From: a virus | Taxonomy: Duplodnaviria; Heunggongvirae; Uroviricota; Caudoviricetes | Length of the DNA: 25,804 bases | Virus record (IMG/VR): IMGVR_UViG_648276650_000007 | Coordinates: 1-25,804 of that record | Strand: one strand, 5' to 3' | Shown here: one piece after another, positions 1-25,804 of the stretch | Numbering within the stretch: the first letter of the stretch is position 1 | How the letters are laid out: each line of letters begins with the position of its first letter | The notes under the pieces: generated by a model | The model's input: only the letters and a program-made list of their open reading frames with translations | The model's database searches: none | What the model was told of the DNA's origin: nothing | Translations under genes and position numbers: made by a program

Positions 1-342
1 GACGAAGTAATTTTCAGGGAATATTTCTATGACACACCACCAGAAGGAAAATACAGATGTGTTGGAGAAGATGGACTGCCTGCATGGGCAGATATTCCTC
101 CACCAACACGTGAAGAACAAATTGCATCAGCCGAAACTAAAAAGCAGCAATTGATTAATCAGGCCAACGATTATATGAACAGTAGACAATGGGTTGGTAA
201 AGCGGCTATTGGTCGTCTGAAAGGTGAGGAACTGGCGCAATATAATTTGTGGCTGGATTATCTGGACGCACTGGAGCTGGTCGATACTTCCGGTGCACCA
301 GATATTGAATGGCCTACGCCTCCGGCAGTTCAGGCCAGATGA
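1..342 (+). CDS. tail fibre assembly protein, alternative copy (partial; 5' end upstream of window)
   Basis: Frame 1 is open from base 1 to the stop at 340-342. Translation ends ...ELAQYNLWLDYLDALELVDTSGAPDIEWPTPP, the same C-terminal signature as the convergent gene at 314..916 (...LNAVLDYIDAVTATDTSTAPDVIWPELP). The ORF track lists only 151..342 because it needs a start codon. Confidence 0.6.
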   Translation, partial: DEVIFREYFYDTPPEGKYRCVGEDGLPAWADIPPPTREEQIASAETKKQQLINQANDYMNSRQWVGKAAIGRLKGEELAQYNLWLDYLDALELVDTSGAPDIEWPTPPAVQAR

Positions 343-916
343 CATCCGGCGCGGTGCTGGTATCTGTTGCCGTCACCGCGTCAATGTAATCCAGCACGGC
401 GTTAAGGCGGGTTGTTTCTGCCTGCGTCAGCTTCCGTCCGGCCTGTAATTTCAGTTGAATCAGACTGATGGAGGCCATTGCAGTATCAATCAGCGACTGG
501 CGCTGTGCTTCTGCTGCATCTACTGCTGCGCCGTGCTGTGCCTCAGTATCGGTCACCCATTTCTCACCATCCCATTTATCGTATGGCGTTAACGGGGCGA
601 TAGTGGTTGTATTTTCAGGGTAATCACCCGGAGTTGTGATTTCTTTGGCTTCTCCCGTTTCGGTGTTATAGACGATTTCACCGCGATGGTCTGGCACATA
701 TTCCCATGAGTTAAAATCTGCAGAACGGCAGATAGCATAACCAGCCTTATATGTGCCTGGTGAATCTAAACAGGAATATGCCGGGATACCAACACCAACG
801 GCAAGATATTCATTTGAAGTGGAAATATATTCCCGTATTTCACCATCATAGTTATAGACGGTAATATTCCCTGCCTTCGTGGCAATAATCTCGCTATTTA
901 ATACAGCGTTATCCAT
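314..916 (-). CDS. G: tail fibre assembly protein (P2 G-like chaperone)
   Basis: 200 aa ORF directly downstream of the tail-fibre gene, start overlapping its stop at 916. C-terminal tail-fibre-assembly signature (LDYIDAV...APDVIWPELP). Position matches P2 gene order H-G. Confidence 0.8.
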   Translation of the reverse strand: MDNAVLNSEIIATKAGNITVYNYDGEIREYISTSNEYLAVGVGIPAYSCLDSPGTYKAGYAICRSADFNSWEYVPDHRGEIVYNTETGEAKEITTPGDYPENTTTIAPLTPYDKWDGEKWVTDTEAQHGAAVDAAEAQRQSLIDTAMASISLIQLKLQAGRKLTQAETTRLNAVLDYIDAVTATDTSTAPDVIWPELPEA

Positions 917-2445
917 TATGCAGCCCTCACAATATAATTAAAGGCAATGTTACGTGGGCGGTTCTCATTTGCGGTTGGGACAACGGCTGAAGCATTAAAA
1001 TTCGCATACAGGGAGCGTTGATACCCGGATGCTGATGCACCACTTAATGCGGGAGCTTTTGACTCCGAAGCCGAAAAGGCCCCTGACACGTATCCTAATA
1101 ACCCTTGTGAATCGCCAATTGAACTGTAGCCAACCACCCCGGTAATGTTTCGGATAGCATCTCCTTGTGCTGAAAGCAGAGTTCGCCCACTATCCACTCC
1201 CTTTCCACCATCCCAGCCACGAATAAACTCACCGCGTAAATCAGGCAATTTTAACGTCGGGTAAGCCTTTGCCAGATTAGGGTAATCTTCAGCAGAAAAA
1301 GCCGCACCGTTGCATTTCAGCCAGCCTGTTGGCGGTGTGGCTGAAGGCCATGGAACAGGCACACCAACAGGCAGCGCAGAGCCTTCCCCTAAACCAAGGT
1401 ATGCGAGAAGACTAGCAACATCCTTTCCACTCAAATGAGTCAGCGTATTGTCCAGCGGTTGTTTACCTGCCAGTGCATTAAGCATTGTCGTGGCAAAGTT
1501 CGGGTCATTCCCCAGCGCCGCCGCCAGTTCGTTCAGTGTATCCAGTGCCGCAGGTGCAGAACCCACCATTGCCGCAATCGCCGATTTCACAAATGCCGTG
1601 GTGGCAATCTGTGTATTGTTGACCGACTGTGCCGCAGTCGGTGCGGTTGGCGTTCCGGTGAGTGCCGGACTCGACAGCGGCGCTTTCAGTGCCAGCGCAT
1701 TGTTAATGGTGGTACTGAATTTCGGATCATTGTTAATGGCTACGGCTATTTCTTTCAGCGTGTCCAGCGTGGCTGGCGCATCATTAATAAGAGCCGTCAG
1801 TGCCGCCTGAACAAATGCGGTGGTCGCAACCTGCGTGGTGTTATTCCCCGTCGCTGGCGTTGGCGCTTTGGGTGTCCCGGTAAACGTAGGACTTTCTTTG
1901 GCTGCATACTGTGAATGCGGGTCCGGTGCGGCAAGATGTTTTGCCATCTGATCATCCGCGTACACCTTCAGCTCCAGTGCCTTGTCATCCACATACTTGC
2001 GGGTTGCCAGCACTACAGCAGGGTCGATTTTCAGGGTGATATTGTCCGTGCTGCTGGTAATCAGCACCATGCGCACGGTCTGGGTACGCCCGCTGCCTTC
2101 AGCCAGTTGCGGCTTATAGCTTTCCGGGCAGTTGCCCACGGCAATCAATGCCCCTGACTCATCAAACAGGCCCACTTCACGTATCCACCAACCGCCCTCG
2201 TTTTCAGGGATCACCTGTTCAGCAATAATCTGGCTGCTGTTCTGTGGGTCGATATAGAGCATATTCAGCGCAGCCCGACGTTTCTCATTTACCAGTGCAC
2301 TCTGCTTTGCGTCCGGCGTCGGCAATGTTCCGCCACCATCGCCCACCGCCATATGGGTAATTTTTAGCGGCACACCGAGCGCGGCGGCGCTGACAAGTTT
2401 CGCCGCGCCAATATCCGTCAGCAGGGTATAAAATTTTGTGCTCAT
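916..2445 (-). CDS. H: tail fibre protein (P2 H-like N-terminus, tail-collar-type C-terminal region)
   Basis: 509 aa. N-terminus MSTKFYTLLTDIGAAKL...MAVGDGGG resembles P2 gpH as I recall it. C-terminal part carries a tail-collar-like motif (PWPSATPPTGWLKCNGAAFSAEDYPNLAKAYP). Follows baseplate gene I with no gap. Confidence 0.9.
   Translation of the reverse strand: MSTKFYTLLTDIGAAKLVSAAALGVPLKITHMAVGDGGGTLPTPDAKQSALVNEKRRAALNMLYIDPQNSSQIIAEQVIPENEGGWWIREVGLFDESGALIAVGNCPESYKPQLAEGSGRTQTVRMVLITSSTDNITLKIDPAVVLATRKYVDDKALELKVYADDQMAKHLAAPDPHSQYAAKESPTFTGTPKAPTPATGNNTTQVATTAFVQAALTALINDAPATLDTLKEIAVAINNDPKFSTTINNALALKAPLSSPALTGTPTAPTAAQSVNNTQIATTAFVKSAIAAMVGSAPAALDTLNELAAALGNDPNFATTMLNALAGKQPLDNTLTHLSGKDVASLLAYLGLGEGSALPVGVPVPWPSATPPTGWLKCNGAAFSAEDYPNLAKAYPTLKLPDLRGEFIRGWDGGKGVDSGRTLLSAQGDAIRNITGVVGYSSIGDSQGLLGYVSGAFSASESKAPALSGASASGYQRSLYANFNASAVVPTANENRPRNIAFNYIVRAA
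1384..1409. other. candidate hix/gix-like DNA-invertase crossover site inside the tail-fibre gene
   Basis: Sequence TTCCCCTAAACCAAGGTATGCGAGAA matches the remembered gix/hix consensus (TTCCTGTAAACC-GA-GGTTTTGGATAA) at about 18 of 24 half-site positions, with the AACC-AA-GG core. It falls at H codons ~346-354 (LLAYLGLGE), at the junction of the P2-like and divergent parts of H. Confidence 0.4.
1456..1887 (-). repeat. internal tandem duplication (~70 codons x2) inside the tail-fibre gene
   Basis: Protein segments PTFTGTPKAPTPATGNNTTQVATTAFVQAALTALINDAPATLDTLKEIAVAINNDPKFSTTINNALALKAP and PALTGTPTAPTAAQSVNNTQIATTAFVKSAIAAMVGSAPAALDTLNELAAALGNDPNFATTMLNALAGKQP are clearly homologous. The antisense ORF 1448..1810 shows the same periodicity. 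Confidence 0.6.
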
Positions 2446-3047
2446 GGATTCACTCTCATTGTGTCAATAACATGGACCGCCCCGCCTTCATGCGCGGTGC
2501 CGCCAGAAATAATTGTTTCGTTGATATACGGATAGATCGTGATTTCTTCGCCAAGATAGCTGGCGGCTCCCACCCAATGCGGGCCGCTGGTCTGCAGATT
2601 GATGGACATGCCGATCATGTGGCGGCTACATGGTTTGGCATCGCTTATCAGTCGCTCAAGTTCCAGATAGGTATCTTCAGTGATGCCCTGGTCCTGCACG
2701 CCGATATCCAGGCGAAACGTGCCCGGAGCCTCTCCGGTTTGCCACCACTCAATAATGCGGATCAGGAATCCGAACGGTTCCACCACCCGCCGCACGGCAC
2801 TGGTGGTTCCTTTATGCTGATGAATATAAAAAGCATCCTTCACTACCTGGCGTTTGACGCTTTCTGTCCAGCCCTCGTCCCAGCGATCCACAGAGAACGC
2901 CCAGGCGAGATAAGGCAGGAAGCTGACCGGACAGGTAGCCGGATTCCACAAGTCACGCAGCGGCACCTGCAGATCAGAAATCCCGCTACAGGTTTGCGCC
3001 AGTCGGCGCTCCAGTGAAGTTGAACCCCGTGGCAGCAGACTATTCAT
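2442..3047 (-). CDS. I: baseplate assembly protein I
   Basis: 201 aa; LPYLAWAFSVDRWDEGW...VVEPFG resembles P2 gpI; synteny J-I-H. Confidence 0.85.
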   Translation of the reverse strand: MNSLLPRGSTSLERRLAQTCSGISDLQVPLRDLWNPATCPVSFLPYLAWAFSVDRWDEGWTESVKRQVVKDAFYIHQHKGTTSAVRRVVEPFGFLIRIIEWWQTGEAPGTFRLDIGVQDQGITEDTYLELERLISDAKPCSRHMIGMSINLQTSGPHWVGAASYLGEEITIYPYINETIISGGTAHEGGAVHVIDTMRVNP

Positions 3048-3948
3048 CCGTTCCTCCGTTGGTTACGCTCCACTGCGTACATGATGCCGCCTGTGTTTTG
3101 TTCAGGACCACATCCGCCAGAGGAGAAGCCAGCTCCACACGCTGCACACCCTCAACATGCAGGGCGGCAAAGATGGCGCTACGGCGAATATCCCGACCAA
3201 GACGCGTCTGACTGGCGATGTACTTCTGCAGGCTGGCTTTTGCCGCTGCCATTACCGGCTCTGCTTCCGGTCCCGGATAGAGAAAAATGGTGGCTTCCAC
3301 GCGATACGGGATGATTTCTGCGCTGCGAACCGTCAGACGGTCAGCCACCGGGCGGACGTTCTCACTGTTCAGAGCTTTTTCCACCACGTCCAGCAGGTCT
3401 TTTTCTGCAGTTCCATCGCCTTCGCGGCTAAGGACAGTCAGCACCACCTCTGCAGGTGCCGGGCTGGTTGCACTGGCATCCGCCACCCTACCGTCGGCGC
3501 TTCGGGCATGAAATTCATAAGCTGCAGTTGGCCCCGCAACAGAAAGCCCTTCAAAGGCTGCAGGCACACGCAGGCGTAACGCTTCATCGCTTTCCATCAC
3601 AGCTGCAACGGGCGGCACAGCATCATTATCAGCAGGCGTCACCGTCAGGCGTGTCACGTTGTAGTTGGCAGCGAGCTGGTCAAGATCGCCGCCCATCGCG
3701 TAAGCCACCATCACCGCCTGTGCGGCTTCGTTAATGCGCTGGCGCAGAAGCAACTCACGGTAAGCGTTCTCCTGCAACAATTTAGTGACGGGTTCAGATT
3801 CCAGTTCCAGCGTGCGGATCACGGCTTCCTGCTCATCTTTCGGATGAAGCGCCACAAATTCTGCCTTGCGTTCGGCAAGCAGCGTCTCAAAGTCCGGCAC
3901 ATCCACAATCTGCGGTGCAGGCAACTGCGAAAGGTCAATCATTGCCAT
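3040..3948 (-). CDS. J: baseplate protein J
   Basis: ORF 3040..3987. Start placed at Met14 (MAMIDLSQLPAPQIV), which aligns with the P2 gpJ N-terminus; ~302 aa. ...GRDIRRSAIFAALHVEGVQRVELASPLADVVL is P2 J-like. Confidence 0.85.
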   Translation of the reverse strand: MAMIDLSQLPAPQIVDVPDFETLLAERKAEFVALHPKDEQEAVIRTLELESEPVTKLLQENAYRELLLRQRINEAAQAVMVAYAMGGDLDQLAANYNVTRLTVTPADNDAVPPVAAVMESDEALRLRVPAAFEGLSVAGPTAAYEFHARSADGRVADASATSPAPAEVVLTVLSREGDGTAEKDLLDVVEKALNSENVRPVADRLTVRSAEIIPYRVEATIFLYPGPEAEPVMAAAKASLQKYIASQTRLGRDIRRSAIFAALHVEGVQRVELASPLADVVLNKTQAASCTQWSVTNGGTDE

Positions 3949-4294
3949 TCTCTGCTCCTGTTGATACGGAAAGGGACACAGGCACACCGTTATTCCGCCG
4001 CCCGGTCAGCTCCACCACCATAGAACCGTCAAAGTTGCTGTTGATGGTGATGGAATCCAGCGTCAGCCGTGGCTCCCAGCGACTCAGCGCCACATACACT
4101 GCCGACATGACCTGCAGGCGTAATGCCGGATTTTGTGGCTGGTCTATCAGTGCCGACAGCAGGGAACCATATTCCCGACGGGCAATGCGGCTACCCTGCG
4201 GCGTCAGCAAAATGTCCCGCACCGACTGGCGCAGATGGTCAATATCAGTAATGGCTTTACCGCTGGTATTGTTCATCCCGCTATAAAGCGTCAT
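3935..4294 (-). CDS. W: baseplate wedge protein W (gp25-like)
   Basis: 119 aa; ...DIDHLRQSVRDILLTPQGSRIARREYGSLLSALIDQPQN resembles P2 gpW; follows V with adjacent stop/start. Confidence 0.85.
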   Translation of the reverse strand: MTLYSGMNNTSGKAITDIDHLRQSVRDILLTPQGSRIARREYGSLLSALIDQPQNPALRLQVMSAVYVALSRWEPRLTLDSITINSNFDGSMVVELTGRRNNGVPVSLSVSTGAENGND

Positions 4295-4869
4295 ACCGGG
4301 CCTCCGGTTGTGTCGCCGCCTTTCAGGACGCCAGTATGCTGATGTGCATCAACCACAATCCCGTTAGAACTCATCACTCCGCCGCCCTGGGTAACGCCAC
4401 CATTGATCACCACTTCGCTGTTAATGCGCGTGTGGTCAGCCTCCAGTACAAACTCACTGGTTTTCATGGTGATGTTGTCAGCGGCCTCAATGACCATTGA
4501 TTTGATGCCCCTTACATACCAACGCCCGGTGGCAGGTTCGTATTCAAACCAGCCACCGTCAGGATGTTCTGTCACGCAGGCGTCTGCCGACGTCGACGGT
4601 GGCGCGAACTGATTCGAATAGATGGCGGGCAGCGCAAAGGCTGTTTCCAGATTGCCGCCCAGACTCAGTAGCACCACCTGCTCACCTTCCGATGGTCGCC
4701 ACCATGTCCGGGCATTACCCGCGCGCAGCGTCAGCCAGTTAATCCAGTTGGTTTCAAGGTCGCCCGTTTTCACCCGGCAAAGCCAGTTTTCCCTGTCCAC
4801 TTCGGTGACTACCCCTGTGCGGATCAGGTTGGTGATAAGGCGCATGATTTCGGTTAATTGTGCGTTCAT
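4291..4869 (-). CDS. V: baseplate spike/assembly protein V
   Basis: 192 aa; WINWLTLRAGNARTWWRPSEGEQVVLLSLGGNLETAFALPAIYS resembles P2 gpV; first gene of the V-W-J-I-H-G block. Confidence 0.85.
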   Translation of the reverse strand: MNAQLTEIMRLITNLIRTGVVTEVDRENWLCRVKTGDLETNWINWLTLRAGNARTWWRPSEGEQVVLLSLGGNLETAFALPAIYSNQFAPPSTSADACVTEHPDGGWFEYEPATGRWYVRGIKSMVIEAADNITMKTSEFVLEADHTRINSEVVINGGVTQGGGVMSSNGIVVDAHQHTGVLKGGDTTGGPV

Positions 4870-4914
4870 AGGGAAAGGTTGCCATCAGGGGAAGAAAGGC
4901 GGCAGTGCTGCAAC

Positions 4915-4934
4915 TTGTATCAGTGCTGATACAA
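4915..4934 (-). promoter_or_regulatory. candidate Ogr/Delta-type late promoter activator site (TGT-N12-ACA dyad) upstream of V
   Basis: Perfect dyad TTGTATCAG-TG-CTGATACAA containing TGT-N12-ACA, in the S-V intergenic gap and centred ~55 nt upstream of the V start codon. P2 late promoters carry this element upstream of the -35 region. Confidence 0.5.
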
Positions 4935-4937
4935 AGA

Positions 4938-5384
4938 TCACCCCGCCAGCCATTGCAGAATCATGTCGCGGGTCATTGCCTCAACATCATCATTTACACC
5001 CAGAAGGCGACGCTCTGCGTAACGCACCTCCGGTCCCTTACGACTGACGCGATCTCGCAGGCCGTAATGGTGAATGCGGGCAATGCGCTGCACCTTGCCT
5101 TCAAACTGCACGCTGGCAGAGTCGGTGCTGGCGGCAGTTTTCAGGTATTTTGTGGTGCGCAGCTTTGCAAACATCTGACGTTTGATACGGCCTTTTTTAC
5201 TGCGTGCTGTTACCCGTCGCGGTTCATAGCCGCTGCCGTCAGGGTTGCGCTGCATCCTGATATTCTGCTGCTGTGTCCGGCGAAGTTCCTGCGCCAGCTG
5301 GCGCATCATGCGGCTTCTCGAGGCTGGTTCCAGATTCGCCAGCAAGGCACTCAGCCAGTCGTCCACCTTCTGCAGTTCAGCCAC
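4938..5384 (-). CDS. S: tail completion protein S (virion morphogenesis)
   Basis: 148 aa; synteny between R and the V promoter gap; overlaps R by 8 nt. Confidence 0.8.
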   Translation of the reverse strand: MAELQKVDDWLSALLANLEPASRSRMMRQLAQELRRTQQQNIRMQRNPDGSGYEPRRVTARSKKGRIKRQMFAKLRTTKYLKTAASTDSASVQFEGKVQRIARIHHYGLRDRVSRKGPEVRYAERRLLGVNDDVEAMTRDMILQWLAG

Positions 5385-5829
5385 GTTTCACCGTCCACAT
5401 TTCTTCTGGTGCATCAGGTTCCGCTATAGCTTCAACGCTCGACACACTGCCGTCAGTGCTGACCAGCACACGTTCCGTCAGTTGCAGGTTCAGGCTGATA
5501 TCACAGACATCGTTGCGCAGAATATCCACCTCAAAGGTGAATAGCTTTTCCCGTAACGCCGGGTTATTGATGGCATCGGGCTGGTTATCCCTCAGCCACA
5601 GCAAAACCGGGGCCATCAGCAGATTCTGGTCGCCGCTGAAATCCTCAATCACCGCGTTCAGTGTGTAACGGTACTCCCACGACATGGAGCTGGCCCCCGT
5701 GGCAACCAGCGAACCGTTATCCACAAACAGATGCAGTTTGTCCGGGTTATTGCGGACATAAGGCACCGCTTTATTGAGGGCGTGGCGCAGGGATTGTGGT
5801 TTGTTCACTGTTTCGCTCCTGACACGCAA
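5377..5829 (-). CDS. R: tail completion protein R
   Basis: 150 aa; ...SLRHALNKAVPYVRNNPDKLHLFVDNGS...YRYTLNAVIEDFSGD resembles P2 gpR. Confidence 0.8.
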   Translation of the reverse strand: MRVRSETVNKPQSLRHALNKAVPYVRNNPDKLHLFVDNGSLVATGASSMSWEYRYTLNAVIEDFSGDQNLLMAPVLLWLRDNQPDAINNPALREKLFTFEVDILRNDVCDISLNLQLTERVLVSTDGSVSSVEAIAEPDAPEEMWTVKRG

Positions 5830-6061
5830 TAATCATGTCCACTTTGTCTGCACAGACCGCCCAGGCGGCCTCCGTTTCATCCAGCAACGCGTTCAGATCA
5901 CCGTTAGTGCGCGGCGTTGCCTGATCCAGCCGACACGGCGTCACTCGCGGACAACCACTGACGGTAAGCCATACCTCCGGTGAGTGCCGGACGTTTCCGC
6001 AGCCGGATAATGTCAGCAGGCAAAGGAGTATCAGCCCAGCGGCGTAAATCCTCGTTCTCAC
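5771..6061 (-). CDS. lysC: outer-membrane spanin lipoprotein (LysC / Rz1-like), embedded out of frame in lysB
   Basis: 96 aa; signal peptide with lipobox LTLSGC, Pro-rich C-terminus; starts inside the lysB reading frame and extends past it. Confidence 0.7.
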   Translation of the reverse strand: MRTRIYAAGLILLCLLTLSGCGNVRHSPEVWLTVSGCPRVTPCRLDQATPRTNGDLNALLDETEAAWAVCADKVDMIIACQERNSEQTTIPAPRPQ

Positions 6062-6332
6062 GTTTCAGTTCCTCGATCCGGTGTTGTCGTTGTCTCAGCA
6101 GCGTGCTGGTCTGTTCTGCTTCGGCATAGAGCCGCGCCTGCTCCCGGTTATTGGTTTCAGTCAGAATGGACAGGCTGATAAGCTGGCTATTGCTCTTTGC
6201 CAGTGCCTGGCTTTTGCTCTGCAGCTCGTCTGCCTGCGTGCTGATGGTCTGGCTGGCATCAGCCAGCCGCCACGTCTGCCAGCCCAGCGCCGCCAGTAAT
6301 AACGTCAGCACAACCAGCAGCAACCGGTTCAT
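5904..6332 (-). CDS. lysB: inner-membrane spanin (LysB / Rz-like)
   Basis: 142 aa; N-terminal TM (LLLVVLTLLLAALGW) then charged coiled-coil-like region; ATGA overlap with the lysA stop. Confidence 0.75.
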   Translation of the reverse strand: MNRLLLVVLTLLLAALGWQTWRLADASQTISTQADELQSKSQALAKSNSQLISLSILTETNNREQARLYAEAEQTSTLLRQRQHRIEELKRENEDLRRWADTPLPADIIRLRKRPALTGGMAYRQWLSASDAVSAGSGNAAH

Positions 6333-6706
6333 GCTGCTACCTGTTGCGCCATCTGATTACGGGTGATCCAGAAGGCAATAACGGTCAGTAGATAAAAGAC
6401 CAGGGTAATAGCCCACCCCGTCCAGGCGAGACTTACAACAATCAGCAATCGCATCACCCAACTGGTAAATACGTTTTCTTTTCGGGTAATTGTCTTCAGC
6501 AAAGATGCCCTTAACTCCTGCCAGAGCGGGCCATTCTTAATTAACGCAGCCAGTGCTACCGGAATTACCGCCCATGTCAGCAAACAGGCTACCCAAACGC
6601 CGGACGCTGCCAGTACCGGAAAAATCCTCTGCGGATACACCATTGCTGCGATTAACAGCGCCATCCATAACATCAGAAACAGTCCGCTGATTAATTTCTT
6701 TTTCAT
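6329..6706 (-). CDS. LysA-like lysis-associated membrane protein
   Basis: ORF 6329..6778. Start placed at Met25 (MKKKLISGLFLMLWMALLIAAMV) because it abuts the endolysin stop at 6708; several hydrophobic segments. Confidence 0.6.
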   Translation of the reverse strand: MKKKLISGLFLMLWMALLIAAMVYPQRIFPVLAASGVWVACLLTWAVIPVALAALIKNGPLWQELRASLLKTITRKENVFTSWVMRLLIVVSLAWTGWAITLVFYLLTVIAFWITRNQMAQQVAA

Positions 6707-6707
6707 T

Positions 6708-7220
6708 TCAGTTTGCTCCCTGTAAACACCAGGCCATCTCCCGCGCACGGCGGTTATCCAGCCCCTGATTAAAAACACCTTTCACATAAACCCAGCGCGG
6801 CAACTGTCGGCATGCATCCGCCCAGCGCCGCTGATTGAGCAATTTCACCAGCGTGGAACTACAGGCATTGCCCGTCCCCACGTTGAAGGCAAACGACACC
6901 GTAGCGTCATACACCTTCTGCGGCGGCTGTTGCTTCACACACCTTTCCAGCGCCCGCTCCACTCGTAGCACGTTGGAGATCAGCCCTTCAGCTGCCTGTC
7001 GTTCCGTAATAATTTTGCCGGGAATGACGCCCGACGTATTACCAATGCCGTCGGTCCAGACACCCGCGCTGCACTGATACGGCTGCAGACGACAGCCTTC
7101 ATAATCGGCGATCAGTTTCAGTCCCTCCTCGGAGGTGTGAAGCTGCTGAAACCCCGGCAGCGTGGCAGCAATAGCCAGCACGGCCCCGACAAGGCAGCGT
7201 TTAACGATTGATGGATTCAT
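6708..7220 (-). CDS. endolysin, T4-lysozyme-like (GH24), possibly signal-anchored
   Basis: 170 aa; E-x8-D-x-T-like catalytic region (SEEGLKLIADYEGCRLQPYQCSAGVWTDGIGNT); weakly hydrophobic Gly/Ala-rich N-terminus (RCLVGAVLAIAATLPGF); sits between holin and LysA. Confidence 0.85.
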   Translation of the reverse strand: MNPSIVKRCLVGAVLAIAATLPGFQQLHTSEEGLKLIADYEGCRLQPYQCSAGVWTDGIGNTSGVIPGKIITERQAAEGLISNVLRVERALERCVKQQPPQKVYDATVSFAFNVGTGNACSSTLVKLLNQRRWADACRQLPRWVYVKGVFNQGLDNRRAREMAWCLQGAN

Positions 7221-7416
7221 AGTCCTCCCGCGAGATCTGCCCGTCGCGCAGAAGCTGGTAGGCTTTGTGTTTGTAGTACCAGTTGATAGCCAGCATCAGC
7301 ACACCGATCATCAGGCCGCCCAGCGTTGAGGCATCCTTGATGGACAAATCGCCCAGCCAGGCCAGCACGACGGCGATGCAATACGTGATAAAGGCGCTGA
7401 TTCGCTCAAGCGTCAT
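7201..7416 (-). CDS. holin
   Basis: 71 aa with two hydrophobic helices (ISAFITYCIAVVLAWLG, LGGLMIGVLMLAINWYY) and a charged C-terminus; immediately upstream of the endolysin with a 20-nt overlap. Confidence 0.7.
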   Translation of the reverse strand: MTLERISAFITYCIAVVLAWLGDLSIKDASTLGGLMIGVLMLAINWYYKHKAYQLLRDGQISREDYESINR

Positions 7417-7419
7417 AAT

Positions 7420-7623
7420 TCAGTCCCATAGCTGGACGGTCTGCACGGTGGTGGTTGTCGGAATGTCCGGCAGCTCCACCTGCAGCCCGTGAGGTAAAAA
7501 GGGGCCGTATTCGGCAAGCCCCGGATTTGCCTTCAGTACCTGCTCCGTGACACCCTGCGTGCGCCCGTAATGACGCCAGCAAAGTGCGTCCACCGTGTCA
7601 TACTGATGCGCACGCACTTTCAT
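7420..7623 (-). CDS. X: tail protein X
   Basis: 67 aa; MKVRAHQYDTVDALCWRHYGRTQGVTEQVLKANPGLAEYGPFLPHGLQVELPD resembles P2 gpX; same length and position as in P2. Confidence 0.85.
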   Translation of the reverse strand: MKVRAHQYDTVDALCWRHYGRTQGVTEQVLKANPGLAEYGPFLPHGLQVELPDIPTTTTVQTVQLWD

Positions 7624-8150
7624 CAGATAAGCTCCACTGTGCAGTGCGGCGCATCCTGCACCCGGCTGATGGCCCAGCGGGCGTCACGCCATAAATCACC
7701 GCTTGCTTCCGCCAGTTCCTCGCCTCGCTTCGCACCGGATGCCGTGGCGTCATAGTCCTGGTAACGTTCGTTGAGCATGGCGCGTGCCCAGCAATAAACC
7801 GCGTTGAAATAGTGCTGAATGCGCTCGCTTTTGCCGTCCAGTTGTTCCGCCGGGACTTCTGCCAGCGAGGCATACCCCAGCATCTGCTGGCGTCTGCGAA
7901 ACTCATACAGCTCTGCGTTGACCTCCGAAATTGCCGACAGAGCAACCTGTTTTAAACGCGGCTGCGTCACCGTGCCGTCAGTGCGCATCACACTGCGAAA
8001 CTCCGACAGGTCCACATCAGGCCAGAACGGCGTATTCCTGATGATTTCCGCCTGTTCCGGTGCCTGTTCTGGCGCAACAAACTTCATGCTGCTTTCTCCT
8101 GAAATAGAGGGCGGTGGACGGGGTTTTGATGTGGCAGTGCCTTTCGCCAC
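7623..8150 (-). CDS. L: head completion/stabilisation protein L
   Basis: 175 aa; ...IIRNTPFWPDVDLSEF...ELWRDARWAISRVQDAPHCTVELI resembles P2 gpL. Confidence 0.85.
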   Translation of the reverse strand: MAKGTATSKPRPPPSISGESSMKFVAPEQAPEQAEIIRNTPFWPDVDLSEFRSVMRTDGTVTQPRLKQVALSAISEVNAELYEFRRRQQMLGYASLAEVPAEQLDGKSERIQHYFNAVYCWARAMLNERYQDYDATASGAKRGEELAEASGDLWRDARWAISRVQDAPHCTVELI

Positions 8151-8182
8151 CCCGTGCCGCCCGTGCGCGGGGGCACGTTCTG

Positions 8183-8833
8183 TCAGCGGCTGTCATTGCG
8201 CAGTCTGCGCTCCAGCTGCTGTTTGTCTTTTTTCACGCCACAGCGGGGATCGAGCTGTAACGCATGGTTGAGATGATTAAGGGCAGACGCCGGATTTCTT
8301 TCACTCAGGACAGCGCCAATCGCTTTATGCAGACGCGCCCGTGACTGGTCCGGCATATCCATACCGTCTGTCAGCTCCAGGGTCTGCAGCAACAGATCGG
8401 CATCAAAGCCGGTGGCGGCAAGCATTGCGCTCTGGGCTGCATCTGCCATTTCCTCTGCCAGCACGGTCTGCACGTTGCGGTTACCTAACGGCATCACCCA
8501 GCCATGACGCAGGGCGTGACGCCCGATCTCCAGCGCCCCGGCATAATCTCCGGCATCAATGCGCCACAGCATCACGTACATCAGCACGTCATCCTGTTGA
8601 GCGCCTCCGGCAGCCAGGACACCCTCCGCCCAAGCGGCGTACTTCGGCAGCAGCTCCACCTTGATTTCCGCTTTTTTGACCGTGGACTGAACGCCCTTGA
8701 GACGGCGGCGGTCTTCCGCCAGTTGCAGCAGCATCAGGTCATAGCCCGACGCGTGGCGAACGCTGCCGCCCTCGCGGGCGGCCTGTTCAGCCTGAACGCG
8801 CAGGCGATGCTGCCGTGCGGGACTCAGGCTCAT
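8183..8833 (-). CDS. M: terminase small (endonuclease) subunit M
   Basis: 216 aa; MSLSPARQHRLRVQ...DDVLMYVMLWRIDAGDYAGALEIGRHALRHG resembles P2 gpM. Confidence 0.85.
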   Translation of the reverse strand: MSLSPARQHRLRVQAEQAAREGGSVRHASGYDLMLLQLAEDRRRLKGVQSTVKKAEIKVELLPKYAAWAEGVLAAGGAQQDDVLMYVMLWRIDAGDYAGALEIGRHALRHGWVMPLGNRNVQTVLAEEMADAAQSAMLAATGFDADLLLQTLELTDGMDMPDQSRARLHKAIGAVLSERNPASALNHLNHALQLDPRCGVKKDKQQLERRLRNDSR

Positions 8834-8836
8834 GAA

Positions 8837-9895
8837 TTACGCTCCGGTTTCTGCTGCTGCGGCGCTGAAGTCGCCAATCTGGATGTTTTCCACCAGTGCG
8901 GCGCAGCGGTAGTCCTCAACCACATAGGCTTCGTTAACGGATTCAAAGTTTTCAATCCGGTCACGTTTCGGGTTGTCGATAACTGAGCGGCGGCGGGTGT
9001 CTTCCTGCCAGTAGATGGACAGGTTATCCAGACGGGTGATCAGCAGTGCATTCGGCGGGAAGAACGGCGCACGCACGGCCTGCAGGCCAACCATGCGTTT
9101 CTGACTGATGATCATATCGGCAGCCAGTTTTTCACTGTTTTCCTGCTCTTTGTTGACCAGCGGGAAATACTTGTCAGACAGCAGTTCACGACCGCAAATC
9201 ACCACCAGATCGTCATCGTCCTGGTAGACCACATCGATAAGCTCATTGACGGCATCCATCACCACGGCGTCCAGGTTGGCATATTCGCCACCTTTCCCGA
9301 CTTTCACCGCACCCGGTGTGGTTTCACCGCCCGTGGTGGTGCTGCCCATGACGTGATCCGGTGCATCTTCACGGATTTTCTGCAGCCAGCCTTTGTTCAC
9401 ATCCTGCAGCAGCGGGTTATCGCTACGGTTGGAGGTTTTCGCACGCTTCACGCCGTTAAAGCCGATCATGATGCGGTCCAGTGCCTGACGTTTCACGATG
9501 GCGTCACGGATGCGCACCTGGAAATCCTGAAACTTCGCCCACAGGTCCAGCTTCGCGTAGGTCAGCACCGTGTCAAAGTTGGTCTGCTCGCATTTATATT
9601 CCACATCGACCATCAGCGTCGGATCGACAGGTTCACGCTCTTTCGCGGTGGTGTCAGTGGTTCCGGCAATGGTGCTGCCAACTCCCAGCCCCAGCAGCTG
9701 ACCGGACTGCTCAGTCACTGGCGTGACGTTAATCAGCGTCAGGAAAGCGGCGGACTGCTGGATCTGGTCTTCCAGCGTCTGCTGTACAGACGGCTCTACG
9801 GTGAACTTGCTGGACAGTTCTTCAACTGCCACACCGTTCAGACGCGCCAGCTGCTGCAGGTAAGCGTTAAAAGCAAAGCGGGTATTCTTCTTCAT
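8837..9895 (-). CDS. N: major capsid protein N
   Basis: 352 aa; TRFAFNAYLQQLARLNGV...KFTVEPSVQQTL...GSTIAGTTDTT resembles P2 gpN. Confidence 0.9.
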   Translation of the reverse strand: MKKNTRFAFNAYLQQLARLNGVAVEELSSKFTVEPSVQQTLEDQIQQSAAFLTLINVTPVTEQSGQLLGLGVGSTIAGTTDTTAKEREPVDPTLMVDVEYKCEQTNFDTVLTYAKLDLWAKFQDFQVRIRDAIVKRQALDRIMIGFNGVKRAKTSNRSDNPLLQDVNKGWLQKIREDAPDHVMGSTTTGGETTPGAVKVGKGGEYANLDAVVMDAVNELIDVVYQDDDDLVVICGRELLSDKYFPLVNKEQENSEKLAADMIISQKRMVGLQAVRAPFFPPNALLITRLDNLSIYWQEDTRRRSVIDNPKRDRIENFESVNEAYVVEDYRCAALVENIQIGDFSAAAAETGA

Positions 9896-9911
9896 CAGGT
9901 TTTGTGCTCCA

Positions 9912-10745
9912 TCAGCAATTGGTCAGAGTGTCAGCGGGGGCGTTACCGCCTGTTGCACGCTGGCGGTAGTCCTGGCGGCTGTCTTCATGACTCAGCTTGT
10001 CCACCAGTTCGTTAAAGGCGGTTTGCTGTGCCTGCAGGGCAGTCTCCAGCTCAGACAGGCGTTCTTCCTGCTCAGACAGGGATTTTTCGGTGCGTGCGCT
10101 CAGGTTCTGCTGCTCAGTGGCGACCAGCTCCACGGCCTTATGCACATCAGAGAACCGGGCGTCATCGGACTGCTCTTTTTTGGTAAACAGCGCCGTGACG
10201 CGGGCAAACAGGGACGGTTTGTCGTCCTGGACTTCTTCCAGTTCGATCACCGTTTCCTCTGCGGCGGTAAAGAGATTGGCGGGATTCTGCTTGCGGTTTG
10301 CCAGCGGGTTATGGGCTGCACTGGCGCTGAATGTCAGCATTTCAGTGCCCAGACTGGCAGGGTCATCAGTGGCAGCCAGGCCGACCAGGTAGGCTTTGCC
10401 CGTATCAGCGAACTTCGGGCTGACTTCCATAGAGGTGAATAATTTCTGGCCTTTTTTCACCAGTTCCACCAGGGACTCCGTTGGCTCAACGTCAGCATAC
10501 AGCGCCATCTTGCCTGCCAGCGGACCTTCCGTGATTTCTTCAGCAAACAGCGCCGTCACCTTGCCGTAGCGGTTAAAGGTGCTGTCCGGCAGATAAGACT
10601 TGATGTGCTCAAGGTTAATCAGCGCGGTATACACCGCCGGGTTATAGCTGGCTGCCATCTGTTCCAGCCATTCACGCTGGATTTCGCGTCCGTCGGTGGT
10701 GGCACCTTCCACCCCGATGCGAAAACGCTTTGCTTTCACTGTCAT
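9912..10745 (-). CDS. O: capsid scaffolding protein O
   Basis: 277 aa; KRFRIGVEGATTDGREIQREWLEQMAASYNPAVYTALINLEH resembles P2 gpO; divergent from terminase gene P. Confidence 0.9.
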   Translation of the reverse strand: MTVKAKRFRIGVEGATTDGREIQREWLEQMAASYNPAVYTALINLEHIKSYLPDSTFNRYGKVTALFAEEITEGPLAGKMALYADVEPTESLVELVKKGQKLFTSMEVSPKFADTGKAYLVGLAATDDPASLGTEMLTFSASAAHNPLANRKQNPANLFTAAEETVIELEEVQDDKPSLFARVTALFTKKEQSDDARFSDVHKAVELVATEQQNLSARTEKSLSEQEERLSELETALQAQQTAFNELVDKLSHEDSRQDYRQRATGGNAPADTLTNC

Positions 10746-10823
10746 GAGCCGTGCTCCGTTAGAAAAAACTTACTGGAGCCTTATGGTTGCGGTGATGGGG
10801 GCAGTGAAACAATGCGCGGTATT

Positions 10824-10841
10824 TGTACCGACAACCACACA
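10824..10841. promoter_or_regulatory. candidate late-promoter TGT-N12-ACA element in the divergent O/P control region
   Basis: TGTaccgacaaccacACA in the 142-bp gap between the O and P start codons; only the TGT/ACA triplets are symmetric. Confidence 0.4.
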
Positions 10842-10887
10842 AACCGCAGGCGGGGAAAGCCTTCATTCAAGGCTGTAGGTTTGTGCC

Positions 10888-12654
10888 ATGAACACCACAC
10901 TGACACCCGCAGATCTCGATCCCCGTCGGCAGGCCATGCTGCTGTACTTTCAGGGATACCGCGTAGCCCGCATTGCTGAAATGCTGGGCGAGAAAGTTGC
11001 AACCGTTCACAGCTGGAAAAAACGCGACAAGTGGGGTGACTATGGGCCGCTTGATCAGATGCAGCTCACCACCGCCGCACGCTACTGCCAGCTCATTATG
11101 AAGGAGCACAAAGAAGGGAAAGATTTCAAAGAGATTGACCTGCTGGCGCGCCAGTCGGAGCGCCATGCGCGGATCGGCAAGTTTAACAATGGCGGCAACG
11201 AAGCCGACTTAAACCCTAACGTCGCCAACCGCAACAAAGGCCCGCGCCGTCAGCCGGAAAAGAACGTTTTCACCGATGAACAGATTGAGAAGTTGGAAGA
11301 AATCTTCCATTCCTCCATGTTCAACTACCAGCGCCACTGGTGGGAAGCCGGAAAAACCAACCGCATCCGCAACCTGCTGAAGTCACGCCAGATCGGCGCG
11401 ACCTTCTATTTTGCCCGTGAAGCCCTGATTGACGCCCTGCTAACCGGGCGTAACCAGATTTTCCTTTCCGCCAGCAAGGCTCAGGCCCACGTCTTTAAGC
11501 AGTACATCATCGACTTCGCCAAAGAAGTGGAGGTGGAGCTGAAAGGCGATCCGATGGTGCTTCCTAACGGGGCCACGCTGTACTTCCTCGGCACCAATGC
11601 CCGCACGGCCCAGAGTTACCACGGCAACCTGTATCTGGATGAATATTTCTGGATACCGAAATTCCAGGAGCTGCGCAAAGTGGCTTCCGGTATGGCTATT
11701 CACAAAAAATGGCGACAAACCTATTTTTCCACGCCATCCAGCCTGACACACAGTGCTTATCCGTTCTGGTCCGGTGCGCTGTTCAACCGAGGGCGCAGCA
11801 AAGCCGATAAGGTGGACATCGACCTGTCCCACAGCAATCTGGCCCCCGGCCTGCTGTGCGCAGACGGGCAGTACCGCCAGATAGTCACTGTGGAAGATGC
11901 GGTGCGCGGCGGCTGTAACCTGTTCGACCTCGACCAGTTGCGCATGGAGTACAGCCCGGACGAATACCAGAACCTGCTGATGTGTGAGTTCGTGGACGAT
12001 CTCGCGTCTGTGTTCCCACTCAGCGAGCTGCAGGCGTGCATGGTGGACAGTTGGGAAGTCTGGACCGACTTTCATGCACTGGCCCTGCGCCCGTTTGGCT
12101 GGCGCGAAGTGTGGATCGGATATGACCCGGCGAAAGGTACGCAGAACGGCGACAGCGCCGGATGCGTGGTGGTGGCGCCGCCAGCCGTGCCGGGCGGTAA
12201 GTTCCGCATTCTTGAGCGTCACCAGTGGCGCGGAATGGACTTCCGCGCCCAGGCTGACGCCATCAAAAAACTGACCGAACAGTACAACGTGACCTATATC
12301 GGTATCGACTCAACCGGCGTTGGTCACGGGGTTTACGAGAACGTGAAAGCGTTTTTTCCTGCCGTCCGGGAGTTTGTCTACAACCCCAACGTTAAAAACG
12401 CCCTGGTACTCAAGGCCTACGACATTATCAGCCACCGCCGTCTGGAGTTTGACGCCGGACACACCGACATAGCGCAGTCCTTTATGGCAATCCGTCGCGC
12501 CACCACCGCCAGTGGCAACCGCCCGACCTATGAAGCCAGCCGCAGCGAAGAAGCCAGCCACGCCGATCTGGCCTGGGCAACGATGCACGCACTGTTTAAC
12601 GAACCGCTGCAGGGCGAATCCGCCAATACCAGCAATATTGTGGAGATTTTTTGA
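10888..12654 (+). CDS. P: terminase large (ATPase) subunit P
   Basis: 588 aa, the size of P2 gpP; N-terminus MNTTLTPADLDPRRQAMLLYFQGYRVARIAEMLG is P2 P-like; overlaps the portal start by 4 nt. Confidence 0.9.
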   Translation: MNTTLTPADLDPRRQAMLLYFQGYRVARIAEMLGEKVATVHSWKKRDKWGDYGPLDQMQLTTAARYCQLIMKEHKEGKDFKEIDLLARQSERHARIGKFNNGGNEADLNPNVANRNKGPRRQPEKNVFTDEQIEKLEEIFHSSMFNYQRHWWEAGKTNRIRNLLKSRQIGATFYFAREALIDALLTGRNQIFLSASKAQAHVFKQYIIDFAKEVEVELKGDPMVLPNGATLYFLGTNARTAQSYHGNLYLDEYFWIPKFQELRKVASGMAIHKKWRQTYFSTPSSLTHSAYPFWSGALFNRGRSKADKVDIDLSHSNLAPGLLCADGQYRQIVTVEDAVRGGCNLFDLDQLRMEYSPDEYQNLLMCEFVDDLASVFPLSELQACMVDSWEVWTDFHALALRPFGWREVWIGYDPAKGTQNGDSAGCVVVAPPAVPGGKFRILERHQWRGMDFRAQADAIKKLTEQYNVTYIGIDSTGVGHGVYENVKAFFPAVREFVYNPNVKNALVLKAYDIISHRRLEFDAGHTDIAQSFMAIRRATTASGNRPTYEASRSEEASHADLAWATMHALFNEPLQGESANTSNIVEIF

Positions 12655-13688
12655 TGGGAAAGAGTAAGAAGAACCGCGCTGCGGCGACGAAACAGATCCA
12701 GCTTAAAAGTCAAACTACAGCCGAAGCATTCAGCTTCGGCGATCCCGTTCCTGTTCTGGACCGCCGAGAACTGCTGGATTATGTGGAATGCGTACAGATG
12801 GACCGTTGGTATGAGCCGCCCGTCAGCTTTGACGGACTGGCGCGCACCTTCCGCGCCGCCGTGCATCACAGTTCCCCGATTGCAGTAAAGTGCAACATTC
12901 TGACCAGTACCTATATCCCTCATCCGCTGCTCAGCCAGCAGGCTTTTTCGCGTTTTGTGCAGGACTATCTGGTATTTGGTAACGCCTACCTGGAGAAACG
13001 CACGAACCGATTCGGTGAAGTTATCGCTATTGAGCCTGCGCTTGCAAAATACACCCGACGCGGATTAGACCTGGATACCTACTGGTTTGTGCAATACGGT
13101 ATGACAACCCTGCCGTATCAGTTCACGAAAGGCAGCATTTTTCATCTGATGGAACCGGACATCAACCAGGAGATCTACGGCCTGCCCGGTTATCTTTCTG
13201 CCATTCCGTCAGCCCTGCTCAACGAGTCCGCCACGCTGTTCCGCCGCAAGTATTACATTAACGGTAGCCATGCAGGCTTCATCATGTATATGACCGATGC
13301 CGCGCAGAACCAGGAAGATGTGAACAACCTCCGCAACGCAATGAAAAGCGCCAAAGGCCCTGGCAACTTCCGCAATCTGTTTATGTACTCGCCTAACGGC
13401 AAAAAGGACGGACTTCAGATTATCCCGTTGTCAGAGGTCGCAGCGAAGGATGAGTTTTTGAATATCAAGAACGTGAGTCGGGATGACATGATGGCAGCAC
13501 ATCGTGTGCCGCCGCAAATGATGGGGATTATGCCGAGTAATGTTGGGGGTTTTGGGGATGTGGAGAAAGCCAGCCGCGTCTTTGTTCGCAACGAGTTGAT
13601 ACCTCTGCAGAAGCGCCTTCAGGAATTGAACGACTGGCTTGGAGAAGAAGTCATGCGTTTTGAAGATTATAATTTAGGTATTGAATGA
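12651..13688 (+). CDS. Q: portal protein Q
   Basis: 345 aa, the size of P2 gpQ; co-directional and coupled with P, as in the P2 P-Q operon. Confidence 0.9.
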   Translation: MMGKSKKNRAAATKQIQLKSQTTAEAFSFGDPVPVLDRRELLDYVECVQMDRWYEPPVSFDGLARTFRAAVHHSSPIAVKCNILTSTYIPHPLLSQQAFSRFVQDYLVFGNAYLEKRTNRFGEVIAIEPALAKYTRRGLDLDTYWFVQYGMTTLPYQFTKGSIFHLMEPDINQEIYGLPGYLSAIPSALLNESATLFRRKYYINGSHAGFIMYMTDAAQNQEDVNNLRNAMKSAKGPGNFRNLFMYSPNGKKDGLQIIPLSEVAAKDEFLNIKNVSRDDMMAAHRVPPQMMGIMPSNVGGFGDVEKASRVFVRNELIPLQKRLQELNDWLGEEVMRFEDYNLGIE

Positions 13689-13693
13689 TATTT

Positions 13694-13717
13694 AAAAGCC
13701 TGTACAAACAGGCTTTT
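13694..13717. terminator. intrinsic terminator hairpin between convergent Q and the cargo operon
   Basis: Perfect 10-bp stem AAAAGCCTGT / ACAGGCTTTT with ACAA loop, followed by a T-rich run on the + strand; lies between the Q stop (13688) and the stop of the minus-strand gene at 13758. Confidence 0.6.
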
Positions 13718-13757
13718 ATTCTTTAGTTTAAAATCACCAAGACATGAGCATTAAAAC

Positions 13758-14423
13758 TTAAAGATCCGGATCTACAGGCTCATGATATAGATTTACAGGG
13801 TAATGAATAACTTCATAATTCAGTTGAGTAACTGTGTGAACATGCTGGCTATAAAAAACCAATGGATTTTTTTGACAAGGAGTAATCGTTATAGATTTAC
13901 AGGCATGAATTCTTGGTGCGAATTTATCTAAATGCGCCTTCCAGTTGCTCATCATTTCATTACATTTTCTATTACGAGTATAGATAATCAATCCACCACT
14001 TGCGCTGTCTACGGTCCCTGTACTATATCGTTCAGTGAGTTGAGCATACCCTTTAAATAAATAACTATATGAAGATGTATGTTTTTTGGCTTCGCCATGC
14101 CAAATATAATCCTTTAGTTTTATTGTAATATCACAATGTCCGCGCTGATTATTTTCATGAAATGCTTCAATGTCCATATCTTTATTTTTGATATTGGCCA
14201 ATAAAATTAAAGTAAGCTGATCTTCTGTTAAATCGAAGTTTAACTTATTTGAATTCTCTTCTATTTCCTTTACAGCAGAATCAAGTTCAATCCTGACAAA
14301 TTGTTTGAAATTATCGTACGATTGAAGTGCAAATCTAACACGAGTAATAGAAGCATTAATACGCTGAAGAAAAATATCATTATCAATATCAGCCAAACTC
14401 ATTGCTGCAGACATTTTTAACAT
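13758..14423 (-). CDS. hypothetical protein, cargo gene 3 of 3; possible PD-(D/E)xK-type nuclease
   Basis: 221 aa, AT-rich codon usage unlike the flanking phage genes. Start ATG overlaps the stop of gene 2 (TGATG). Contains EAFHE...GHCDITIKLKDYIWHGEAKK, compatible with an E...D...ExK nuclease core; this is inference from motif spacing only. Confidence 0.65.
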   Translation of the reverse strand: MLKMSAAMSLADIDNDIFLQRINASITRVRFALQSYDNFKQFVRIELDSAVKEIEENSNKLNFDLTEDQLTLILLANIKNKDMDIEAFHENNQRGHCDITIKLKDYIWHGEAKKHTSSYSYLFKGYAQLTERYSTGTVDSASGGLIIYTRNRKCNEMMSNWKAHLDKFAPRIHACKSITITPCQKNPLVFYSQHVHTVTQLNYEVIHYPVNLYHEPVDPDL

Positions 14424-14869
14424 CAGATAATATCCTTTGATTTAGATTCATCTAATGTAAAAAAAGGAAATACGAATGACTTATAGTCATACATAAGCTC
14501 CCCTGTAAATGGGTTTGCTAAAGATTGACTGATTTCCGCCTCAATAACTTCCTCTATTTCAAGTTCTACAGGGTCATGAAAATCATCAATGAACCAATAA
14601 TTGAGTTTTAAAAAATCAACCTTTGGGCTACAAAGAATTTGTATGGCCGGATAGATAACCTGCTCATACGTTTCTGGCTGTAAAACCTTATTATAACCAC
14701 CAGCTATATTAAATAAATCCTTATAACTTAAAGCTATATTTGATGATTTTTTAGCCCTTGCCTCGATTTCATCGTACAAATAGCAAGCTAACGCCCCAAT
14801 TTCAGGGCGTTCTGCACACATTTCTTTGATGATCTTGGGCATATCACCATCCTTCATTGCTGACTCCAA
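14423..14869 (-). CDS. hypothetical protein, cargo gene 2 of 3 (small acidic protein)
   Basis: 148 aa; start is directly adjacent to the gene 1 stop; acidic C-terminal half (DDFHDPVELEIEEVIEAEISQ); no motif I recognise. Confidence 0.6.
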   Translation of the reverse strand: MESAMKDGDMPKIIKEMCAERPEIGALACYLYDEIEARAKKSSNIALSYKDLFNIAGGYNKVLQPETYEQVIYPAIQILCSPKVDFLKLNYWFIDDFHDPVELEIEEVIEAEISQSLANPFTGELMYDYKSFVFPFFTLDESKSKDII

Positions 14870-15976
14870 TTATAATATCAGCTTTGTGAGGGTTTCGAAA
14901 TCATCTTTGGATATACATTTACTTAATATAGCATAGTTAACAGGAGAGCAACTACTCCCTCCTAGATGCCTGCGGAGTGTTCCCGGAATGATAAGCTCTA
15001 CGTTATCCGCTAATTGCAGTTTTGGATTATTTCTATCAACTCTAATTCCAATACGATACAAACCAATACTGCCTACTGCTTTGATGCCTTCCTTATTAAA
15101 CAAATCATCACGTAAGTCTTTAGTGGCCACATTTTTCTTTTCTTTATGCGTAGTCCCCTCATTCGTCAAAAATGACAAATCAAAGACTTTATAGCTTAAT
15201 TTTGAATAAGGCAATGAATTTTGTTTGAAAATTGGCTCAATTAACGGATAAAAATCTTTTTCCGATGATTTAAATTCATAACCGACATGATTATACAATT
15301 CACGAATAATGTTACTCTTTGCAAAAGTAACATTATCACCAATAATATTACCATTAGTATCTACCAAAACATGAATTTTATTAGTAACAGAGTCTAATAT
15401 ACAGACATCAAAACATTGTCGCTTTTCTTTTCGCTTTGCAATAATTTCATCAAACTGCTTGTATTGCGCAAGTGCTGACGGGGGAATTTTTTCTCTTACA
15501 ACTAATTCTCTGACAGATGAAAAAACAAGTATTGACTGGGTGTTTTGAATAGAATAATTAACAAGTTCAGGTTGATTTTTTACAGCATTTTGCAATTGGA
15601 CATCATCAAGGATCGAATCAACCAATAATGATGGTTGATTCATCAAATTCCATTGGAAACTAAATCTGTCATTTAGTGTTTTAATTACACTATTATCTAC
15701 AGTCAAACTAAATATTGCTTTTTCACCATAAACGACCTGACCCAAAATTAGGTCATTTACGTTTGCCATAATGCCATCAAACTTTTGCCTATCTTTACTT
15801 TTAAGATCAATGAGGCTTTCTAGTATTTTTTCGTTTGTTGCTTCACGCCCCCTACCTGTTGGCAGCCCTAAAGACGCAATAATTGGCCTTGCAACGTTCC
15901 ATGTGAAACGTTCAGTTAAGGTCAAGATCGACTTTAACTCAGACTCAGAAAGCACTACTGGGACACTACCTGTCAT
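14870..15976 (-). CDS. hypothetical protein, cargo gene 1 of 3
   Basis: ORF 14870..15985 begins with GTG; the in-frame ATG at 15976 (MTGSVPVV...) is preceded by an AGGTG Shine-Dalgarno-like sequence. ~368 aa; no Walker A or other motif recognised by eye. Confidence 0.65.
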   Translation of the reverse strand: MTGSVPVVLSESELKSILTLTERFTWNVARPIIASLGLPTGRGREATNEKILESLIDLKSKDRQKFDGIMANVNDLILGQVVYGEKAIFSLTVDNSVIKTLNDRFSFQWNLMNQPSLLVDSILDDVQLQNAVKNQPELVNYSIQNTQSILVFSSVRELVVREKIPPSALAQYKQFDEIIAKRKEKRQCFDVCILDSVTNKIHVLVDTNGNIIGDNVTFAKSNIIRELYNHVGYEFKSSEKDFYPLIEPIFKQNSLPYSKLSYKVFDLSFLTNEGTTHKEKKNVATKDLRDDLFNKEGIKAVGSIGLYRIGIRVDRNNPKLQLADNVELIIPGTLRRHLGGSSCSPVNYAILSKCISKDDFETLTKLIL

Positions 15977-16125
15977 AACTTGCACCTAGTCATCCAAAAA
16001 GCAATAAGAATTTGCTCTTGTCTTAATTTATCCTTCGATACCTAACAAATTACCTCAATGTTGAAAAAATTTGCAAGCCATTTGCTTCTAAAAAGCGACC
16101 TTACTCAGAGTGTTACAAAACTAAG

Positions 16126-16139
16126 CGAGCGCGCGCTCG
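16126..16139. repeat. perfect 14-bp GC-rich palindrome CGAGCGCGCGCTCG
   Basis: Read directly from the sequence; lies in the non-coding GC-rich island between the AT-rich cargo operon and the lipoprotein genes, abutting the cos-like motif. Confidence 0.85.
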
Positions 16140-16154
16140 TATCCCCGCCACGCC
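16136..16154 (-). other. candidate cos (cohesive end) site
   Basis: Minus strand reads GGCGTGGCGGGGATACGAG. The first 13 nt match the 19-nt cohesive end I recall for phage 186 (GGCGTGGCGGGGAAAGCAT) and 12 of 13 match P2 (GGCGAGGCGGGGAAAGCAC). Orientation is correct relative to Q (5' end of the motif points toward Q). Depends on my memory of the cos sequences. Confidence 0.3.
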
Positions 16155-16634
16155 TGCCCGCTTTATGTAGTAGTTTTCATGCACCTGCATGACATGAGCA
16201 AAAGCCCGCCAGTTCTGGCATGTCTTAGCCAAACCGATCCTCAAACGATCATGCGAACTCATGCAGCATAGACATGCATGACATGAAAATCGGTCAAACC
16301 TTGAAACCAGTCATAAATATGAGCCAGCTTAATACACACTAAATAGCTGCGTCTAATACTGCTACACCTGCCGTTTACTGACATGTGGCATGTCGCGTAA
16401 GGACAACATACTGTAGGCCAGATACAGCAGGATCAGGCGAAGAAAACGGCCCCACGCCTTACCCAGCAAGAGCCAAGGGCCAAGGGCTAACCGAAAGTGG
16501 AACATTATTCCGCGCAGTTATTTAGTGTCAGCTCTTTTGAGCTAAAATCAAGTTTCAACATGAGGGTCTGTGCAGGCTTTCTCATCCCGCTAATTTATAC
16601 AGCACACCTATATGGCTATGAGTTTGTCATGCCC

Positions 16635-16667
16635 GCTAATCCTGTTAGGATTAGCCTTGTTTTTTTA
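16635..16667 (+). terminator. intrinsic-terminator-like hairpin 17 nt upstream of the lipoprotein start
   Basis: 8-bp stem GCTAATCC / GGATTAGC, loop TGTTA, followed by CTTGTTTTTTT. Confidence 0.5.
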
Positions 16668-16683
16668 CGATTGGGATAGGGAT

Positions 16684-17490
16684 ATGAAGAAATTAACTGG
16701 CGTAATTGCTTTTGCTCTGCTGCTTACTGCTTGTGACAAACCGAAGATCGATGCATCAAGCGATCAGTCGATGAAAGAGTCCATTCAAAAAGTAAGAGAG
16801 TCCTTACCTGCAGATAAAAAAGCTCAGTTTGATGATGCAGTTAAAGTCGTTGCCTTTAGCCAAATCAACATGAGAGAGCTAATGCAGGCTGGAACGTCTT
16901 CTGGGGACGTCTACGAAACAAAAATTAAGTCAGCGTTGGAAGGTAAAACTGGTGATGAGGTTATAAATTACGCACAAACTATTCGCCTTGAGCGTGAGAA
17001 GAGAGAGAAAGAACAGGCTCTGCAAGAAATAAAAGAACTGGAAGCCAAACAAACCTCTGCAACACAGGCTGCGGAAAAAATGAAAGCCTTCAAGGTCGAA
17101 CGTTCCCGTTTTTATTTCCAGAAAGAGGATTACGGCAATGATCAGCCAATTCTGGATATTAGCGTTGAAAACGGAACAGACAAAGCGGTTGCCAGAGTAT
17201 TCTTCAAAGGAGTTATTGCCAGCCCAGGAAGAAGCGTCCCTTGGTTCTCTGACGTCTTCAACTATAAAATTTCTGGAGGTCTGGAACCAGGTGAGAAAGC
17301 CAACTGGAAATTAGCCCCTAATAGATACTCTGATTGGGGAAAACTTAAAGTTCCGGCTGATGCTATATTTACCGTCACAGTCATTGGCCTTGAAGACGCA
17401 GATGGGAAATCGATCTATGGTGACGCCGAGTTTTCAGAACGCGATGCTGACAGACTGAATCAACTTAGAGATAAGTACCTTTCTAAATAA
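16684..17490 (+). CDS. hypothetical lipoprotein
   Basis: ORF 16612..17490; start placed at Met25 (MKKLTGVIAFALLLTACDKPK) because of the signal peptide with lipobox LLTAC and the hairpin covering the upstream part; ~268 aa mature protein with a Lys/Glu-rich coiled-coil-like middle. Confidence 0.7.
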   Translation: MKKLTGVIAFALLLTACDKPKIDASSDQSMKESIQKVRESLPADKKAQFDDAVKVVAFSQINMRELMQAGTSSGDVYETKIKSALEGKTGDEVINYAQTIRLEREKREKEQALQEIKELEAKQTSATQAAEKMKAFKVERSRFYFQKEDYGNDQPILDISVENGTDKAVARVFFKGVIASPGRSVPWFSDVFNYKISGGLEPGEKANWKLAPNRYSDWGKLKVPADAIFTVTVIGLEDADGKSIYGDAEFSERDADRLNQLRDKYLSK

Positions 17491-17598
17491 TCAAAATTAA
17501 AGCTACTTCAGCATAGTCCCTGAGAATATATATCAGGGACTACCAAATCACGGCAGATACCCCTTAGTTAAATAATGCTAAACGCTTAGAAAGAGACC

Positions 17599-17898
17599 AT
17601 GAAACGTATAACTTTCTCCTTTACGTTAGTAGCAATCATCATAGCCTTAGCTGGATGTGCTTTGCCAGATAAAGACGGCGACTTCGGAGCTTATGTTCAT
17701 GCCTGTCAGCAATATGCATACGGAAAATCCTATGCCTTTGAGAATAGAGACTTCGCGTATAAGGTCTGTAAGGACGCGGCGAAACTGTGGAGTGACGAAG
17801 TTCCTGGCTATATCATCAGGCAAATTCAACTACATCCTGAAATACCCAGCGAAGAAATTAAATATGCAGCCATGGCCGGCTCTTTGGGGAACAACTAA
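17599..17898 (+). CDS. hypothetical small lipoprotein
   Basis: 99 aa; signal peptide with lipobox IALAGC; co-directional with the preceding lipoprotein gene. Confidence 0.6.
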   Translation: MKRITFSFTLVAIIIALAGCALPDKDGDFGAYVHACQQYAYGKSYAFENRDFAYKVCKDAAKLWSDEVPGYIIRQIQLHPEIPSEEIKYAAMAGSLGNN

Positions 17899-17965
17899 AT
17901 CAACTTATGAGAAAGGGGCTTAATGCCCCTTTTCGGTTCCCTTATCAAGTCCTAACGAAACAAGC

Positions 17966-18256
17966 TCAACTGATTACATCCATCGACCTACTGTATTCAT
18001 GGCTTCGAATTTTCGCCATCAACTCATCAGTCAATTCAGAAACCCACTGCAGAGCTAGCCCCTTCTCTTCATCACTACACTCACTAGCCGCTACAAGCTT
18101 AAGAAAAAAATCAATGCGCTGGAGCTTCAAAGACTCCAAAAAATAGTCCTGCATCTTTCCTCCTATAACACCATACGCAATACTGTACATATAACCACTG
18201 TTTATATTTACAGTATATAATAATCTTACTGATGTAAAACGTTTTTTTACGTTCAT
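17966..18256 (-). CDS. hypothetical protein downstream of replication gene A
   Basis: 96 aa AT-rich ORF; no recognisable motif; start uncertain. Confidence 0.3.
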   Translation of the reverse strand: MNVKKRFTSVRLLYTVNINSGYMYSIAYGVIGGKMQDYFLESLKLQRIDFFLKLVAASECSDEEKGLALQWVSELTDELMAKIRSHEYSRSMDVIS

Positions 18257-18307
18257 CAGCCTGATATGCCTGGTATTATTAAGAGCACGAATTGTTAACC
18301 CGCGTGA

Positions 18308-20722
18308 TTAATACATGTTCCGCCACTTATCATCTTCCTGCAAACGCTGGTTCCGATAGAAGATACGCAGGCCTGCTCCTGACGGAATACTGCCACCGCA
18401 AAGGAGCAAATCGACCTCTTTCTCGCTGCCATCAAATCCTCTGGACTTCAGTTCATAGACGAGCTGCTGACGCTGATACTCTGTAATTCGCTGTTTGTAG
18501 TCTTTACGCCGTTTCGGTTTAACCAGGCGCAATCTTGCTGCCAGTTCCCGGCGCTCTTTTTTGCTCATACTGTGCAGGTAATCGTGCAATTCCTTGTCAT
18601 CCATGCAGGTAATGTCCGTTCTGGTATCCCCATCTGCTGATTCATCTTTCTCATGTTGGTTCAAATTTTCAGCAAGGGGACAGTTATTGCCACGAGTCCA
18701 AGGGGCGCAAGCGCCCTGGTCGGCTGCCGCCTCCTGAACGTCAACGGCCTTACGAACCATTTTCCACTTCACTGCATGAGTGCAGATCTTGCCCTCTGCA
18801 ATGGGTGACCAGATGCCATAAATACGAATACCGTGATCGCCATAGGCGGTTGGCTCTTCGTTGATTTCATAAGCGGTTCTGATGAGGTGATATTTGCGGG
18901 GAACCAGTACGCCGCCCTGCTTCATGATGTAGGTGGCAAAACAACCAGCATCAGCAGCAGCCAGAATGGCATCAAGACGCGGGTTATCCAGTACCGGCGC
19001 ACCTGCTTTTTTGTCACCCTGTTGCCTTGCCGCCTGACCAGCCAGCAAGCGAAGTTCACGGTAAGCCTGACGTCCCGGAATACCAAAGAAGCGGAATTGC
19101 TGAACACGATGCAGAGACGCCCAGGCATTAACGTATTCAGCGTTATCACGCAGGGATTTACCCGTTTCCTTGCTGATCTCGCCAGCCAGACCACGCCCGT
19201 CAATGTTCTTACTGATGTATTTCGCGATGTAGCTTGTCGGCGTTCCTTTGCGCGGGTTTATCAGCTCAGATTTAAAGCGTGGACCAGTGTTATTACCCAG
19301 TTCCTCGCGGTCTTCACGGATGGCAAACTTACGCAACAATGCAGTAATGGCGCGGCGGTCTTTTTTGCGCATGAAACACAACAGGTGCCAGTGAACTGTA
19401 CCGTCATGATGCGGCTCAGCCACCCGCACGCCATACCAGCGCAACCCGGCTTTGTGTATCGCCTTACGAAATGCAGCAAACATGCCGACCAGATAATCGC
19501 TGCTTTGTCTTACCGTCGCATTTGTCCAGGTTGGGTTTGGTCTGCCGTTATTGAGCGTGGAATGGAAACGTGACGGACAGGTAATGGTGTAGAAAACGGC
19601 GCAGTCACCGCGCATTTCCGCGATAAGCTCCAGACCTTTAACACAGGCCATCATCTCATTGCGGCGGTGCGCCGGGTTGCTGCTGCTGGCGTTTACCACG
19701 TCTTCCATATCCAGCGTGTCGCCCTCTTCGTTCACCAGTTCATGAGAACGGAAAAACTCCAGTGACTTGCGGCGCTGCTCACGTTTATGCATCACGGCTT
19801 CATAGCTGACATAGGGAGATGCTTTTTTGCTGACCAGGCAGACAGCACGCAACTGCTCTTCCCGCCATTCGCAACGCATTTTCCATAATTTCCGGTACCA
19901 CCAGTCGGCGCACAACATACGCGCCAGCGAACCCGGAATGAGTTCATAGGGCACGGGTTTACGGCGGTTTCTTTTCCGACGGAGTTGCTCAAACGCAGGC
20001 GGGATGACATCCAGACGCAGGGTTTCCGCTGCCACCTTTTCCCATGTCTTGCGGATTTCTTCTGGCTTAACGTCATCGGTGGCATACAAATCACCACAAG
20101 CTGCATCAAGGCACATGCTCATATGCGCAGCGACAAGGGTAGACAGGCGTTTCACCTGATCCTGACTCATTTCAGGCAGAATCAGCAGGCCGTCCAGCCC
20201 TACATGGCTTGCCATAAAACGAAAAGATGCAGATAGCTGGCTGTCGCGTACATGCTCCAGTCGTTCCAGACATGGCTTAATCGTCTCACGTAAATAGCGG
20301 GAATAAGCCTTTGGCCTGCCCAAGCTGCTGAAGTATTCAATACGTTGCATCAGCGGCTTGCTGATATGGGAGGGCTGGGCGCTGACGTCTGCCAGAATGA
20401 CCATGTCCGGGTTAAAACGCTGCTGCTCATGCGCCAACTTTGCCCGGCTAATGAGCTTATCCTGCTCTATTTCGCGTTGGACAGGATCACGGGATTCATT
20501 AAAGAAATAACGCTCCCAGACCTGATCACTCAGTGCCTCGCGGCGCAGTTGTTCCTGCTCGTTATCGGCAGCGTACAGAGTGATCAGGTTTGAAAGCGCA
20601 GAAACCGGCGCAACTTCCGCCGGGTCCAGATAAGGGTTAATGGCCTTTTTCGGGCTGTTCCATGAGAACGATGCGGCAGCCTCGTTAAAGCCGCAGCAGT
20701 TGCTCATATCGGCATGGCTCAT
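18308..20722 (-). CDS. A: replication initiation endonuclease (P2 A / rolling-circle HUH family)
   Basis: 804 aa; HUH-like motif TVHWHLLCF and two-tyrosine motif [11 protein letters not shown]; size and position match P2 gene A; ATGA overlap with the upstream methylase stop. Confidence 0.9.
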
Positions 20723-21576
20723 GCACGTACTCCGTACACGGCAGAACTATCCACGCCACGCGAATAATCAAATCCCACCCAGCAGCGCGGCCCGGAAACA
20801 GCAATGATTTCTGTTGCTGATTTACTCTCACCAGCTGCTACGCCGATGCTGCGTTTTACCTTGATATAGTGGTGAGTAAAATTGCGATACAGCGAACGGA
20901 TCAGGGATGTGTCACTGTTAGAAACAATGACCGGATGTCCTTCTGATGACCGATGTTCAAGAACGGATGCCAGGTGATACTGGTCATCTTCAGTAAAGCC
21001 GTCAGCGTGATAGCCGGAAAACGTACCGTCATAAGGCGGATCGCAATACACCACATCCCCCGCCTTCAACATCGCCAGCGTTTCATCAAAGCTGGCGCAG
21101 ATAAACGTTGCTCGCTGGGCTTTTTCTGCAAAAGCGCGAATTTCTTTTTCAGGGAAATACGGATTTTTATAATTACCGTAGGGAATGTTGAAATGCCCGC
21201 TCTTGTTATAGCGACATAACCCACGGTAACCGTGACGATTGAGATACAGGAAATATACCGCTTTCATGAAATCAGTAATTTCAGTTGAGTAATTAAACTC
21301 CTGCCTTATGTTGTAATAAGCCACCTCCCTGTTTGCGATCTCAAATAAAACTTTGGCGCGAGATATAAACGATTCACAATCAGCGGCAACCTTTTTATAG
21401 AGGTTGATTAAATCAGGATTAATATCCGCAACCAGATAGCAGGGATAATCCGTCTCCATCATCACAGCACAGGAACCCGCGAAAGGTTCAACTAGTCGCG
21501 GACCAGCAGGAAGATGTTTTTTCAGTTCGGACATTACGGCGGTTTTATTTCCCGCCCATTTCAGGATGGTGCTCAT
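20719..21576 (-). CDS. Dam-like DNA N6-adenine methyltransferase
   Basis: ORF 20719..21636; start placed at Met21 ([11 protein letters not shown]), whose ATG forms an ATGA overlap with the stop of the upstream zinc-finger gene. Motifs EPFAGSCAV (AdoMet binding) and [10 protein letters not shown] (catalytic DPPY). Confidence 0.85.
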
Positions 21577-21800
21577 ACAGCCCCCCCGTTGTAATGTTTG
21601 CCTTTCAGCTCTGCGATTTCCTGACAGGTAATGCAAAGCTGCACACCCGGAATGGCACGGCGGCGTGCTGGCGGAATTGGCGCTTCACACTCAACGCAAA
21701 GCACGCGGGACACGCCCGGCGTTTTGGCACGGGCAGCACGGATATGGCGCTGGCGTTCTTCTTCAACGCGCTGCTGTACGAGATCCATTGCATCAGCCAT
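21573..21800 (-). CDS. TraR/DksA-family C4 zinc-finger protein
   Basis: 75 aa; CVEC-x17-CITC spacing typical of phage TraR/DksA-like proteins. Confidence 0.8.
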   Translation of the reverse strand: MADAMDLVQQRVEEERQRHIRAARAKTPGVSRVLCVECEAPIPPARRRAIPGVQLCITCQEIAELKGKHYNGGAV

Positions 21801-22039
21801 TAGTGGATCTCCTGCGCTTCGTTCTGGATTGCTTCAGCAGTCACACGCAGCAGTTCTGCCGCTTCCACGTGGTTTAGCTGACGGGATGAGATATGACACG
21901 CCAGGCTATCAAGGCGAGCTGCCATTGCTTCAGCCCTTGCCCGGCGTTCTTCCAGACGAGCCTCTGTCAGTAAAATATTAAGCCCTGCGTCATCCGGTCC
22001 GGTTTTAGTCGTGAGGGTTTCAATATTACGCATAATCAA
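21800..22039 (-). CDS. hypothetical early protein
   Basis: 79 aa; in the early operon, 1-nt stop/start overlap with the downstream zinc-finger gene. Confidence 0.5.
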   Translation of the reverse strand: MIMRNIETLTTKTGPDDAGLNILLTEARLEERRARAEAMAARLDSLACHISSRQLNHVEAAELLRVTAEAIQNEAQEIH

Positions 22040-22100
22040 TTCTCCTGAATTTAGATAAAGGGATGCCCGGCGGGTTTACGCCATTAATTTCATTAGTTGG

Positions 22101-22442
22101 TTAATTCGGCATGGTTAGCCGTCTGGGAAATAAGCTCACCACTGCACGAAAATGATTCATTGCTTTAATCAGCTCCCGCTTTTCGTCAGTGGTCAGCTCA
22201 TTAATGCTGATGCTATGACGTTCAGCTGGAATTTTTGCCATAAAGAATATGGCAGCCAGTGCCCGTTTATTTTGTTCATTATTGATATCCCGTGGATCAC
22301 GCATATCTTTAATAAACCGCTCAAGCTCTGACTCAATATTCAGGCCAAAAACTTTCGCCCTTAACTCCGCAATGTGATTAAGTCCATTCAGGCGTTCACC
22401 GGGGCTTAATGGAACAGTTGCTGCAGCGCCATTAATTGCCAT
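22101..22442 (-). CDS. hypothetical early protein
   Basis: 113 aa; co-directional member of the early operon; no motif recognised. Confidence 0.5.
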   Translation of the reverse strand: MAINGAAATVPLSPGERLNGLNHIAELRAKVFGLNIESELERFIKDMRDPRDINNEQNKRALAAIFFMAKIPAERHSISINELTTDEKRELIKAMNHFRAVVSLFPRRLTMPN

Positions 22443-22464
22443 ACTTCATATCCCCCAAACGCAG

Positions 22465-22689
22465 CTATCGTTCTTTGTTCTTACGGTAACGCTCAAGAGG
22501 AGATACATTTTTTCGTATCGTCTCTTTAACCTGCTCTCCCCGTAAAAACGTCCCATCCTTTAACGCGAAAAAGTAACTGCCATCGCCCGACAATGACGGA
22601 TAGCAACAGAGCAAATCATCTTCAGGTACTGAATAACTCTCCCCTCTGTAACGAAACTGATAAACCACTTCACTTTCTGCCGCATACAT
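22465..22689 (-). CDS. hypothetical early protein
   Basis: 74 aa; GGAG-type Shine-Dalgarno about 9 nt upstream of the ATG; overlaps the 3' part of the 22560..22886 ORF in another frame. Confidence 0.35.
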   Translation of the reverse strand: MYAAESEVVYQFRYRGESYSVPEDDLLCCYPSLSGDGSYFFALKDGTFLRGEQVKETIRKNVSPLERYRKNKER

Positions 22690-22856
22690 TTGGACTTTCT
22701 CCGTTTCCTCGTGGTCAATTCAGACAGCAATTCATCTTGTGAATGACATGGATGCCAGCGTTTTCCATCCTCACCCGTGATCCAGCCGTGACCGTAGTGC
22801 ATTGCCGGGCTTTGTTTTACCAGCAGCGATGCAAATGATGGTTCTTTCGTCAGCAT
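22560..22856 (-). CDS. possible Fil-like small early protein
   Basis: In-frame Met11 (MLTKEPSFASLLVKQSPAMHYGHGW...) lies just downstream of the cII stop; the C-terminal third overlaps the next ORF and looks low-complexity, so the true 3' end is uncertain. Confidence 0.35.
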   Translation of the reverse strand: MLTKEPSFASLLVKQSPAMHYGHGWITGEDGKRWHPCHSQDELLSELTTRKRRKSKCMRQKVKWFISFVTEGRVIQYLKMICSVAIRHCRAMAVTFSR

Positions 22857-22863
22857 AAGCACC

Positions 22864-23382
22864 TCACAGCAAACCGAATGAAGCACCGAGGCCAGTCACG
22901 GTATCAACTGCACTCGCCATCGCAGGGTTAGCCTGTAAACGGGCCTGCAATGAAACAGCAGCCAACGCCATCAGTCGTGTTACAGAGTTAATGCTGCTGA
23001 TAGCATCACGACGACCTGCACTGGTTTTTACATCGCCAGATACCGCACCTGCAGCAACACGCCCGATCTCTGCGGTTGCACTCATGACGTAATGTGGCAG
23101 TTTCTCTTTTGCCACCTCATTAATCGGTACACATGGCAGACAATGAATCTGTGCCAGAAAACCATCTACCAGCGTTGAATCTTCAGTCAGATCGGTAAGC
23201 AGCCAGATTTCTGGTGCGGTTAATAAATGAGGCTGAGCTGGGTTCAGCTTGTTCCGCAGAATCTGCACATTCATGCCCGCACGTTCTGCCAGTTGCACCA
23301 GATTGTGGCGCAGTGCGAATGCACGACAGGCTTCATCAAAATGTGGATGTTTGGAAACTTGGTAATCAAACATGGTTTTCAA
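22864..23382 (-). CDS. cII: CII-like lysogeny establishment regulator (186 CII family)
   Basis: 172 aa; [24 protein letters not shown]...[18 protein letters not shown] (HTH) resembles the 186 CII / phage CP76 family from memory; positioned after apl as in 186. Confidence 0.7.
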
Positions 23383-23437
23383 CTCCGAACTTATCGCAAA
23401 ATCGAACTCAGCGTCTTATTGCGAAAATAGACGTCTA

Positions 23438-23641
23438 TTAAGCAGACAAAGCATCAACAGTCAGAGCAGCCAGGTTAATCATTACCTTTTCACGTTTTTT
23501 GTCTTTACGAAGACGATGACGAGGTAGTCGGCCATCAGCCAACATGTCGTTAATCGTATCAATAGAAAGGCCAGTCAGTTCGCTATAACGTTCGATTGTG
23601 ACATGTGGTGTATTCAGAGTAATTGAAATGTTAGGTGTCAT
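23438..23641 (-). CDS. Apl/Cox-like small DNA-binding protein (excisionase / switch repressor)
   Basis: 67 aa basic HTH-like protein ([36 protein letters not shown]), divergently transcribed from the repressor gene; first gene of the early operon. Confidence 0.7.
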
Positions 23642-23786
23642 AAGGCAACATTCCTTCTAGGTATGGCTTGTGGCGAGCCGTTGTTTGTCGTGATTAGTAG
23701 TGAAGGCTCCAAAAGAACACTTCTGGTTCAACTTTAAGATCGCTTTTGGAATCTGTCAACGAATTTTGGATTTCTTTGGAGGACTT

Positions 23787-24356
23787 GTGGATTTCAATAG
23801 CGGCGGTAAGAAAGCCATAGAACGTTTAGTTGAAGCATATGGGTTCGGTACCCGTCAGGCTCTCTGTGATCATTTAGGTGTTTCTAAGAGCACCATGGCA
23901 ACGCGCTATATGCGTGATATTTTTCCAGCAGATTGGGTAATCCAGTGCGCCCTTGAAACGGGCACCTCGCTTAATTGGCTAACAACAGGGCATGGTTCAA
24001 AGCAAGCATCAGCAAATACAAATACTATAGAAGTAGAAAAATATTTATTGTCTGATGGAGCATTGCAGAAAGACGGTTTTTATATTTTTGATAAGGGATT
24101 TCTACCCTCTACGTTTAAAAAACCTTTTGTCATCACAGATAACAATTCTGAATTTATTTGTGATAAAGAATTTGATGATATACGTGATGGTAAATGGGTA
24201 ATAAGTATTGATGGCGAAATAACGATCCGTGACATTACTCGTTTACCCGGTGGAAGAATCTTCGTCGAGGGTGGAAACAGAGCCTTCGAATGCAAGATAG
24301 AAGACATTGAAATAATTGGTAAAATTATAAGTTTAACAGTCAAGTATATTAAATAG
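23787..24356 (+). CDS. cI: CI-type immunity repressor (186 CI-like, two-domain)
   Basis: ORF 23700..24356 opens on a GTG; the in-frame GTG at 23787 is preceded by GGAGGA and gives ~190 aa, close to the 192 aa of 186 CI. N-terminal HTH (AIERLVEAYGFGTRQALCDHLGVSKSTMATRYMR). Start codon choice is uncertain. Confidence 0.7.
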   Translation: MDFNSGGKKAIERLVEAYGFGTRQALCDHLGVSKSTMATRYMRDIFPADWVIQCALETGTSLNWLTTGHGSKQASANTNTIEVEKYLLSDGALQKDGFYIFDKGFLPSTFKKPFVITDNNSEFICDKEFDDIRDGKWVISIDGEITIRDITRLPGGRIFVEGGNRAFECKIEDIEIIGKIISLTVKYIK

Positions 24357-24371
24357 TACCGGGAGGAAACT

Positions 24372-24563
24372 ATGCTTGGTAAGGTATTTTTTGTGGTTTT
24401 GTCATGTTCTTTGTTATTAAACCCACTAACTACCTATGCTAGAAATTATCCCTGCTCAGGGAAAAAGGGAGGTGTTTCTCACTGTACCTCAGATGGCAAA
24501 TTCGTTTGCAATGATGGAACTATTAGTAAATCCAAAAAAATCTGTACTAAAAACTCACGATAA
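24372..24563 (+). CDS. small secreted cysteine-rich protein
   Basis: 63 aa; strong GGGAGG Shine-Dalgarno; N-terminal signal peptide ([19 protein letters not shown]), then Lys/Gly-rich mature part with 4 Cys; AT-rich. Confidence 0.5.
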
Positions 24564-24751
24564 CTTTTGCTTTTATATCTGCGTCTAAAATAAAAATGAG
24601 CCGCAGGTTAACCGCAAAAGTTACATGCTCACATAGCAAAAAGAATAGCCAACTTCATGATGGCTTCAGTGAGATGTATGGTCGTAGGATTTCATACATT
24701 GACACTGGTTATACATACAGTAAAAATGCTCTCTACTGGAGGGCATTTTTT

Positions 24752-25804
24752 ATGGCAGTACGAAAACTCACCACAGGGAAATGGCTTTGCGAATGTTACC
24801 CCGCCGGACGTAGTGGACGTCGTGTGCGTAAACAATTCGCCACCAAAGGCGAAGCTCTGGCTTTTGAGCGCAACACGATGGAAGAAACCGAAGCAAAGCC
24901 CTGGCTGGGTGAATCAGTGGATCGTCGAACACTGAAAGACGTAGTTGAGCTATGGTTCAAACTACATGGTAAATCTCTGACAGCTGGGCAGCATGTCTAT
25001 GACAAATTGCTGTTGATGGTTGACGCTCTGGGTAATCCTCTTGCAACCGATCTCACCTCTAAAATGTTTGCCCACTATCGAGATAAACGCCTGACAGGCG
25101 AGATCTACTTCAGCGAGAAATGGAAGAAAGGAGCAAGCCCGGTCACCATTAACCTGGAGCAAAGCTATCTAAGTAGTGTTTTTAGCGAACTATCCCGTCT
25201 GGGCGAGTGGTCGTATCCGAACCCACTGGAGAACATGCGAAAATTCACCATCGCAGAAAAAGAGATGGCATGGCTTACCCATGAGCAGATTGTTGAATTG
25301 CTGGCTGATTGCAAACGTCAGGACCCAATTCTGGCACTGGTAGTTAAGATATGCTTAAGCACAGGCGCACGCTGGCGTGAAGCCGTAAATCTTACCCGCT
25401 CACAGGTGACCAAATACCGAATTACCTTTGTCAGAACGAAGGGGAAGAAAAACAGAAGCATCCCTATCAGTAAAGAGCTTTACGAAGAGATCATGGCGCT
25501 TGATGGGTTCAATTTCTTTACAGACTACTATTTTCAATTTTTATCCGTGATGGAAAAAACGTCTATCGTGCTCCCTCGCGGTCAACTCACACACGTTCTG
25601 CGCCATACGTTTGCGGCGCACTTCATGATGTCGGGTGGAAACATTCTCGCCTTACAAAAAATTCTCGGACACCACGATATAAAAATGACTATGCGTTACG
25701 CACATCTGGCACCAGATCATCTGGAAACGGCGCTCCGTTTCAATCCTCTGGCAACGCTGCCAAGTGGCGACAAAGTGGCGGCAGCGGTTGGCATTACCCC
25801 GTAA
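24752..25804 (+). CDS. int: tyrosine integrase (P2/186 family)
   Basis: ORF 24596..25804; start placed at Met53 (MAVRKLTTGKWLCECYPAGRSGRRVRKQF), preceded by GGAGGG; ~350 aa. C-terminal catalytic residues present (VLRHTFAAHF...HHDIKMTMRYAHL). Confidence 0.9.
   Translation: MAVRKLTTGKWLCECYPAGRSGRRVRKQFATKGEALAFERNTMEETEAKPWLGESVDRRTLKDVVELWFKLHGKSLTAGQHVYDKLLLMVDALGNPLATDLTSKMFAHYRDKRLTGEIYFSEKWKKGASPVTINLEQSYLSSVFSELSRLGEWSYPNPLENMRKFTIAEKEMAWLTHEQIVELLADCKRQDPILALVVKICLSTGARWREAVNLTRSQVTKYRITFVRTKGKKNRSIPISKELYEEIMALDGFNFFTDYYFQFLSVMEKTSIVLPRGQLTHVLRHTFAAHFMMSGGNILALQKILGHHDIKMTMRYAHLAPDHLETALRFNPLATLPSGDKVAAAVGITP

Follow-up and report, generated by a model that had tools for sequence, protein, structure and literature searches.

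Convergent tail-fiber assembly genes at the left end of the window

At the left end of the window, which is the whole 25,804-nucleotide stretch of DNA that was analyzed, a plus-strand reading frame open from base 1 converges with the minus-strand gene G, and the tail-fiber gene H lies directly upstream of G. The features of this locus are given below, in window positions except for the last one.

1..342, plus strand: tfa' (TfaP-like), second tail-fiber assembly gene, 3' three-quarters (open frame with a Caudo_TAP match)
314..342, no strand: overlap of the 3' ends of G and tfa', 29 nt (ORF coordinates)
314..916, minus strand: G, TfaE-like tail-fiber assembly protein, 200 aa, ATG start (ORF list and Caudo_TAP match)
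916..2445, minus strand: H, tail fiber, 509 aa (ORF list)
916..1396, minus strand: variable C-terminal exon of H, ~160 codons, the one now attached to the constant part (Collar, PF07484, at residues 361-408; inside the inverted block of relatives)
1397..2445, minus strand: constant N-terminal part of H, ~349 codons (Phage_tail_fib, PF12571, at residues 1-150; co-linear in native and flipped relatives)
1384..1409, no strand: right crossover site, 26 bp, TTCCCCTAAACC-AA-GGTATGCGAGAA, with its central AA at 1396-1397, inside H
1..1396, no strand: in-window part of the invertible segment, its right-hand three-quarters (limits from both sites in L002)
11553..11578 of L002 (strain 2021CK-01361), no strand: left crossover site, 26 bp, TTTTCTTAAACG-TT-GGTTTGGGAGAA, 56 bp upstream of the invertase start codon

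Translation of the plus-strand frame from base 1 gave 113 codons without a stop and a TGA at 340..342. The original prediction had taken this frame and G for two convergent tail-fiber assembly genes with a common C-terminal signature and 3' ends overlapping by 29 nt, and each of these points was confirmed. G matched Pfam profile PF02413 (Caudo_TAP) with 113.1 bits (E 1.4e-32) and the 1..342 fragment with 106.3 bits (E 1.7e-30), both far above the curated cut-off of 22.1 bits. Given that the fragment covers profile positions 35-130 of 131, it represents a gene cut off by the edge of the window, rather than a short ORF that arose by chance. The similarity between G and tfa' is confined to the last ~70 residues (39% identity), which end in LDYIDAVTATDTSTAPDVIWPELPEA and LDYLDALELVDTSGAPDIEWPTPPAVQAR, respectively, and the two frames share positions 314..342. 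The same 29-nt overlap recurs in related loci (L003-L005). On its other side, G is joined to H by an ATGA overlap.

The N-terminal domain of H (Phage_tail_fib, PF12571) is of the P2 H type, and the only start codon for either form of the fiber described below lies in the constant part of H. Either form is probably transcribed from the late promoter. Scans of the invertible segment for promoters (6 sites vs. 4.6 expected) and for terminators (5 vs. 3.9 expected) returned numbers at the level of chance.

The carrier prophage and its matching genomes

The carrier of the window is a P2-like prophage of Escherichia coli, and the left edge of the window falls inside the invertible segment. Three complete E. 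coli chromosomes match positions 1-2500 of the window with 100% identity, namely those of ECONIH4 (L001), 2021CK-01361 (L002) and CAVP776 (L009); over the 14.5 kb compared, ECONIH4 differs from the window at two positions and 2021CK-01361 at one. What is said below of the left part of the cassette is known from these genomes identical to window 1-2500, and it concerns DNA outside the window itself. According to the RefSeq annotation of the matching genomes, the prophage is a complete P2-like one inserted between ybjL and rcdA, with the order ogr-D-U-T-E-FII-FI, invertase, exon, tfa', G, H, I-J-W-V, followed by capsid and terminase genes, A, and cI-int. The late region of the identical prophage is thus that of a P2-like phage (Peduoviridae), with the order V-W-J-I-H-G ... 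FI-FII-E-T-U-D-ogr and with P2-type capsid, terminase and portal genes. The cassette occupies the Z/fun position, flanked by the tail-fiber genes H and G and by the tail sheath gene FI. Comparison with the RefSeq annotation places the ends of the window in the middle of tfa' and at the int stop codon, whose end is the last base of the window. The window keeps the P2 late and early genes in full as far as int, and the carrier appears from its gene content to be intact.

Several other features of the prophage were noted. The mechanically called plus-strand ORF at 24596..25804 (402 aa) corresponds to the integrase, lengthened in frame at its upstream end; the RefSeq integrase has 350 aa. Between the portal gene Q and the replication gene A, three minus-strand genes at 13758..15985 encode hypothetical proteins of 221, 148 and 371 aa at the location of the P2 old/tin accessory hotspot. 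PADLOC found no match for these three genes and Pfam none above cut-off; they may form an uncharacterised defence or accessory module. The same two scans yielded nothing useful on accessory genes elsewhere in the window. A plus-strand gene for a DUF6694 lipoprotein (16612..17490; 292 aa) is uninterrupted in the window and split by IS1 in ECONIH4 and CAVP776, where the blastn blocks at the IS1 point overlap by 8 nt (16774..16781), as expected of a target-site duplication. The window thus comes from a relative without this IS1. Finally, a plus-strand ORF of 63 aa between cI and int (24372..24563) has a signal-peptide-like N-terminus and several cysteines; it had no Pfam match and is annotated as hypothetical in ECONIH4.

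An invertase, an alternative fiber exon and two crossover sites

The original prediction had placed the rest of the second assembly gene, a partner tail-fiber C-terminal exon and an invertase of the Gin/Cin/Pin family to the left of the window, and all three are found there in L001, L002 and L009. In these genomes, tfa' is complete with 147 aa and covers Caudo_TAP profile positions 8-130 of 131; the 34 codons missing from the window lie to its left. Just upstream of tfa' is an alternative fiber C-terminal exon of ~110 codons (Gp53-like_C), the stop codon of which overlaps the tfa' ATG. Each of the two variable exons thus has an assembly gene of its own behind it, and these exon-gene sets converge. 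In ECONIH4, a run of 4 G instead of 5 G at L001 11784 shifts the frame of the alternative exon and would truncate the flipped fiber. The run was intact in eight of the nine independent records checked, with ECONIH4 as the sole exception, and its 4-G run is a mutation private to this strain or else a sequencing error in a homopolymer.

The third element is a divergent gene for a serine invertase of 188 aa. It starts with MLIGYVRVSTNDQ, which contains Ser9, carries Resolvase and HTH_7 domains, and matched the sequence of the Gin crystal structure 3UJ3 with E 1e-92; its identity is 79% to P1 Cin and 86.7% to e14 PinE. It agrees in every respect with what is expected of this family, that is, a small protein (~185-195 aa) with a catalytic serine at position 9 or 10 and a C-terminal HTH, encoded next to the segment.

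The two crossover sites were first spotted by eye and then confirmed through comparative breakpoints. The right site encodes the conserved LGLGE joint of H and corresponds to 13384..13409 of L002. It was the sole match in the window to YYNAAACCWWGGT, a half-site-plus-core pattern for which 0.06 matches were expected. The two sites are imperfect palindromes with a matching core, which on the plus strand is TT in the left site and AA in the right one, so that they are in inverted orientation. Both align with the annotated P1 cixL and Mu gix sites. Of the 26 positions of the left site, 25 are shared with the pinE-proximal site of e14, and the left site also contains the e14 repeat TTGGTTTGGGAGAAG, as quoted in PMC12529663. 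It should be noted that a generic inverted-repeat search of the locus missed the crossover sites, and that the left site had no match in the window when up to 3 mismatches were allowed, both because the arms agree at only 19 of 26 positions.

With these sites, the invertible segment measures ~1.83 kb. About 435 bp of it, comprising the start of tfa', the alternative exon and the left site, lie to the left of base 1, and the invertase lies beyond the window as well. The right end of the segment is at 1396/1397, inside H. The original prediction of an invertible segment is thus upheld, and the second crossover site has been found, while the extent proposed for it (1-916) was too small: the segment is larger and its right boundary is the crossover site in H at 1384..1409. 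As the window begins in the middle of the cassette, H can end in either of two C-termini, and the frame at 1..342 is part of a genuine gene, not noise.

A candidate enhancer was noticed in the 5' part of the invertase gene. Nucleotides 19-90 have 78% identity to the annotated enhancer of P1 cin, a similarity that could also be due to constraint on the coding sequence. In all three pairwise comparisons, the first 90 nt were the most or second most conserved 90-nt window of the invertase gene, again possibly as a result of coding constraint, and they contained more identical synonymous codons. One Fis-like motif, at nt 71, is in the same position in all three invertase genes compared. By analogy, inversion would depend on Fis bound at this candidate enhancer.

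Both orientations of the segment in relatives

Inversion of the L002 segment in silico between the two cores fused H in frame to the alternative exon, which gave an uninterrupted fiber of 460 aa (H'). This protein reads DVASLLAYLGLGE up to the joint and AAKRNVGTGENQ from it, and ends in FAKGW; the ATG of tfa' follows directly in the in silico product. Eleven complete E. coli genomes covered the predicted flipped junction between the alternative exon and the constant part of H over its whole length, with identities of up to 98.5%. The other predicted junction, between the invertase side and the H tip of the window, was covered in three genomes at up to 97% identity. A flipped twin at 99% identity or more was not found among the complete genomes, 98.5% being the best.

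The relatives MS10860 (L003) and TO6 (L004) have a mirror-image gene order in their annotation. When L003 and L004 were compared with the native locus by blastn, they aligned as plus/minus/plus blocks at 1..1579, 1562..3400 and 3383 onward (coordinates are those of L002 minus 10000), and the block borders meet within the two 26-bp sites. Both orientations with breakpoints at the sites are hence found among the relatives, as expected of an invertible segment, and the 460-aa H' is annotated or called in L003 and L013/L014.

Searching for the exact G protein led to the assembly of the last-named loci, GCA_000408565.1 (KE137155.1). Its identity to the locus of the window is 99.9-100%, and it contains the segment twice in tandem, once per orientation. 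It has four sites, of which the two recombinant ones are exactly as expected of an exchange at the central dinucleotide, and the predicted 46-nt flipped junction occurs verbatim in it beside both native junctions. The copies are connected by no more than ~10 and ~20 nt of flanking sequence, free of any run of N (e.g., L014 1621..5364). The tandem probably consists of two co-existing alleles that were mis-joined by the assembler, which would imply a mixed culture; a real duplication is possible.

Comparison with known invertible fiber loci

The cassette is of a kind already known. The original prediction had likened it to the G segment of Mu and the C segment of P1, and that comparison stands for the class of mechanism and the general layout. 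The closest known system is a different one, however: judged by its sequences, it is the Pin/P segment of e14 in E. coli K-12, with Mu and P1 as mechanistic analogues. The P segment has the same gene order (stfP-tfaP-tfaE-stfE-pinE) and a length of 1797 bp (PMC12529663), compared to ~1830 bp here. e14 TfaE is 90% identical to G over 200 aa, TfaP is 61% identical to tfa' with the C-terminal 30 residues the same or near-identical, and the C-terminal exon of StfE is 56% identical to the H tip. The tfaP/tfaE overlap is 29 nt, as is that of G and tfa'. The two systems differ in their carriers, as e14 is a defective lambdoid remnant and the carrier here an apparently complete P2-like prophage (Peduoviridae) with the fiber gene H, and in the constant part, which is StfP in e14 and a P2 H (Phage_tail_fib) here. 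The alternative tip (Gp53-like_C) had no BLASTP match to the tip of e14 StfP at E 1e-3. It was reported previously that PinQ drives inversion of the e14 P segment, which yields StfE2, a protein that blocks adsorption of other phages (PMC12529663).

Inversion in P2-like prophages has also been published. Reads and PCR demonstrated that the fiber loci of e14 and of P2-like prophages of EPEC invert (Goldberg et al., 2014, PMC4272514), the Fels-2 prophage of Salmonella has an invertible tail-fiber locus with fin (PMC7953296; PMC12529663), and invertases with inverted neighbors are found in the P2 Z/fun hotspot (bioRxiv 10.1101/2024.10.15.618418). The invertible loci of EPEC E2348/69, Fels-2 and Escherichia phage 500465-1 have the same position on the P2 map and the same layout as the locus of this study, and the tips vary between P2-like phages with such loci. 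One locus of EPEC E2348/69 is a three-site shufflon, in contrast to the two sites and two states here. Phage 500465-1 (NC_049342), which is classified in Peduoviridae, is the closest named phage; its invertase is 99.5% identical and it has two convergent assembly genes.

Mu (G segment/Gin) and P1 (C segment/Cin) share with the cassette the logic of a constant fiber N-terminus and two variable exons, each with its own chaperone, arranged tail to tail. Gin and Cin have ~75-79% identity to the invertase of this study, and the 26-bp sites align. In both Mu and the present locus, the invertase is outside the segment and a site lies upstream of the invertase. Mu S, U and U' were considered as homologues of H, G and tfa' and rejected, as only a short C-terminal motif of the chaperones matches. 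Unlike the situation here, the core dinucleotide of Mu is GA/TC instead of AA/TT, and its U and U' genes do not overlap. In P1, in contrast to the present locus, cin reads toward the segment and cixL overlaps the 3' end of cin. The Mu and P1 segments, with ~3 kb and ~4.2 kb, respectively, are both longer than the segment described here.

One chromosome, GCA_013795065.1 (CP056865.1), encodes the exact 200-aa G, the 147-aa tfa' and an invertase of 182-184 aa twice (L017 and L018), and these cassettes adjoin baseplate genes of the Mu type (Mu Gp45, GP46 and Gp48). The cassette is thus common to Mu-like, P2-like and lambdoid (e14) prophages.

Proposed mechanism and alternative explanations

Taken together, positions 1..1396 of the window are very probably the right-hand part of a Pin-type invertible tail-fiber cassette, similar to the e14 P segment, on an apparently intact P2-like prophage of E. 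coli. What is established of this cassette is its anatomy, the family of its invertase, its two sites, the fusion in frame, and the fact that both orientations exist in nature, with breakpoints exactly at the sites. The invertase would pair the two 26-bp sites in inverted orientation and cut them at the central AA/TT dinucleotide, such that the ~1.83-kb segment rotates. As judged from Gin, Cin, Hin and Pin, Ser9 would carry out the cleavage with a 2-bp stagger, followed by subunit rotation. In the orientation of the window, the constant 349 codons of H continue into the Collar-domain tip, after which comes G, which would serve as the chaperone for this tip. In the flipped orientation, the constant part of H would be in frame with the Gp53-like tip, followed by tfa' as the chaperone for that alternative tip. 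Virions of the two states would bear different receptor-binding tips and so would infect different hosts. The sequences suggest that inversion is active in the source strain, and analogy with the known systems suggests that it changes the host range.

An alternative is that the segment was once invertible and is now frozen, its invertase or left site lost or inactive and the plus-strand gene silent cargo. This is a real possibility in general. Three loci at the same ybjL insertion site (L011, L012 and L019) have a second assembly gene cut to 55 aa and the invertase deleted, and the alternative exon of ECONIH4 is frameshifted. The original prediction had regarded the plus-strand frame as a dead remnant if the upstream sequence had neither an invertase nor a second crossover site; both are present in the three matching genomes. 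Dead remnants do occur in other strains (L011, L012 and L019), in a pattern that does not fit the window. The window keeps 342 nt of tfa', compared to 168 nt in the remnants, and the full P2 late and early genes up to int; in every record that matches at 100%, the invertase is intact and the two sites and the whole of tfa' are present, and the 5-G run of the alternative exon is intact in all but one of the independent records. We therefore consider a frozen segment very unlikely. As to the three loci themselves, they are heavily deleted versions of the same prophage in which the terminase gene abuts a fragment of gene I; they lack the sheath genes and the invertase, and what they retain of the switch is truly a dead remnant.

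The late operon of P2 is repressed in the lysogen, and H belongs to such an operon, which is intact in the carrier. Thus, and because e14 is a defective element, unlike the prophage of the window, and the promoter signal in the segment is not above chance, it is very improbable that the cassette serves the lysogen by a flip that yields a prophage-expressed, fiber-derived protein blocking the adsorption of other phages, like StfE2, a role that was reported for the closely related e14 P segment together with action of invertases of this family in trans on the sites of other prophages (PMC12529663). In favor of such a role, ECONIH4 has five places similar to window 1-2500; it is unlikely all the same for a gene expressed late in an intact prophage of the P2 type.

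The cassette is accordingly best read as an invertible switch of the tail-fiber tip. In ECONIH4, five separate places are similar to window 1-2500, which indicates that several fiber and invertase cassettes co-reside in this chromosome, the setting needed for cross-talk between invertases. It is conceivable, albeit rather doubtful, that the invertase of this cassette also acts in trans on other Pin-type segments of the chromosome (e14-like, Mu-like or other P2-like), and theirs reciprocally on its own. If so, several prophages would have their tips switched in a common network, with a possible effect on the sensitivity of the lysogen to other phages, comparable to that of PinQ on e14 that yields StfE2.

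Implications

The main value of these results lies in the annotation of the start of the window and of H. Assemblies of strains with such cassettes can contain a break, a duplication or a wrong join here, as GCA_000408565.1 exemplifies. Biologically, the locus opens no new question; it is one more case of a well-described host-range switch, and, as it shows, the e14 P-segment cassette travels between lambdoid, Mu-like and P2-like prophages.

Follow-up and report, generated by a model that had tools for sequence, protein, structure and literature searches.

Known systems with related features

In the RexAB system of phage lambda, RexA is the sensor and RexB the membrane effector, and a role in sensing DNA state has been proposed for the RdgC-like RexA (PMC11077077). 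The three-gene operon described here (g1, g2 and g3) is likewise prophage-encoded and has one component with a predicted RdgC/RexA fold, and we propose for it the same logic, in which a sensor of DNA state activates a separate effector. However, the operon lacks a RexA-family sequence match, g2 and g3 are soluble whereas RexB is a multi-pass membrane protein, and the two systems share only the fold class. The ring-shaped RdgC of E. coli (PF04381) is ~11% identical to g1, which differs from it by an extra N-terminal helical region and by conserved acidic and basic residues of its own, and which, unlike RdgC, invariably occurs together with g2 and g3 on mobile elements. RdgC itself is a modulator of recombination and replication and not an immune protein, a point that we counted against a defence role for the operon.

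The restriction endonucleases BamHI, OkrAI, BstYI and BglII have the same core fold and catalytic E...D...ExK as predicted for g3. Nevertheless, g3 is 7-10% identical to these enzymes, has no match to the Pfam BamHI family and no cognate methyltransferase, and differs by an N-terminal helical hairpin and by its obligatory partners, g1 and g2. Other PD-(D/E)xK effectors are regulated by partner proteins, including Hachiman HamA, Shedu SduA, CBASS NucC and Cap4, and Can2/Card1, but the operon has no helicase, cyclase or CARF/SAVED partner and no PADLOC match.

Three genes lacking recognisable domains also make up the hp+hp+hp system of E. coli E1114, which protects against P1 and which we take to be Rst_3HP of DefenseFinder. 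It occupies the same P2 hotspot at a similar cos-adjacent position, and its proteins are 333, 359 and 227 aa long, versus 368, 144 and 221 aa for the operon. This gpA-gpQ cos-proximal hotspot is rich in defence systems, and those validated there include old/tin, DUF4238, hp+hp+hp, DprA-PRTase and 2TM-1TM-TIR (Rousset et al., 2022). About one third of the hotspot systems cloned in that study protected, as did 6 of the 8 unknown P4 loci in a more recent study (NAR 2026), and recognisable defence genes are missing from 19% of P2 elements (PMC13586616). Position in the hotspot is only probabilistic evidence of defence, which we counted against the defence reading.

Genomic context and insertion site

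The window analysed here is a 25,804-nt stretch (IMG/VR record IMGVR_UViG_648276650_000007) of a P2/186-like prophage that is identical to the prophage in E. coli MS 115-1. The operon is a compact 2.2-kb cassette of three minus-strand genes (13758-15976) located, as a preliminary description of the sequence had stated, between the portal-gene (Q) terminator and the cos region. A bidirectional, intrinsic-terminator-like hairpin (13693-13718) separates the stop codons of Q (13688) and g3. On the plus strand, a T run follows its 11-bp stem, and the palindrome, TAAAAGCCTGT-ACAA-ACAGGCTTTTA, is flanked on both sides by A/T runs. The hairpin would be common to the convergent P-Q and g1-g2-g3 transcripts.

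On the other side, the insertion site is bounded by a homologue of the cos region (16128-16278) with the core CTCGTATCCCCGCCACGCC at 16139-16157, which presumably matches the type of end sequence known from phage 186. The P2 cos 19-mer does not occur in exact form, and the region was recognised instead by its conservation (80-92% in 89 P2-like phage records). It also closely resembles the cos-containing part of the E1114 fragment cloned by Rousset et al. (2022). The AT-rich region upstream of g1 (15977-16127, minus strand) is the presumed promoter or leader. It has no match to the sigma-70 consensus on the minus strand, which we counted against the defence reading.

The site lies between Q and the replication gene A, beside cos, and is variable among related phages, as expected of the gpA-gpQ hotspot. 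The preliminary description had compared it to the accessory position of old and tin. Old, an ATPase-Toprim nuclease, and Tin are indeed exclusion proteins encoded as accessory cargo in the gpA-gpQ region. However, they are unrelated to the operon proteins and are encoded between cos and A in P2, whereas the cassette is found between cos and Q. A Dam-type methylase gene occurs 6 kb from the operon, in the replication module, and is part of the core P2/186 equipment. No Rfam RNA families were detected in the window.

Gene structure

The first gene, g1 (14870-15976, minus strand), encodes 368 aa (pI 8.5) from the ATG used in RefSeq, which is preceded at 6 nt by the ribosome binding site AGGTG. 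An alternative GTG start would give an ORF at 14870-15985 (minus strand). For g2 (14423-14857, minus strand; 144 aa, pI 4.4), an ATG at 14857 is the more probable start, given that GGAG is found 6 nt upstream, the PHROG alignment begins there and the homologues are 144 aa long. Other possible starts are an ATG at 14842 and a TTG at 14869, the latter giving 148 aa (14423-14869, minus strand), and RefSeq (MS 115-1) reports a protein of 139 aa. The choice of start affects the earlier statement that g1 and g2 are directly adjacent, which is true only for the TTG; with the ATG there is a 12-nt gap. The overlap of the g2 stop with the start of g3 (13758-14423, minus strand; 221-aa ORF) was confirmed as cTGATG, in which base 14423 is common to both genes.

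GC content is 0.31-0.38 over 13501-16000, compared to 0.55-0.62 in the P2 structural genes, in agreement with the reported AT-richness of the operon relative to its flanks. A comparison of two E. coli variants gives dN/dS values of 0.13, 0.14 and 0.065 for the three genes. Based on these low values, and on three-gene synteny in every related locus examined except one (L006, see below), all three are real genes.

Predicted folds and motifs

Structural superposition of the base and centre domains assigns g1 to the RdgC/RexA/IML3-CHL4 fold class, and we consider that it has the RdgC fold on the basis of this modelling. The protein is conserved over its full length in 433 representatives and has conserved acidic residues (D190, D206, E279 and D287). 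These count against a pure clamp, as a DNA clamp alone would not need such residues.

The g3 protein is predicted to be a nuclease of the PD-(D/E)xK type, with a fold like that of BamHI/BglII. The model contains the alpha-beta-beta-beta-alpha-beta core, preceded by an N-terminal helical hairpin (residues 10-56), and the catalytic residues E67, D98, E111 and K113 are invariant in all 38 representatives (25-100% identical). The closest folds are type II restriction endonucleases, and McrC is also among the matches. Orthologues of g2 are acidic (pI 4.4-5.1), and g2 and g3 are soluble by GRAVY (-0.15 and -0.43, respectively).

Comparison with known families and published predictions

The preliminary description noted no motif that could be placed in g1 and g2. 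These two proteins have no Pfam, PADLOC or NCBIfam match, but g1 has the RdgC fold, and g3 does have a recognisable motif, that of PD-(D/E)xK nucleases. No Pfam or NCBIfam family was assigned to any of the three proteins; weak Pfam matches to DUF7628 (E 0.045) and Rep3_C (E 0.0026) did not reach the curated cut-offs and were not retained. In PADLOC-DB v2.0.0, which includes known and candidate defence families, none matched g1, g2 or g3 at E<=1, and 45 members of the g1 superfamily and the Stx-phage version gave only chance-level matches (E>=0.0026). The PF04381 (RdgC) profile was not detected in g1 or 44 remote homologues at E<=0.01, and RexA and RexB were absent by Pfam and PADLOC. Profile searches of PDB sequences with both alignments gave no matches at E<=10. 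The PHROGs matched (12777, 11490 and 9664) are families of "unknown function." The profile-HMM comparison suggested earlier placed the proteins in no described family of defence, toxin-antitoxin or metabolic function.

We searched the literature for these proteins, for RdgC-like defence and for Stx-phage defence, and found nothing relevant. The claim that the system is undescribed needs some qualification: no described defence system matches it, but the locus is included in Table S5A of Rousset et al. (2022), only as "hypothetical," and an 85% variant of g1 appears in DefensePredictor Table S10 under "predicted novel defense gene." This variant has a log-odds score of 8.4 (the strict cut-off is 4) and no homology to known defence proteins. 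The operon is absent from the systems cloned and tested by Rousset et al. (2022) and no entry for it was found among the cloned units tabulated for DefensePredictor. Identity with hp+hp+hp was ruled out by BLASTP and phmmer (E>0.07) and hhalign (probabilities <=0.6%), and identity with the other tested P2/P4 systems was ruled out on all entries of Tables S2A/B of the same study. The P4 systems Crouga, Bandua, Aernus, Toga, Reve and Hailong (NAR 2026) were set apart by their descriptions alone.

Distribution, synteny and variants

The operon is sporadic: among 5426 complete E. coli genomes, 21 carry it, in two variants. It is therefore not a conserved structural gene set. It moves as one unit, in line with the proposal that it is horizontally acquired cargo. 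Of 81 loci, 80 retain the order g1-g2-g3. These loci group into 42 clusters at 80% identity, and in 41 of these clusters the GC content of the operon is below that of the flanks. Every g1 homologue is followed by a g2 homologue, and g3 is never found without g2 and almost never without g1.

Prophages of Rosenbergiella and Plesiomonas carry the operon at the same A...Q site, and it is also encoded by a P4-like satellite in Providencia and by phages of Klebsiella, Acinetobacter and Moraxella. In Stx1a-converting phages of O145:H28 E. coli it is directly beside the Shiga-toxin genes, between the antiterminator Q and stx1A and antisense to the late transcript. At 28 remote loci, the neighbouring genes are mostly those for integrase, CI, antiterminator Q and lysis, and at one locus (L014) the operon adjoins a CBASS operon. 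In L006, g1 is replaced by a TIR_2/ThsB-like TIR protein with two transmembrane helices and a C-terminal g2-like domain (E 1e-23), followed by g3. This variant connects g2-g3 with a domain that is a hallmark of immunity. The main claims of the preliminary description are supported as far as computation can test them.

Proposed function and alternative explanations

We infer, with a probability of roughly 0.55, that this prophage cargo is an anti-phage (superinfection-exclusion) system of three components that is self-contained and horizontally mobile. It is probably a widespread and new one, matched by no described defence system. We propose that g1 is the DNA-binding or sensing subunit, g2 an adaptor or inhibitor and g3 the effector. 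In detail, g1 would be an RdgC-like, probably dimeric, DNA-binding clamp that recognises DNA typical of infection, for example free double-stranded ends or replication/recombination intermediates. As the obligatory partner of the nuclease, g2 may tether g3 to g1, keep g3 inactive, or both. Sensing would then license g3 to cut DNA, either that of the invader or indiscriminately, resulting in abortive infection. However, the constancy of g2-g3 and the exchange of g1 for a TIR protein fit g1 as an effector as well as a sensor.

Alternatively, g3 may recognise and cut foreign DNA directly, in a modification-dependent (type IV-like) or end-dependent manner, with g1 only a sliding clamp or loader. 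Such restriction without a methylase would still be defence, without a separate sensing step or abortive infection. The closest folds of g3, true type II restriction endonucleases as well as McrC, are consistent with this, as are the absence of a methyltransferase domain from the operon and the finding that RdgC rings encircle double-stranded DNA (PMC11077077). We nevertheless consider it rather unlikely, because the constant co-occurrence of g3 with g2, and nearly constant co-occurrence with g1, suggests regulation and not a stand-alone enzyme, and the TIR-fused L006 variant fits simple restriction poorly. An addiction module stabilising the prophage or satellite, with g3 as toxin, g2 as antitoxin, g1 as regulator and any anti-phage effect secondary, would account for the translational coupling of a small acidic protein to a nuclease, for the invariant g2-g3 core and for carriage by mobile elements. 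This explanation is unlikely, given the unusual gene order with a 368-aa first gene that is full-length across its representatives, the defence enrichment of the hotspots that hold the operon, and the lack of a toxin-antitoxin family match (Pfam, NCBIfam and PADLOC) or of an HTH or autoregulator domain (Pfam) in the operon proteins.

A recombination/replication module similar to lambda Red would serve the carrier phage and not host immunity, and would combine a PD-(D/E)xK exonuclease, a DNA-binding partner and a small acidic, Gam-like inhibitor of host nucleases. In its favour, g3 and g2 resemble Exo (226 aa) and Gam (138 aa) in size, RdgC is described as "recombination-associated," and the RdgC-like proteins of phages carry annotations as exonucleases or as proteins of recombination; we regard this as improbable. 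Many small acidic proteins mimic DNA and inhibit host defences, which would be in keeping with counter-defence or inter-element competition, for example of P2 against P4 or against host nucleases, and not general anti-phage activity. The P2 and P4 hotspots are involved in phage-satellite conflict (PMC9122126). However, the operon occurs in P2-like phages and a P4-like satellite alike, as well as in lambdoid, Acinetobacter and Moraxella phages, and an invariant nuclease active site is atypical of anti-defence proteins, making this explanation very improbable.

Within the anti-phage reading, it is possible, and we suggest this tentatively, that the operon is the first representative of an immune family that is widespread but has no name. 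In such a family, an RdgC-type ring would thread onto the free ends or recombination intermediates of the invader and license a BamHI-like nuclease via an acidic adaptor, and g2-g3 would be a portable module that is also wired to a membrane TIR protein.

Implications

In practice, the cassette is small and has clear catalytic residues for mutation. If it is protective, it would represent a new defence family unrelated in sequence to described systems, and would account for some of the P2 hotspot "dark matter." An RdgC-fold protein would be added to the few candidates for immune DNA sensors, as a soluble counterpart to lambda RexA, the trigger of which has been unclear for decades. If the operon is indeed the founding member of a family, the RdgC/RexA fold may be a general sensor of "foreign DNA state" in bacterial immunity, and the trigger of Rex-type exclusion would become approachable in a soluble, tractable system.

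Position and gene content of the cassette

The window matches a P2/186-like prophage of E. coli MS 115-1 at 100% identity; the integration site of this prophage adjoins rcdA/ybjJ. Between portal gene Q and replication gene A, the order (continuing from P and Q) is the three-gene cassette (g3, g2, g1), the cos region, a DUF6694 lipoprotein gene, a 99-aa putative lipoprotein gene, a 62-aa ORF and A. The only local non-coding piece conserved across 89 P2-like phage records, 16128-16278, agrees with the stretch that contains cos in a fragment that Rousset et al. cloned; the core of 16128-16278, CTCGTATCCCCGCCACGCC, is not the same as the P2 19-mer. Rousset et al. (2022; PMC9122126) described the gpA-gpQ interval as the “cos-proximal” hotspot. 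The locus itself appears in Table S5A of that survey as six “hypothetical” proteins, including WP_000148121, and is absent from the systems cloned there. The preliminary description had placed the cassette on the side of the genome that carries old and tin. This holds as far as the gpA-gpQ accessory region is concerned, but old and tin of P2 lie between cos and A, whereas the cassette is on the other side of cos, toward Q. Cargo thus occurs on both sides, indicating that two insertion sub-sites of the hotspot flank cos.

In the window, a second cargo block occupies the cos-A side (16684-18154). It comprises the DUF6694 lipoprotein gene (16684-17490, plus strand), the 99-aa lipoprotein gene (17599-17898, plus strand) and the 62-aa ORF (17966-18154, minus strand), none of which has a PADLOC match. 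The related PA45B prophage carries only DinI and a small hypothetical gene at this position. Elsewhere, at 1-916 (200-1217 in locus L001), two RefSeq tail-fiber assembly genes in opposite orientation overlap tail to tail and adjoin a gp53-like fragment; they may be the remnant of an alternative or invertible tail-fiber cassette.

All three cassette ORFs are present on the minus strand, as originally described. The first, g1 (14870-15976), encodes 368 aa from an ATG that RefSeq also selected; with the GTG three codons upstream as the start, the length would be 371 aa. The second, g2 (14423-14869), encodes 148 aa if translated from a TTG immediately after the g1 stop, or 144 aa from an ATG at 14857 with GGAG 6 nt upstream. 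The shorter form matches the lengths of homologs and the start of the PHROG alignment, and the reported direct adjacency of g1 and g2 applies with the TTG start and not with the ATG. The g2 stop overlaps the start of g3 (13758-14423, 221 aa) in TGATG, and the AT-richness is evident (GC of 0.31-0.38 vs. 0.55-0.62 in the adjoining P2-type structural genes), both as previously noted. Portal gene Q runs toward the cassette and ends at 13688, and a bidirectional terminator hairpin (13693-13718) stands between the two. The region before g1 (15977-16127) yielded no sigma-70-like promoter, although the operon presumably needs one of its own in the lysogen. Compared with an 85%-identical E. coli variant, dN/dS is 0.13, 0.14 and 0.065 for g1, g2 and g3, and all three genes are under purifying selection.

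Distribution and genomic contexts

Close homologs are restricted to Enterobacterales. An exhaustive g1 profile search recovered 433 cluster representatives at E ≤ 1e-3 (232 at E ≤ 1e-10); among the matches listed, nearly all are 340-400 aa and align over most of their length, and these relatives have no Pfam or PADLOC family. Wherever the DNA was long enough, remote g1 homologs (21-26% identity) were followed by homologs of g2 and g3. A g3 motif scan of IMG/VR yielded 68 viral loci, which with other loci made a set of 81 (42 clusters at 80% identity). The g1-g2-g3 order is kept in 80 of these, and in most cases the reading frames overlap or abut. In 41 of the 42 clusters the operon is lower in GC than its flanks, and flank GC spans 0.34 to 0.66.

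The cassette occupies the A-Q site in P2-like prophages of Rosenbergiella and Plesiomonas, and also occurs in Klebsiella phage KP12, Acinetobacter prophages and Moraxella phage Mcat13. In Providencia manganoxydans (L007, 8001-10224) it lies between the primase and psu genes of a P4-like satellite with integrase, Toprim primase, Psu and Ogr/Delta genes; according to a 2026 NAR study, defense genes hardly ever pass between P2 and P4. Stx1a-converting phages, such as Stx1_499 (LC567825; L084, 5475-7582), carry a distant trio (350/130/221 aa; g3 35% identical) antisense to the late operon, between antiterminator Q and stx1A. Of 5426 complete E. coli genomes, 23 have this version at ≥99% identity, O145:H28 among them. 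A further, remote trio (374/136/247 aa; L014, 5001-9216), encoded on a long chromosomal contig, is the immediate neighbor of a CBASS operon (SMODS and AGS_C cyclase, SLATT_6 effector), a defense-island-like setting. Flanks of the remote loci mainly encode integrase, CI, CII, antiterminator Q and lysis genes, and occasionally defense genes. In Klebsiella sp. I138 (L005, 7977-9106), two ORFs in different frames together make up g1, and of the portal gene beside the cassette only a fragment is present; the appearance is that of a prophage remnant in decay, although a sequencing error is possible.

One metagenomic, phage-like contig (L006, 2765-4764) lacks g1. Instead, a 458-aa protein is translationally coupled to a g3 homolog; it unites a TIR_2 (ThsB-like) domain with two hydrophobic helices and has a g2-like domain at its C-terminus (residues 325-452, E = 1e-23). 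The g2-g3 pair is thus the constant part, and the architecture suggests that g2 docks the nuclease onto an upstream module that can vary.

Relationship to known systems

No matches to g1, g2 or g3 were found in PADLOC v2, Pfam or NCBIfam, the Pfam and PADLOC profiles having been suggested in the preliminary description, and three PHROG families that match the proteins are all of unknown function. Profiles of g1 and g3 had no matches among PDB sequences at E ≤ 10. AlphaFold models built from family alignments were confident for both g3 (pLDDT 86.7) and g1 (86.2). Membership is at the fold level only, in the RdgC/RexA fold class and the PD-(D/E)xK superfamily; the cassette lacks the defining sequence features of RexAB, RdgC (PF04381), restriction-modification, the PADLOC families and 3HP. 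The last comprises three hypothetical proteins encoded in this hotspot in E. coli E1114 and has been validated; by BLASTP, phmmer and hhalign it was unrelated. By inference, the cassette may work similarly to Rex-type or Hachiman/Shedu-type “sensor plus nuclease” systems.

Full-text literature searches covering the accessions, RdgC-like defense proteins and Stx-phage defense turned up no description of the cassette. A computational prediction is the sole earlier flag: WP_021580613.1, the g1 variant at 85%, is classed as “Predicted novel defense gene” in DefensePredictor Table S10 (mean log-odds 8.40; strict cut-off 4). Its remote-homology columns are empty, and it is absent from the tables of cloned units.

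Proposed function

The best-supported reading, to which we assign a probability of about 0.55, is a three-component nuclease-based anti-phage system. It draws on the folds, conserved catalytic residues, synteny and contexts documented here. We infer complex formation, a trigger, a target and a division of labor, in which RdgC-fold g1 would bind or sense DNA, the acidic g2 would tether or restrain the nuclease, and g3, once licensed, would cleave DNA. This reading leaves unexplained g1's own conserved polar residues (Q187, D190, D206, E279, D287-L-R289); at least 85% of 37 diverse g1 relatives share these positions, together with G297 and C354. To our knowledge, RdgC does not need equivalent residues. 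Catalysis, ligand binding or contact with g2 are possible roles. The exchange of g1 for TIR likewise leaves a question, as it would fit g1 as an effector too.

Coupling of g2-g3 to TIR, a hallmark immune domain, favors immunity and speaks against a role in recombination. A Red-like recombination module, against which the accessory positions of the cassette and a g3 fold that resembles restriction enzymes and not lambda exonuclease also count, is quite improbable. Direct restriction without a methylase is unlikely, and a toxin-antitoxin-type addiction module slightly more so. Least probable of all is counter-defense cargo. Given that specialists expect defensive cargo in this hotspot, the general claim of defense is unsurprising.

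The cassette is hotspot cargo of prophages with a putative nuclease effector and an undescribed architecture that has no sequence link to described systems. It is a good lead for experiments on account of its RdgC-fold partner, portable g2-g3 module, family breadth and location next to stx1.

Follow-up and report, generated by a model that had tools for sequence, protein, structure and literature searches.

A putative nuclease of the restriction-endonuclease fold as the likely cutting component of a three-gene cassette in a P2/186-like prophage

Does the last gene of a small cassette carried by a P2/186-like prophage encode a nuclease, and what role might such an enzyme play there? The window analysed here is a stretch of viral DNA of 25,804 nucleotides (IMG/VR record IMGVR_UViG_648276650_000007), a P2/186-like prophage with capsid, scaffold, CI/CII/Fil and integrase genes. 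Three genes, referred to here as A, B and C, lie between the portal gene gpQ and a cos-like sequence, all on the minus strand (Table 1). A preliminary description had suggested, by reading sequence patterns, that the product of gene C carries a PD-(D/E)xK nuclease core and acts as the effector of the cassette.

The genomic setting of the cassette was investigated first at the level of composition and position. GC content is 34–35% over the cassette compared to 55–60% in the phage backbone, and the cassette is low-GC accessory cargo of the prophage with a foreign GC signature. The cos-proximal sequence with which the pFR109 insert begins (Rousset et al., Table S2A) is almost identical to the cos-like region here, and the interval of approximately 16128–16278 is about 91% identical to other P2-like phages. 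The canonical P2 cos 19-mer was absent from the window, the cos-like sequence here being a different variant. The cassette lies in the cos-proximal region between gpQ and gpA, which was described as a P2 defence hotspot by Rousset et al. (2022). Among 5,426 complete E. coli genomes the cassette was present in 20, always beside a portal gene; 1,247 complete genomes matched the query including its portal-gene end, and the 20 belong to these. Two allelic groups of the cassette were seen in E. coli, about 99–100% and about 84–85% identical. No adjacent cognate DNA methyltransferase, as would be expected for a Type II restriction-modification system, was found: the cassette is bordered by portal gene Q and by the cos region, and the DNA adenine methylase of the prophage lies beyond gpA and is part of the phage backbone.

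Table 1. Coordinates of the cassette, of its predicted functional elements and of flanking landmarks in the window.
Feature	Position	Strand	Basis or remark
Terminase	10888-12654		P2/186-like backbone
Portal gpQ	12651-13688		P2/186-like backbone; converges with gene C
Stem-loop with T-runs between the converging portal gene Q and gene C, terminator-like	13693..13718		Consensus scan only, 11-bp stem
Gene C, 221-aa putative PD-(D/E)xK (restriction-endonuclease-fold) nuclease, putative effector	13758..14423	minus	WP_016239485.1
Q128-LTE-R132-Y133, helix after beta3, family signature	14025..14042	minus	Q 147/148, R 147/148, Y 148/148
Putative catalytic core D98-ITIKLKDYIWHG-E111-A-K113, across strands beta2 and beta3	14085..14132	minus	Translation, 148/148 conservation, model strands
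E67, start of core helix alpha1, putative metal ligand	14223..14225	minus	146/148, other two gaps
Gene B, 144-aa acidic protein, pI 4.4, net charge -12, proposed adaptor/inhibitor docking C	14423..14857	minus	WP_001324710.1
Gene A, 368-aa basic protein, RdgC/RexA/Iml3-Chl4-type fold, proposed DNA-binding sensor	14870..15976	minus	WP_000148121.1
cos-like region of P2-like prophage, upstream of the cassette, marks cos-proximal hotspot	16128..16220		Read directly
Replication endonuclease gpA	18308-20722		P2/186-like backbone

Translation confirmed the reading frame of gene C, which occupies exactly 13758–14423 on the minus strand with an ATG start and 221 codons for amino acids; plus-strand translation of the same interval is riddled with stops. 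The product contains GHCDITIKLKDYIWHGEAKK, the stretch singled out in the preliminary description, and the quoted peptide EAFHENNQRGHCDITIKLKDYIWHGEAKK corresponds to residues 86–114. The protein is 100% identical to WP_016239485.1, which is annotated as a hypothetical protein and encoded on the chromosome of E. coli ECONIH4; the locus is 100% identical in three other complete genomes as well. The motif was compared with chance expectation. The pattern D-x(8-20)-[DE]-x-K was present in 1389 of 2000 shuffles of protein C (69%). In the window, 14 of the 36 frames that run from stop to stop over at least 150 codons, all six frames counted, also carry it. Taken alone, the D-x(n)-E-x-K pattern in protein C is not above chance. 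What lifts it above chance is the invariance of D98, E111 and K113 across the family, together with their location at the positions that the fold requires.

An AlphaFold2 model of protein C was built from a 36-sequence alignment and reached a pLDDT of 89.6 and a pTM of 0.85, with alpha-beta-beta-beta-alpha-beta topology. The N-terminus is modelled as a helical hairpin, a two-helix extension spanning residues 10–56. The core follows in the order helix 67–76 (alpha1), strands 85–88, 99–103 (beta2) and 106–115 (beta3), helix 119–133, strand 142–149 and helix 154–171, after which more strands are predicted. This modelled order of secondary structure is that of the canonical restriction-endonuclease core, so the structure prediction yielded a nuclease-type rather than a non-nuclease fold. 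E67 opens alpha1, D98 directly precedes beta2, and E111 and K113 lie within beta3; the model thus places an acid on alpha1, an Asp at the start of beta2 and a (D/E)-x-K on beta3, as in PD-(D/E)xK enzymes. Judged from the topology alone, E67, D98, E111 and K113 would cluster in space.

Conservation was scored in 148 of the best 150 representatives of the C family. D98, E111 and K113 were each present in 148/148 and E67 in 146/148, the remaining two being gaps. Also invariant were G95 and G125 (148/148 each), followed by Q128 and R132 (147/148 each) and Y133 (148/148). The Asp and the E and K of the E-A-K triplet in the preliminary description therefore held throughout the family. Its third element, an acidic residue, calls for a correction: inside the peptide, E86 showed no conservation, E90 is D or E in 131/148 relatives, and the acid kept family-wide is E67, which lies outside the peptide. 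Since the catalytic residues are conserved across the family, C is probably an active enzyme and not a dead scaffold. Inactive members of the PD-(D/E)xK fold exist, and a catalytically dead C that only binds nucleic acid can be conceived on that precedent, but the E67/D98/E111/K113 set in 146–148 of 148 relatives is as expected under selection for catalysis and makes this reading highly improbable.

Searches for known relatives gave matches consistent with this fold at individually non-significant scores. The best Foldseek matches of C in the PDB were mostly PD-(D/E)xK nucleases (McrC, R2 endonuclease, Bax1, N.BspD6I and Can2), none of them significant, with a best E-value of 0.017. Sequence and profile searches of C against the PDB found no nuclease. 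The best curated-family matches in Pfam were likewise not significant: PDDEXK_9 at E = 0.087 (2/35 members) and Mrr_cat at E = 0.045 (1/35). Scans of A, B and C against Pfam, NCBIfam and PADLOC returned nothing significant, nor did 35 and 11 family members scanned individually. In PADLOC-DB 2.0.0 there was no match for A, B or C at E <= 0.1, and distant homologues gave two marginal matches (E about 0.008) to unrelated models. The three proteins belong to PHROG families 9664, 11490 and 12777, all of unknown function. An exhaustive HMMER search of 1.84 billion cluster representatives retrieved 567 relatives of C at E <= 1e-3, of which 445 reach E <= 1e-10, so that the family comprises at least 567 clusters at 50% identity; it diverges to about 30% identity. 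We place C in the known PD-(D/E)xK superfamily, as a new family, and gene C likely encodes a previously unannotated putative nuclease of the restriction-enzyme fold. The preliminary guess at a nuclease is supported, for reasons beyond the pattern on which it was made.

The organization of the cassette was examined next. The stop codon of B overlaps the start of C (TGATG), and from this arrangement B and C appear to be translationally coupled. The gap between A and B is 10 nt and contains GGAG; a GTG-extended reading frame of gene A reaches 15985. HMMs for A, B and C were scored on all open reading frames of the fetched loci. The order A-B-C was found in 19/19 IMG/VR loci. From metagenomes, 80 loci with the C pattern were retrieved, 64 of which had enough upstream DNA to be assessed: 56 carried A-B-C, four carried NACHT-HEAT-C fusions, three carried a B domain at the C-terminus of a larger open reading frame followed by C, and one was unclear. 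The order was kept at 21–40% identity in Pantoea, Bradyrhizobium and metagenomes. On metagenomic contigs, C was 32–35%, A 22% (E = 3e-23) and B 26–31% identical to the proteins of the window. In Pantoea sp. alder81, C is accompanied by homologues of A and B outside a P2 setting, alongside ArdC-like and integrase genes, and A-B-C is also present in Bradyrhizobium sp. WSM1417; a word-indexed homologue search with the A profile gained little beyond Bradyrhizobium. Within this widespread three-gene cassette, C is likely the component that cuts.

Individual loci place the cassette in settings typical of defence genes: beyond the P2 Q-to-A hotspot, these are neighbourhoods with Gabija or a WYL regulator, Stx1 phages and plasmids. 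At two loci (L015 and L115), one in a metagenomic island and the other in a Bradyrhizobium with an integrase-like gene nearby, A-B-C stands divergently beside Gabija (GajA 2.6e-296, GajB 1e-200). Another island combines the cassette with genes for a WYL regulator and for pyocin S. Seven records of Stx1a-converting lambdoid phages carry it between antiterminator Q and stx1AB, and a 6.1-kb Col-type mobilizable plasmid of K. pneumoniae carries it adjoining a RelE/ParE pair. When C alone was used in tblastn, homologues were found in Klebsiella phage KP12 and in Acinetobacter and Moraxella phages, as well as on plasmids of Enterobacter, Leclercia, Pantoea, Rhizobium, Calothrix, Pseudomonas and Vibrio. 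This distribution is that expected of defence or addiction cargo.

The partners of C were also characterized. Protein A is structurally similar to the base and centre domains of RdgC, that is, to the RdgC/RexA/Iml3-Chl4 fold. The likeness is structural, with no sequence similarity behind it: A had no match in Pfam, RdgC (PF04381) included; hhalign gave its profile a probability of 0.05% against lambda RexA and 0.11% against E. coli RdgC; and sequence and profile searches against the PDB returned no meaningful match. Consequently, we describe A as a protein that works like RdgC/RexA and not as a member of that family. A is basic (pI 8.47 here, family median 8.15), and its family conserves R23, K86, R156, K280 and R289. 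[quoted passage not shown] Protein B, on the other side of the coupled junction, is acidic throughout its family: 83 of 85 unique homologues have a pI below 6, and the median net charge is −10. No conserved polar residues of catalytic appearance were seen in the B family, the best-conserved positions being L75, L83, P116 and F133. Such acidity would suit an adaptor, which may in addition cover the DNA-binding cleft of C.

Reuse of the B and C domains in other proteins gave further indications of their roles. The C domain forms the C-terminal part of STAND proteins with NACHT or NB-ARC and HEAT repeats (712–1198 aa), of which at least 10 examples were found (including P0100, P0133, P0149, P0159, P0166, P0167, P0214, L039 and L053). 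One such fusion gene stands alone, with neither A nor B nearby, and PADLOC matches the fusion proteins through their HEAT repeats only. The position of C in these fusions is the one that effectors occupy in NLR-like immune sensors and thus points to an effector role. This role, suggested for C at the outset, is also supported by its place as the last gene of A-B-C and by its occurrence after restriction-modification-type motor proteins that carry the B domain. At one such locus (L059), a Type ISP/IIG restriction-modification enzyme (ISP_coupler 1.9e-50, Type_ISP_C 1.1e-105, PADLOC REase_MTase_IIG E = 0) carries a B domain at its C-terminus (residues 1183–1303), and C is the next gene. At another (L069), an operon with 4-nt overlaps encodes a Type II methyltransferase, a T5orf172-ResIII helicase ending in a B domain, and C. 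These two fusions argue for B as a docking appendage for C and for C as a nuclease subunit acting in trans. In one further relative, A and B are kept and C is fused to a LexA-type S24 peptidase domain, which hints at a link to RecA and DNA-damage signalling.

The substrate of the putative nuclease could be DNA or RNA, as some PD-(D/E)xK enzymes are RNases. DNA is favoured, since C behaves as a trans-acting nuclease subunit of DNA-acting enzymes. PD-(D/E)xK nucleases are the effectors most commonly used in bacterial immunity, and for this reason an effector such as C is expected rather than surprising. The point of interest is the surrounding system: a partner of RdgC/RexA fold, a portable acidic adaptor that Type ISP-like enzymes also have, and the reuse of the nuclease by NLR-like proteins.

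Given these observations, we consider A-B-C to be an accessory immune module with C as its effector, a catalytically competent, metal-dependent PD-(D/E)xK nuclease, and assign this reading a probability of roughly 0.6. In silico, it is supported by the fold, the invariant catalytic residues, the conservation of the operon, the modular reuse of B and C, and the context of mobile elements and defence islands. Its functional steps (a DNA substrate, docking or inhibition by B, sensing by A and an anti-phage phenotype) are proposals. In such a scheme, A would bind DNA and sense a phage-specific DNA structure or an intermediate of replication or recombination. B, small and with conserved acidity, would dock C physically and probably hold it inactive. 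Once activated, C would cut DNA through E67, D98, E111 and K113, aided by Q128, R132 and Y133, and the cleavage could either destroy the invader or abort the infection.

A more specific form of this model can be put forward tentatively, at less than even odds. In it, A-B-C would be an undescribed immune system in which A, as a DNA clamp of RdgC/RexA fold, senses phage DNA or intermediates of replication or recombination and releases C from a B that possibly mimics DNA. B-C would be a portable "plug-in nuclease" pair, used also by Type ISP/IIG enzymes and methylase-linked helicases, and C alone would serve as the effector of NACHT-HEAT proteins. If true, this would give the RexA fold a second output, through a soluble effector, and would define a new adaptor domain that recruits a nuclease in trans.

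Other functions were weighed against the immune module. The cassette could be a toxin-antitoxin or addiction module, with C as toxin, B as antitoxin or immunity protein and A as regulator or chaperone, stabilising the prophage, plasmid or island that carries it. The small size and strong family-wide acidity of B, the apparent translational coupling of B and C, and the presence of the cassette beside the RelE/ParE toxin-antitoxin pair on the mobilizable plasmid and on many other mobile elements all agree with this. Acidic B and coupled B-C fit such a module equally well as they fit defence, and the two roles are compatible. The retention of a large third gene with B and C in 56 of the 64 assessable loci is, however, atypical of toxin-antitoxin pairs; the fusion of the B domain to restriction-modification-type motor enzymes is a better fit to a docking adaptor than to a labile antitoxin; and the occurrence of C without B in NACHT-HEAT fusions is a typical immune-effector architecture. 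We therefore regard addiction as an unlikely primary function.

A second possibility is restriction of the Type IV kind without a methylase, in which A would recognise a feature of foreign DNA (for example a modification or an unusual structure) and recruit C via B, and C would cut the invader while the cell survives. True restriction enzymes and McrC have the folds closest to C, the B-C pair has been added to both a Type ISP/IIG enzyme and a methyltransferase-linked helicase, and the cassette in the window contains no methyltransferase. Unlike McrBC or Type ISP enzymes, neither A nor B has a Pfam NTPase or translocase domain, and the fold class of A (RdgC, RexA) binds DNA non-specifically. 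This reading is rather improbable and is, mechanistically, a sub-variant of the accessory immune module.

We also considered that the genes serve the phage itself, in recombination or repair, in breaking down host DNA, or in counter-defence while P2 grows lytically. The cassette is phage-borne and its proteins belong to PHROG families, RdgC-type proteins modulate RecA recombination, and the relative with C fused to a LexA-like S24 domain could be placed in the same context. Its presence in just 20 of the 1,247 query-matching complete E. coli genomes shows that it is not part of the phage core. It is also found on plasmids, in integrase-bearing islands beside Gabija and at the moron position of lambdoid phages, and its GC content is foreign. 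A benefit to phage growth is accordingly a very unlikely explanation, and the immune module remains our preferred reading.

If the immune module were confirmed, system 91 of Rousset et al. (2022) would become a defined three-component nuclease system, spanning P2-like and Stx1-converting prophages of E. coli, small mobilizable plasmids, and alpha-proteobacterial and environmental islands. The PD-(D/E)xK superfamily would gain a family of at least 567 clusters that current annotation resources have missed. Recruitment of a nuclease in trans by the acidic domain B, to sensors and motors that differ, would represent a reusable design principle. The system would also be the second example, after lambda RexA, of an RdgC fold in phage exclusion, and could help with the question of what proteins of the RexA type sense.

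The cassette has a limited prior record. A, B and C are listed in Table S5A of Rousset et al. (2022) and form system 91 of Table S5B, with 36 occurrences and no Pfam domains; A-B-C was absent from the constructs cloned and tested in that study (Table S2). Searches of literature full text and of the DefensePredictor supplements with the RefSeq accessions and peptides found the proteins only in Table S5 of Rousset et al. The literature on RdgC or RexA, nucleases and defence did not contain this architecture, and a name in current DefenseFinder models or publisher-only supplements is possible. A system alike in outline is the validated Rst_3HP of the same study ("hp + hp + hp", protecting against P1), which shares the hotspot, the gene count and the lack of Pfam domains. 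The window cassette is listed separately from it, as system 91, and PADLOC matches none of A, B and C. Identity with Rst_3HP was rejected: the published pFR109 Hp1-3 sequences are unlike A, B and C, as compared by reading, without alignment.

Among characterized nucleases, the BamHI-like Type IIP enzymes (OkrAI, BamHI, BstYI and BglII) share just 6–9% sequence identity with C and produced no search match. C differs from them in its N-terminal two-helix extension and its family-specific Q-x3-R-Y motif. It is also coupled to A and B instead of standing alone, and no cognate methyltransferase lies beside it in the window. The defence effectors McrC (McrBC), HamA (Hachiman), Can2/Card1 and NucC have the fold modelled for C and differ in their partners: the window cassette contains no GTPase, helicase or CARF/SAVED domain, and none of the PADLOC models of these families matches A, B or C. 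In comparison to Type ISP/IIG enzymes of the LlaGI/LlaBIII type, the cassette lacks a helicase, a methyltransferase and a target-recognition domain, and A, of RdgC fold, takes the place of the upstream partner. Antiviral STAND or NLR-like proteins (Avs, bNACHT and the NACHT-HEAT conflict systems of the Aravind type) carry the C domain in the effector position, whereas C of the window is stand-alone and has no NTPase. RexA acts as the sensing half of RexAB, the exclusion system of lambda (PMC11077077). RexA shares its fold group with A, and the gene adjoining it encodes the membrane partner RexB; in place of a RexB-like neighbour, A is accompanied by the soluble acidic protein B and the putative nuclease C.

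The window contained a cos-like sequence that separates the cassette (A, RdgC/RexA-type fold; B, small acidic protein; C, predicted PD-(D/E)xK nuclease) from the remaining hotspot between portal gene Q and gpA, and relative to cos the cassette therefore lies towards the portal gene (Q). The 19-mer of canonical P2 cos, GGCGAGGCGGGGAAAGCAC, was not found in the window. A stem-loop between the convergent portal gene and gene C looks like a bidirectional terminator shared by both. DUF6694 and lipoprotein genes occupied the gpA side of the cos-like sequence. These represent further hotspot cargo besides A-B-C, namely a DUF6694 lipoprotein and a lipoprotein-like ORF; the DUF6694 gene was uninterrupted in the window and interrupted by an IS1 element in E. 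coli ECONIH4.

The cassette was also identified on other mobile elements. In Stx1a-converting phages, a divergent A-B-C was located between antiterminator Q and stx1AB, on the strand opposite to stx (n = 7 phage records). A-B-C was also the main cargo of the mobilizable, 6.1-kb Col(Ye4449) K. pneumoniae plasmid pRGF99-1-6115bp (NZ_CP075557.1, L118), where it adjoined a RelE/ParE toxin-antitoxin pair; gene A of this plasmid spans the record origin and was left out of the plasmid gene table.

Several loci departed from this arrangement. Gene A was present as two reading frames in Klebsiella sp. I138 (L002; 151 + 241 aa) and in L044 (150 + 205 aa), which suggests a frameshift or a copy in decay. 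In one metagenomic locus, a Ser/Thr protein kinase–periplasmic-binding-protein domain fusion was followed by a 145-aa ORF, which had no match to the B profile, and a C homologue; the fusion and ORF may constitute an alternative partner set. The B domain also occurred at the C-terminus of two larger enzymes, each followed by a C-family nuclease gene. The helicase fusion shares its operon with a Type II methyltransferase. The restriction-modification enzyme was read from the portion within the contig; its N-terminus, the usual place of the Mrr nuclease, lies beyond the contig end. In one relative (P0205), the C nuclease was fused to a LexA-type Peptidase_S24 domain (E = 3e-25) at the C-terminus, with A and B retained upstream; this fusion may connect to self-cleavage triggered by RecA*.

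Coordinates of features in the window and in compared loci (L-numbers)
Feature	Locus	Position	Strand	Remark
Stem-loop, 11-bp	window	13693-13718		T-runs on both flanks
cos-like sequence	window	16128-16220		contains GCGCGCTCGTATCCCCGCCACGCCTGCCCGC
DUF6694 lipoprotein gene	window	16612-17490	+	Pfam E = 4e-22
Lipoprotein-like ORF	window	17599-17898	+	99 aa
DUF6694 gene with IS1, ECONIH4	L001	15085-16667
A-B-C, Stx1a-converting phage Stx1_499 (LC567825)	L119	3475-5582		C 35% identical
Kinase fusion, ORF, C homologue	L079	3-3169
Type ISP/IIG restriction-modification enzyme–B, C-family nuclease	L059	3-4555
T5orf172-ResIII helicase–B, C-family nuclease	L069	4-4606
C–Peptidase_S24 fusion	L014	984-2054
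A-B-C + Gabija	L015	1-5753
A-B-C + Gabija, Bradyrhizobium sp. WSM1417	L115	4107-10209		DUF6538 integrase-like gene on opposite side

Among known systems, a complete Gabija (GajA/GajB) adjoined A-B-C in divergent orientation at two loci.

What the first reader, a model, noticed from the sequence alone, without database searches (positions are those of the whole stretch)
14870..15976. Largest cassette protein (~368 aa) has no motif recognisable by eye
No Walker A, HUH, HEPN-like Rx4-6H or nucleotidyltransferase signature is visible. It is the first gene of the operon and the most likely sensor or scaffold component. A protein of this size with no readable signature in a defence-cargo position is where new families tend to be found.
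Basis: inference. Interest (0 to 1): 0.6.

Follow-up and report, generated by a model that had tools for sequence, protein, structure and literature searches.

The report
RdgC-fold protein of prophage nuclease cassette
The 368-residue protein is a real, conserved member of an undescribed family whose predicted shape resembles the DNA-encircling protein RdgC, and it always travels with a small acidic protein and a restriction-enzyme-like nuclease on phages, satellites and plasmids, so it is probably the DNA-sensing part of an untested anti-phage system.

Summary
Window 14870-15976 (minus strand) encodes a real 368-aa protein, the first and largest gene of a low-GC three-gene operon. The operon lies between the cos site and the portal gene of a 186/P2-like E. 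coli prophage. The protein matches nothing in Pfam, NCBIfam, PADLOC or PDB sequences, and only an unknown-function PHROG.

The family has at least 427 clusters at 50% identity. In 56 of 56 loci with enough DNA, gene 1 is followed by the same acidic ~140-aa protein and a ~215-aa PD-(D/E)xK nuclease (BamHI/OkrAI-like fold, invariant D98, E111, K113). Hosts include P2-like and Stx1 lambdoid phages, a P4-like satellite and plasmids.

The cassette is listed, untested, as "System #91" in Rousset et al. 2022. It is not Rst_3HP.

The best reading is a DNA-binding sensor or scaffold that controls a nuclease effector in an uncharacterised defence system. The function is inferred, not shown.

The parts
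14870..15976 (-). Gene 1, 368 aa (WP_000148121.1), pI 8.5. It is the founding member in this window of an undescribed family (PHROG 12777).
   Evidence: ORF and start codon. No Pfam, NCBIfam, PADLOC or PDB-sequence hit. Family size. AF2 model with pLDDT 86 and pTM 0.84. dN/dS 0.13.
15728..15976 (-). Gene 1 residues 1-83: an N-terminal bundle of four helices carrying the conserved R23, W26, G43, T47 and K50. It is weakly SAP/HeH-like.
14873..15727 (-). Gene 1 residues 84-368: an alpha/beta body. This is where I place the RdgC-like fold, because the N-terminal bundle matches other structures; the tools did not report which residues aligned. Family-wide conserved residues are K86, Q187, D190, D206, E279, R289, D/E291, N/H294, G297, E327, G332, C354 and D359.
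14423..14857 (-). Gene 2, 144 aa from the ATG at 14857 (148 aa if the TTG at 14869 is used). It is acidic (pI 4.4, net charge -12), with a conserved C-terminal HP-x-TGE...P(F/Y)F motif. Its role is unknown; an adaptor or inhibitor is my guess.
   Evidence: No family or PDB hit. Present between gene 1 and gene 3 in all loci.
13758..14423 (-). Gene 3, 221 aa: a predicted PD-(D/E)xK (restriction-endonuclease fold) nuclease and the presumed effector. Its start codon overlaps the gene 2 stop codon by one base (TGATG).
14085..14132 (-). Codons for the putative catalytic residues of gene 3: D98 (14132-14130) and E111-A-K113 (14093-14085).
   Evidence: Invariant in 36 of 36 sequences. The motif is retained in the 35%-identical copy in L003. 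Codon positions read.
13693..13718 (.). An 11-bp-stem hairpin between the converging portal gene and gene 3. It is flanked by A and T runs and is probably a bidirectional terminator ending the operon.
   Evidence: sequence.
15977..16135 (-). AT-rich leader and probable promoter region of the operon, including the AGGTG ribosome-binding site at 15987-15983. No strong sigma-70 match was found.
   Evidence: Sequence. The promoter scan found nothing convincing here.
16136..16154 (-). A P2/186-type cos-like sequence, GGCGTGGCGGGGATACGAG. The cassette therefore lies between cos and the portal gene.
   Evidence: Read. It resembles the cos region in the cloned P2-hotspot sequences of Rousset Table S2A. 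My remembered 186 cos 19-mer did not match within 3 mismatches, so this is an inference.

Best explanation
Gene 1 encodes the DNA-binding subunit of a conserved, horizontally mobile three-gene nuclease system that most likely defends the lysogen against other phages.

Shown:
- The protein is real and under purifying selection.
- It belongs to a large undescribed family.
- Its confident model combines an N-terminal helical bundle with a body that has the RdgC fold.
- It is always followed by the same small acidic protein and the same PD-(D/E)xK nuclease.
- The trio rides in accessory slots of phages, satellites and plasmids.

Inferred:
- Like RdgC, and like lambda RexA, which shares that fold class, the gene 1 protein dimerises and clamps or binds DNA non-specifically.
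- It recognises a DNA state created by an infecting phage, such as free ends or replication or recombination intermediates.
- With the acidic gene 2 protein as adaptor or brake, it releases or positions the gene 3 nuclease to cut DNA. This stops the phage directly or by killing the cell.
For: Family and reality of the gene:
-.

Fold:
- AF2 model with pLDDT 86.2 and pTM 0.84.
- Gene 1 is mildly basic (pI 8.5).

Effector:
- The gene 3 model (pLDDT 89.6) matches BamHI-class restriction enzymes, McrC, HamA and CdiA-CT nuclease.
- D98, E111 and K113 are invariant.

Obligate association:
- Genes 1, 2 and 3 occur in the same order and on the same strand in 56 of 56 loci with enough downstream DNA, down to 22-26% identity in gene 1.
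- Genes 2 and 3 are translationally coupled.

Defence-type context:
- The P2 gpA-portal hotspot (PMC9122126).
- A P4-like satellite.
- Beside PRTase-CE and NADAR genes.
- Beside ApeA.
- Beside HerA, a NurA-like protein and a methylase.
- Between Q and stx1A in Stx1 phages.
- One of two cargo modules on a 6.1-kb plasmid.
- Among TA and RES modules on a Leclercia plasmid.
- Patchy distribution: 20 and 23 of 5426 E. coli genomes, and 4 of 185,579 species representatives.
Against: - No experiment exists for this cassette. It is listed but untested in Rousset 2022. It is absent from the DefensePredictor supplements.
- Dimerisation, ring formation and DNA binding could not be tested.
- The family-wide conserved residues of gene 1 are largely acidic or polar (D190, D206, E279, E327, D359). 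That looks more like a catalytic or partner-binding site than a DNA-binding pore.
- PADLOC holds no model for any of the three proteins, including its defence-island-derived candidates. No earlier island-enrichment screen therefore flagged them.
- Several distant loci sit beside ordinary metabolic genes.
Confidence: 0.5

Rival explanations
1. Addiction or toxin-antitoxin module. Gene 3 is a nuclease toxin. The acidic gene 2 protein is its antitoxin, possibly a DNA mimic. Gene 1 is a DNA-binding regulator or third component, as in tripartite TA systems. The cassette would mainly stabilise the phage or plasmid that carries it.
For: - Genes 2 and 3 overlap by one base, and the upstream partner is acidic.
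- The trio is one of only two cargo modules on a 6.1-kb Col-type plasmid. The other is a RelE/NadS TA pair.
- It sits among VapBC, ParDE and RES modules on a Leclercia plasmid.
- There is no methyltransferase to protect self DNA from a BamHI-fold nuclease.
Against: - A 368-aa partner conserved 56 of 56 times is atypical for a plain TA pair.
- Gene 1 has no HTH or other regulator signature.
- Many TA-like modules in these same hotspots are in fact defence systems, so this reading overlaps with the main one rather than excluding it.
Confidence: 0.15
2. Modification-dependent (type IV-like) restriction. Gene 1 recognises modified or otherwise foreign DNA and recruits the gene 3 nuclease, in the manner of McrB and McrC but without an NTPase.
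For: - There is no cognate methylase in any locus.
- Gene 1 has DNA-binding-type folds.
Against: - No known modified-base reader domain (SRA, YTH, PUA, DUF3578-type) was detected by sequence or fold.
- There is no GTPase or ATPase motor.
- This reading does not explain the role of gene 2.
Confidence: 0.12
3. Not immunity. The cassette would be an accessory DNA-metabolism or lifecycle module of the mobile element. Examples are an RdgC-like modulator of RecA or SOS, a modulator of the lysis-lysogeny switch (as RexA is for lambda), or a DNA-processing nuclease.
For: - RdgC inhibits RecA functions, and RexA biases the lambda switch (PMC11077077).
- The cassette lies next to cos and the packaging genes.
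Against: - The same trio occurs in unrelated element types with different replication and packaging systems: P2-like, lambdoid, P4-like, Col and large plasmids, and islands.
- It is present in under 1% of E. coli genomes.
- It is swapped for other cargo in otherwise near-identical prophages (PMC9122126). That is the behaviour of accessory cargo, not of a lifecycle function.
Confidence: 0.1
4. Gene 1 is itself an enzyme rather than a passive sensor. It would use the conserved D190, D206, E279, R289, H/N294 and E327 cluster, for example as a second nuclease or a nucleotide-processing enzyme, on an RdgC-like scaffold.
For: These charged residues are the best conserved in the family, at 88-100% over 63 diverse sequences. 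RdgC itself has no such catalytic set (my own knowledge of the RdgC literature, not checked here).
Confidence: 0.13

Closest known systems
RdgC (E. coli recombination-associated, nucleoid-associated protein; PDB 2OWL/2OWY; Pfam RdgC)
   Different: - There is no sequence relationship: no Pfam hit, no PDB-sequence hit, and hhalign probability 0.5%.
- Gene 1 has an extra 83-residue N-terminal helical domain.
- Gene 1 is carried on mobile elements in an operon with a nuclease.
- RdgC is a single chromosomal housekeeping gene. In K-12 it lies at b0393, well away from any such cassette.
Lambda RexA of the RexAB exclusion system
   Same: RexA is prophage-encoded and is the first gene of an exclusion operon. 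[quoted passage not shown] It is the closest functional analogy for an RdgC-fold protein acting as a sensor in phage exclusion.
   Different: - No sequence similarity (hhalign probability 0.2%).
- No RexA-type hit in PADLOC.
- The partners here are an acidic protein and a PD-(D/E)xK nuclease, not the RexB membrane protein.
Rst_3HP ('hp + hp + hp', Rousset et al. 2022), a validated three-gene system from the same P2 hotspot
   Same: It also consists of three proteins without recognised domains, of broadly similar sizes (333, 359 and 227 aa). It occupies the same hotspot of P2-like prophages and protects against P1.
   Different: The proteins are unrelated.
- The PADLOC Hp1, Hp2 and Hp3 models recognise their own proteins at E below 1e-150, but none of this trio or its distant versions.
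- BLASTP and hhalign comparisons are negative.
Nuclease-effector defence systems with a separate DNA-sensing partner (McrBC, Hachiman HamAB, Shedu)
   Different: This trio has no GTPase, helicase or other NTPase. No PADLOC model for these systems is matched. The sensor fold is different.
BamHI/OkrAI/BstYI/BglII type II restriction endonucleases (for gene 3)
   Different: Sequence identity is below 10% and there is no Pfam hit. No methyltransferase partner occurs in any locus. Gene 3 has an extra N-terminal helical region (residues 10-76).

Membership tests
RdgC family (Pfam RdgC) | Significant match to the family's sequence profile | tested here: not met
   No RdgC hit in Pfam for the window protein or for 63 diverse relatives. 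No PDB-sequence hit with a single sequence or a profile at E up to 10. hhalign of the family profile against E. coli RdgC gives probability 0.5%.
RdgC family (Pfam RdgC) | RdgC three-dimensional fold (centre, base and tip domains) | tested here: met
RdgC family (Pfam RdgC) | Ring-shaped homodimer with a basic pore that binds DNA | not testable with these tools
   No multimer prediction, model coordinates or electrostatics were available. The only related figure is pI 8.5.
Lambda RexAB exclusion system | RexA-like protein paired with a RexB-like polytopic membrane protein | tested here: not met
   Genes 2 and 3 are an acidic protein and a PD-(D/E)xK-fold protein with no similarity to RexB. Membrane helices were not predicted. 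hhalign against RexA gives probability 0.2%. No Rex model in PADLOC is hit.
Rst_3HP (Rousset 2022) | Homology to Hp1, Hp2 and Hp3 | tested here: not met
   The PADLOC Hp1-3 models score E 1e-157 to 1e-248 on their own proteins and nothing on this trio. BLASTP of gene 1 against Hp2 is negative, as are hhalign of the gene 3 profile against Hp1 and the gene 1 profile against Hp2.
Any defence system modelled in PADLOC-DB v2.0.0 | Match to at least one component HMM | tested here: not met
   There were no matches for the three window proteins at E up to 1. For 63 gene 1 relatives and for the Stx1-phage and metagenomic versions only scattered single matches at E 0.001 or weaker appeared, which I treat as noise. 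Later DefenseFinder or PADLOC releases could not be queried.
PD-(D/E)xK nuclease superfamily (gene 3) | Restriction-endonuclease core fold | tested here: met
PD-(D/E)xK nuclease superfamily (gene 3) | Conserved acidic-acidic-lysine catalytic motif (D ... D/E-x-K) | tested here: met
   D98 and E111-A-K113 are invariant in 36 sequences and are kept in distant copies. They lie on strands 99-103 and 106-115 of the model. Catalysis itself is untested.
Anti-phage defence system (general) | Experimentally shown protection against phage | not testable with these tools
   No test was found. The cassette is absent from Rousset's tables of tested systems: parts 1-2 were read, and a search for its sequence strings returned hits only in file 6, the untested loci list. 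Its accession numbers occur in no searchable paper text and not in the DefensePredictor supplements.
Anti-phage defence system (general) | Location in known defence hotspots or next to known defence genes, with patchy distribution | tested here: met
   - P2 hotspot and a P4-like satellite.
- Neighbours include ApeA, PRTase-CE/NADAR, HerA/NurA/methylase, RES and TA modules.
- Present in under 1% of E. coli genomes.
- No quantitative enrichment statistic was computed.

The most novel reading that the evidence does not exclude
The trio would be a new family of anti-phage systems. In it, an RdgC/RexA-fold DNA clamp, not an NTPase, helicase or nucleotide-signalling enzyme, senses phage DNA or replication and recombination intermediates. 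It then licenses a BamHI-fold nuclease, with a dedicated acidic subunit as the safety catch. This would make the RdgC fold a recurrent immune sensor module shared with lambda Rex. It would also place an uncharacterised immunity cassette next to stx1 in Shiga-toxin phages.
Probability: 0.35. Interest if true: 0.72.

Novelty: new variant of a known kind. Interest (0 to 1): 0.6.

Why it matters
If the reading is right, there are four consequences.

- It adds a defence system whose three proteins have no described relatives. The system is spread over P2-like, P4-like and lambdoid (Stx1) phages, plasmids and islands, in hosts with GC content from 35% to 65%.
- It gives the first indication that the RdgC fold is reused as a sensor in phage exclusion beyond lambda RexA. 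That offers a tractable soluble model, sensor plus nuclease, for a question open since the 1950s: what Rex-type systems actually detect.
- It predicts a restriction-fold nuclease that is kept safe without a methylase.
- The E. coli cassette is small (2.3 kb) with a native promoter region, so all of this can be tested directly.

If the reading is wrong, the cassette is still a conserved mobile nuclease module of unknown purpose in clinical E. coli, Salmonella and Klebsiella.

Tried and rejected
**Sequence-family assignment failed for all three proteins.**
- Pfam, NCBIfam and PADLOC gave nothing, and PHROGs gave only unknown-function families.
- PDB sequence searches with single sequences and with profiles were empty.
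- The weak hits do not recur across relatives, so I disregard them: DUF7628 at E 0.045, Rep3_C at E 2e-4 to 3e-3 on the gene 3 N-terminal helices, and SduA_C in one relative.

**Identity with Rst_3HP is rejected**.

**Sequence-level homology to RdgC or RexA is rejected**.

**A HEPN reading of RELYNH (225-230) is rejected.** The motif is not conserved.

**There is no Rfam RNA in or around the cassette**, so a retron or other RNA-guided reading has no support.

**Searches that returned little or nothing:**
- The search for related loci with the broad alignments failed for lack of a conserved peptide.
- The genome-collection scan with the close alignment returned only 4 loci.
- A second word-index search with the broad alignment recovered almost only close relatives.
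- My remembered 186 cos 19-mer did not match within 3 mismatches, so the cos assignment rests on resemblance only.

**The promoter scan found no convincing sigma-70 site upstream of gene 1**.

**Literature searches found no characterisation.** I searched for the accession numbers, RdgC-like defence proteins, DefensePredictor, the 2026 P2/P4 hotspot paper, the hotspot-annotation preprint, the modularity preprint and Stx1 phage cargo.

- structure of gene 2;
- AFDB or viral fold search for gene 1;
- any multimer model.

Full report
**1. What is there**

The window is almost a complete 186/P2-like prophage of E. coli, running from the tail fibre genes to the integrase. It is identical over the cassette to prophages in strains ECONIH4 and C 236-04A. 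Between the portal gene (12651-13688, plus strand) and the replication endonuclease gene (18308-20722, minus strand) lies a block of 0.34 GC in a 0.56 GC background.

Three genes on the minus strand fill the part of this block nearest the portal gene:
- Gene 1 is 14870-15976 (368 aa).
- Gene 2 is 14423-14857 (144 aa).
- Gene 3 is 13758-14423 (221 aa).

Gene 1 starts at an ATG preceded by AGGTG. Gene 2 follows after 12 bases. The start of gene 3 overlaps the stop of gene 2 by one base. A strong hairpin at 13693-13718 ends the unit. A P2/186-type cos-like sequence lies just upstream at about 16136-16154, so the cassette sits between cos and the portal gene. This last point is read and is an inference.

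Motif scans confirm the absence of Walker A, HUH, nucleotidyltransferase, HNH and CxxC signatures. The single R-x4-H match (RELYNH, 225-230) is not conserved in relatives and is chance.

**2. Gene 1 is a real gene in an undescribed family**

None of the three proteins matches Pfam, NCBIfam or PADLOC. PHROGs places them in three unknown-function families. PDB sequence searches, with a single sequence and with a profile, are empty. Every public name for the three proteins is 'hypothetical', apart from one stray 'ZinT' label on gene 3.

A word-index search finds 40 close clusters, nearly all in Enterobacterales. An exhaustive profile search of 1.8 billion representatives finds 427 clusters at E up to 0.001 and 232 at E up to 1e-10. 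Almost all are full-length proteins of 340-380 aa, with no informative domain fusions. Sixty-three diverse members also lack any Pfam or PADLOC match.

Between the two E. coli alleles, which share 85% DNA identity, dN/dS is 0.13 for gene 1, 0.14 for gene 2 and 0.065 for gene 3.

**3. The fold**

With the 37-sequence alignment, AlphaFold2 gives a confident model with pLDDT 86.2 and pTM 0.84. Residues 1-83 form four helices. The rest is an alpha/beta body.

At the sequence level there is no link to RdgC or RexA (hhalign probabilities 0.5% and 0.2%). Gene 1 is therefore not a member of either family. It only shares their architecture.

The best conserved residues across the wide family are K86, Q187, D190, D206, E279, R289, D/E291, N/H294, G297, E327, G332, C354 and D359. 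This largely acidic set is unexplained. It could be an interface or an active site.

**4. The partners**

Gene 2 is acidic, with pI 4.4 and net charge -12. It has a conserved C-terminal motif and matches nothing known.

**5.

I built profile HMMs for the three genes and searched six-frame ORFs of every locus fetched. The loci came from:
- E. coli genomes;
- contigs encoding relatives from the large protein collection;
- species-representative genomes;
- JGI metagenomes;
- IMG/VR viral contigs;
- GenBank phages;
- PLSDB plasmids.

In 56 of 56 loci with enough DNA downstream, gene 1 is followed on the same strand by gene 2 and then gene 3. Three further loci end too early to tell. This holds down to 22-26% identity in gene 1 and across loci with GC content from 0.35 to 0.65. 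Gene 1 is disrupted in four loci: L009, L020, L024 and L025.

**6. Where the trio lives**

- The gpA-portal hotspot of P2-like prophages in Escherichia, Plesiomonas and Rosenbergiella. The flank assignments in the last two genera rest on ORF sizes only. Members of the same 90% clusters occur in Salmonella and Klebsiella, and Klebsiella phage KP12 carries a 62%-identical gene 1; their contexts were not examined.
- A P4-like satellite in Providencia, with the order integrase, primase, trio, Psu, Ogr/Delta.
- Beside PRTase-CE and NADAR genes next to a P2 portal remnant in Serratia.
- Beside ApeA and IS elements.
- Beside HerA, a NurA-like protein and a methylase; beside an integrase; beside a tape-measure gene; beside a plasmid RepA.
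- Between the antiterminator Q and stx1A in seven Stx1a-converting lambdoid phages and 23 E. coli genomes.
- On a 6.1-kb Col-type mobilisable Klebsiella plasmid, where it is one of only two cargo modules.
- On a Leclercia plasmid among RES, VapBC and ParDE modules.

It is rare and patchy. The P2-type trio is in 20 of 5426 complete E. coli genomes, and 4 of 185,579 species representatives carry it. This is the distribution of accessory cargo such as defence or addiction modules, not of a lifecycle gene.

**7. What the literature says**

Rousset et al. 2022 defined this P2 locus as a defence hotspot (PMC9122126).
- Their Table S5A lists exactly WP_000148121 + WP_001324710 + WP_016239485.
- Their Table S5B lists the trio as System #91, with no Pfam domain and 36 occurrences.
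- It is not among the systems they cloned. Parts 1-2 of Table S2 were read, and a search for its sequence strings returned hits only in file 6, the untested loci list.

Their validated 'hp+hp+hp' system (Rst_3HP) is a different trio. The PADLOC Hp1-3 models recognise it but not ours, and direct comparisons are negative.

The accession numbers appear in no searchable paper text and not in the DefensePredictor supplements. The 2026 P2/P4 hotspot study validated only P4 loci with other compositions. I found no paper linking an RdgC-like protein to a nuclease-based defence system.

**8. Mechanism**

My best-supported reading has a confidence of about 0.5 as a whole. Gene 1 makes a DNA-binding dimer of the RdgC/RexA type. 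It detects a DNA state produced by an infecting phage. Together with the acidic gene 2 protein, it gates the gene 3 nuclease.

The following are shown:
- the predicted folds;
- the catalytic motif;
- the obligate synteny;
- the translational coupling;
- the mobile, hotspot-type contexts.

The following are inferred:
- DNA binding and oligomeric state;
- what is sensed;
- the direction of control;
- the defence phenotype itself.

The rival readings are listed separately with their tests. They are a tripartite addiction module, a type IV-like restriction complex, a non-immune DNA-metabolism accessory, and gene 1 as an enzyme. The first two overlap with 'defence' rather than excluding it.

**9. 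Verdict**

The protein is neither ordinary nor an artefact. It is an uncharacterised family with a now-assignable fold, inside a conserved mobile nuclease cassette that has been catalogued but never tested.

I rate it a new variant of a known kind: a hotspot-borne system that pairs a sensor with a nuclease effector, built from undescribed parts. I score interest at 0.6.

Noticed in passing
L028 4854-6961 (Stx1a-converting phage Stx1_499, LC567825.1); also 23 E. coli genomes: A distant version of the same trio (gene 1 22.5% identical; proteins of 350, 130 and 221 aa) sits between the antiterminator Q and stx1A in seven Stx1a-converting lambdoid phages, on the opposite strand to stx. Strain TUM9812 carries both this version and the P2-type version.
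   Followed up: partly
L029 (K. pneumoniae plasmid pRGF99-1, 6115 bp) 48-2186: On this small Col-type mobilisable plasmid the trio is the only cargo apart from a RelE/NadS toxin-antitoxin pair. The gene 1 homologue there is not in the annotation table that was returned. That table is known to be incomplete.
   Followed up: partly
window 16136-16154 (minus strand): A P2/186-type cos-like sequence, GGCGTGGCGGGGATACGAG, lies upstream of gene 1. It splits the hotspot cargo into two parts: the trio on the portal side and the lipoprotein genes on the gpA side. The trio would then sit at one end of the packaged linear genome.
   Followed up: partly
window 16612-17490, 17599-17898 and 17966-18256: There is a second cargo cluster on the other side of cos. 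It holds a DUF6694 family lipoprotein, a 99-aa protein that I judge lipoprotein-like from its N-terminal sequence, and a small minus-strand ORF. In strain ECONIH4 the DUF6694 gene is split by an IS1 insertion. In the window it is intact.
   Followed up: no
L009 8040-9100; L020; L024 1730-3987; L025: Gene 1 is frameshifted or interrupted in four loci, while genes 2 and 3 remain readable where the DNA extends that far. The loci are Klebsiella sp. I138 and three metagenomic contigs. In L024 about 1.2 kb is inserted in the gene. This may be decay or assembly error.
   Followed up: no
window 14857-14869: The start of gene 2 is ambiguous. A TTG directly after the gene 1 stop codon gives 148 aa. The ATG at 14857, with GGAG upstream, gives 144 aa. 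One RefSeq record calls a 139-aa version (WP_001124161).
   Followed up: partly
window 13758-14423 (gene 3): One UniRef entry in the gene 3 cluster is named 'Metal-binding protein ZinT'. This looks like an annotation error, since neither the fold nor the sequence supports it.
   Followed up: no
L017 2-5845: In one metagenomic contig a four-gene set lies directly upstream of the distant trio. It comprises a HerA-like ATPase, a NurA-like protein, a DNA methylase and an unknown 404-aa protein, and may be another defence module.
   Followed up: no
L005 4836-6474 (Serratia ureilytica): A PRTase-CE gene and a NADAR gene lie immediately upstream of the trio, next to a P2 portal remnant. They are another likely cargo pair in the same hotspot.
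   Followed up: no
window 127-916: Two tail-fibre assembly genes face each other at the left end of the window. In ECONIH4 a recombinase family gene lies about 0.8 kb beyond them. This is the usual invertible tail-fibre segment of P2-like phages and is ordinary.
   Followed up: no

Follow-up and report, generated by a model that had tools for sequence, protein, structure and literature searches.

What is the role of a roughly 700-bp stretch, seemingly free of genes, that lies between two sets of cargo genes in a prophage? This question is raised by positions 15977-16683 of the window (the whole stretch of DNA analysed here, 25,804 nucleotides long), where an initial annotation had noted a 14-bp palindrome, short repeated and inverted motifs and a terminator-like hairpin just before a lipoprotein gene, and had offered a small RNA, an attenuator or a packaging region as explanations. 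All of the features that it listed are present in the sequence where it had placed them, and they are real and non-random, yet they are spread over four elements rather than belonging to one system.

Composition of the island

Our analyses favor, at a probability of about 90%, a reading of the island as a mosaic of four unrelated known elements in the cargo hotspot that adjoins cos in a P2-like prophage (Peduoviridae), with no RNA gene among them. These are the 5' flank of a left-hand cargo cassette (15977-16125, minus strand), the cos core of the prophage (16126-16278), a 185-bp miniature inverted-repeat element (MITE) of the IS630/ISEc33 type (16340-16524), and the control region of the lipoprotein gene (16624-16683, plus strand), which combines a hairpin, a T-run and a promoter candidate. 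The island gives no pointer to a new RNA or mechanism.

The P2-like setting is seen in the Pfam matches across the window, which comprise the gpP large terminase, portal, gpM small terminase, P2 capsid, gpO scaffold and gpA (domains Terminase_5/6N/6C, Phage_portal, Phage_term_smal, Phage_cap_P2, Phage_GPO and Phage_GPA), and in RefSeq, too, the portal and the replication endonuclease are annotated to the two sides. Inside the island, RefSeq carries no annotation except an over-long start of the lipoprotein gene (16612) in some genomes. The proposed lack of a convincing open reading frame was borne out, with only unconserved frames of ≤60 aa found in the island, and coding is excluded at a 7-nt unit whose number varies among otherwise identical copies. 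The joining of three kinds of motif into one system did not hold: the inverted GACATG motif is part of the MITE and has no relation to the TGCAT boxes of cos.

Evidence for a P2-family cos site

Of the functions initially suggested, the packaging region proved to be the right one, with the palindrome and the CATG-rich repeats together forming a P2-family cos site. On sequence grounds, this P2-like prophage has its cos packaging site at 16126-16278. It lies between the portal gene Q and the replication gene A, with the gpM/gpP terminase encoded in the same element, and it takes the form of a conserved block of ~150 bp, such that 77 phage records match only 16128-16278 (79-92% identity). Profiling 81 distinct P2-family cos regions column by column, with positions counted relative to the cut, revealed conservation from -124 to +26 and, outside these limits, ~27% identity, which is the random level. 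A core of 55 bp common to P2 and P4 cos is credited to Ziermann and Calendar 1990, as cited in PMC5694545 and PMC9594776, and the part of the core shared with the satellite P4 includes here the GCGCGC box and the proximal TGCAT boxes (P2, 186, P4, Fels-2 and the 81 regions).

Homology to annotated cos ends places a predicted 19-nt cohesive end, GGCGTGGCGGGGATACGAG, at 16136-16154 on the minus strand. Base by base, this segment can be aligned with cosL as annotated in P2 (GGCGAGGCGGGGAAAGCAC) and with cos as annotated in 186 (GGCGTGGCGGGGAAAGCAT); the reverse strand could be aligned to P4 and Fels-2 as well. Identity to the relatives is 19/19 for Fels-2, 15/19 for 186 and 14/19 for P2, with the first 13 nt being the same as in phage 186. 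From these alignments we infer nicks at 16135/16136 on the plus strand and at 16154/16155 on the minus strand. During lytic growth, the gpM/gpP terminase encoded in the window would recognise the ~150-bp cos region and would nick it twice, 19 nt apart, leaving cohesive ends of GGCGTGGCGGGGATACGAG as 5' overhangs.

The 14-bp palindrome, CGAGCGCGCGCTCG, was recovered at 16126-16139, where it is built around the GCGCGC box by the cut and takes in the last 4 nt of the cohesive end. GCGCGC itself occurs at +20 in 74/81 cos regions, and only the cos subtype seen here has the extended palindrome; Fels-2 has CGAGCGCGCGCAAGC. The repeated GCATGACATGA was likewise found twice, at 16187-16197 and 16276-16286, each copy within a 20-nt direct repeat (16178-16197 and 16267-16286, 85% identical), and the tetramer CATG is present in 9 copies in 16126-16291 where 0.73 would be expected from its window-wide frequency.

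Alignment to the family revealed that the GCATGACATGA repeats are TGCAT boxes, which hold fixed positions in P2, 186, P4, Fels-2 and the 81 distinct P2-family cos regions. A proximal pair, consisting of TGCAT at 16179-16183 and an inverted copy at 16186-16190, lies within the 55-bp P2/P4 core; TGCAT is found at -29 in 81/81 regions and ATGCA at -36 in 55/81, and both are found in P2, 186, P4 and Fels-2. A distal cluster at 16251-16278, which includes the second GCATGACATGA copy of the initial annotation, holds boxes at 16274-16278 and 16261-16265 and a degenerate one at 16251-16255; these correspond to -124 (47/81 regions), -111 (45/81) and -101 (37/81), at the same positions in P2, 186, P4 and Fels-2. 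The GCGCGC box would flank one nick, with five position-conserved TGCAT boxes on the other side. By comparison with lambda cosB/cosQ, the boxes may be recognition elements for terminase or for a host factor, and, on a more speculative and improbable reading, all five could define a recognition code of the P2-family small terminase that is copied by P4 satellites. Among the papers searched, there was no study that tests terminase binding to TGCAT boxes. The terminator-like scan also picked out, between the two sets of boxes, a decayed version of a GC hairpin with a T-run that is conserved in the family (16207-16220, minus strand, reading towards cos), for which the family consensus is GCCCGCCAGAACTGGCGGGCTTTTG; the copy here folds no better than shuffled sequences (z = -0.27).

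Cargo modules flanking cos

With cos placed at 16126-16278, cargo lies on both sides of it. To the left, a 2.2-kb cargo cassette is placed between cos and Q, and 15977-16125, comprising untranslated and promoter sequence, forms the 5' flank of its first gene, which starts at 15976 in RefSeq and has its ATG at 15976-15974 on the minus strand. This flank diverges with the cassette, showing 84% identity to a related locus (L038) vs ~100% from 16126 rightwards, and cargo swaps among E. coli prophages have their breakpoints at ~16127 and ~16278. Cos has to remain intact and so persists, conserved, between two cargo modules that are exchanged independently of each other, the left one being the minus-strand three-gene cassette and the right one the lipoprotein module.

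Searches of the flanking cargo proteins with PADLOC and Pfam returned DUF6694, in the lipoprotein, as the sole significant match, with no significant match for the three left proteins. A 221-aa cargo protein has a Rep3_C match that falls below the Pfam cut-off (E = 0.0026).

Control region of the lipoprotein gene

The right-hand cargo is the DUF6694 lipoprotein gene (16684-17490, plus strand; Pfam DUF6694, E = 3.5e-22). Its true start is the ATG at 16684 (MKKLTGVIAFALLLTAC), which corrects the RefSeq start at 16612, because RefSeq itself uses this start in L036, L037 and L038, which include genomes and plasmids, and because only then is the lipobox N-terminal. Upstream of it, 16624-16651 holds a sigma-70-like promoter candidate on the plus strand, composed of a -35 element TTGTCA (16624-16629), a 16-nt spacer and an extended -10 element TGnTAGGAT (16643-16651). 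The candidate scores 9/12 with TG in a consensus scan, and such matches are equally frequent in shuffled sequence (14 vs 14.2 expected). TTGTCA/TTGTCC and TGTTAGGAT are kept in two orthologous loci, L161 (Citrobacter sp.) and L177, and TAG(G)AT(T) recurs upstream of the Photorhabdus, Pseudomonas and metagenome homologues, at 21-36 nt from the ATG.

Overlapping this candidate is a perfect 9-bp hairpin, GCTAATCCT-gtt-AGGATTAGC (16635-16655, plus strand, found by scan and by fold), which is followed by CTTG and seven T residues (16660-16666). The hairpin and T-run are as initially described, and the distance from the T-run to the ATG at 16684 is exactly 17 nt. The stem has 4 G-C pairs and folds at -12.5 kcal/mol (z = -3.9 vs shuffles), and 16635-16666 as a whole has the form of an intrinsic terminator (stable stem-loop and U-tract) and passes the terminator scan. 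No plus-strand gene or Rfam RNA lies upstream that would end at this hairpin, and the nearest plus-strand operon (P-Q) is closed by a strong terminator of its own at 13693-13718. The hairpin moves with the lipoprotein gene onto plasmids, and in one of these (L037) an IS26 end directly adjoins it.

Comparison of the hairpin among homologues, which rests on few sequences (~6 independent upstream regions), revealed a mixed pattern. One pair changes from G-C to G-T in L161, and L177 combines the same kind of change with a second, uncompensated one (C-G to A-G) at the base of the stem and with a T-run that is interrupted, lowering stability to -8.3 kcal/mol. The Photorhabdus and metagenome homologues are without hairpin or T-run and have the TAG(G)ATT motif only, and before the Pseudomonas homologue the hairpin is another one and lacks a T-run. 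The right arm of the hairpin carries TAG(G)AT, a motif that distant homologues without the hairpin retain. The last 60 bp of the island would be the lipoprotein gene's own control region, in which promoter spacer and -10 element would be embedded in the 9-bp palindrome. The palindrome most likely either stops transcripts from upstream, such that the cargo gene would run from its own promoter only, or serves as an operator.

The more specific proposal that GCTAATCCT-gtt-AGGATTAGC is a repressor operator over the lipoprotein -10 element and not an RNA hairpin, with the T-run being incidental or initially transcribed sequence, is unlikely but has the best standing of the rivals considered. The inverted repeat is perfect over 9 bp and centred on the extended -10 element, similar half-sites (GCAATCT...AGATTGC) precede the Pseudomonas homologue in spite of only 50% protein identity, and the right half-site is kept where the hairpin structure is lost. 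However, no regulator gene was identified beside the lipoprotein gene in any context, the ~6 upstream sequences are the only independent ones available, and the conservation of the half-site is explained equally well by the -10 element. A broader and rather more doubtful idea is that the hairpin and TAG(G)ATT, found before DUF6694 genes from E. coli to Pseudomonas, form a dedicated switch, either an operator or a combined terminator and promoter, that would tie expression of the cargo lipoprotein to some signal.

The initial suggestion of a small RNA or attenuator, by which the island would encode a rightward small RNA or leader that is ended by 16635-16666 and regulates the lipoprotein gene or phage functions, is very improbable. 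The hairpin with its seven T residues does look like a terminator by scan and by folding, the T-run stands 17 nt before the ATG as is typical of attenuators, and the G-T pair in L161 is compatible with a plus-strand RNA stem. However, searches against Rfam 15 came back empty both for the whole window at gathering thresholds and for 15800-16800 even at E <= 10, the 500 bp upstream of the hairpin are accounted for by cos, a dispensable MITE and a poorly conserved spacer with indels, and the scan detected no plus-strand promoter from cos to the hairpin except the one that overlaps the hairpin. No leader can precede the hairpin in plasmid L037 because the IS26 end abuts it there. Supporting covariation is likewise absent from the few sequences compared, with the changes in L177 breaking both stem base and T-run, with only TAG(G)ATT kept in Photorhabdus and the metagenome, and with the Pseudomonas hairpin differing and being without a T-run.

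An IS630-type MITE between cos and the lipoprotein gene

By its ends and its target site, 16340-16524 is a non-autonomous MITE of the IS630/ISEc33 type and a passenger without a demonstrated role here; it had lacked annotation. The 185 bp consist of a TA at 16340-41, a body at 16342-16522 and a second TA at 16523-24, set into a CTAG target of which C is at 16339 and G at 16525. The ends match the terminal repeats of ISEc33, a relative of IS630, at 27/29 (left) and 19/20 (right) positions and those of IS630 itself at 26/29 and 19/20, while the interior is unrelated to either. The same C-TA-[element]-TA-G flanks occur in the window and in the copies L007, L012 and L031, and a CTAG target with TA duplication is reported for IS630 (Tenzen references listed in PMC2170065). 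The element has no transposase gene, since all of its open reading frames are ≤47 aa and the frame is broken by 7-/14-nt length differences among copies.

Copies of 67-83% identity were found at no fewer than 7 unrelated sites, the flanks being unrelated too, and the element is present in 158/5426 complete E. coli genomes, usually once. Three orthologous loci (L161, L177 and L178) have an empty single CTAG upstream of a 95%-identical lipoprotein gene, in the form ...GCA-CTAG-CGTCAGCTC...; these sites surfaced only via a search with the lipoprotein protein, and an exact-junction search of complete E. coli genomes and viral contigs gave no empty site. Orthologous prophages lack the MITE, which makes these 185 bp a dispensable insertion. 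The MITE would have transposed into a CTAG ~160 bp upstream of the lipoprotein gene, duplicating TA.

Two smaller features fall inside this element. The inverted motif GACATGTGGCATGTC was confirmed at 16380-16394, where it forms a small hairpin, GACATG-tgg-CATGTC (the GACATGtggCATGTC motif), of modest fold (-9.5 kcal/mol, z = -1.9); the L007 copy has GACATATGGCATATC, a change on both stem sides. Three tandem 7-nt units (CAAGAGC, CAAGGGC and CAAGGGC) follow at 16467-16487, and near-identical copies of the MITE carry 1, 2 or 3 of them, with length differences among the E. coli prophage copies being multiples of 7. Folding of the region against shuffles gave z = -1.8 for the plus strand and z = -3.5 for the minus strand of 16279-16670, values that we ascribe to the MITE arms, which are complementary over 40 nt.

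That this inverted-repeat element instead functions as a structured RNA, or as a site of recombination for cargo exchange at mobile-element junctions, is highly improbable and the weakest of the rivals: its interior and not its ends alone is 67-83% conserved across copies, both stem sides of one internal hairpin changed in L007, and copies often stand where the backbone of a phage or island borders on cargo genes, but the ends are those of IS630/ISEc33, the CTAG/TA signature is present and the empty sites are clean, truncation or decay affects several copies (L009, L010, L033 and L167), the number of 7-nt units drifts among copies, Rfam has no match for the element, and its plus-strand fold is unexceptional (z = -1.8).

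Several further candidates were considered and rejected. A type I toxin or small peptide, represented by a hydrophobic 47-aa minus-strand frame at 16362-16505, is disrupted by 7-/14-nt indels among copies. For a retron msr-msd or other reverse transcriptase-linked RNA in the long inverted repeat, no annotated reverse transcriptase is adjacent in the contexts examined and the ends are IS630 repeats. A TnpB omega-RNA was suggested by the L010 copy ~420 bp after tnpB, but other copies have no tnpB nearby, and the end sequences do not fit integron attC or ERIC/REP repeats.

Comparison with known systems

The cos site resembles those of the P2 family and P4 in having GCGCGC and TGCAT boxes at equal distances from the cut and a cognate gpM/gpP in the same prophage. 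It departs from P2 and 186 at positions 14-19 of the cohesive end, which read ATACGAG here vs AAAGCAC or AAAGCAT, and it is this change that results in the longer 14-bp palindrome with the GCGCGC box. The gap from cos to Q also differs, holding a 2.2-kb cassette here vs only ~170 bp in P2. According to Dodd and Egan 1996, as cited in PMC5694545, retrons Ec67 and Ec86 lie between cos and a terminator, and the left cassette fills the same cos-to-Q slot that these retrons use in 186-like prophages.

The MITE is like other IS630/ISEc33-type MITEs in its near-identical terminal repeats, CTAG/TA signature, small size, lack of transposase and scattered copies. It can be compared to MITEEc1, a 123-bp element of the IS630 family that was present in all 10 isolates of one study (PMC11845447), whereas the element here is 185 bp long and found in 158/5426 E. 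coli genomes; the two are probably different elements, set apart by length and distribution. The control region of the lipoprotein gene is in turn reminiscent of morons, where a cargo gene has its own promoter-like sequence and a terminator-like hairpin against outside read-through, but the terminator of a classical moron is downstream of the gene, and the hairpin here is upstream and overlaps the promoter candidate.

Taken as a locus, the closest parallel is the cos-adjacent diversity hotspot between gpA and gpQ of P2-like prophages (Rousset et al. 2022, PMC9122126), which holds accessory and anti-phage genes. Here too, variable low-GC cargo flanks a conserved cos block and is exchanged independently on either side, the breakpoints falling where the cos core ends, whereas the cargo proteins, unlike the defence cargo of the hotspot, are without a PADLOC defence family match. 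The cos-core edges at ~16127 and ~16278 are usable as cargo boundaries when the P2 hotspot is mined for defence systems.

A mosaic island in the cos-proximal hotspot of a P2-like prophage

The window is a P2-like (Peduoviridae) prophage in the orientation opposite to the standard P2 map, with Pfam placing small terminase gpM (8183-8833) and replication protein gpA (18308-20722) on the minus strand, large terminase gpP (10888-12654) and portal gpQ (12651-13688) on the plus strand, and also identifying the P2 capsid protein and scaffold gpO. RefSeq likewise annotates the portal and replication endonuclease in identical E. coli prophages, and between them three minus-strand hypothetical proteins, a DUF6694 lipoprotein and three small genes. 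Between Q and A, where GC content falls from ~55% to 29-45%, lies the hotspot for accessory genes that P2-like phages are known to have near cos (PMC9122126).

Inside this hotspot, the island upstream of the lipoprotein gene (15977-16683) is a mosaic of known element kinds. The ORF check agreed with the initial annotation that it holds no credible ORF, and the sequence check located every feature listed there, including the palindrome CGAGCGCGCGCTCG (16126-16139), the GCATGACATGA repeat (16187-16197 and 16276-16286, both within a 20-nt direct repeat) and the inverted motif GACATGTGGCATGTC (16380-16394); a 166-bp stretch has 9 copies of CATG, where 0.73 would be expected. Among the roles proposed there, a packaging region held up, as a cos site, while a small RNA and an attenuator found no support.

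The island centre matches a cos site

The minus strand at 16154-16136 reads GGCGTGGCGGGGATACGAG, with AAAGCGGGCA before it and CGCGCGC after it. It aligns, base for base, to the cohesive ends that are annotated for P2 (GGCGAGGCGGGGAAAGCAC), 186 (GGCGTGGCGGGGAAAGCAT) and P4, and the homologous site of Fels-2 is identical to it. By sequence, then, the island centre is a cos site. When 15900-16750 was compared with 50,697 phage records by distant BLAST, 77 matched, all P2-like phages (of Klebsiella, Yersinia, Escherichia, Salmonella, Erwinia and Aeromonas) and essentially all over 16128-16278 only.

When 81 distinct cos regions, taken from viral contigs and from reference phages, were anchored at the cut, conservation extended from -124 to +26, with identity outside it at ~27%, the random level. 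GCGCGC stood at +20 in 74 of the 81 and TGCAT at -29 in all of them; TGCAT also recurs at -124, -111 and -101 and stands inverted at -36, and P2, 186, P4 and Fels-2 carry boxes at these same positions. These positions identify the annotated palindrome as the GCGCGC box together with the last part of the cohesive sequence, and the GCATGACATGA repeats as TGCAT boxes. A ~55-bp core common to P2 and P4 had been established (Ziermann and Calendar 1990, as cited in PMC5694545 and PMC9594776). Because their positions are fixed even in a satellite that borrows its helper's terminase, the TGCAT boxes may be recognition elements for terminase or a host factor. Most P2-family cos regions also contain a GC-rich hairpin and T-run (GCCCGCCAGAACTGGCGGGCTTTTG, consensus -69 to -45) reading towards cos, which would halt transcription before it crosses cos; in the window copy (16207-16220) the left arm has decayed, leaving a 5-bp stem.

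An IS630-type MITE occupies 185 bp of the island

Rightwards lies a long imperfect inverted repeat (arms 16336-16375 and 16489-16528), which prompted us to search 16279-16684 alone. Outside the 19 prophages that share this lipoprotein module, matches in ~140 E. coli genomes and in 30 plasmids covered only the inter-arm stretch, at 67-83% identity and with unrelated flanks. Copies, for example, adjoined ISEc1 and Rhs genes, lay near a fimbrial usher, or had tail-fibre genes on one side and an O-antigen acyltransferase on the other, both in a lambdoid-type prophage (L009, ~4001-4175) and in Shigella phage SfII (L031, ~4001-4175); others were in a 65-kb phage-like plasmid with baseplate genes (L010, 4001-4197, ~420 bp after tnpB), in Salmonella plasmid pSGI4 and in a Citrobacter plasmid, and a partial copy lay between yfjH and intA, beside ssrA. 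The element recurs at backbone-cargo boundaries in several mobile elements.

Every copy starts CTAAATAGCTGCG and ends CGCAGCTATTTAG, shared ends that led us to suspect IS630, which is described as inserting at CTAG with duplication of TA (Tenzen references in PMC2170065). In a BLAST search, the left arm hit annotated copies of ISEc33 and IS630 at their ends; the two ends of ISEc33 are identical to those of the MITE at 27/29 and 19/20 positions, and those of IS630 at 26/29 and 19/20 positions, with no similarity inside. Judged by these ends, 185 bp of the island are an IS630-type MITE, laid out as C (16339), TA (16340-41), body (16342-16522), TA (16523-24) and G (16525). Three related prophages, one in a Citrobacter genome (L161) and two in viral contigs (L177 and L178), turned up in a search with the lipoprotein protein. 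They share the cos core, their lipoprotein gene is 95% identical, and they read ...GCA-CTAG-CGTCAGCTC... without the element; their loci are thus clean empty sites.

The GACATG-tgg-CATGTC motif is internal to the MITE, and a 7-nt unit (16467-16487) occurs one to three times, depending on the MITE copy. A metagenome contig (L167, ~1300-1500) joins the lipoprotein module and only the last ~50 bp of the MITE to unrelated upstream DNA, which places a rearrangement breakpoint inside the MITE. MITEEc1, a 123-bp IS630-family MITE, was present in 10/10 isolates of one study (PMC11845447), whereas the 185-bp element is in 158 of 5426 complete genomes and usually once; on these counts the two are probably different elements.

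The hairpin region travels with the lipoprotein gene

The lipoprotein gene starts at ATG 16684, as in some RefSeq records, and only this start leaves the lipobox signal peptide (MKKLTGVIAFALLLTAC) N-terminal; other records start the DUF6694 gene at ATG 16612, giving a 292-aa protein, and this long form, which covers the hairpin, is an over-extension artefact of annotation. The hairpin GCTAATCCT-gtt-AGGATTAGC (16635-16655; -12.5 kcal/mol, z = -3.9) is followed by CTTG and T7, and ends with its T-run 17 nt before the ATG. The segment from 16632 rightwards, which has the hairpin, T-run and ribosome-binding site, moves with the gene onto plasmids, and on one of these (L037) an IS26 end directly abuts the hairpin.

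No plus-strand transcription unit ends at the hairpin: the P-Q operon comes with a terminator of its own, and the intervening cassette lies on the opposite strand. We infer that the region is the lipoprotein gene's own control region, in which the palindrome would either stop incoming transcripts or work as an operator. The promoter scan returned TTGTCA (16624-29), a 16-nt spacer and TAGGAT (16646-51), with TG two bases upstream forming an extended -10 in the hairpin loop and right arm; as consensus matches here were no commoner than in shuffled sequence, this is a candidate promoter only. Among relatives, L161 changes the closing pair from G-C to G-T, and L177 shows a C-to-A change without compensation and a T-run interrupted by a G, its energy falling to -8.3 kcal/mol. 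A Photorhabdus homologue (62% protein identity) keeps CCTTAGGATTAGTC only, a metagenome homologue (48%) keeps GGTAGATTGCC, and a Pseudomonas homologue (50%) has another 12-bp hairpin (GGCTGGCAATCT...AGATTGCTAGCC) without a T-run. A TAnnnT-type motif lies 21-36 nt before the ATG in all of these relatives. This thin comparison leans towards sequence being kept more than structure.

Exchangeable cargo on either side of cos

Cos is a fixed block with an exchangeable cargo module on either side: among complete genomes, some E. coli prophages share window 13600-16278 and diverge afterwards, and others share 16127-18400 and differ on the left (DarT, HEPN, DinI-type and other cargo). In locus L038, the left cassette (~86% identical) and its flank match at 84-88% up to 16125 and at 97-100% from 16126 rightwards, a step that marks 15977-16125 as the cassette's 5' flank. 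In two E. coli genomes (ECONIH4 and CAVP776; H41 and H42) an IS1 insertion interrupts the otherwise identical 13600-18400 region, the match being 5.6 kb in two pieces including an IS1 family transposase. Downstream of the DUF6694 gene, a 99-aa ORF (17599-17898) without a Pfam match starts with a lipoprotein-type signal (MKRITFSFTLVAIIIALAGC), so that the right-hand cargo may encode two lipoproteins.

The left cassette comprises three minus-strand genes (13758-15985; 221, 148 and 368-371 aa) of low GC (29-39%), whose proteins gave no significant Pfam and no PADLOC match, the sole Pfam hit being Rep3_C in the 221-aa protein (E = 0.0026, below the family cut-off). Between the converging Q gene and cassette sits a strong stem-loop, AAAAGCCTGT-acaa-ACAGGCTTTT (13693-13718; -14.4 kcal/mol, z = -5.0), T-rich on both sides, which could terminate transcription from both directions and whose positional counterparts are the annotated tQ of P2 and tW of 186. 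The cassette thus lies between the Q terminator and cos, the same slot in which retrons Ec67 and Ec86 are reported in 186-like prophages (Dodd and Egan 1996, as cited in PMC5694545), and this shared slot makes it a candidate uncharacterised accessory or defence system.

Follow-up and report, generated by a model that had tools for sequence, protein, structure and literature searches.

In phage lambda, cos (cosQ-cosN-cosB) joins a nicking site to an adjacent terminase recognition arm with several boxes on one side. The cos sites of the P2/186/P4 system, located between Q and A, have 19-nt 5′ cohesive ends and the 55-bp core of Ziermann and Calendar (1990), as summarized in the passage on cos of PMC5694545. 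SEN8, a Felsduovirus with relatives of the Fels-2/RE-2010 type, has a cos site printed as ggcgtggcggggatacgag in its genome paper, where the pertinent section gives it from annotation only (PMC5427200). Foreign genes adjoining cos have been described in several members of the family. In a 186-related prophage, retrons Ec67 and Ec86 take the place of the DNA that lies between cos and a terminator (Dodd and Egan 1996), phiCTX is the case of a cos-to-Q slot of Nakayama et al. (1999), and ORF1 to ORF4 of phiRSY1, between cosL and the Q homologue, were suggested to mark a hotspot with reference to both studies; all three cases are given here as related in the corresponding passages of PMC5694545. 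The Ec67 insertion between cos and a packaging gene is restated in a passage of PMC7826664. More recently, Rousset et al. (2022; PMC9122126) defined a single hotspot "between gpA and gpQ" adjoining cos, and the A-to-Q stretch is also taken as one hotspot in NAR 2026 (PMC13586616) and in the iLund4u preprint. One arrangement in the supplement of Rousset et al., WP_001251691 + WP_001580533 + WP_000822802 + WP_000148121 + WP_001324710 + WP_016239485, is the locus studied here. The cos 19-mer is thus published, the slots on both sides of cos are described (cos to Q in 1996-1999; cos to A as old/tin), and the arrangement is catalogued. Since the literature holds both the slots and the arrangement, this is a known feature in a known arrangement, which a sequence-only reading of the DNA had rightly recognized.

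The predicted cos region and its map position

The window, i.e., the whole 25,804-nt stretch analysed (positions 1 to 25,804 of IMG/VR virus record IMGVR_UViG_648276650_000007), has an identical RefSeq record, whose coordinates equal the window coordinate plus 6601. Four of its genes frame the problem:

8183-8833, minus strand: terminase endonuclease (small) subunit, gpM equivalent (RefSeq annotation of the identical record, locus 14784-15434)
10888-12654, plus strand: terminase large subunit P (Pfam Terminase_6N, Terminase_6C, and Terminase_5)
12651-13688, plus strand: portal gene Q (Pfam Phage_portal; RefSeq annotation)
18308-20722, minus strand: replication endonuclease A (Pfam Phage_GPA, 2e-127)

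With P and the M-equivalent gene present, we place cos between Q and A, at 16130-16279, and read the window as part of an apparently intact P2-family Escherichia coli prophage with Fels-2/SEN8-type packaging genes and 186-type regulation genes (probability of about 0.92). The elements of the site, with the boxes placed by junction alignment and numbered from the first nucleotide of the 19-mer counted as 0, are the following:

16126-16139, no strand assigned: 14-nt perfect palindrome CGAGCGCGCGCTCG, read from the plus strand
16130-16135, no strand assigned: GCGCGC at the Q-side edge of the conserved island, the sole left-arm sequence kept by all relatives
16136-16154, minus strand: cosN, predicted 19-nt cohesive end GGCGTGGCGGGGATACGAG, by homology with P2, 186, and SEN8
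16155-16279, minus strand: right-arm recognition block with conserved boxes, presumed to bind terminase
16179-16183, minus strand: TGCAT box at -29
16251-16255, minus strand: CGCAT box at -101 (GCAT at -100)
16261-16265, minus strand: TGCAT box at -111
16274-16278, minus strand: TGCAT box at -124 (-124/-123 across phages)

Direct reading of the window gives the 19-mer on the minus strand from 16154 to 16136 and its complement, CTCGTATCCCCGCCACGCC, at 16136-16154 on the plus strand. The sequence-only reading had compared this motif with the 19-nt cohesive ends of P2 and 186, and the annotated records of both phages bear out the ends that it used: positions 1-19 of the P2 record, annotated as cosL, are GGCGAGGCGGGGAAAGCAC, and those of the 186 record, annotated as cos with the cut positions stated, are GGCGTGGCGGGGAAAGCAT. 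It had further claimed that the first 13 nt match both phages, which stands for 186 only (13/13, and 15/19 overall), because P2 differs at position 5 (12/13, and 14/19 overall). The start of the 19-mer conforms to the GGCG(A/T)GGCGGGG common to these ends. Its end reads ATACGAG, in contrast with AAAGCAC or AAAGCAT in P2 and 186, so that four of the last six nucleotides (positions 14, 16, 17, and 19) are unlike those of either phage. Positions 1-19 of the SEN8 record (NC_047753.1), annotated as a "putative cos site," are the window 19-mer with no mismatch, and the final base of that record is the one directly preceding the 19-mer. Within the window, the exact 13-mer GGCGWGGCGGGGA occurs a single time, the number of exact 13-mer matches expected by chance being ∼0.0015 (2 strands × 25.8 kb × 2/4^13); the next-best matches, at 7717 and 20750, have 2 mismatches and lie within coding sequence.

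Five cos junctions (P2, 186, P4, SEN8, and the window) were circularized and then aligned. TGCAT at -124, -111, and -29 and GCAT at -100 occur at equal distances in all five, and AAAAC at about -24, AAAGYGGGC just before the nick, and GCGCGC just past position 19 are likewise in register. In the right arm of the window, it is AAAAC and AAAGCGGGCA that adjoin the nick. P2, 186, and P4 also have GCGCGC, at +21 to +26 when the first nucleotide of the 19-mer is +1. The window thereby holds the boxes of the P2/186/P4 system at their fixed spacing; the differences are the third box, CGCAT instead of TGCAT, and the left arm, of which ∼7 bp are conserved in the lineage of the window and more is shared by P2 and 186. 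The right arm of SEN8 is ∼89% identical to that of the window. The alignment to the P2 and 186 cos regions that the sequence-only reading had proposed as a check thus shows boxes in register and at the same spacing; together with the identity of the 19-mer to the SEN8 cos and its being the sole such site in the window, it upholds the recognition of the motif as cos. The lambda site is built similarly, with a recognition arm of several boxes to one side of the nicking site, but its sequence is unrelated, its overhang is 12 nt rather than the 19 nt predicted here, and the arm of the window would lie at the right end of the genome.

By homology with P2 and 186, we infer that the nicks would fall at 16155|16154 on the minus strand and at 16136|16135 on the plus strand. 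Least secure is where the second nick falls, since four of the six last nucleotides of the 19-mer differ from P2 and 186. That the region is cos with a cohesive end other than exactly this 19-mer, the second nick being shifted and the overhang of another length, is quite unlikely. The divergent positions would allow it, as would the "putative" status of the SEN8 cos and the near invariance of 16130-16162, because of which conservation cannot place the nicks; however, the flanking elements are spaced as in P2, 186, and P4, the records of which give annotated ends, and GCGCGC follows position 19 in all five aligned junctions. We retain 16136-16154 as the predicted cohesive end. The phage records that end near the site (Cartapus and Midge) were considered as well and are uninformative, as their ends do not coincide with the 19-mer.

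The perfect GC palindrome that the sequence-only reading had seen next to the motif is indeed there, 14 nt long, but it does not abut the 19-mer; rather, it shares 4 nt (CGAG) with its end. Only the inner 10 nt, AGCGCGCGCT at 16128-16137, are conserved in relatives. As the outer pairs are locus specific, the full palindrome is partly fortuitous. No convincing structure emerged when the cos island was folded in single-stranded form (z = -1.9), and we assign no function either to secondary structure or to the 14-nt palindrome as a whole.

The conserved island and the state of the prophage

The limits of the site were set by ungapped column conservation among 73 distinct relatives, fetched from IMG/VR via the Q protein. 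The profile delineates an island at 16130-16279, about 150 to 151 bp long and free of gaps and indels, between unrelated flanks: conservation is about 0.35 to 0.6 left of 16128, rises to 0.95 to 1.00 from 16130, and is random again past 16279, so that the island ends on the A side together with its outermost TGCAT box. The 19-mer is 100% invariant in this set, and 64 columns of the island are invariant. The window departs from the island consensus at 12 positions, all of them polymorphic columns, and each of its variants is also found in at least three other loci; at the 64 invariant columns, it shows no change. This conservation suggests that terminase binds to the TGCAT boxes. The island limits also predict a minimal packaging signal of ∼7 bp of left arm plus ∼125 bp of right arm, which may be useful for cosmids or transducing particles.

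Two further observations concern the island and the 19-mer. At 16203-16222, the consensus of the relatives is a perfect inverted repeat, GCCCGCCAG-TT-CTGGCGGGC, followed on the minus strand by TTTT, i.e., terminator-like and facing A-side transcription. 186 has CGCCAGAGCTGGCG at this place, and the second repeat arm of the window is degenerate (CTGGCATGT), a variant shared by a minority of loci. Separately, one contig (L245; IMGVR_UViG_3300011853_000021) contains two copies of the 19-mer on opposite strands, at 3447-3465 and 6704-6722, 3.2 kb apart, which could be an assembly artefact or two elements head to head.

The genomic context bears on whether the site still serves packaging. The Q-to-A interval (13400-18400) is the same as in E. 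coli O125ac strain C 236-04A (NZ_CP109924.1) and is identical in several E. coli genomes, 2021CK-01361 among them. The prophage of strain C 236-04A is annotated without pseudogenes from the tail genes to the integrase, and this annotation is complete in that it lists head, tail, lysis, terminase, replication, repressor, and integrase genes. The backbone is ∼95% identical to Klebsiella phages such as KP12, and the regulators are of the 186 type (CI, CII, and Fil). No DinI/Tum-like gene was found in the whole window; such a gene is present in at least 162 of the 229 loci with this cos type. The DinI-like gene (compared at 5633-5866 of locus L088) is similar to the C-terminal region of Tum, the SOS-dependent antirepressor of 186, and because it is absent from the window, the prophage may not be SOS inducible. 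This absence is the point in favour of a relic, a homologous but idle site in a prophage that no longer packages its DNA. We consider such decay very unlikely and reject it on the unchanged invariant columns and the full gene set annotated without pseudogenes, to which the recurrence of an identical interval in several E. coli genomes can be added.

We thus keep to a cos site in an apparently intact prophage. On the model of P2 and 186, its terminase (gpM-like subunit at 8183-8833 and gpP ATPase at 10888-12654) would recognize the ∼125-bp right arm with its phased TGCAT boxes and nick twice, 19 nt apart, around GGCGTGGCGGGGATACGAG to leave 5′ cohesive ends, and the linear virion genome would start on the Q side and end on the A side. 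As the late operon (Q and P) and the early operon (A) both end at cos, the DNA on either side would be dispensable and may have become two separate cargo slots, with selection for packaging keeping the island of about 150 to 151 bp intact. Being the sole homology between the slots, the island would then act as a hinge across which each slot can be exchanged alone by homologous recombination, which is the simplest reading of its role in slot exchange.

Cargo on either side of cos

The two slots, the hairpin at the Q-side limit, and the cargo genes are as follows:

13689-16129, no strand assigned: Q-side cargo slot (2.44 kb, 34% G+C)
13693-13718, plus strand: AT-rich hairpin terminator after Q, with an 11-bp stem and then a T run; it could act in both directions
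13758-14423, minus strand: cassette gene 3, 221 aa, predicted BamHI-like PD-(D/E)xK nuclease
14423-14869, minus strand: cassette gene 2, 139 to 148 aa, acidic (pI 4.4), PHROG 11490, a family of unknown function
14870-15985, minus strand: cassette gene 1, 371 aa (368 aa in the annotation), RdgC-like predicted fold
16280-17960, no strand assigned: A-side cargo slot, the old/tin position in P2 (1.68 kb, 43% G+C)
16612-17490, plus strand: DUF6694 lipoprotein (Pfam DUF6694, 4e-22; PHROG 7468 over residues 25-292; RefSeq name)
17599-17898, plus strand: 99-aa lipoprotein with lipobox LAGC (translation; PHROG 7666)

The Q stop (13688) and the side of the 19-mer that faces it (16136) are 2447 bp apart, in agreement with the ∼2.4 kb estimated from the sequence alone; the gap between cos and A is 2153 bp. 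The layout proposed by the sequence-only reading also holds, in that a three-gene cassette (13758-15985) sits between Q and cos, and the lipoprotein genes (16612-17898) lie between cos and A, where the P2 map has old/tin. There is thus cargo on both sides of cos. Coverage by 80 close relatives, profiled against window positions 12000-21000, delimits both slots: it exceeds 94% as far as about 13550, has decreased to 25% at the Q stop, is 2 to 5% over 13700-16100, returns to 92% over the cos island, falls to 2% over 16300-17950, and is 86 to 89% from about 17960 on. Base composition follows the same borders (Q-side slot 34% G+C, island 53%, and A-side slot 43%, with backbone of 55% and 48%).

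A chance resemblance to cos at 16136-16154, with the real cos immediately following Q (in P2 and 186, it is 167 and 176 bp away from the end of the portal gene, respectively, compared with 2447 bp in the window), has a negligible probability and is refuted by the comparative data, since the 70 bp from the Q stop to the cassette hold only the AT-rich hairpin and nothing cos-like, and the 150-bp island matches the cos regions of 78 to 89 phage records with an E value of about 1e-50.

At the other end of the Q-side slot, nucleotide homology with relatives fades at scattered points in the last ∼120 nt of Q, although identity of the protein remains at 93 to 97%; the slot therefore has a diffuse border towards Q, whereas the two borders facing cos are sharp. 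An ungapped profile anchored on the last 100 nt of Q aligned only 8 loci and was unusable. The hairpin after Q is unlike 186 tW and P2 tQ in sequence and is not conserved in relatives; it therefore belongs to the cargo, and the native terminator after Q is replaced too. In having foreign genes in the stretch that separates the portal gene from cos, with phage functions undisturbed, the locus resembles the phages with cosL slots introduced above; the three-gene cassette and the replacement of the terminator after Q set it apart from them. SEN8 likewise carries genes in this place, encoding a hypothetical protein and an HNH endonuclease, but its cargo differs from that of the window on both sides of cos.

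The three cassette genes recur as a unit in six other loci, in unchanged order and nowhere but in the Q-cos slot; protein identities are 44 to 99%, and gene 2 is invariably between genes 1 and 3. These loci are in prophages of Escherichia, Rosenbergiella, and Plesiomonas, and both cassette protein families are small, unnamed, and nearly confined to Enterobacterales. The 221-aa protein has a predicted restriction-endonuclease-like fold with a D...(D/E)xK catalytic triad, consistent with a PD-(D/E)xK nuclease. A Rep3_C assignment of the same protein was discarded as a weak match (E value of 0.0026, below the cut-off), and the nuclease fold was preferred. Searches with the cassette proteins against PDB (sequence), Pfam, PADLOC, and NCBIfam matched nothing useful, the cassette has no methyltransferase, and the literature search yielded no relevant account of RdgC-like components in defence. 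A promoter scan was no richer than shuffled sequence (14 versus 14.2 sites), so we assign no promoter to the cassette.

The cassette looks like an uncharacterized nuclease-based system. Because of its location, anti-phage defence is the obvious hypothesis, and neighbouring slot variants carry DarTG, a pair of AAA ATPase and HNH endonuclease, or HEPN; PADLOC matched none of the six cargo proteins, and no known defence family was detected in this instance of the gpA-gpQ hotspot. We tentatively suggest, as a possibility that we find somewhat doubtful, that the cassette is an undescribed defence system in which the RdgC-like protein would sense or clamp foreign DNA and the nuclease would be the effector.

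On the A side, the DUF6694 lipoprotein likely starts at M25, which is followed by the lipobox LLLTAC. Its gene travels together with that of the 99-aa lipoprotein in three other loci (L015, L026, and L106), and a putative role of the pair at the surface or in superinfection exclusion is plausible. In two E. coli genomes (H43 and H44), the stretch matching 13400-18400 is extended by ∼780 bp and has a transposase of the IS1 family among its annotated genes; as the DUF6694 lipoprotein appears twice in H43, IS1 may interrupt that gene.

Slot use across lineages and the gpA-gpQ hotspot

A filled Q-side slot is ordinary among the relatives of the prophage. More than 400 bp separate the Q stop from cosN in 69 of 70 close IMG/VR relatives and in 43 of 51 species-representative genomes, with a median of about 1.7 kb, and both slots are filled in 41/70 and 19/51 of them, respectively. 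To compare lineages, IMG/VR loci (L173-L411) were sorted by their cos 19-mer, and the Q-side slot was counted as filled when longer than 400 bp. Filled Q-side slots were found in 76 of 85 contigs with the GGCGTGGCGGGGATACGAG type, compared with 8 of 30 with the 186 type and 5 of 61 with the P2 type. Use of the Q-cos slot depends strongly on lineage. From these counts, P2 and 186 are the sparse cases, the lineage of the window normally having Q-side cargo; the layout is normal for this phage lineage and is an ordinary P2-family feature.

The contents of the two slots were then considered as pairs. The 140 distinct Q-to-A intervals comprise 79 Q-slot types and 44 A-slot types in 125 combinations, with at least two partners for 28 of 30 recurrent Q types and for all 16 recurrent A types. 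The window is no exception: its cassette type has 4 partner types on the A side, and its lipoprotein type has at least 6 on the Q side. Specifically, the same cassette occurs in another locus with DarT/macro (DarTG) plus DinI on the A side, and the lipoprotein pair is accompanied on the Q side, in other loci, by a three-gene STAS-like cassette or by an AAA ATPase and HNH endonuclease. Related phages thus have unrelated gene content between conserved flanks, as in a cargo hotspot, and the two slots assort almost independently.

The gpA-gpQ hotspot and the old/tin (TO) region of P2 occupy the same interval as the cargo of the window, but here the interval is split in two by cos. What this analysis adds is modest: the exact limits of the island, the division of the hotspot into two slots that assort independently, and the dependence of Q-side cargo on lineage. 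Safer than the defence reading of the cassette is the new point that the gpA-gpQ hotspot consists of two slots, hinged on cos and exchanged independently, whose use depends on lineage. A catalogue with one entry for the whole A-to-Q interval lumps unrelated modules together; the present locus is catalogued as one arrangement of six genes, though the cassette and the lipoprotein pair each have four to six other partners. Since both slots are merged in this way, the prediction of defence systems by guilt by association is blurred. Locating cos precisely shows that the much-mined gpA-gpQ hotspot is two cargo slots.

Follow-up and report, generated by a model that had tools for sequence, protein, structure and literature searches.

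We analysed a window of 25,804 nucleotides from a caudoviricete (IMG/VR virus record IMGVR_UViG_648276650_000007), in which two consecutive open reading frames, here called LP1 and LP2, lie on the plus strand near the replication gene A of a P2-like prophage. The initial annotation described both as lipoprotein genes with clean lipobox signal peptides. The two reading frames and their lipoboxes (LTAC and LAGC) were confirmed, as follows.

16684-17490, plus strand: LP1, a DUF6694-family lipoprotein of 268 aa, with signal peptide 1-16, lipid-bearing Cys17, and Asp at +2 and Lys at +3. The predicted layout is a helical domain (~27-85), a long helix (90-133), an Ig-like beta-sandwich (136-245), and a C-terminal helix (252-265).
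17599-17898, plus strand: LP2, 99 aa, with signal peptide 1-19, lipid-bearing Cys20, and Ala at +2.

According to the open reading frame list and its translations, LP1 begins with MKKLTGVIAFALLLTA, followed by C17-DKP, and LP2 begins with MKRITFSFTLVAIIIALAG, followed by C20-ALP. A lipobox was required to have the form [LVI][ASTVI][GAS]C after a basic n-region and a hydrophobic core. Both signals have these parts, with starts of MKK and MKR and lipoboxes L-T-A-C17 and L-A-G-C20 for LP1 and LP2, respectively. The lipid-bearing cysteine is unchanged in the alignments of 94 LP1 homologues and 15 LP2 homologues; Pfam LPAM_1 is also matched by six of the 94. Both proteins are predicted to be exported and lipidated. 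RefSeq names LP1 "DUF6694 family lipoprotein", and some records carry an alternative call of 292 aa starting at 16612. Because the homologues are 268-271 aa long, and because 1-2-nt indels in a T-run upstream of LP1 disrupt the longer frame in other copies, 16684 is the correct start. Purifying selection acts on both genes: dN/dS against the Citrobacter copy is 0.09 for LP1 and 0.09 for LP2, and it is 0.04 for mature LP2 against Salmonella. The GC content of the two genes is 0.42-0.44, versus 0.52-0.55 for the phage backbone. LP1 is disrupted by IS1 in two E. coli genomes.

The genes are accompanied by three signals.

16624..16651, plus strand: putative sigma-70 promoter of the operon, with -35 TTGTCA, a 16-nt spacer, and extended -10 TGTTAGGAT.
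17514..17542, plus strand: stem-loop between LP1 and LP2, with a 10-bp stem, a 9-nt loop, and no T-run.
17911..17933, both directions: bidirectional intrinsic terminator, GAAAGGGGC-UUAAU-GCCCCUUUU.

A consensus scan for promoters gave 2 sites versus 4.3 expected, a result that is weak when taken alone. The block TTGTC[AC]-16 nt-TGTTAGGATTA is retained in five of six diverged operon copies, including those of SSU5-like phage-plasmids (74% nucleotide identity), and the -10 block is unchanged in all six, which is consistent with promoter function. The RNA fold of the inter-gene stem-loop has an energy of -16.1 kcal/mol (z -4.2; 0 of 200 shuffles were equally good). The phage-plasmid copy of this hairpin has an 11-bp stem with G-U wobbles, also at -16.1 kcal/mol. 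The stem-loop is possibly a partial terminator or an mRNA stabiliser. The terminator (-15.1 kcal/mol, z -2.3) lies in the stretch that the phage-plasmid copy has conserved and is common to the LP operon on the plus strand and the converging SOS-operon stub on the minus strand. Ahead of LP1, a hairpin resembling a terminator (16635-16655) was considered as an attenuator and dropped, because the phage-plasmid copies do not conserve it and it shares sequence with the -10 element. An Rfam scan of 15900-18400 returned no match. By its predicted signals, the pair is a single self-contained operon of 1.3 kb (promoter, LP1, stem-loop, LP2, terminator). This architecture supports transcription independent of the phage operons, and the operon is probably expressed in the lysogen.

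The same operon occurs in a different type of element. The SSU5-like phage-plasmid pRHB20-C16_2 has continuous homology over 1,300 bp to window positions 16643-17933 at 74% nucleotide identity, and the 108-nt spacer between LP1 and LP2 has the same length there. The arrangement is also found in Enterobacter-type phage-plasmids of ~110 kb, and a Citrobacter P2-like prophage carries the pair with 95% (LP1) and 92% (LP2) amino acid identity. The initial annotation was right that two lipoprotein genes stand next to each other, but it treated them as separate genes; the pair, spacer, hairpin, and terminator shared with phage-plasmids mark them as one mobile operon. The idea that LP1 and LP2 were acquired independently was given up for the same pair in SSU5-like phage-plasmids. 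Judged by these comparisons, the operon is a horizontally mobile lysogenic-conversion unit that has moved between unrelated temperate phages.

Moving together does not require acting together. The two genes could be functionally unrelated co-travellers, one a generic mobile envelope lipoprotein and the other a phage-specific factor, with no joint mechanism. Each gene is found without the other: LP2 lies beside LP1 at only 1 of 80 GTDB loci, the Citrobacter P2-like prophage; most species with LP1 have no LP2; small E. coli plasmids carry LP1 alone at 99% nucleotide identity; and a homologue with 77% identity to LP1 also occurs without LP2. In most SSU5-like plasmids LP2 sits behind a different lipoprotein (139 aa, phrog_4748), in Salmonella it sits behind a SWIM-like protein, and a recombination joint falls at the start of mature LP2. 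Against this stand the transfer of the pair between two unrelated element types, with spacer, hairpin, and terminator kept over 26% nucleotide divergence, and the observation that LP2 of phage-plasmids is in every case preceded by another lipoprotein gene. The latter suggests that the two-lipoprotein arrangement is selected. We consider independent functions for the two genes rather unlikely.

The operon lies at the right end of the prophage, in the gene order Q - cassette - cos - LP1 - LP2 - orf62 - A. Its slot is delimited by the following features.

16136-16154, minus strand: cos cohesive end, GGCGTGGCGGGGATACGAG, the left edge of the accessory slot in which the LP operon lies, at the right end of the prophage.
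17966..18213, minus strand: p95-like SOS promoter region, the right boundary, with a LexA box (CTGTTTATATTTACAG) at 18198-18213 and a 62-aa orf.
18154..17966, minus strand: the 62-aa orf, which is conserved, phrog_698, 95% identical to STM2728 of Fels-2.

As the initial annotation had stated, LP1 and LP2 are on the opposite strand to their neighbours, here gene A (18308-20722, minus), the small orf (17966-18154, minus), and the cassette (13758-15985, minus). The match to the cos sequence is unique, and over its first 13 nt it does not differ from the cos annotated in phage 186. Window positions 16155-16278 align with 186 at its right end, and also with Fels-2 and 813R9. The right boundary was located with a LexA-box pattern and tblastn. 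The dinI/tum gene, which comes next after the 62-aa orf in related phages, is missing here. Fels-2, 813R9, and 186 have dinI/tum, with or without orf97, at the place of the LP operon. In the record of phage 186, p95, LexA, tum, and orf97 are annotated, the last with the remark "expression from plasmid blocks 186 infection"; Orf97 is a membrane protein by its sequence. As aligned, the LP operon has taken the place of the dinI/tum-orf97 segment in a 186/Fels-2-like prophage, with the SOS-operon stub on one side and cos on the other. Its mobility, together with a slot in which 186 keeps an infection-blocking gene, makes it a good candidate for an envelope shield against other phages.

LP1 and LP2 had been placed in a cargo interval beside gene A. 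The cargo interval holds, but it is not a single one, as cos splits it into two slots. The operon belongs to the P2 gpA-gpQ hotspot cargo: it lies between gpA and gpQ and varies among related prophages. The exact LP1 and LP2 proteins are listed as "hypothetical" in the supplementary table of the P2 hotspot study, and no mention of them was found among the systems reported there as cloned (PMC9122126). Like the known cargo of this hotspot (old, tin, and others), the operon is next to cos, has a foreign composition, and is variable between prophages; unlike it, the operon is not of the cytoplasmic nucleic-acid-targeting kind and matches no defence model.

One locus in the hotspot table (PMC9122126) has the LP pair together with the adjacent three-gene cassette, and the two are neighbours here and in several E. 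coli genomes. This would fit a single defence system of five genes. However, cos lies between operon and cassette, they are on opposite strands, and the GC content of the cassette is 0.30-0.38 versus 0.42-0.44 for the LP genes. Among 19 LP-positive E. coli genomes only ~5 also have the cassette, 15 further genomes have the cassette but no LP operon, the hotspot table also pairs LP1-LP2 with a DUF262 protein in place of the cassette (PMC9122126), and the phage-plasmid copies of the operon come without it. A five-gene system is therefore so improbable as to be effectively refuted.

LP2 is an orphan of enterobacterial phages. The mature protein has 80 aa and a pI of 5.2, is predicted to be helical, and has Cys36 and Cys57 invariant among the 15 aligned homologues; these two likely form a disulfide. 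LP2 matches phrog_7666 over its full length. The homologous clusters (n=14) are all from Enterobacteriaceae, and an exhaustive HMMER search (1.84 billion entries) found 3 real representative clusters, all of its own family. Two further matches in that search were rejected as spurious translations of eukaryotic repeats. LP2 is present in 215 PLSDB plasmids, mostly non-mobilizable Klebsiella plasmids of ~110 kb, and also at the end of a Salmonella lambdoid prophage. In these collections LP2 is confined to enterobacterial phages and phage-plasmids. A Pfam scan (E 0.1 or better) gave nothing for LP2, and its profile (15 homologues) gave a single, spurious match against all PDB chains (E 1.5). The AF2 model (pLDDT 57) was too poor for a structure search. 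Homology among LP1, LP2, and the 139-aa alternative partner is confined to the signal peptides.

LP1, in contrast, belongs to a family that is scattered over many phyla at 40-55% identity. Residues 7-101 match Pfam DUF6694 (PF20404) with 79.2 bits versus a gathering cut-off of 24.3 (E 3.5e-22), all 94 aligned homologues match DUF6694, and LP1 has a full-length match to PHROG 7468. The Pfam model covers only the N-terminal 100 residues; the C-terminal Ig-like domain, which is conserved and has many invariant Trp, Arg, and Glu residues, is not in Pfam, and 3 of the 94 homologues give weak matches to DUF5067 in that domain. The LP1 profile had no match among all PDB chains. In fold comparison this Ig-like domain weakly resembles accessory beta-sandwich domains of glycosidases and SadB. 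SadB assists an autotransporter, but no autotransporter lies near LP1. Scores to SadB (PDB 4c47) and to a C. difficile exported protein (PDB 5tta) are weak, with identities of 15% or less; the 4c47 entry was deposited as a trimeric inner-membrane lipoprotein. A literature search with DUF6694, the WP accessions, and the PHROG ids found no papers.

The genomic contexts of LP1 homologues are diverse. At least five other phage lineages carry family members in moron slots among their tail genes. Lambda-like prophages of 8 Pseudomonas-group species and one Pseudomonas phage have the homologue immediately upstream of the tape-measure gene, E. coli phage PHB10 has it immediately behind that gene, and in PseuP_222 it lies between the tail-tip genes K and I; in Marinobacter phage AS1 it is beside the integrase. 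In 7 Alcanivoracaceae species the homologue is next to a divergent WYL (BrxR-like) regulator, with BrxABC on its other side at 4 loci, an HsdR-like protein at 1, and an SF2 helicase at 1 (identified at six of the seven loci; L040 is the seventh). One island contains SymE, ThsB-TIR, and SocA_Panacea genes. Other homologues are beside serine and tyrosine recombinases, type I restriction-modification (R-M) systems, and toxin-antitoxin (TA)/TIR islands. The PADLOC matches among the neighbours at 20 diverse loci are listed occurrences, not an enrichment against a control set. LP1 is also found at chromosomal sites that look ordinary (in Pectobacterium it follows rplS, for instance), with many housekeeping neighbours. 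Across 80 species, no conserved partner gene of LP1 was found beyond within-family synteny.

The residues after the lipid-bearing cysteine suggest where the two proteins reside. Asp at +2 is conserved in the enterobacterial branch of LP1 and suggests inner-membrane retention; Lys at +3 may weaken that retention. Asp at +2 followed by certain +3 residues is a Lol-avoidance signal (PMC9595528), and by the same rule LP2, with Ala at +2 and Leu or Phe at +3, is probably at the inner face of the outer membrane. An inner-membrane lipoprotein with a long helix, paired with a small outer-membrane lipoprotein, superficially resembles the topology of Rz/Rz1, and a lysis or virion function, such as that of spanins, has to be considered. 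The lysis cassette of the prophage encodes spanins of its own (LysB/LysC), a holin, and a lysozyme; it lies elsewhere in the prophage, and the LP genes belong to no late operon and are oppositely oriented. LP1 is a lipoprotein, not a type II membrane protein, and is common outside phages. It has a lipobox in place of the N-terminal transmembrane anchor of an i-spanin. A spanin-like role is rejected as highly improbable.

Searches for relatives among known systems were negative. PADLOC-DB 2.0 (5,027 models, E 0.1 or better) gave no match for LP1, LP2, orf96, or the three cassette proteins, and scans of Pfam, NCBIfam, and PHROG for defence or exclusion families returned only DUF6694 and PHROGs of unknown function. 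No similarity in sequence or fold was found between LP1 or LP2 and characterised exclusion proteins such as Cor, Llp, Rtp45, and Ltp, and neither protein resembles Bor or TraT. Cor (phrog_1119) matches only the signal peptide of LP1 (residues 1-20, E 0.054) and does not match LP2. BLASTP of LP1 and LP2 against Orf97 of 186 found nothing significant (best match 10 residues, E 2), and the repeat-domain fold of Ltp was not found.

Resemblances exist at the level of type and location. Some phages encode small lipoproteins that act from within the periplasm to block a receptor in the outer membrane (FhuA, LptDE): Llp of T5, Rtp45 of phage Rtp, and Cor of phi80, N15, and HK022. How Llp and Rtp45 work is set out in PMC12685063. 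LP2 is likewise small and phage-borne, has a canonical lipobox with a non-Asp +2 residue and conserved cysteines, and carries no Lol-avoidance signal; its outer-membrane location is predicted from these residues. It differs in having no sequence relationship to them, in its mature size (80 aa versus ~6 kDa), in its predicted helical structure, and in residing in a P2-like prophage where it does not adjoin a receptor-binding-protein gene. Ltp, a superinfection-exclusion lipoprotein of Streptococcus phage TP-J34 (PMC3952083), P22 SieA, and HK97 gp15 are cytoplasmic-membrane-anchored blockers of DNA entry. LP1 shares with this group that it is prophage-borne and that, as a lipoprotein with Asp at +2, it is predicted at the outer face of the cytoplasmic membrane. 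The target of Ltp is the tape-measure protein, and the siphophage members of the LP1 family are directly beside the tape-measure gene. LP1 differs in that it has no homology or fold match to the group, consists of the DUF6694 helical domain and an Ig-like sandwich, and belongs to a family that is also chromosomal in many phyla. Orf97 of 186 is, like the LP proteins, an envelope protein encoded in the same slot, between gene A/p95 and cos; however, it has transmembrane helices instead of a lipobox and is co-transcribed with tum from a promoter under LexA control, while the LP operon has a separate promoter and lies on the other strand.

The reading we favour, with a likelihood somewhat short of even, is that the LP operon acts in superinfection exclusion at the envelope. 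LP1 would present its Ig-like binding domain at the end of a helical stalk and interfere with genome entry after adsorption, as Ltp, SieA, or HK97 gp15 do, while LP2, acting from the periplasm, would lock or mask a receptor in the outer membrane, as Llp, Cor, or Rtp45 do. The context evidence leans towards an anti-phage role in the envelope. The initial annotation had proposed exclusion from the accessory position, and this is strengthened in part: the moron-type accessory setting, the foreign GC content, the slot of orf97 in 186, the tail-gene, BREX, R-M, and TA contexts of LP1, and the phage-only distribution of LP2 speak for it, but no exclusion lipoprotein or defence model so far described is similar to either protein. 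LPS is the adsorption receptor of P2/186-type phages, which counts against exclusion, since a periplasmic lipoprotein would not obviously mask that receptor. Also counted against exclusion were LP1 at ordinary chromosomal sites, the occurrence of each gene without the other, the IS1 disruptions, and the lack of similarity to known families.

The main rival is a host-fitness or virulence moron, in which a change of the envelope (serum or complement resistance as with lambda Bor and TraT, stress tolerance, adhesion, or colonisation) helps the lysogen irrespective of phages. LP1 is a widespread bacterial periplasmic lipoprotein, often at non-phage sites with housekeeping neighbours, and its invariant-rich Ig-like domain, with a weak likeness to glycosidases and SadB, fits a generic binder of envelope ligands. 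The same operon is found in two phage types of different biology, which also disfavours self-exclusion specificity. On the other side, Pfam (E 0.1 or better) matched LP1 only to DUF6694, and neither protein to Bor/Iss, TraT, or any virulence family; LP2 was never seen outside phages and phage-plasmids; LP1 homologues are beside tape-measure and tail-tip genes and BREX, R-M, and TA islands; and the slot in 186 is occupied by an infection-blocking gene. We judge a phage-independent benefit unlikely.

A broader form of envelope-level exclusion is quite doubtful: DUF6694 lipoproteins might be a cross-phylum, single-gene family of envelope anti-phage proteins that block genome entry in diderms and that, in enterobacterial temperate elements, are coupled to LP2 as a two-membrane barrier. 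Such a family would explain the sporadic spread at 40-55% identity and the capture by phages, phage-plasmids, and BrxR-anchored islands. A barrier of inner- and outer-membrane lipoproteins, if true, would be a new architecture of superinfection exclusion.

Should the operon exclude phages, two new families would join the few proteins known to act in exclusion at the Gram-negative envelope, and LP1 would be notable for its spread over many phyla and its defence-island setting. The logic of defence islands would then extend from cytoplasmic nucleic-acid sensors to periplasmic lipoproteins, and a function would be gained for DUF6694 and for a gene that occurs on more than 200 phage-plasmids of Klebsiella. 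Otherwise the operon is an ordinary uncharacterised moron. Whatever the function of LP1 and LP2, the P2 gpA-gpQ "hotspot" consists of two slots that flank cos and exchange their cargo independently.

Both open reading frames stood as the initial annotation had claimed them. The first lipoprotein gene (LP1) occupies 16684-17490 (268 aa) and the second (LP2) 17599-17898 (99 aa), both on the plus strand, opposite to the neighboring 62-aa orf and three-gene cassette. The signal peptides end in L-T-A-C17 (LP1) and L-A-G-C20 (LP2), and in the alignments the lipid cysteine was invariant among 94 LP1 and 15 LP2 homologues. RefSeq (WP_001251691) lists LP1 with 292 aa, including a 24-residue N-terminal extension from 16612. 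This was rejected as a start-codon mis-annotation because the homologues have 268-271 aa and indels in an upstream T-run break the frame in other copies; the extension (16612-16683) overlaps a conserved promoter block. The features of the region are as follows.

13758-15985, minus strand: three-gene cassette (371, 148, and 221 aa; PHROGs 12777, 11490, and 9664) with a very low GC content of 0.30-0.38
16136-16154, minus strand: cos cohesive end of 19 nt, GGCGTGGCGGGGATACGAG, the first 13 nt of which are the annotated cos of phage 186
16624-16651, plus strand: promoter-like block, TTGTC[AC], 16 nt, TGTTAGGATTA, kept in five of six diverged copies, its -10 part in all six
17514-17542, plus strand: inter-gene stem-loop (-16.1 kcal/mol, z -4.2), the stem retained through G-U wobbles in the phage-plasmid copy
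17911-17933, both strands: bidirectional terminator by RNA fold, inside the block conserved with the phage-plasmid
17966-18213, minus strand: region with a conserved 62-aa orf (phrog_698; 95% identical to Fels-2 STM2728) and, upstream of it at 18198-18213, a perfect LexA box, CTGTTTATATTTACAG

The promoter call is carried by conservation; the consensus scan returned two sites against 4.3 expected and is no evidence by itself.

RefSeq names LP1 a DUF6694 family lipoprotein, and LP1 scored 79 bits against Pfam PF20404 (cut-off 24.3). LP1 and LP2 each match a PHROG of unknown function across their full length. A literature search for DUF6694 returned no paper mentioning the family; both families are named but uncharacterised. 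The exact proteins are already catalogued as 'hypothetical' in a table of P2 hotspot genes, and no mention of them was found among the systems reported there as cloned (PMC9122126). Both genes are under purifying selection: the dN/dS against a Citrobacter copy was 0.09 for LP1 and 0.09 for LP2, and against a Salmonella copy of LP2 it was 0.04 for the mature part and 0.54 for the signal peptide.

LP1 and LP2 form one real, selected, and mobile two-lipoprotein operon, which occupies the accessory slot at the right end of a 186-like prophage. The view first taken, that the two genes were acquired independently, was overturned when the same pair was found in SSU5-like phage-plasmids. The 106-kb pRHB20-C16_2 from Citrobacter encodes a 76%-identical LP1, the same 108-nt spacer, and then an LP2 homologue; nucleotide homology to the window is unbroken over 16643-17933 (74% over 1,300 bp). 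The arrangement also occurs in Enterobacter-type phage-plasmids of about 110 kb, and a Citrobacter P2-like prophage carries the pair with 95% (LP1) and 92% (LP2) amino acid identity. That the operon is common to P2-like prophages and SSU5-like phage-plasmids is a modest new point.

The two genes are also found apart. Three E. coli plasmids of small size (12.6-29 kb; for example L002 6001-6959 and L003 5998-6903) carry LP1 alone, with its promoter and at 99% nucleotide identity, beside remnants of IS1 or of a DDE transposase, and LP1 is interrupted by IS1 in two E. coli chromosomes (ECONIH4 and CAVP776). These lone copies and interruptions indicate that IS elements moved LP1 recently and that it is dispensable. 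In most SSU5-like plasmids, LP2 follows, after a 10-nt gap, an unrelated lipoprotein of 139-144 aa with several cysteines, phrog_4748 (L014-L017, L021, and L107, at about 5560-6300); this type was present in 215 PLSDB records, 200 of them from Klebsiella and 211 non-mobilizable. At the end of a Salmonella lambdoid prophage next to dsbB (L018 5465-6679), LP2 lies between genes for a 168-aa SWIM-zinc-finger-like protein and a hok/gef toxin. For the phrog_4748-type and Salmonella elements, homology to the window begins at 17647-17653, the start of mature LP2, so the LP2 signal peptide is part of an exchangeable upstream segment. It is nonetheless somewhat unlikely that LP1 and LP2 merely travel together with no cooperation; the pair recurs with its spacer in the phage-plasmids.

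The window, a P2-family prophage, matches a prophage in E. coli C 236-04A at 100% identity across the examined stretch; its regulatory and replication genes (integrase, CI, CII, Fil, Dam, and the replication endonuclease A) are of the 186/Fels-2 type. Compared to Fels-2, phage 813R9, and phage 186, backbone homology around the operon is limited to 16129-16278 and 17965 onward. In the left block, the 120 bp adjoining cos (16155-16278) can be aligned with the right chromosomal end of 186; they are CATGC-rich and kept in 186, Fels-2, and 813R9. The right block corresponds to the p95 'SOS operon' of 186 and, by sequence, looks like an operon stub. The 62-aa protein shares no similarity with 186 Tum. 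In 186 the operon continues with tum (DinI-like) and then orf97, whose record carries the annotation 'expression from plasmid blocks 186 infection'; the Orf97 sequence opens with hydrophobic membrane helices. Homologues of DinI/tum and orf97, present after the SOS orf in related phages, are absent here, so this prophage may respond differently to SOS induction. The 1.7 kb from the 62-aa orf to cos is occupied by both lipoprotein genes, on the opposite strand, and SOS-induced transcription from the LexA-box stub would run convergently into LP2.

The genes had been placed in a single 'cargo interval' beside gene A. Their accessory position holds; the single interval does not, because cos lies between the cassette and the lipoprotein genes, with the LexA box and 62-aa orf on the other side. 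The cos-to-Q slot holds the cassette, and the A-to-cos slot holds LP1 and LP2; the GC content is 0.42-0.44 in the lipoprotein slot and 0.52-0.55 in the backbone. Among 5,426 complete E. coli genomes, 20 carry the cassette, in two alleles that share about 85% identity, and 19 carry the full lipoprotein region; only about five genomes are on both lists. The two assort independently, and the lipoprotein operon is unrelated to the adjacent cassette. The published hotspot table (PMC9122126 supplement) pairs the same lipoprotein accessions either with a DUF262 protein or with the three hypotheticals of the cassette. The published gpA-gpQ hotspot is thus divided by cos into two slots that exchange independently, a further modest new point. 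The cassette proteins had no PADLOC match and no convincing Pfam match; the cassette is a candidate defence system.

A segment of about 320 bp between cos and the lipoprotein promoter (16279-16600) accompanies the operon in 19/19 E. coli prophage copies at 96-100% identity and is missing from the plasmid and phage-plasmid copies. It contains no convincing ORF and no Rfam match, and could be a terminase-binding region or an extension of cos.

Structure prediction, proposed in the initial annotation, gave a confident alignment-based AlphaFold model for LP1 (pLDDT 85.8) and a poor, all-helical one for LP2 (pLDDT 57). In the LP1 model, residues 27-85, the part covered by Pfam DUF6694, form a helical domain; a charged helix of 44 residues (90-133) is followed by a beta-sandwich (136-245), and the protein ends in another helix. 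Most invariant residues are in the C-terminal domain (R142, F143, N163, R183, P186, W187, G198, G199, E201, E204, and others). In fold searches, SadB, an inner-membrane lipoprotein, and glycosidase accessory sandwich domains matched weakly; Foldseek against the PDB gave no match at E 1e-3 or better, BFVD returned uncharacterised proteins only, and a sequence search of the PDB gave no match. The lipid cysteine is followed by Asp across the enterobacterial branch, as Asp-Lys or Asp-Gln, and by Ser in the other homologues. LP1 is likely, but not certain, to be kept in the inner membrane, since Asp+2 fits the E. coli Lol-avoidance signal, which consists of Asp+2 plus certain +3 residues (PMC9595528).

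LP2 homologues form 14 clusters at 90% identity, all from Enterobacteriaceae, and in every context the gene lies in a phage or phage-plasmid. When 1.84 billion representatives were searched exhaustively with a profile, only three real clusters were retrieved; two further matches were discarded as repetitive eukaryotic mistranslations. No relationship was found to Cor (PHROG search) or to solved chains, including the exclusion lipoproteins Llp and Rtp45, and judged by sequence LP2 is an orphan. Its signal peptide is freely variable, the mature 80 residues are 73-97% conserved, and Cys36 and Cys57 are invariant. With Ala at +2, LP2 should, by the E. coli rule, be sorted to the outer membrane.

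In 185,579 species genomes scanned by pattern, 120 LP1 loci were confirmed (38-69% identity), a sporadic but very wide distribution over Gamma- and Betaproteobacteria, Desulfobacterota, Acidobacteriota, Bacteroidota, Planctomycetota, and others. No neighboring gene is conserved apart from within-family synteny. The contexts that could be annotated were for the most part mobile or conflict-related. In lambda-like prophages of eight Pseudomonas-group species, the homologue lies directly upstream of the tape-measure gene (L050, L054, L056, L068, L072, L075, L076, and L094). Among three sequenced siphophages with LP1 in the tail cluster (L022, L113, and L114), it is immediately before the tape-measure gene in a Pseudomonas phage, right after it in E. 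coli phage PHB10, and between tail-tip genes K and I in PseuP_222. In Marinobacter phage AS1, it adjoins the integrase.

In seven Alcanivoracaceae species, the homologue is fixed between a divergent WYL (BrxR-like) regulator and a downstream system. That system, assigned in six of the seven loci (L040 is not among them), varies: it is BrxA-BrxB-BrxC in L033, L034, L042, and L079 (LP1 at about 8000; in L034 at 2272-3102), whereas L041 has an HsdR-like protein plus two other genes and L043 an SF2 helicase of 1,093 aa. WYL/BrxR regulators are known defence-island markers (PMC9122601). A widespread marine homologue lies among SymE toxin, antitoxin, ThsB-TIR, and SocA_Panacea genes, another is flanked by a large serine recombinase and a tyrosine integrase, and a Desulfobacula copy is beside a T5orf172/SNIPE protein and a P4-like primase/AlpA island. 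PADLOC, run on the pooled neighbors of 20 diverse loci, detected Cas, DRT, Mza, BREX, and candidate-system proteins; many neighbors in these loci are housekeeping genes. Among the contexts annotated, the tie of the DUF6694 family to phages and defence islands is unusually strong and spans phyla, also a modest new point. Other sites look ordinary, for example those after rplS in Pectobacterium and amid a group of small genes of unknown function in Methylophaga. These chromosomal sites and the generic look of the LP1 binding domain speak for the main rival reading, a host-fitness moron, which we consider unlikely.

The initial annotation had read the pair as possible superinfection-exclusion factors or virulence or fitness morons. 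We tentatively favor envelope-level superinfection exclusion, at somewhat below even chances, because the A-to-cos slot in 186 holds an infection-blocking membrane protein (Orf97), LP1 homologues are repeatedly found in tail-cluster moron sites in phages of at least five other lineages and at the edge of BREX, R-M, and TA islands, and LP2 was not found outside phages and phage-plasmids. Known exclusion lipoproteins are also often encoded in tail-cluster moron sites. In the predicted topology, LP1 tethered to the inner membrane would project into the periplasmic space, opposite a small LP2 in the outer membrane. By analogy to known systems (PMC12685063, PMC3952083), LP1 would suit a block of genome entry like that of Ltp or SieA, and LP2 a receptor lock like that of Llp, Rtp45, or Cor. 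Neither protein could be assigned to those families when checked for membership. That the pair are the phage's spanins was rejected, as LysB and LysC are encoded elsewhere in the prophage. A further reading, improbable though conceivable, makes the DUF6694 lipoproteins an envelope defence family that spans phyla and that has acquired an outer-membrane partner here. At best, LP1 and LP2 add to the exclusion or moron lipoproteins of prophages.

What the first reader, a model, noticed from the sequence alone, without database searches (positions are those of the whole stretch)
20719..21576. Dam-like methyltransferase translationally coupled into the early/replication operon
The methylase ATG overlaps the TraR-like gene stop (ATGA) and its stop overlaps the replication gene A start (ATGA), so it is co-expressed with replication functions. 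P2 itself has no gene here. A phage-borne adenine methylase can protect phage DNA from restriction or methylation-sensing defences, or alter host gene regulation in the lysogen.
Basis: partly seen in the sequence, partly recalled or inferred. Interest (0 to 1): 0.4.

Follow-up and report, generated by a model that had tools for sequence, protein, structure and literature searches.

The report
Known prophage Dam methylase beside replication gene
This is an ordinary, already annotated DNA adenine (Dam-type) methylase gene of a Fels-2/186-like E. coli prophage. It sits just upstream of the phage replication gene and probably keeps freshly replicated phage DNA methylated at GATC.

Summary
It lies on the minus strand. 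A 285-aa ORF (20719-21576) starts in an ATGA overlap with the TraR/DksA-like gene and ends in an ATGA overlap with replication gene A.

The protein is a full-length Dam-family N6-adenine methyltransferase:
- TIGR00571 scores 320 bits.
- It is 46% identical to E. coli Dam.
- The DPPY motif and 6 of 7 GATC-contact residues are conserved.

It has no restriction partner and is under purifying selection (dN/dS 0.08-0.20).

It is not new. RefSeq annotates it as DNA adenine methylase. The 5.4-kb early segment that contains it is in about 22% of complete E. coli genomes. Close relatives sit at the same position in Fels-2 (STM2730), RE-2010 and Klebsiella phages. A held paper says the 34-kb retron-Ec67 element, described in 1990, holds a Dam methylase ORF.

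The expected target is GATC, the host's own motif, and the gene lies in the CI-repressed lytic operon.

One useful extra result: the Dam-less P2 and 186 lineages are 3- to 8-fold depleted in GATC, and only GATC, whereas Dam-bearing relatives are not. An 11-locus Dam-less subclade with normal GATC content weakens a causal reading.

Interest is low.

The parts
20719..21576 (-). Orphan Dam-family N6-adenine DNA methyltransferase CDS (285 aa plus stop)
   Evidence: PF02086 7e-75 over the full length. TIGR00571 'dam' 319.7 bits against a cut-off of 114.85. E. coli Dam structures 2g1p/4gol at 1.3e-72. 46% identity to E. coli Dam. Best PADLOC match is an orphan MTase. RefSeq WP_000104182.1 'DNA adenine methylase' sits at the identical position in E. 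coli ECONIH4.
21031..21042 (-). Codons for catalytic motif IV, D179-P-P-Y182
   Evidence: Read from the sequence. Invariant in 37 of 37 orthologues.
21469..21483 (-). Codons for AdoMet-binding motif I (F32-A-G-S-C36)
   Evidence: Aligns to E. coli Dam F35-V-G-A-G39. F32 and G34 are invariant in 37 of 37 orthologues.
21573..21576 (-). ATGA overlap: stop of the TraR-like gene and start of Dam
   Evidence: An NTGA overlap is conserved in 36 of 38 related loci.
21581..21587 (-). G-rich Shine-Dalgarno-like run 4 nt upstream of the Dam ATG, inside the TraR-like ORF
   Evidence: Read from the sequence. Function is inferred.
20719..20722 (-). ATGA overlap: stop of Dam and start of replication gene A
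   Evidence: An NTGA overlap is conserved in 29 of 34 intact related loci.
20730..20733 (-). GGAG Shine-Dalgarno sequence for gene A, inside the last codons of Dam
   Evidence: Read from the sequence. GAGG or GGAG is present at the same place in most relatives (output).
20717..20742 (-). Predicted local RNA hairpin that pairs the AUG of gene A. A ribosome terminating on Dam would open it.
   Evidence: Present in both the MFE and the centroid fold; start-codon pairing probability 0.99. It is not conserved across the family: mean pairing 0.65 against 0.61 in shuffles. It is therefore only suggestive.
21573..21800 (-). TraR/DksA-type C4 zinc-finger gene (75 aa), upstream partner
   Evidence: PF01258 4e-11 and TIGR02419 1.5e-18.
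18308..20722 (-). Replication gene A (804 aa, rolling-circle initiator), downstream partner
   Evidence: PF05840 Phage_GPA 2e-127. 31-35% identity to P2 and 186 gpA.
23731..23759 (-). Predicted early lytic promoter (TTGACA-17-TAAAGT) in the cI-apl intergenic region, the likely source of the Dam transcript
   Evidence: It is the only promoter-like site on the minus strand in 20000-24000. Its position corresponds to pR of 186. This is an inference; no transcript data were available.

Best explanation
The ORF encodes an active, orphan, alpha-class Dam-family DNA (adenine-N6) methyltransferase of a Fels-2/186-like (Peduoviridae) E. coli prophage. It most likely methylates GATC.

It is the second-to-last cistron of a translationally linked chain in the early lytic operon: DUF2732, TraR-like, Dam, gpA. 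That operon is driven by the CI-repressed early promoter. Dam is therefore made only after infection or induction, together with the rolling-circle initiator gpA.

Host Dam is limiting during a lytic burst, so a phage-made Dam keeps the many new genome copies fully methylated at their roughly 100 GATC sites. That would spare them the consequences of un- or hemi-methylated GATC: MutH nicking or cleavage, SeqA binding, and cutting by methylation-sensitive GATC endonucleases in a new host.

Shown here: gene identity, motifs, orphan status, operon architecture and its conservation, purifying selection, and the GATC-specific compositional contrast with Dam-less relatives.

Inferred: GATC specificity, lytic-only expression, and which downstream hazard matters most.

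My confidence by step is about 0.97 for a Dam-family MTase, about 0.85 for GATC specificity, and about 0.5 for the main benefit being avoidance of under-methylation damage.
For: Identity:
- PF02086, TIGR00571 and PDB E. coli Dam matches cover the full length, with 46% identity to E. coli Dam.
- All three solved relatives (E. coli Dam, DpnM, T4 Dam) are GATC enzymes.
- The E. coli Dam DNA-contact residues K9, Y119, L122, R124, P134 and Y138 (roles from PMC4417163) align to identical residues K6, Y117, L120, R122, P132 and Y136. Only N120 differs (it is R). These residues are conserved in 35-37 of 37 orthologues.

Functionality: dN/dS against 30 orthologues with measurable dS is 0.08-0.20; DPPY is invariant.

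Orphan status: the neighbours are the TraR-like gene and gpA, and the best PADLOC match is an orphan MTase.

Operon:
- The 4-nt overlaps are conserved.
- No promoter-like site lies on the gene's strand between it and the cI-apl region.
- The 186 record states that translation to the end of the ORF upstream of A is needed for A translation.
- Fels-2 STM2729 (A) and STM2730 (Dam) transcripts change together (PMC3844500).

Host Dam is limiting: lambda virion DNA is only 46% methylated at GATC on a wild-type host and 77% with extra Dam (bioRxiv 10.1101/2025.08.29.673000).

GATC counter-selection in enterobacteriophages, and the MutH explanation for it, are cited in PMC5014478.

Comparative signal for GATC observed/expected:
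- P2 0.19, 186 0.12; Fels-2 0.90, RE-2010 0.87, window 0.83.
- Over 240 IMG/VR loci: 66 Dam-bearing, median 0.92; 80 P2-type, median 0.23; 80 186-type, median 0.335.
- Of 16 palindromic tetramers only GATC differs, with ratios of 3.1 and 2.3 against 0.81-1.33 for the others.
- Dam-bearing lineages with a distant gpA also score 0.57-1.29.

All 38 species loci that carry the gene are Enterobacterales apart from one MAG labelled Bacillota, probably misbinned. By general knowledge these hosts already methylate GATC.
Against: - No methylation data were available, so specificity is inferred from homology and composition.
- N120 of E. coli Dam is replaced by R, and R137 by N. This could change flanking-sequence preference.
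- The match to the chromosomal-Dam equivalog model NF008152 is below its cut-off (284.6 against 441), so this is a paralogous phage lineage.
- The GATC contrast is confounded by phylogeny, because it rests on about three main clades. In addition, 11 loci of the window-type gpA clade have no D12 methylase within +-10 kb yet have near-normal GATC, O/E 0.57-1.03. Dam carriage is therefore not required for a normal GATC content, unless those phages lost Dam recently or carry one elsewhere.
- For lambda, raising methylation did not change the mutation rate (same preprint), so the fitness cost of under-methylation is not established.
- The hairpin that would enforce coupling to A is not conserved across the family.
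Confidence: 0.7

Rival explanations
1. Classical anti-restriction. The phage Dam exists mainly to pre-methylate virion DNA, so that it survives methylation-sensitive GATC endonucleases (MboI- or DpnII-like enzymes) in the next host.
For: Reviews describe phage orphan methyltransferases as protecting DNA that is to be exported, and note that many phages encode Dam homologues (PMC12707154; bioRxiv 10.1101/2020.06.22.160242 calls Dam an anti-restriction gene). Under-methylated virion DNA, 46% in lambda (10.1101/2025.08.29.673000), would be vulnerable. The gene is orphan and lies in the lytic operon.
Against: All loci carrying it are from Enterobacterales. I know of no evidence that methylation-sensitive GATC endonucleases are common there; this rests on general knowledge and was not tested. 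GATC depletion of the Dam-less relatives P2 and 186 fits any GATC-directed hazard and does not discriminate. This rival overlaps the best explanation rather than excluding it.
Confidence: 0.25
2. Phage self-regulation. GATC methylation by the phage enzyme times or licenses a step in the phage's own cycle, such as early-promoter activity, gpA nicking at ori, or packaging. P1 needs Dam methylation at pac in this way.
For: The P1 precedent (PMC12707154). A single GATC (23738-23741) lies in the spacer just upstream of the -10 of the predicted early promoter. Co-translation with gpA would tie methylation to the start of replication.
Against: One GATC in a 29-bp promoter is close to chance expectation, at one site per 311 bp. 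The immunity region is too variable to test conservation; only near-identical relatives matched. Relatives P2 and 186 run the same cycle with no Dam and almost no GATC.
Confidence: 0.08
3. Lysogenic conversion. The methylase is expressed in the lysogen and changes host methylation and gene expression.
For: Prophage methyltransferases can alter host expression in other systems; M.EcoGIII is discussed in PMC4659465.
Against: The gene lies inside the CI-repressed early lytic operon, with no promoter-like site of its own (186 map). Its predicted motif is already about 99.9% methylated by host Dam (PMC6602927). Known lysogenic-conversion genes of this phage family sit elsewhere, in the old/tin/fun regions.
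Confidence: 0.04
4. Different or relaxed specificity. The enzyme methylates a motif other than GATC, or GATC plus near-cognate sites, and so provides a mark that host Dam cannot.
For: N120 and R137 of E. coli Dam are changed. The D12 class includes enzymes with other specificities (general knowledge). Some relatives carry a second, divergent D12 methylase in tandem, which shows that this slot can hold other specificities.
Against: R124, L122, P134, K9, Y119 and Y138 are conserved (roles from PMC4417163). Only GATC differs compositionally between Dam-bearing and Dam-less clades.
Confidence: 0.08
5. Passenger ORF. The reading frame is kept mainly as a translated leader that delivers ribosomes to gene A, and its enzymatic activity is irrelevant.
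For: The slot upstream of A holds unrelated ORFs in relatives: DUF5405 in P2, a PAPS-reductase-like gene in 186, and exonuclease or ASCH genes elsewhere. All end in an overlap with A. The 186 note says upstream translation is needed for A.
Against: dN/dS is 0.08-0.20, and the catalytic and DNA-contact residues are invariant over saturated synonymous divergence. Some relatives have the TraR-like gene directly next to A, so no leader ORF is obligatory.
Confidence: 0.03

Closest known systems
Dam methylase ORF of the retron-Ec67 element (Hsu, Inouye & Inouye 1990 PNAS 87:9454). Dodd & Egan 1996 (Virology 219:115) reported that retrons Ec67 and Ec86 sit in a 186-related prophage.
   Same: A member of the same 90%-identity cluster, 276 of 285 residues identical to the window protein, carries the source name 'retron EC67 DNA adenine methylase'. 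The Fels-2 record cites the same name for the E. coli HS homologue. PMC7826664 summarises the 1990 paper: a 34-kb element with 26-bp flanking repeats that holds a Dam methylase ORF.
   Different: I could not read the 1990 paper or obtain the original Ec67 sequence. Identity to the original protein, and the experiment behind 'Dam methylase function' in its title, are not verified here. This window carries no retron; its cos-proximal cargo is a set of genes of unknown function.
Fels-2 STM2730 and Salmonella phage RE-2010 gp10 (genus Felsduovirus), Klebsiella phages 4LV2017 and KP12, Escherichia phage vB_EcoM-813R9
   Same: Same gene order, TraR-like then Dam then gpA, with the same overlaps. The region is 96-97% identical in nucleotides for RE-2010 and the Klebsiella phages. 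Protein identity to Fels-2 is 72%. All are annotated as DNA (adenine) methyltransferase.
   Different: Only allelic differences, plus different immunity and cargo regions.
E. coli chromosomal Dam (structures 2g1p, 4gol)
   Same: Same fold class and motif order. 46% identity over residues 4-263. DPPY and 6 of 7 GATC-contact residues are conserved. Both are orphan enzymes.
   Different: The match is below the NCBIfam equivalog cut-off. N120 is R and R137 is N. There is a 22-aa C-terminal tail that overlaps the ribosome-binding region of gene A. It is phage-borne and sits in a lytic operon rather than in the host dam operon.
Other phage Dam enzymes: P1 Dmt, T4 Dam, and the Stx-phage enzymes M.EcoVT2Dam and M.EcoGV
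   Same: Phage-encoded orphan GATC methyltransferases of the D12 class (PMC6602927; PMC12707154).
   Different: They are distant in sequence: T4 Dam scores 4e-18 and T4-type phages show 22-26% identity. They lie in different genomic contexts. P1 has a demonstrated packaging role, and no such role is known here.
Phage 186 orf84-to-A translational coupling and the variable slot upstream of gene A in P2-like phages
   Same: An accessory ORF ends in a 4-nt overlap with A. The 186 record states that translation to the end of orf84 appears necessary for A translation, and it places a terminator (tM1) just inside A.
   Different: The ORF in 186 is PAPS-reductase-like, not a methylase. P2 has DUF5405. 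Coupling has not been tested for the Dam-A pair.

Membership tests
Dam family / D12-class (alpha) N6-adenine DNA methyltransferase | Full-length match to PF02086 and TIGR00571 above the curated cut-offs | tested here: met
   PF02086 252.4 bits (cut-off 22), profile positions 1-253 of 253. TIGR00571 319.7 bits (cut-off 114.85).
Dam family / D12-class (alpha) N6-adenine DNA methyltransferase | Catalytic motif IV, (D/N)PPY | tested here: met
   D179-P-P-Y182, invariant in 37 of 37 orthologues.
Dam family / D12-class (alpha) N6-adenine DNA methyltransferase | AdoMet-binding motif I (FxGxG-like) lying N-terminal to motif IV, the alpha-class order | tested here: met
   F32-A-G34-S-C aligns to E. coli Dam F35-V-G-A-G. 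F and the first G are invariant. The second G is C here.
Dam family / D12-class (alpha) N6-adenine DNA methyltransferase | GATC-recognition residues of E. coli Dam (K9, Y119, N120, L122, R124, P134, Y138) | tested here: met
   6 of 7 are identical in the HMMER alignment; N120 is R. Residue roles come from PMC4417163. Conserved in 35-37 of 37 orthologues.
Dam family / D12-class (alpha) N6-adenine DNA methyltransferase | Methylation of adenine in GATC, demonstrated in vivo or in vitro | not testable with these tools
   Only indirect support: GATC is the single palindromic tetramer whose frequency differs between Dam-bearing and Dam-less P2-family clades.
Chromosomal Dam orthologue (NCBIfam NF008152 equivalog) | Score at or above the equivalog cut-off of 441 bits | tested here: not met
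   284.6 bits. It is a phage paralogue, not the host dam gene.
Type II restriction-modification system | A cognate restriction endonuclease gene next to the methylase | tested here: not met
   The flanking genes are the TraR-like zinc finger and gpA. The best PADLOC model is 'orphan methyltransferase'.
Translationally coupled cistrons | Stop/start overlap with a Shine-Dalgarno sequence inside the upstream ORF, conserved among relatives | tested here: met
   ATGA at both ends. NTGA at 36 of 38 5' junctions and 29 of 34 3' junctions.
Translationally coupled cistrons | Downstream translation depends on upstream translation | not testable with these tools
Fels-2/186-like (Peduoviridae) early lytic operon | CI repressor divergent from apl/cox, then cII, fil, DUF5347, DUF2732, TraR-like and gpA | tested here: met
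   Pfam hits to Phage_CI_repr, Phage_CP76, DUF5347, DUF2732, zf-dksA_traR and Phage_GPA. The order matches RE-2010, Fels-2 and E. coli ECONIH4.

The most novel reading that the evidence does not exclude
Within the P2 family, carrying a Dam gene and purging GATC from the genome would be two alternative, lineage-stable answers to the same host hazard acting on under-methylated GATC (MutH and/or SeqA rather than restriction). The conserved NTGA coupling of Dam to gpA would fix the methylase-to-initiator ratio so that methylation keeps pace with rolling-circle replication. The Dam-less subclade with a normal GATC content (L156-L170) would then imply a third solution, not yet identified.
Probability: 0.25. 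Interest if true: 0.35.

Novelty: already known. Interest (0 to 1): 0.13.

Why it matters
It matters little as a discovery. The gene is annotated and very common, and a held paper traces a Dam methylase ORF in this kind of element to 1990.

Its practical value is interpretive. When prophage methyltransferases are listed in E. coli, Salmonella or Klebsiella methylome studies, this one should be expected to be silent in lysogens and redundant in motif with host Dam. It has to be tested in a dam- background or on virion DNA.

The P2-family contrast is a clean natural comparison. Dam-less P2 and 186 are 3- to 8-fold depleted in GATC only, and Dam-bearing relatives are not. That comparison could help settle the old question of why enterobacteriophages avoid GATC.

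Tried and rejected
1. I first took M.EcoMIV of E. coli EC958, a prophage 'Dam homolog' reported as not transcribed in the lysogen (PMC4659465), as evidence for silence of this gene. Checking the EC958 genome showed that enzyme is a 254-aa methylase in a Mu-like prophage, not this family. I did not use it.

2. M.EcoGV and M.EcoVT2Dam (PMC6602927) sit on Stx prophages. They are analogues, not orthologues.

3. I tested whether an RNA hairpin over the start codon of gene A is a family-wide coupling device. It is strong in this window, but pairing averaged over 30 relatives is no higher than in shuffled sequences. I rejected it as a general feature.

4. I looked for a terminator in the 61-nt gap at 22040-22100, the position of tR1 in 186. 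There is only a weak GGCG/CGCC hairpin, with z = 0.

5. I tried to test conservation of the GATC in the early-promoter spacer. The immunity region matched only near-identical relatives, so the test was uninformative.

6. The alternative 305-aa TTG start was rejected on orthologue N-termini.

7. I could not retrieve Hsu et al. 1990 or Murphy et al. 2013.

8. Two papers were checked for a link to this gene and had none: the Salmonella 'Dam-dependent epigenetic memory' paper and the E. coli HS phage preprint.

9. Structure prediction and the large protein-database searches were not run. The full-length 1e-72 match to solved E. coli Dam made them unnecessary.
Full report
**1. Observation**

The ORF lies on the minus strand at 20719..21576. 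It has an ATG start and encodes 285 aa.

On the minus strand the upstream junction reads AAC GGG GGG GCT GTA TGA, with the Dam ATG formed by the last base of GTA and the first two of TGA (ATGA = 21573-21576). The downstream junction reads GTA CGT GCA TGA, with the ATG of the next gene formed in the same way (ATGA = 20719-20722).

The upstream gene is a 75-aa TraR/DksA C4 zinc finger (PF01258, TIGR02419). The downstream gene is an 804-aa P2-type replication initiator (PF05840, 2e-127). A G-run (21581-21587) and a GGAG (20730-20733) provide Shine-Dalgarno sequences inside the preceding ORFs.

Four-base overlaps are frequent in this phage, so the arrangement is typical operon architecture, not an oddity. 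It is, however, conserved. In 38 loci from different enterobacterial species (Dam identity 55-95%, dS mostly above 1), an NTGA overlap is kept at 36 of 38 upstream junctions and 29 of 34 intact downstream junctions.

**2. What the window is**

The surrounding genes identify a 186/Fels-2-like member of the Peduoviridae:
- an integrase and a CI repressor on the plus strand;
- an apl-like gene, cII (CP76), fil, DUF5347, DUF2732, the TraR-like gene, Dam and gpA on the minus strand;
- P2-type head and tail genes further left.

The 5.4-kb early segment is 100% identical in four complete E. coli genomes. At least 80% of it is present in 1213 of 5426 complete E. coli genomes.

In ECONIH4, RefSeq annotates the ORF at exactly these boundaries as WP_000104182.1, 'DNA adenine methylase'. 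The region is 96-97% identical in Salmonella phage RE-2010 (genus Felsduovirus), Klebsiella phages 4LV2017, KP12 and the Kp48xx series, and Escherichia phage vB_EcoM-813R9, with the same gene order. Fels-2 itself has STM2730 at the same place, 72% identical.

**3. What the protein is**

- It matches PF02086 (D12-class N6-adenine MTase) end to end at 7e-75.
- It matches TIGR00571 'dam' at 319.7 bits against a cut-off of 114.85.
- It falls short of the chromosomal-Dam equivalog model (284.6 against 441).
- Its best solved relatives are E. coli Dam (1.3e-72, residues 4-263), DpnM and T4 Dam, all GATC enzymes.
- Identity to E. coli Dam is 46%.
- Motif I (F32-A-G-S-C) precedes motif IV (D179-P-P-Y), the alpha-class order.

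PMC4417163 assigns the residues of E. coli Dam that handle GATC recognition and base flipping: R124 to the fourth base pair, L122 and P134 to the third, K9 and Y138 to the first, Y119 to intercalation, and N120 to a base hydrogen bond. These align to R122, L120, P132, K6, Y136, Y117 and R118. Six of seven are identical, and they are conserved in 35-37 of 37 orthologues.

Pairwise dN/dS against orthologues is 0.08-0.20. Two of 38 species loci carry broken copies, and one E. coli genome has an IS2 in the gene.

There is no endonuclease gene beside it, and the best PADLOC model is an orphan methyltransferase.

**4. Already known**

The 90%-identity cluster holding this exact sequence has 4038 members. 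They are named 'DNA adenine methylase', and one is named 'retron EC67 DNA adenine methylase'.

The Fels-2 record describes STM2730 as similar to 'retron EC67 DNA adenine methylase [E. coli HS]'. PMC7826664 summarises the source. Hsu, Inouye and Inouye (1990) found retron Ec67 within a 34-kb element, flanked by 26-bp repeats, that also encodes a Dam methylase. Dodd and Egan (1996) reported that retron Ec67 is inserted in a prophage near the cos site, and their title calls it a 186-related prophage. I could not read the 1990 paper itself. What activity assay it contains is therefore not verified here.

**5. The slot**

P2 has orf83 (DUF5405) between its zinc-finger orf82 and A, overlapping both. 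P2 does lack any methylase (PMC3091744).

Phage 186 has three non-essential genes in the slot: an exonuclease-like gene, DUF5405, and the PAPS-reductase-like orf84. Its record notes that 'translation to end of orf84 appears necessary for translation of A protein', and it places a terminator (tM1) just inside A.

Relatives of the window phage add further cassettes between the TraR-like gene and A. These are a second, divergent D12 methylase, an RNase T-type exonuclease, DUF3850/ASCH, and a PAPS-reductase-like gene. Nearly all are joined by NTGA. Some relatives have the TraR-like gene directly next to A.

Other genera of the family also place a Dam just upstream of A: ESSI-2 (Seongnamvirus) and phiT5282H (Novemvirus).

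The slot is therefore a modular dock for DNA-metabolism accessory genes, and Dam is one common occupant.

**6. Expression**

On the gene's strand, the only promoter-like site between 20000 and 24000 is TTGACA-17-TAAAGT at 23759-23731. It lies in the cI-apl intergenic region, where 186 has pR. No convincing terminator separates it from Dam.

By analogy with 186, the gene should be silent in the lysogen and switched on together with gpA. In Fels-2, microarray signals for STM2729 (A) and STM2730 (Dam) changed together (PMC3844500).

In this window a local hairpin pairs the AUG of A, and a ribosome terminating on Dam would melt it. This feature is not conserved across relatives. Termination-reinitiation at the overlap is therefore the safer reading of the coupling.

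**7. Likely function**

The hosts of every locus found are Enterobacterales, apart from one MAG labelled Bacillota that is probably misbinned. By general knowledge these hosts already methylate GATC. The phage enzyme therefore adds capacity, not a new mark.

Host Dam is limiting during lytic growth. Lambda virion DNA is 46% methylated on a wild-type host and 77% when Dam is over-produced (bioRxiv 10.1101/2025.08.29.673000). msDNA and other multicopy DNAs are also under-methylated (bioRxiv 10.1101/2020.06.22.160242).

Enterobacteriophages are known to avoid GATC. The classical explanation is MutH action on unmethylated sites (McClelland 1984; Deschavanne and Radman 1991, as cited in PMC5014478).

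I tested this within the P2 family. GATC observed/expected values were:

| Genome or group | Dam | GATC O/E |
|---|---|---|
| P2 | no | 0.19 |
| 186 | no | 0.12 |
| Fels-2 | yes | 0.90 |
| RE-2010 | yes | 0.87 |
| this window | yes | 0.83 |
| 66 IMG/VR loci, window-type gpA | yes | median 0.92 (0.70-1.32) |
| 80 IMG/VR loci, P2-type gpA | no | median 0.23 |
| 80 IMG/VR loci, 186-type gpA | no | median 0.335 |

The 240 IMG/VR loci were anchored on gpA.

Among the 16 palindromic tetramers, only GATC differs between the groups. Its ratios are 3.1 and 2.3, against 0.81-1.33 for all the others. Dam-bearing lineages whose gpA is as distant as those of P2 and 186 also have near-normal GATC, 0.57-1.29.

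This is indirect evidence that the enzyme acts on GATC in vivo and relaxes selection against that site.

The caveat is serious. The contrast rests on a few clades. In addition, 11 loci of the window-type clade have no D12 methylase within +-10 kb yet have GATC O/E of 0.57-1.03. Either they lost Dam recently, or they carry one elsewhere, or Dam is not the decisive factor.

**8.

A lysogen-versus-cured methylome in a dam+ host will show no new motif whether or not the enzyme is active. GATC is already about 99.9% methylated in such hosts (PMC6602927), and the gene is expected to be off. The stated refutation criterion is therefore not valid.

The informative experiments are:
- expression in a methylase-free host;
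- measurement of GATC methylation in virion DNA of wild-type and knockout phage;
- plating on mutH, seqA, dam and GATC-restricting hosts.

A phage Dam can also be a liability, because Dam over-production triggers the Sen2 retron toxin system (bioRxiv 10.1101/2020.06.22.160242).

**9. Verdict**

The feature is real and correctly identified. It is also ordinary: annotated, widespread and described in the literature. The only mildly new result here is the clean GATC-only compositional split between Dam-bearing and Dam-less P2-family lineages, and it fits long-standing ideas.

Noticed in passing
window 13758-18256: This is the cargo region between the portal gene and gene A, the place where P2 has old/tin and related prophages carry retrons Ec67/Ec86. 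It holds a minus-strand three-gene operon (371, 148 and 221 aa) with no Pfam, NCBIfam or PADLOC hit and only PHROGs of unknown function. It also holds a DUF6694 lipoprotein gene (292 aa), a 99-aa ORF and a 96-aa ORF. It may be an uncharacterised anti-phage or lysogenic-conversion module. In E. coli ECONIH4 the DUF6694 gene is split by IS1.
   Followed up: partly
P2 (L091), 186 (L092), Fels-2 (L093), RE-2010 (L094); IMG/VR loci L095-L334: There is a GATC-only compositional split within the Peduoviridae. The Dam-less P2 and 186 clades have GATC O/E of 0.1-0.5. The Dam-bearing Fels-2-like clade has 0.7-1.3. The other 15 palindromic tetramers are unchanged.
   Followed up: yes
L156, L159, L160, L161, L163, L165-L170: This subclade has window-type gpA (81-84% identity). 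In most members the TraR-like gene abuts gene A directly, and no D12 methylase lies within +-10 kb. GATC is nevertheless not depleted, with O/E 0.57-1.03. The 'Dam relaxes GATC avoidance' idea does not explain this.
   Followed up: partly
L012:2656-3501, L019:2557-3501; L017, L019, L021-L023 at about 4355-5365: Some relatives carry a second, divergent D12-class adenine methylase immediately upstream of Dam, giving tandem methylases. Some carry a 186-orf84-like PAPS-reductase-domain gene between Dam and A. Others carry RNase T-type exonuclease or DUF3850/ASCH genes. All are chained by NTGA overlaps.
   Followed up: partly
window 23738-23741: A single GATC lies in the spacer just upstream of the -10 hexamer of the predicted early promoter (TTGACA gattccaaaagcGATCt TAAAGT). 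This could make the lytic promoter sensitive to methylation state, but it is close to chance expectation, and its conservation could not be tested.
   Followed up: partly
window 24372-24563 (+): A small 63-aa ORF lies between cI and int. It has a hydrophobic N-terminus and several cysteines. It matches PHROG 6000 (unknown function), and RefSeq calls it a hypothetical protein. It may be a secreted or lipoprotein product expressed in the lysogen.
   Followed up: no
L192:8057.., L185, L191, L203, L216, L227, L300: A few P2-type loci and one 186-type locus carry a different 297-335-aa D12-class methylase-like ORF in the cargo region downstream of gene A. Their GATC content is as depleted as that of their clade, so this enzyme probably has another specificity or belongs to a defence system.
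   Followed up: no
L011 (QAKE01000041.1): A contig binned as a 'Bacillota bacterium' MAG carries this enterobacterial-type prophage segment: the TraR-like gene, exonuclease, DUF3850, Dam and gpA, with 80-89% identity to the window. It is probably a binning error.
   Followed up: no
window 21039-21042: The codons for the catalytic DPPY motif (GAT CCG CCT TAT) themselves contain a GATC site, so the gene carries its own presumed target inside its active-site coding sequence. This is probably a coincidence.
   Followed up: no
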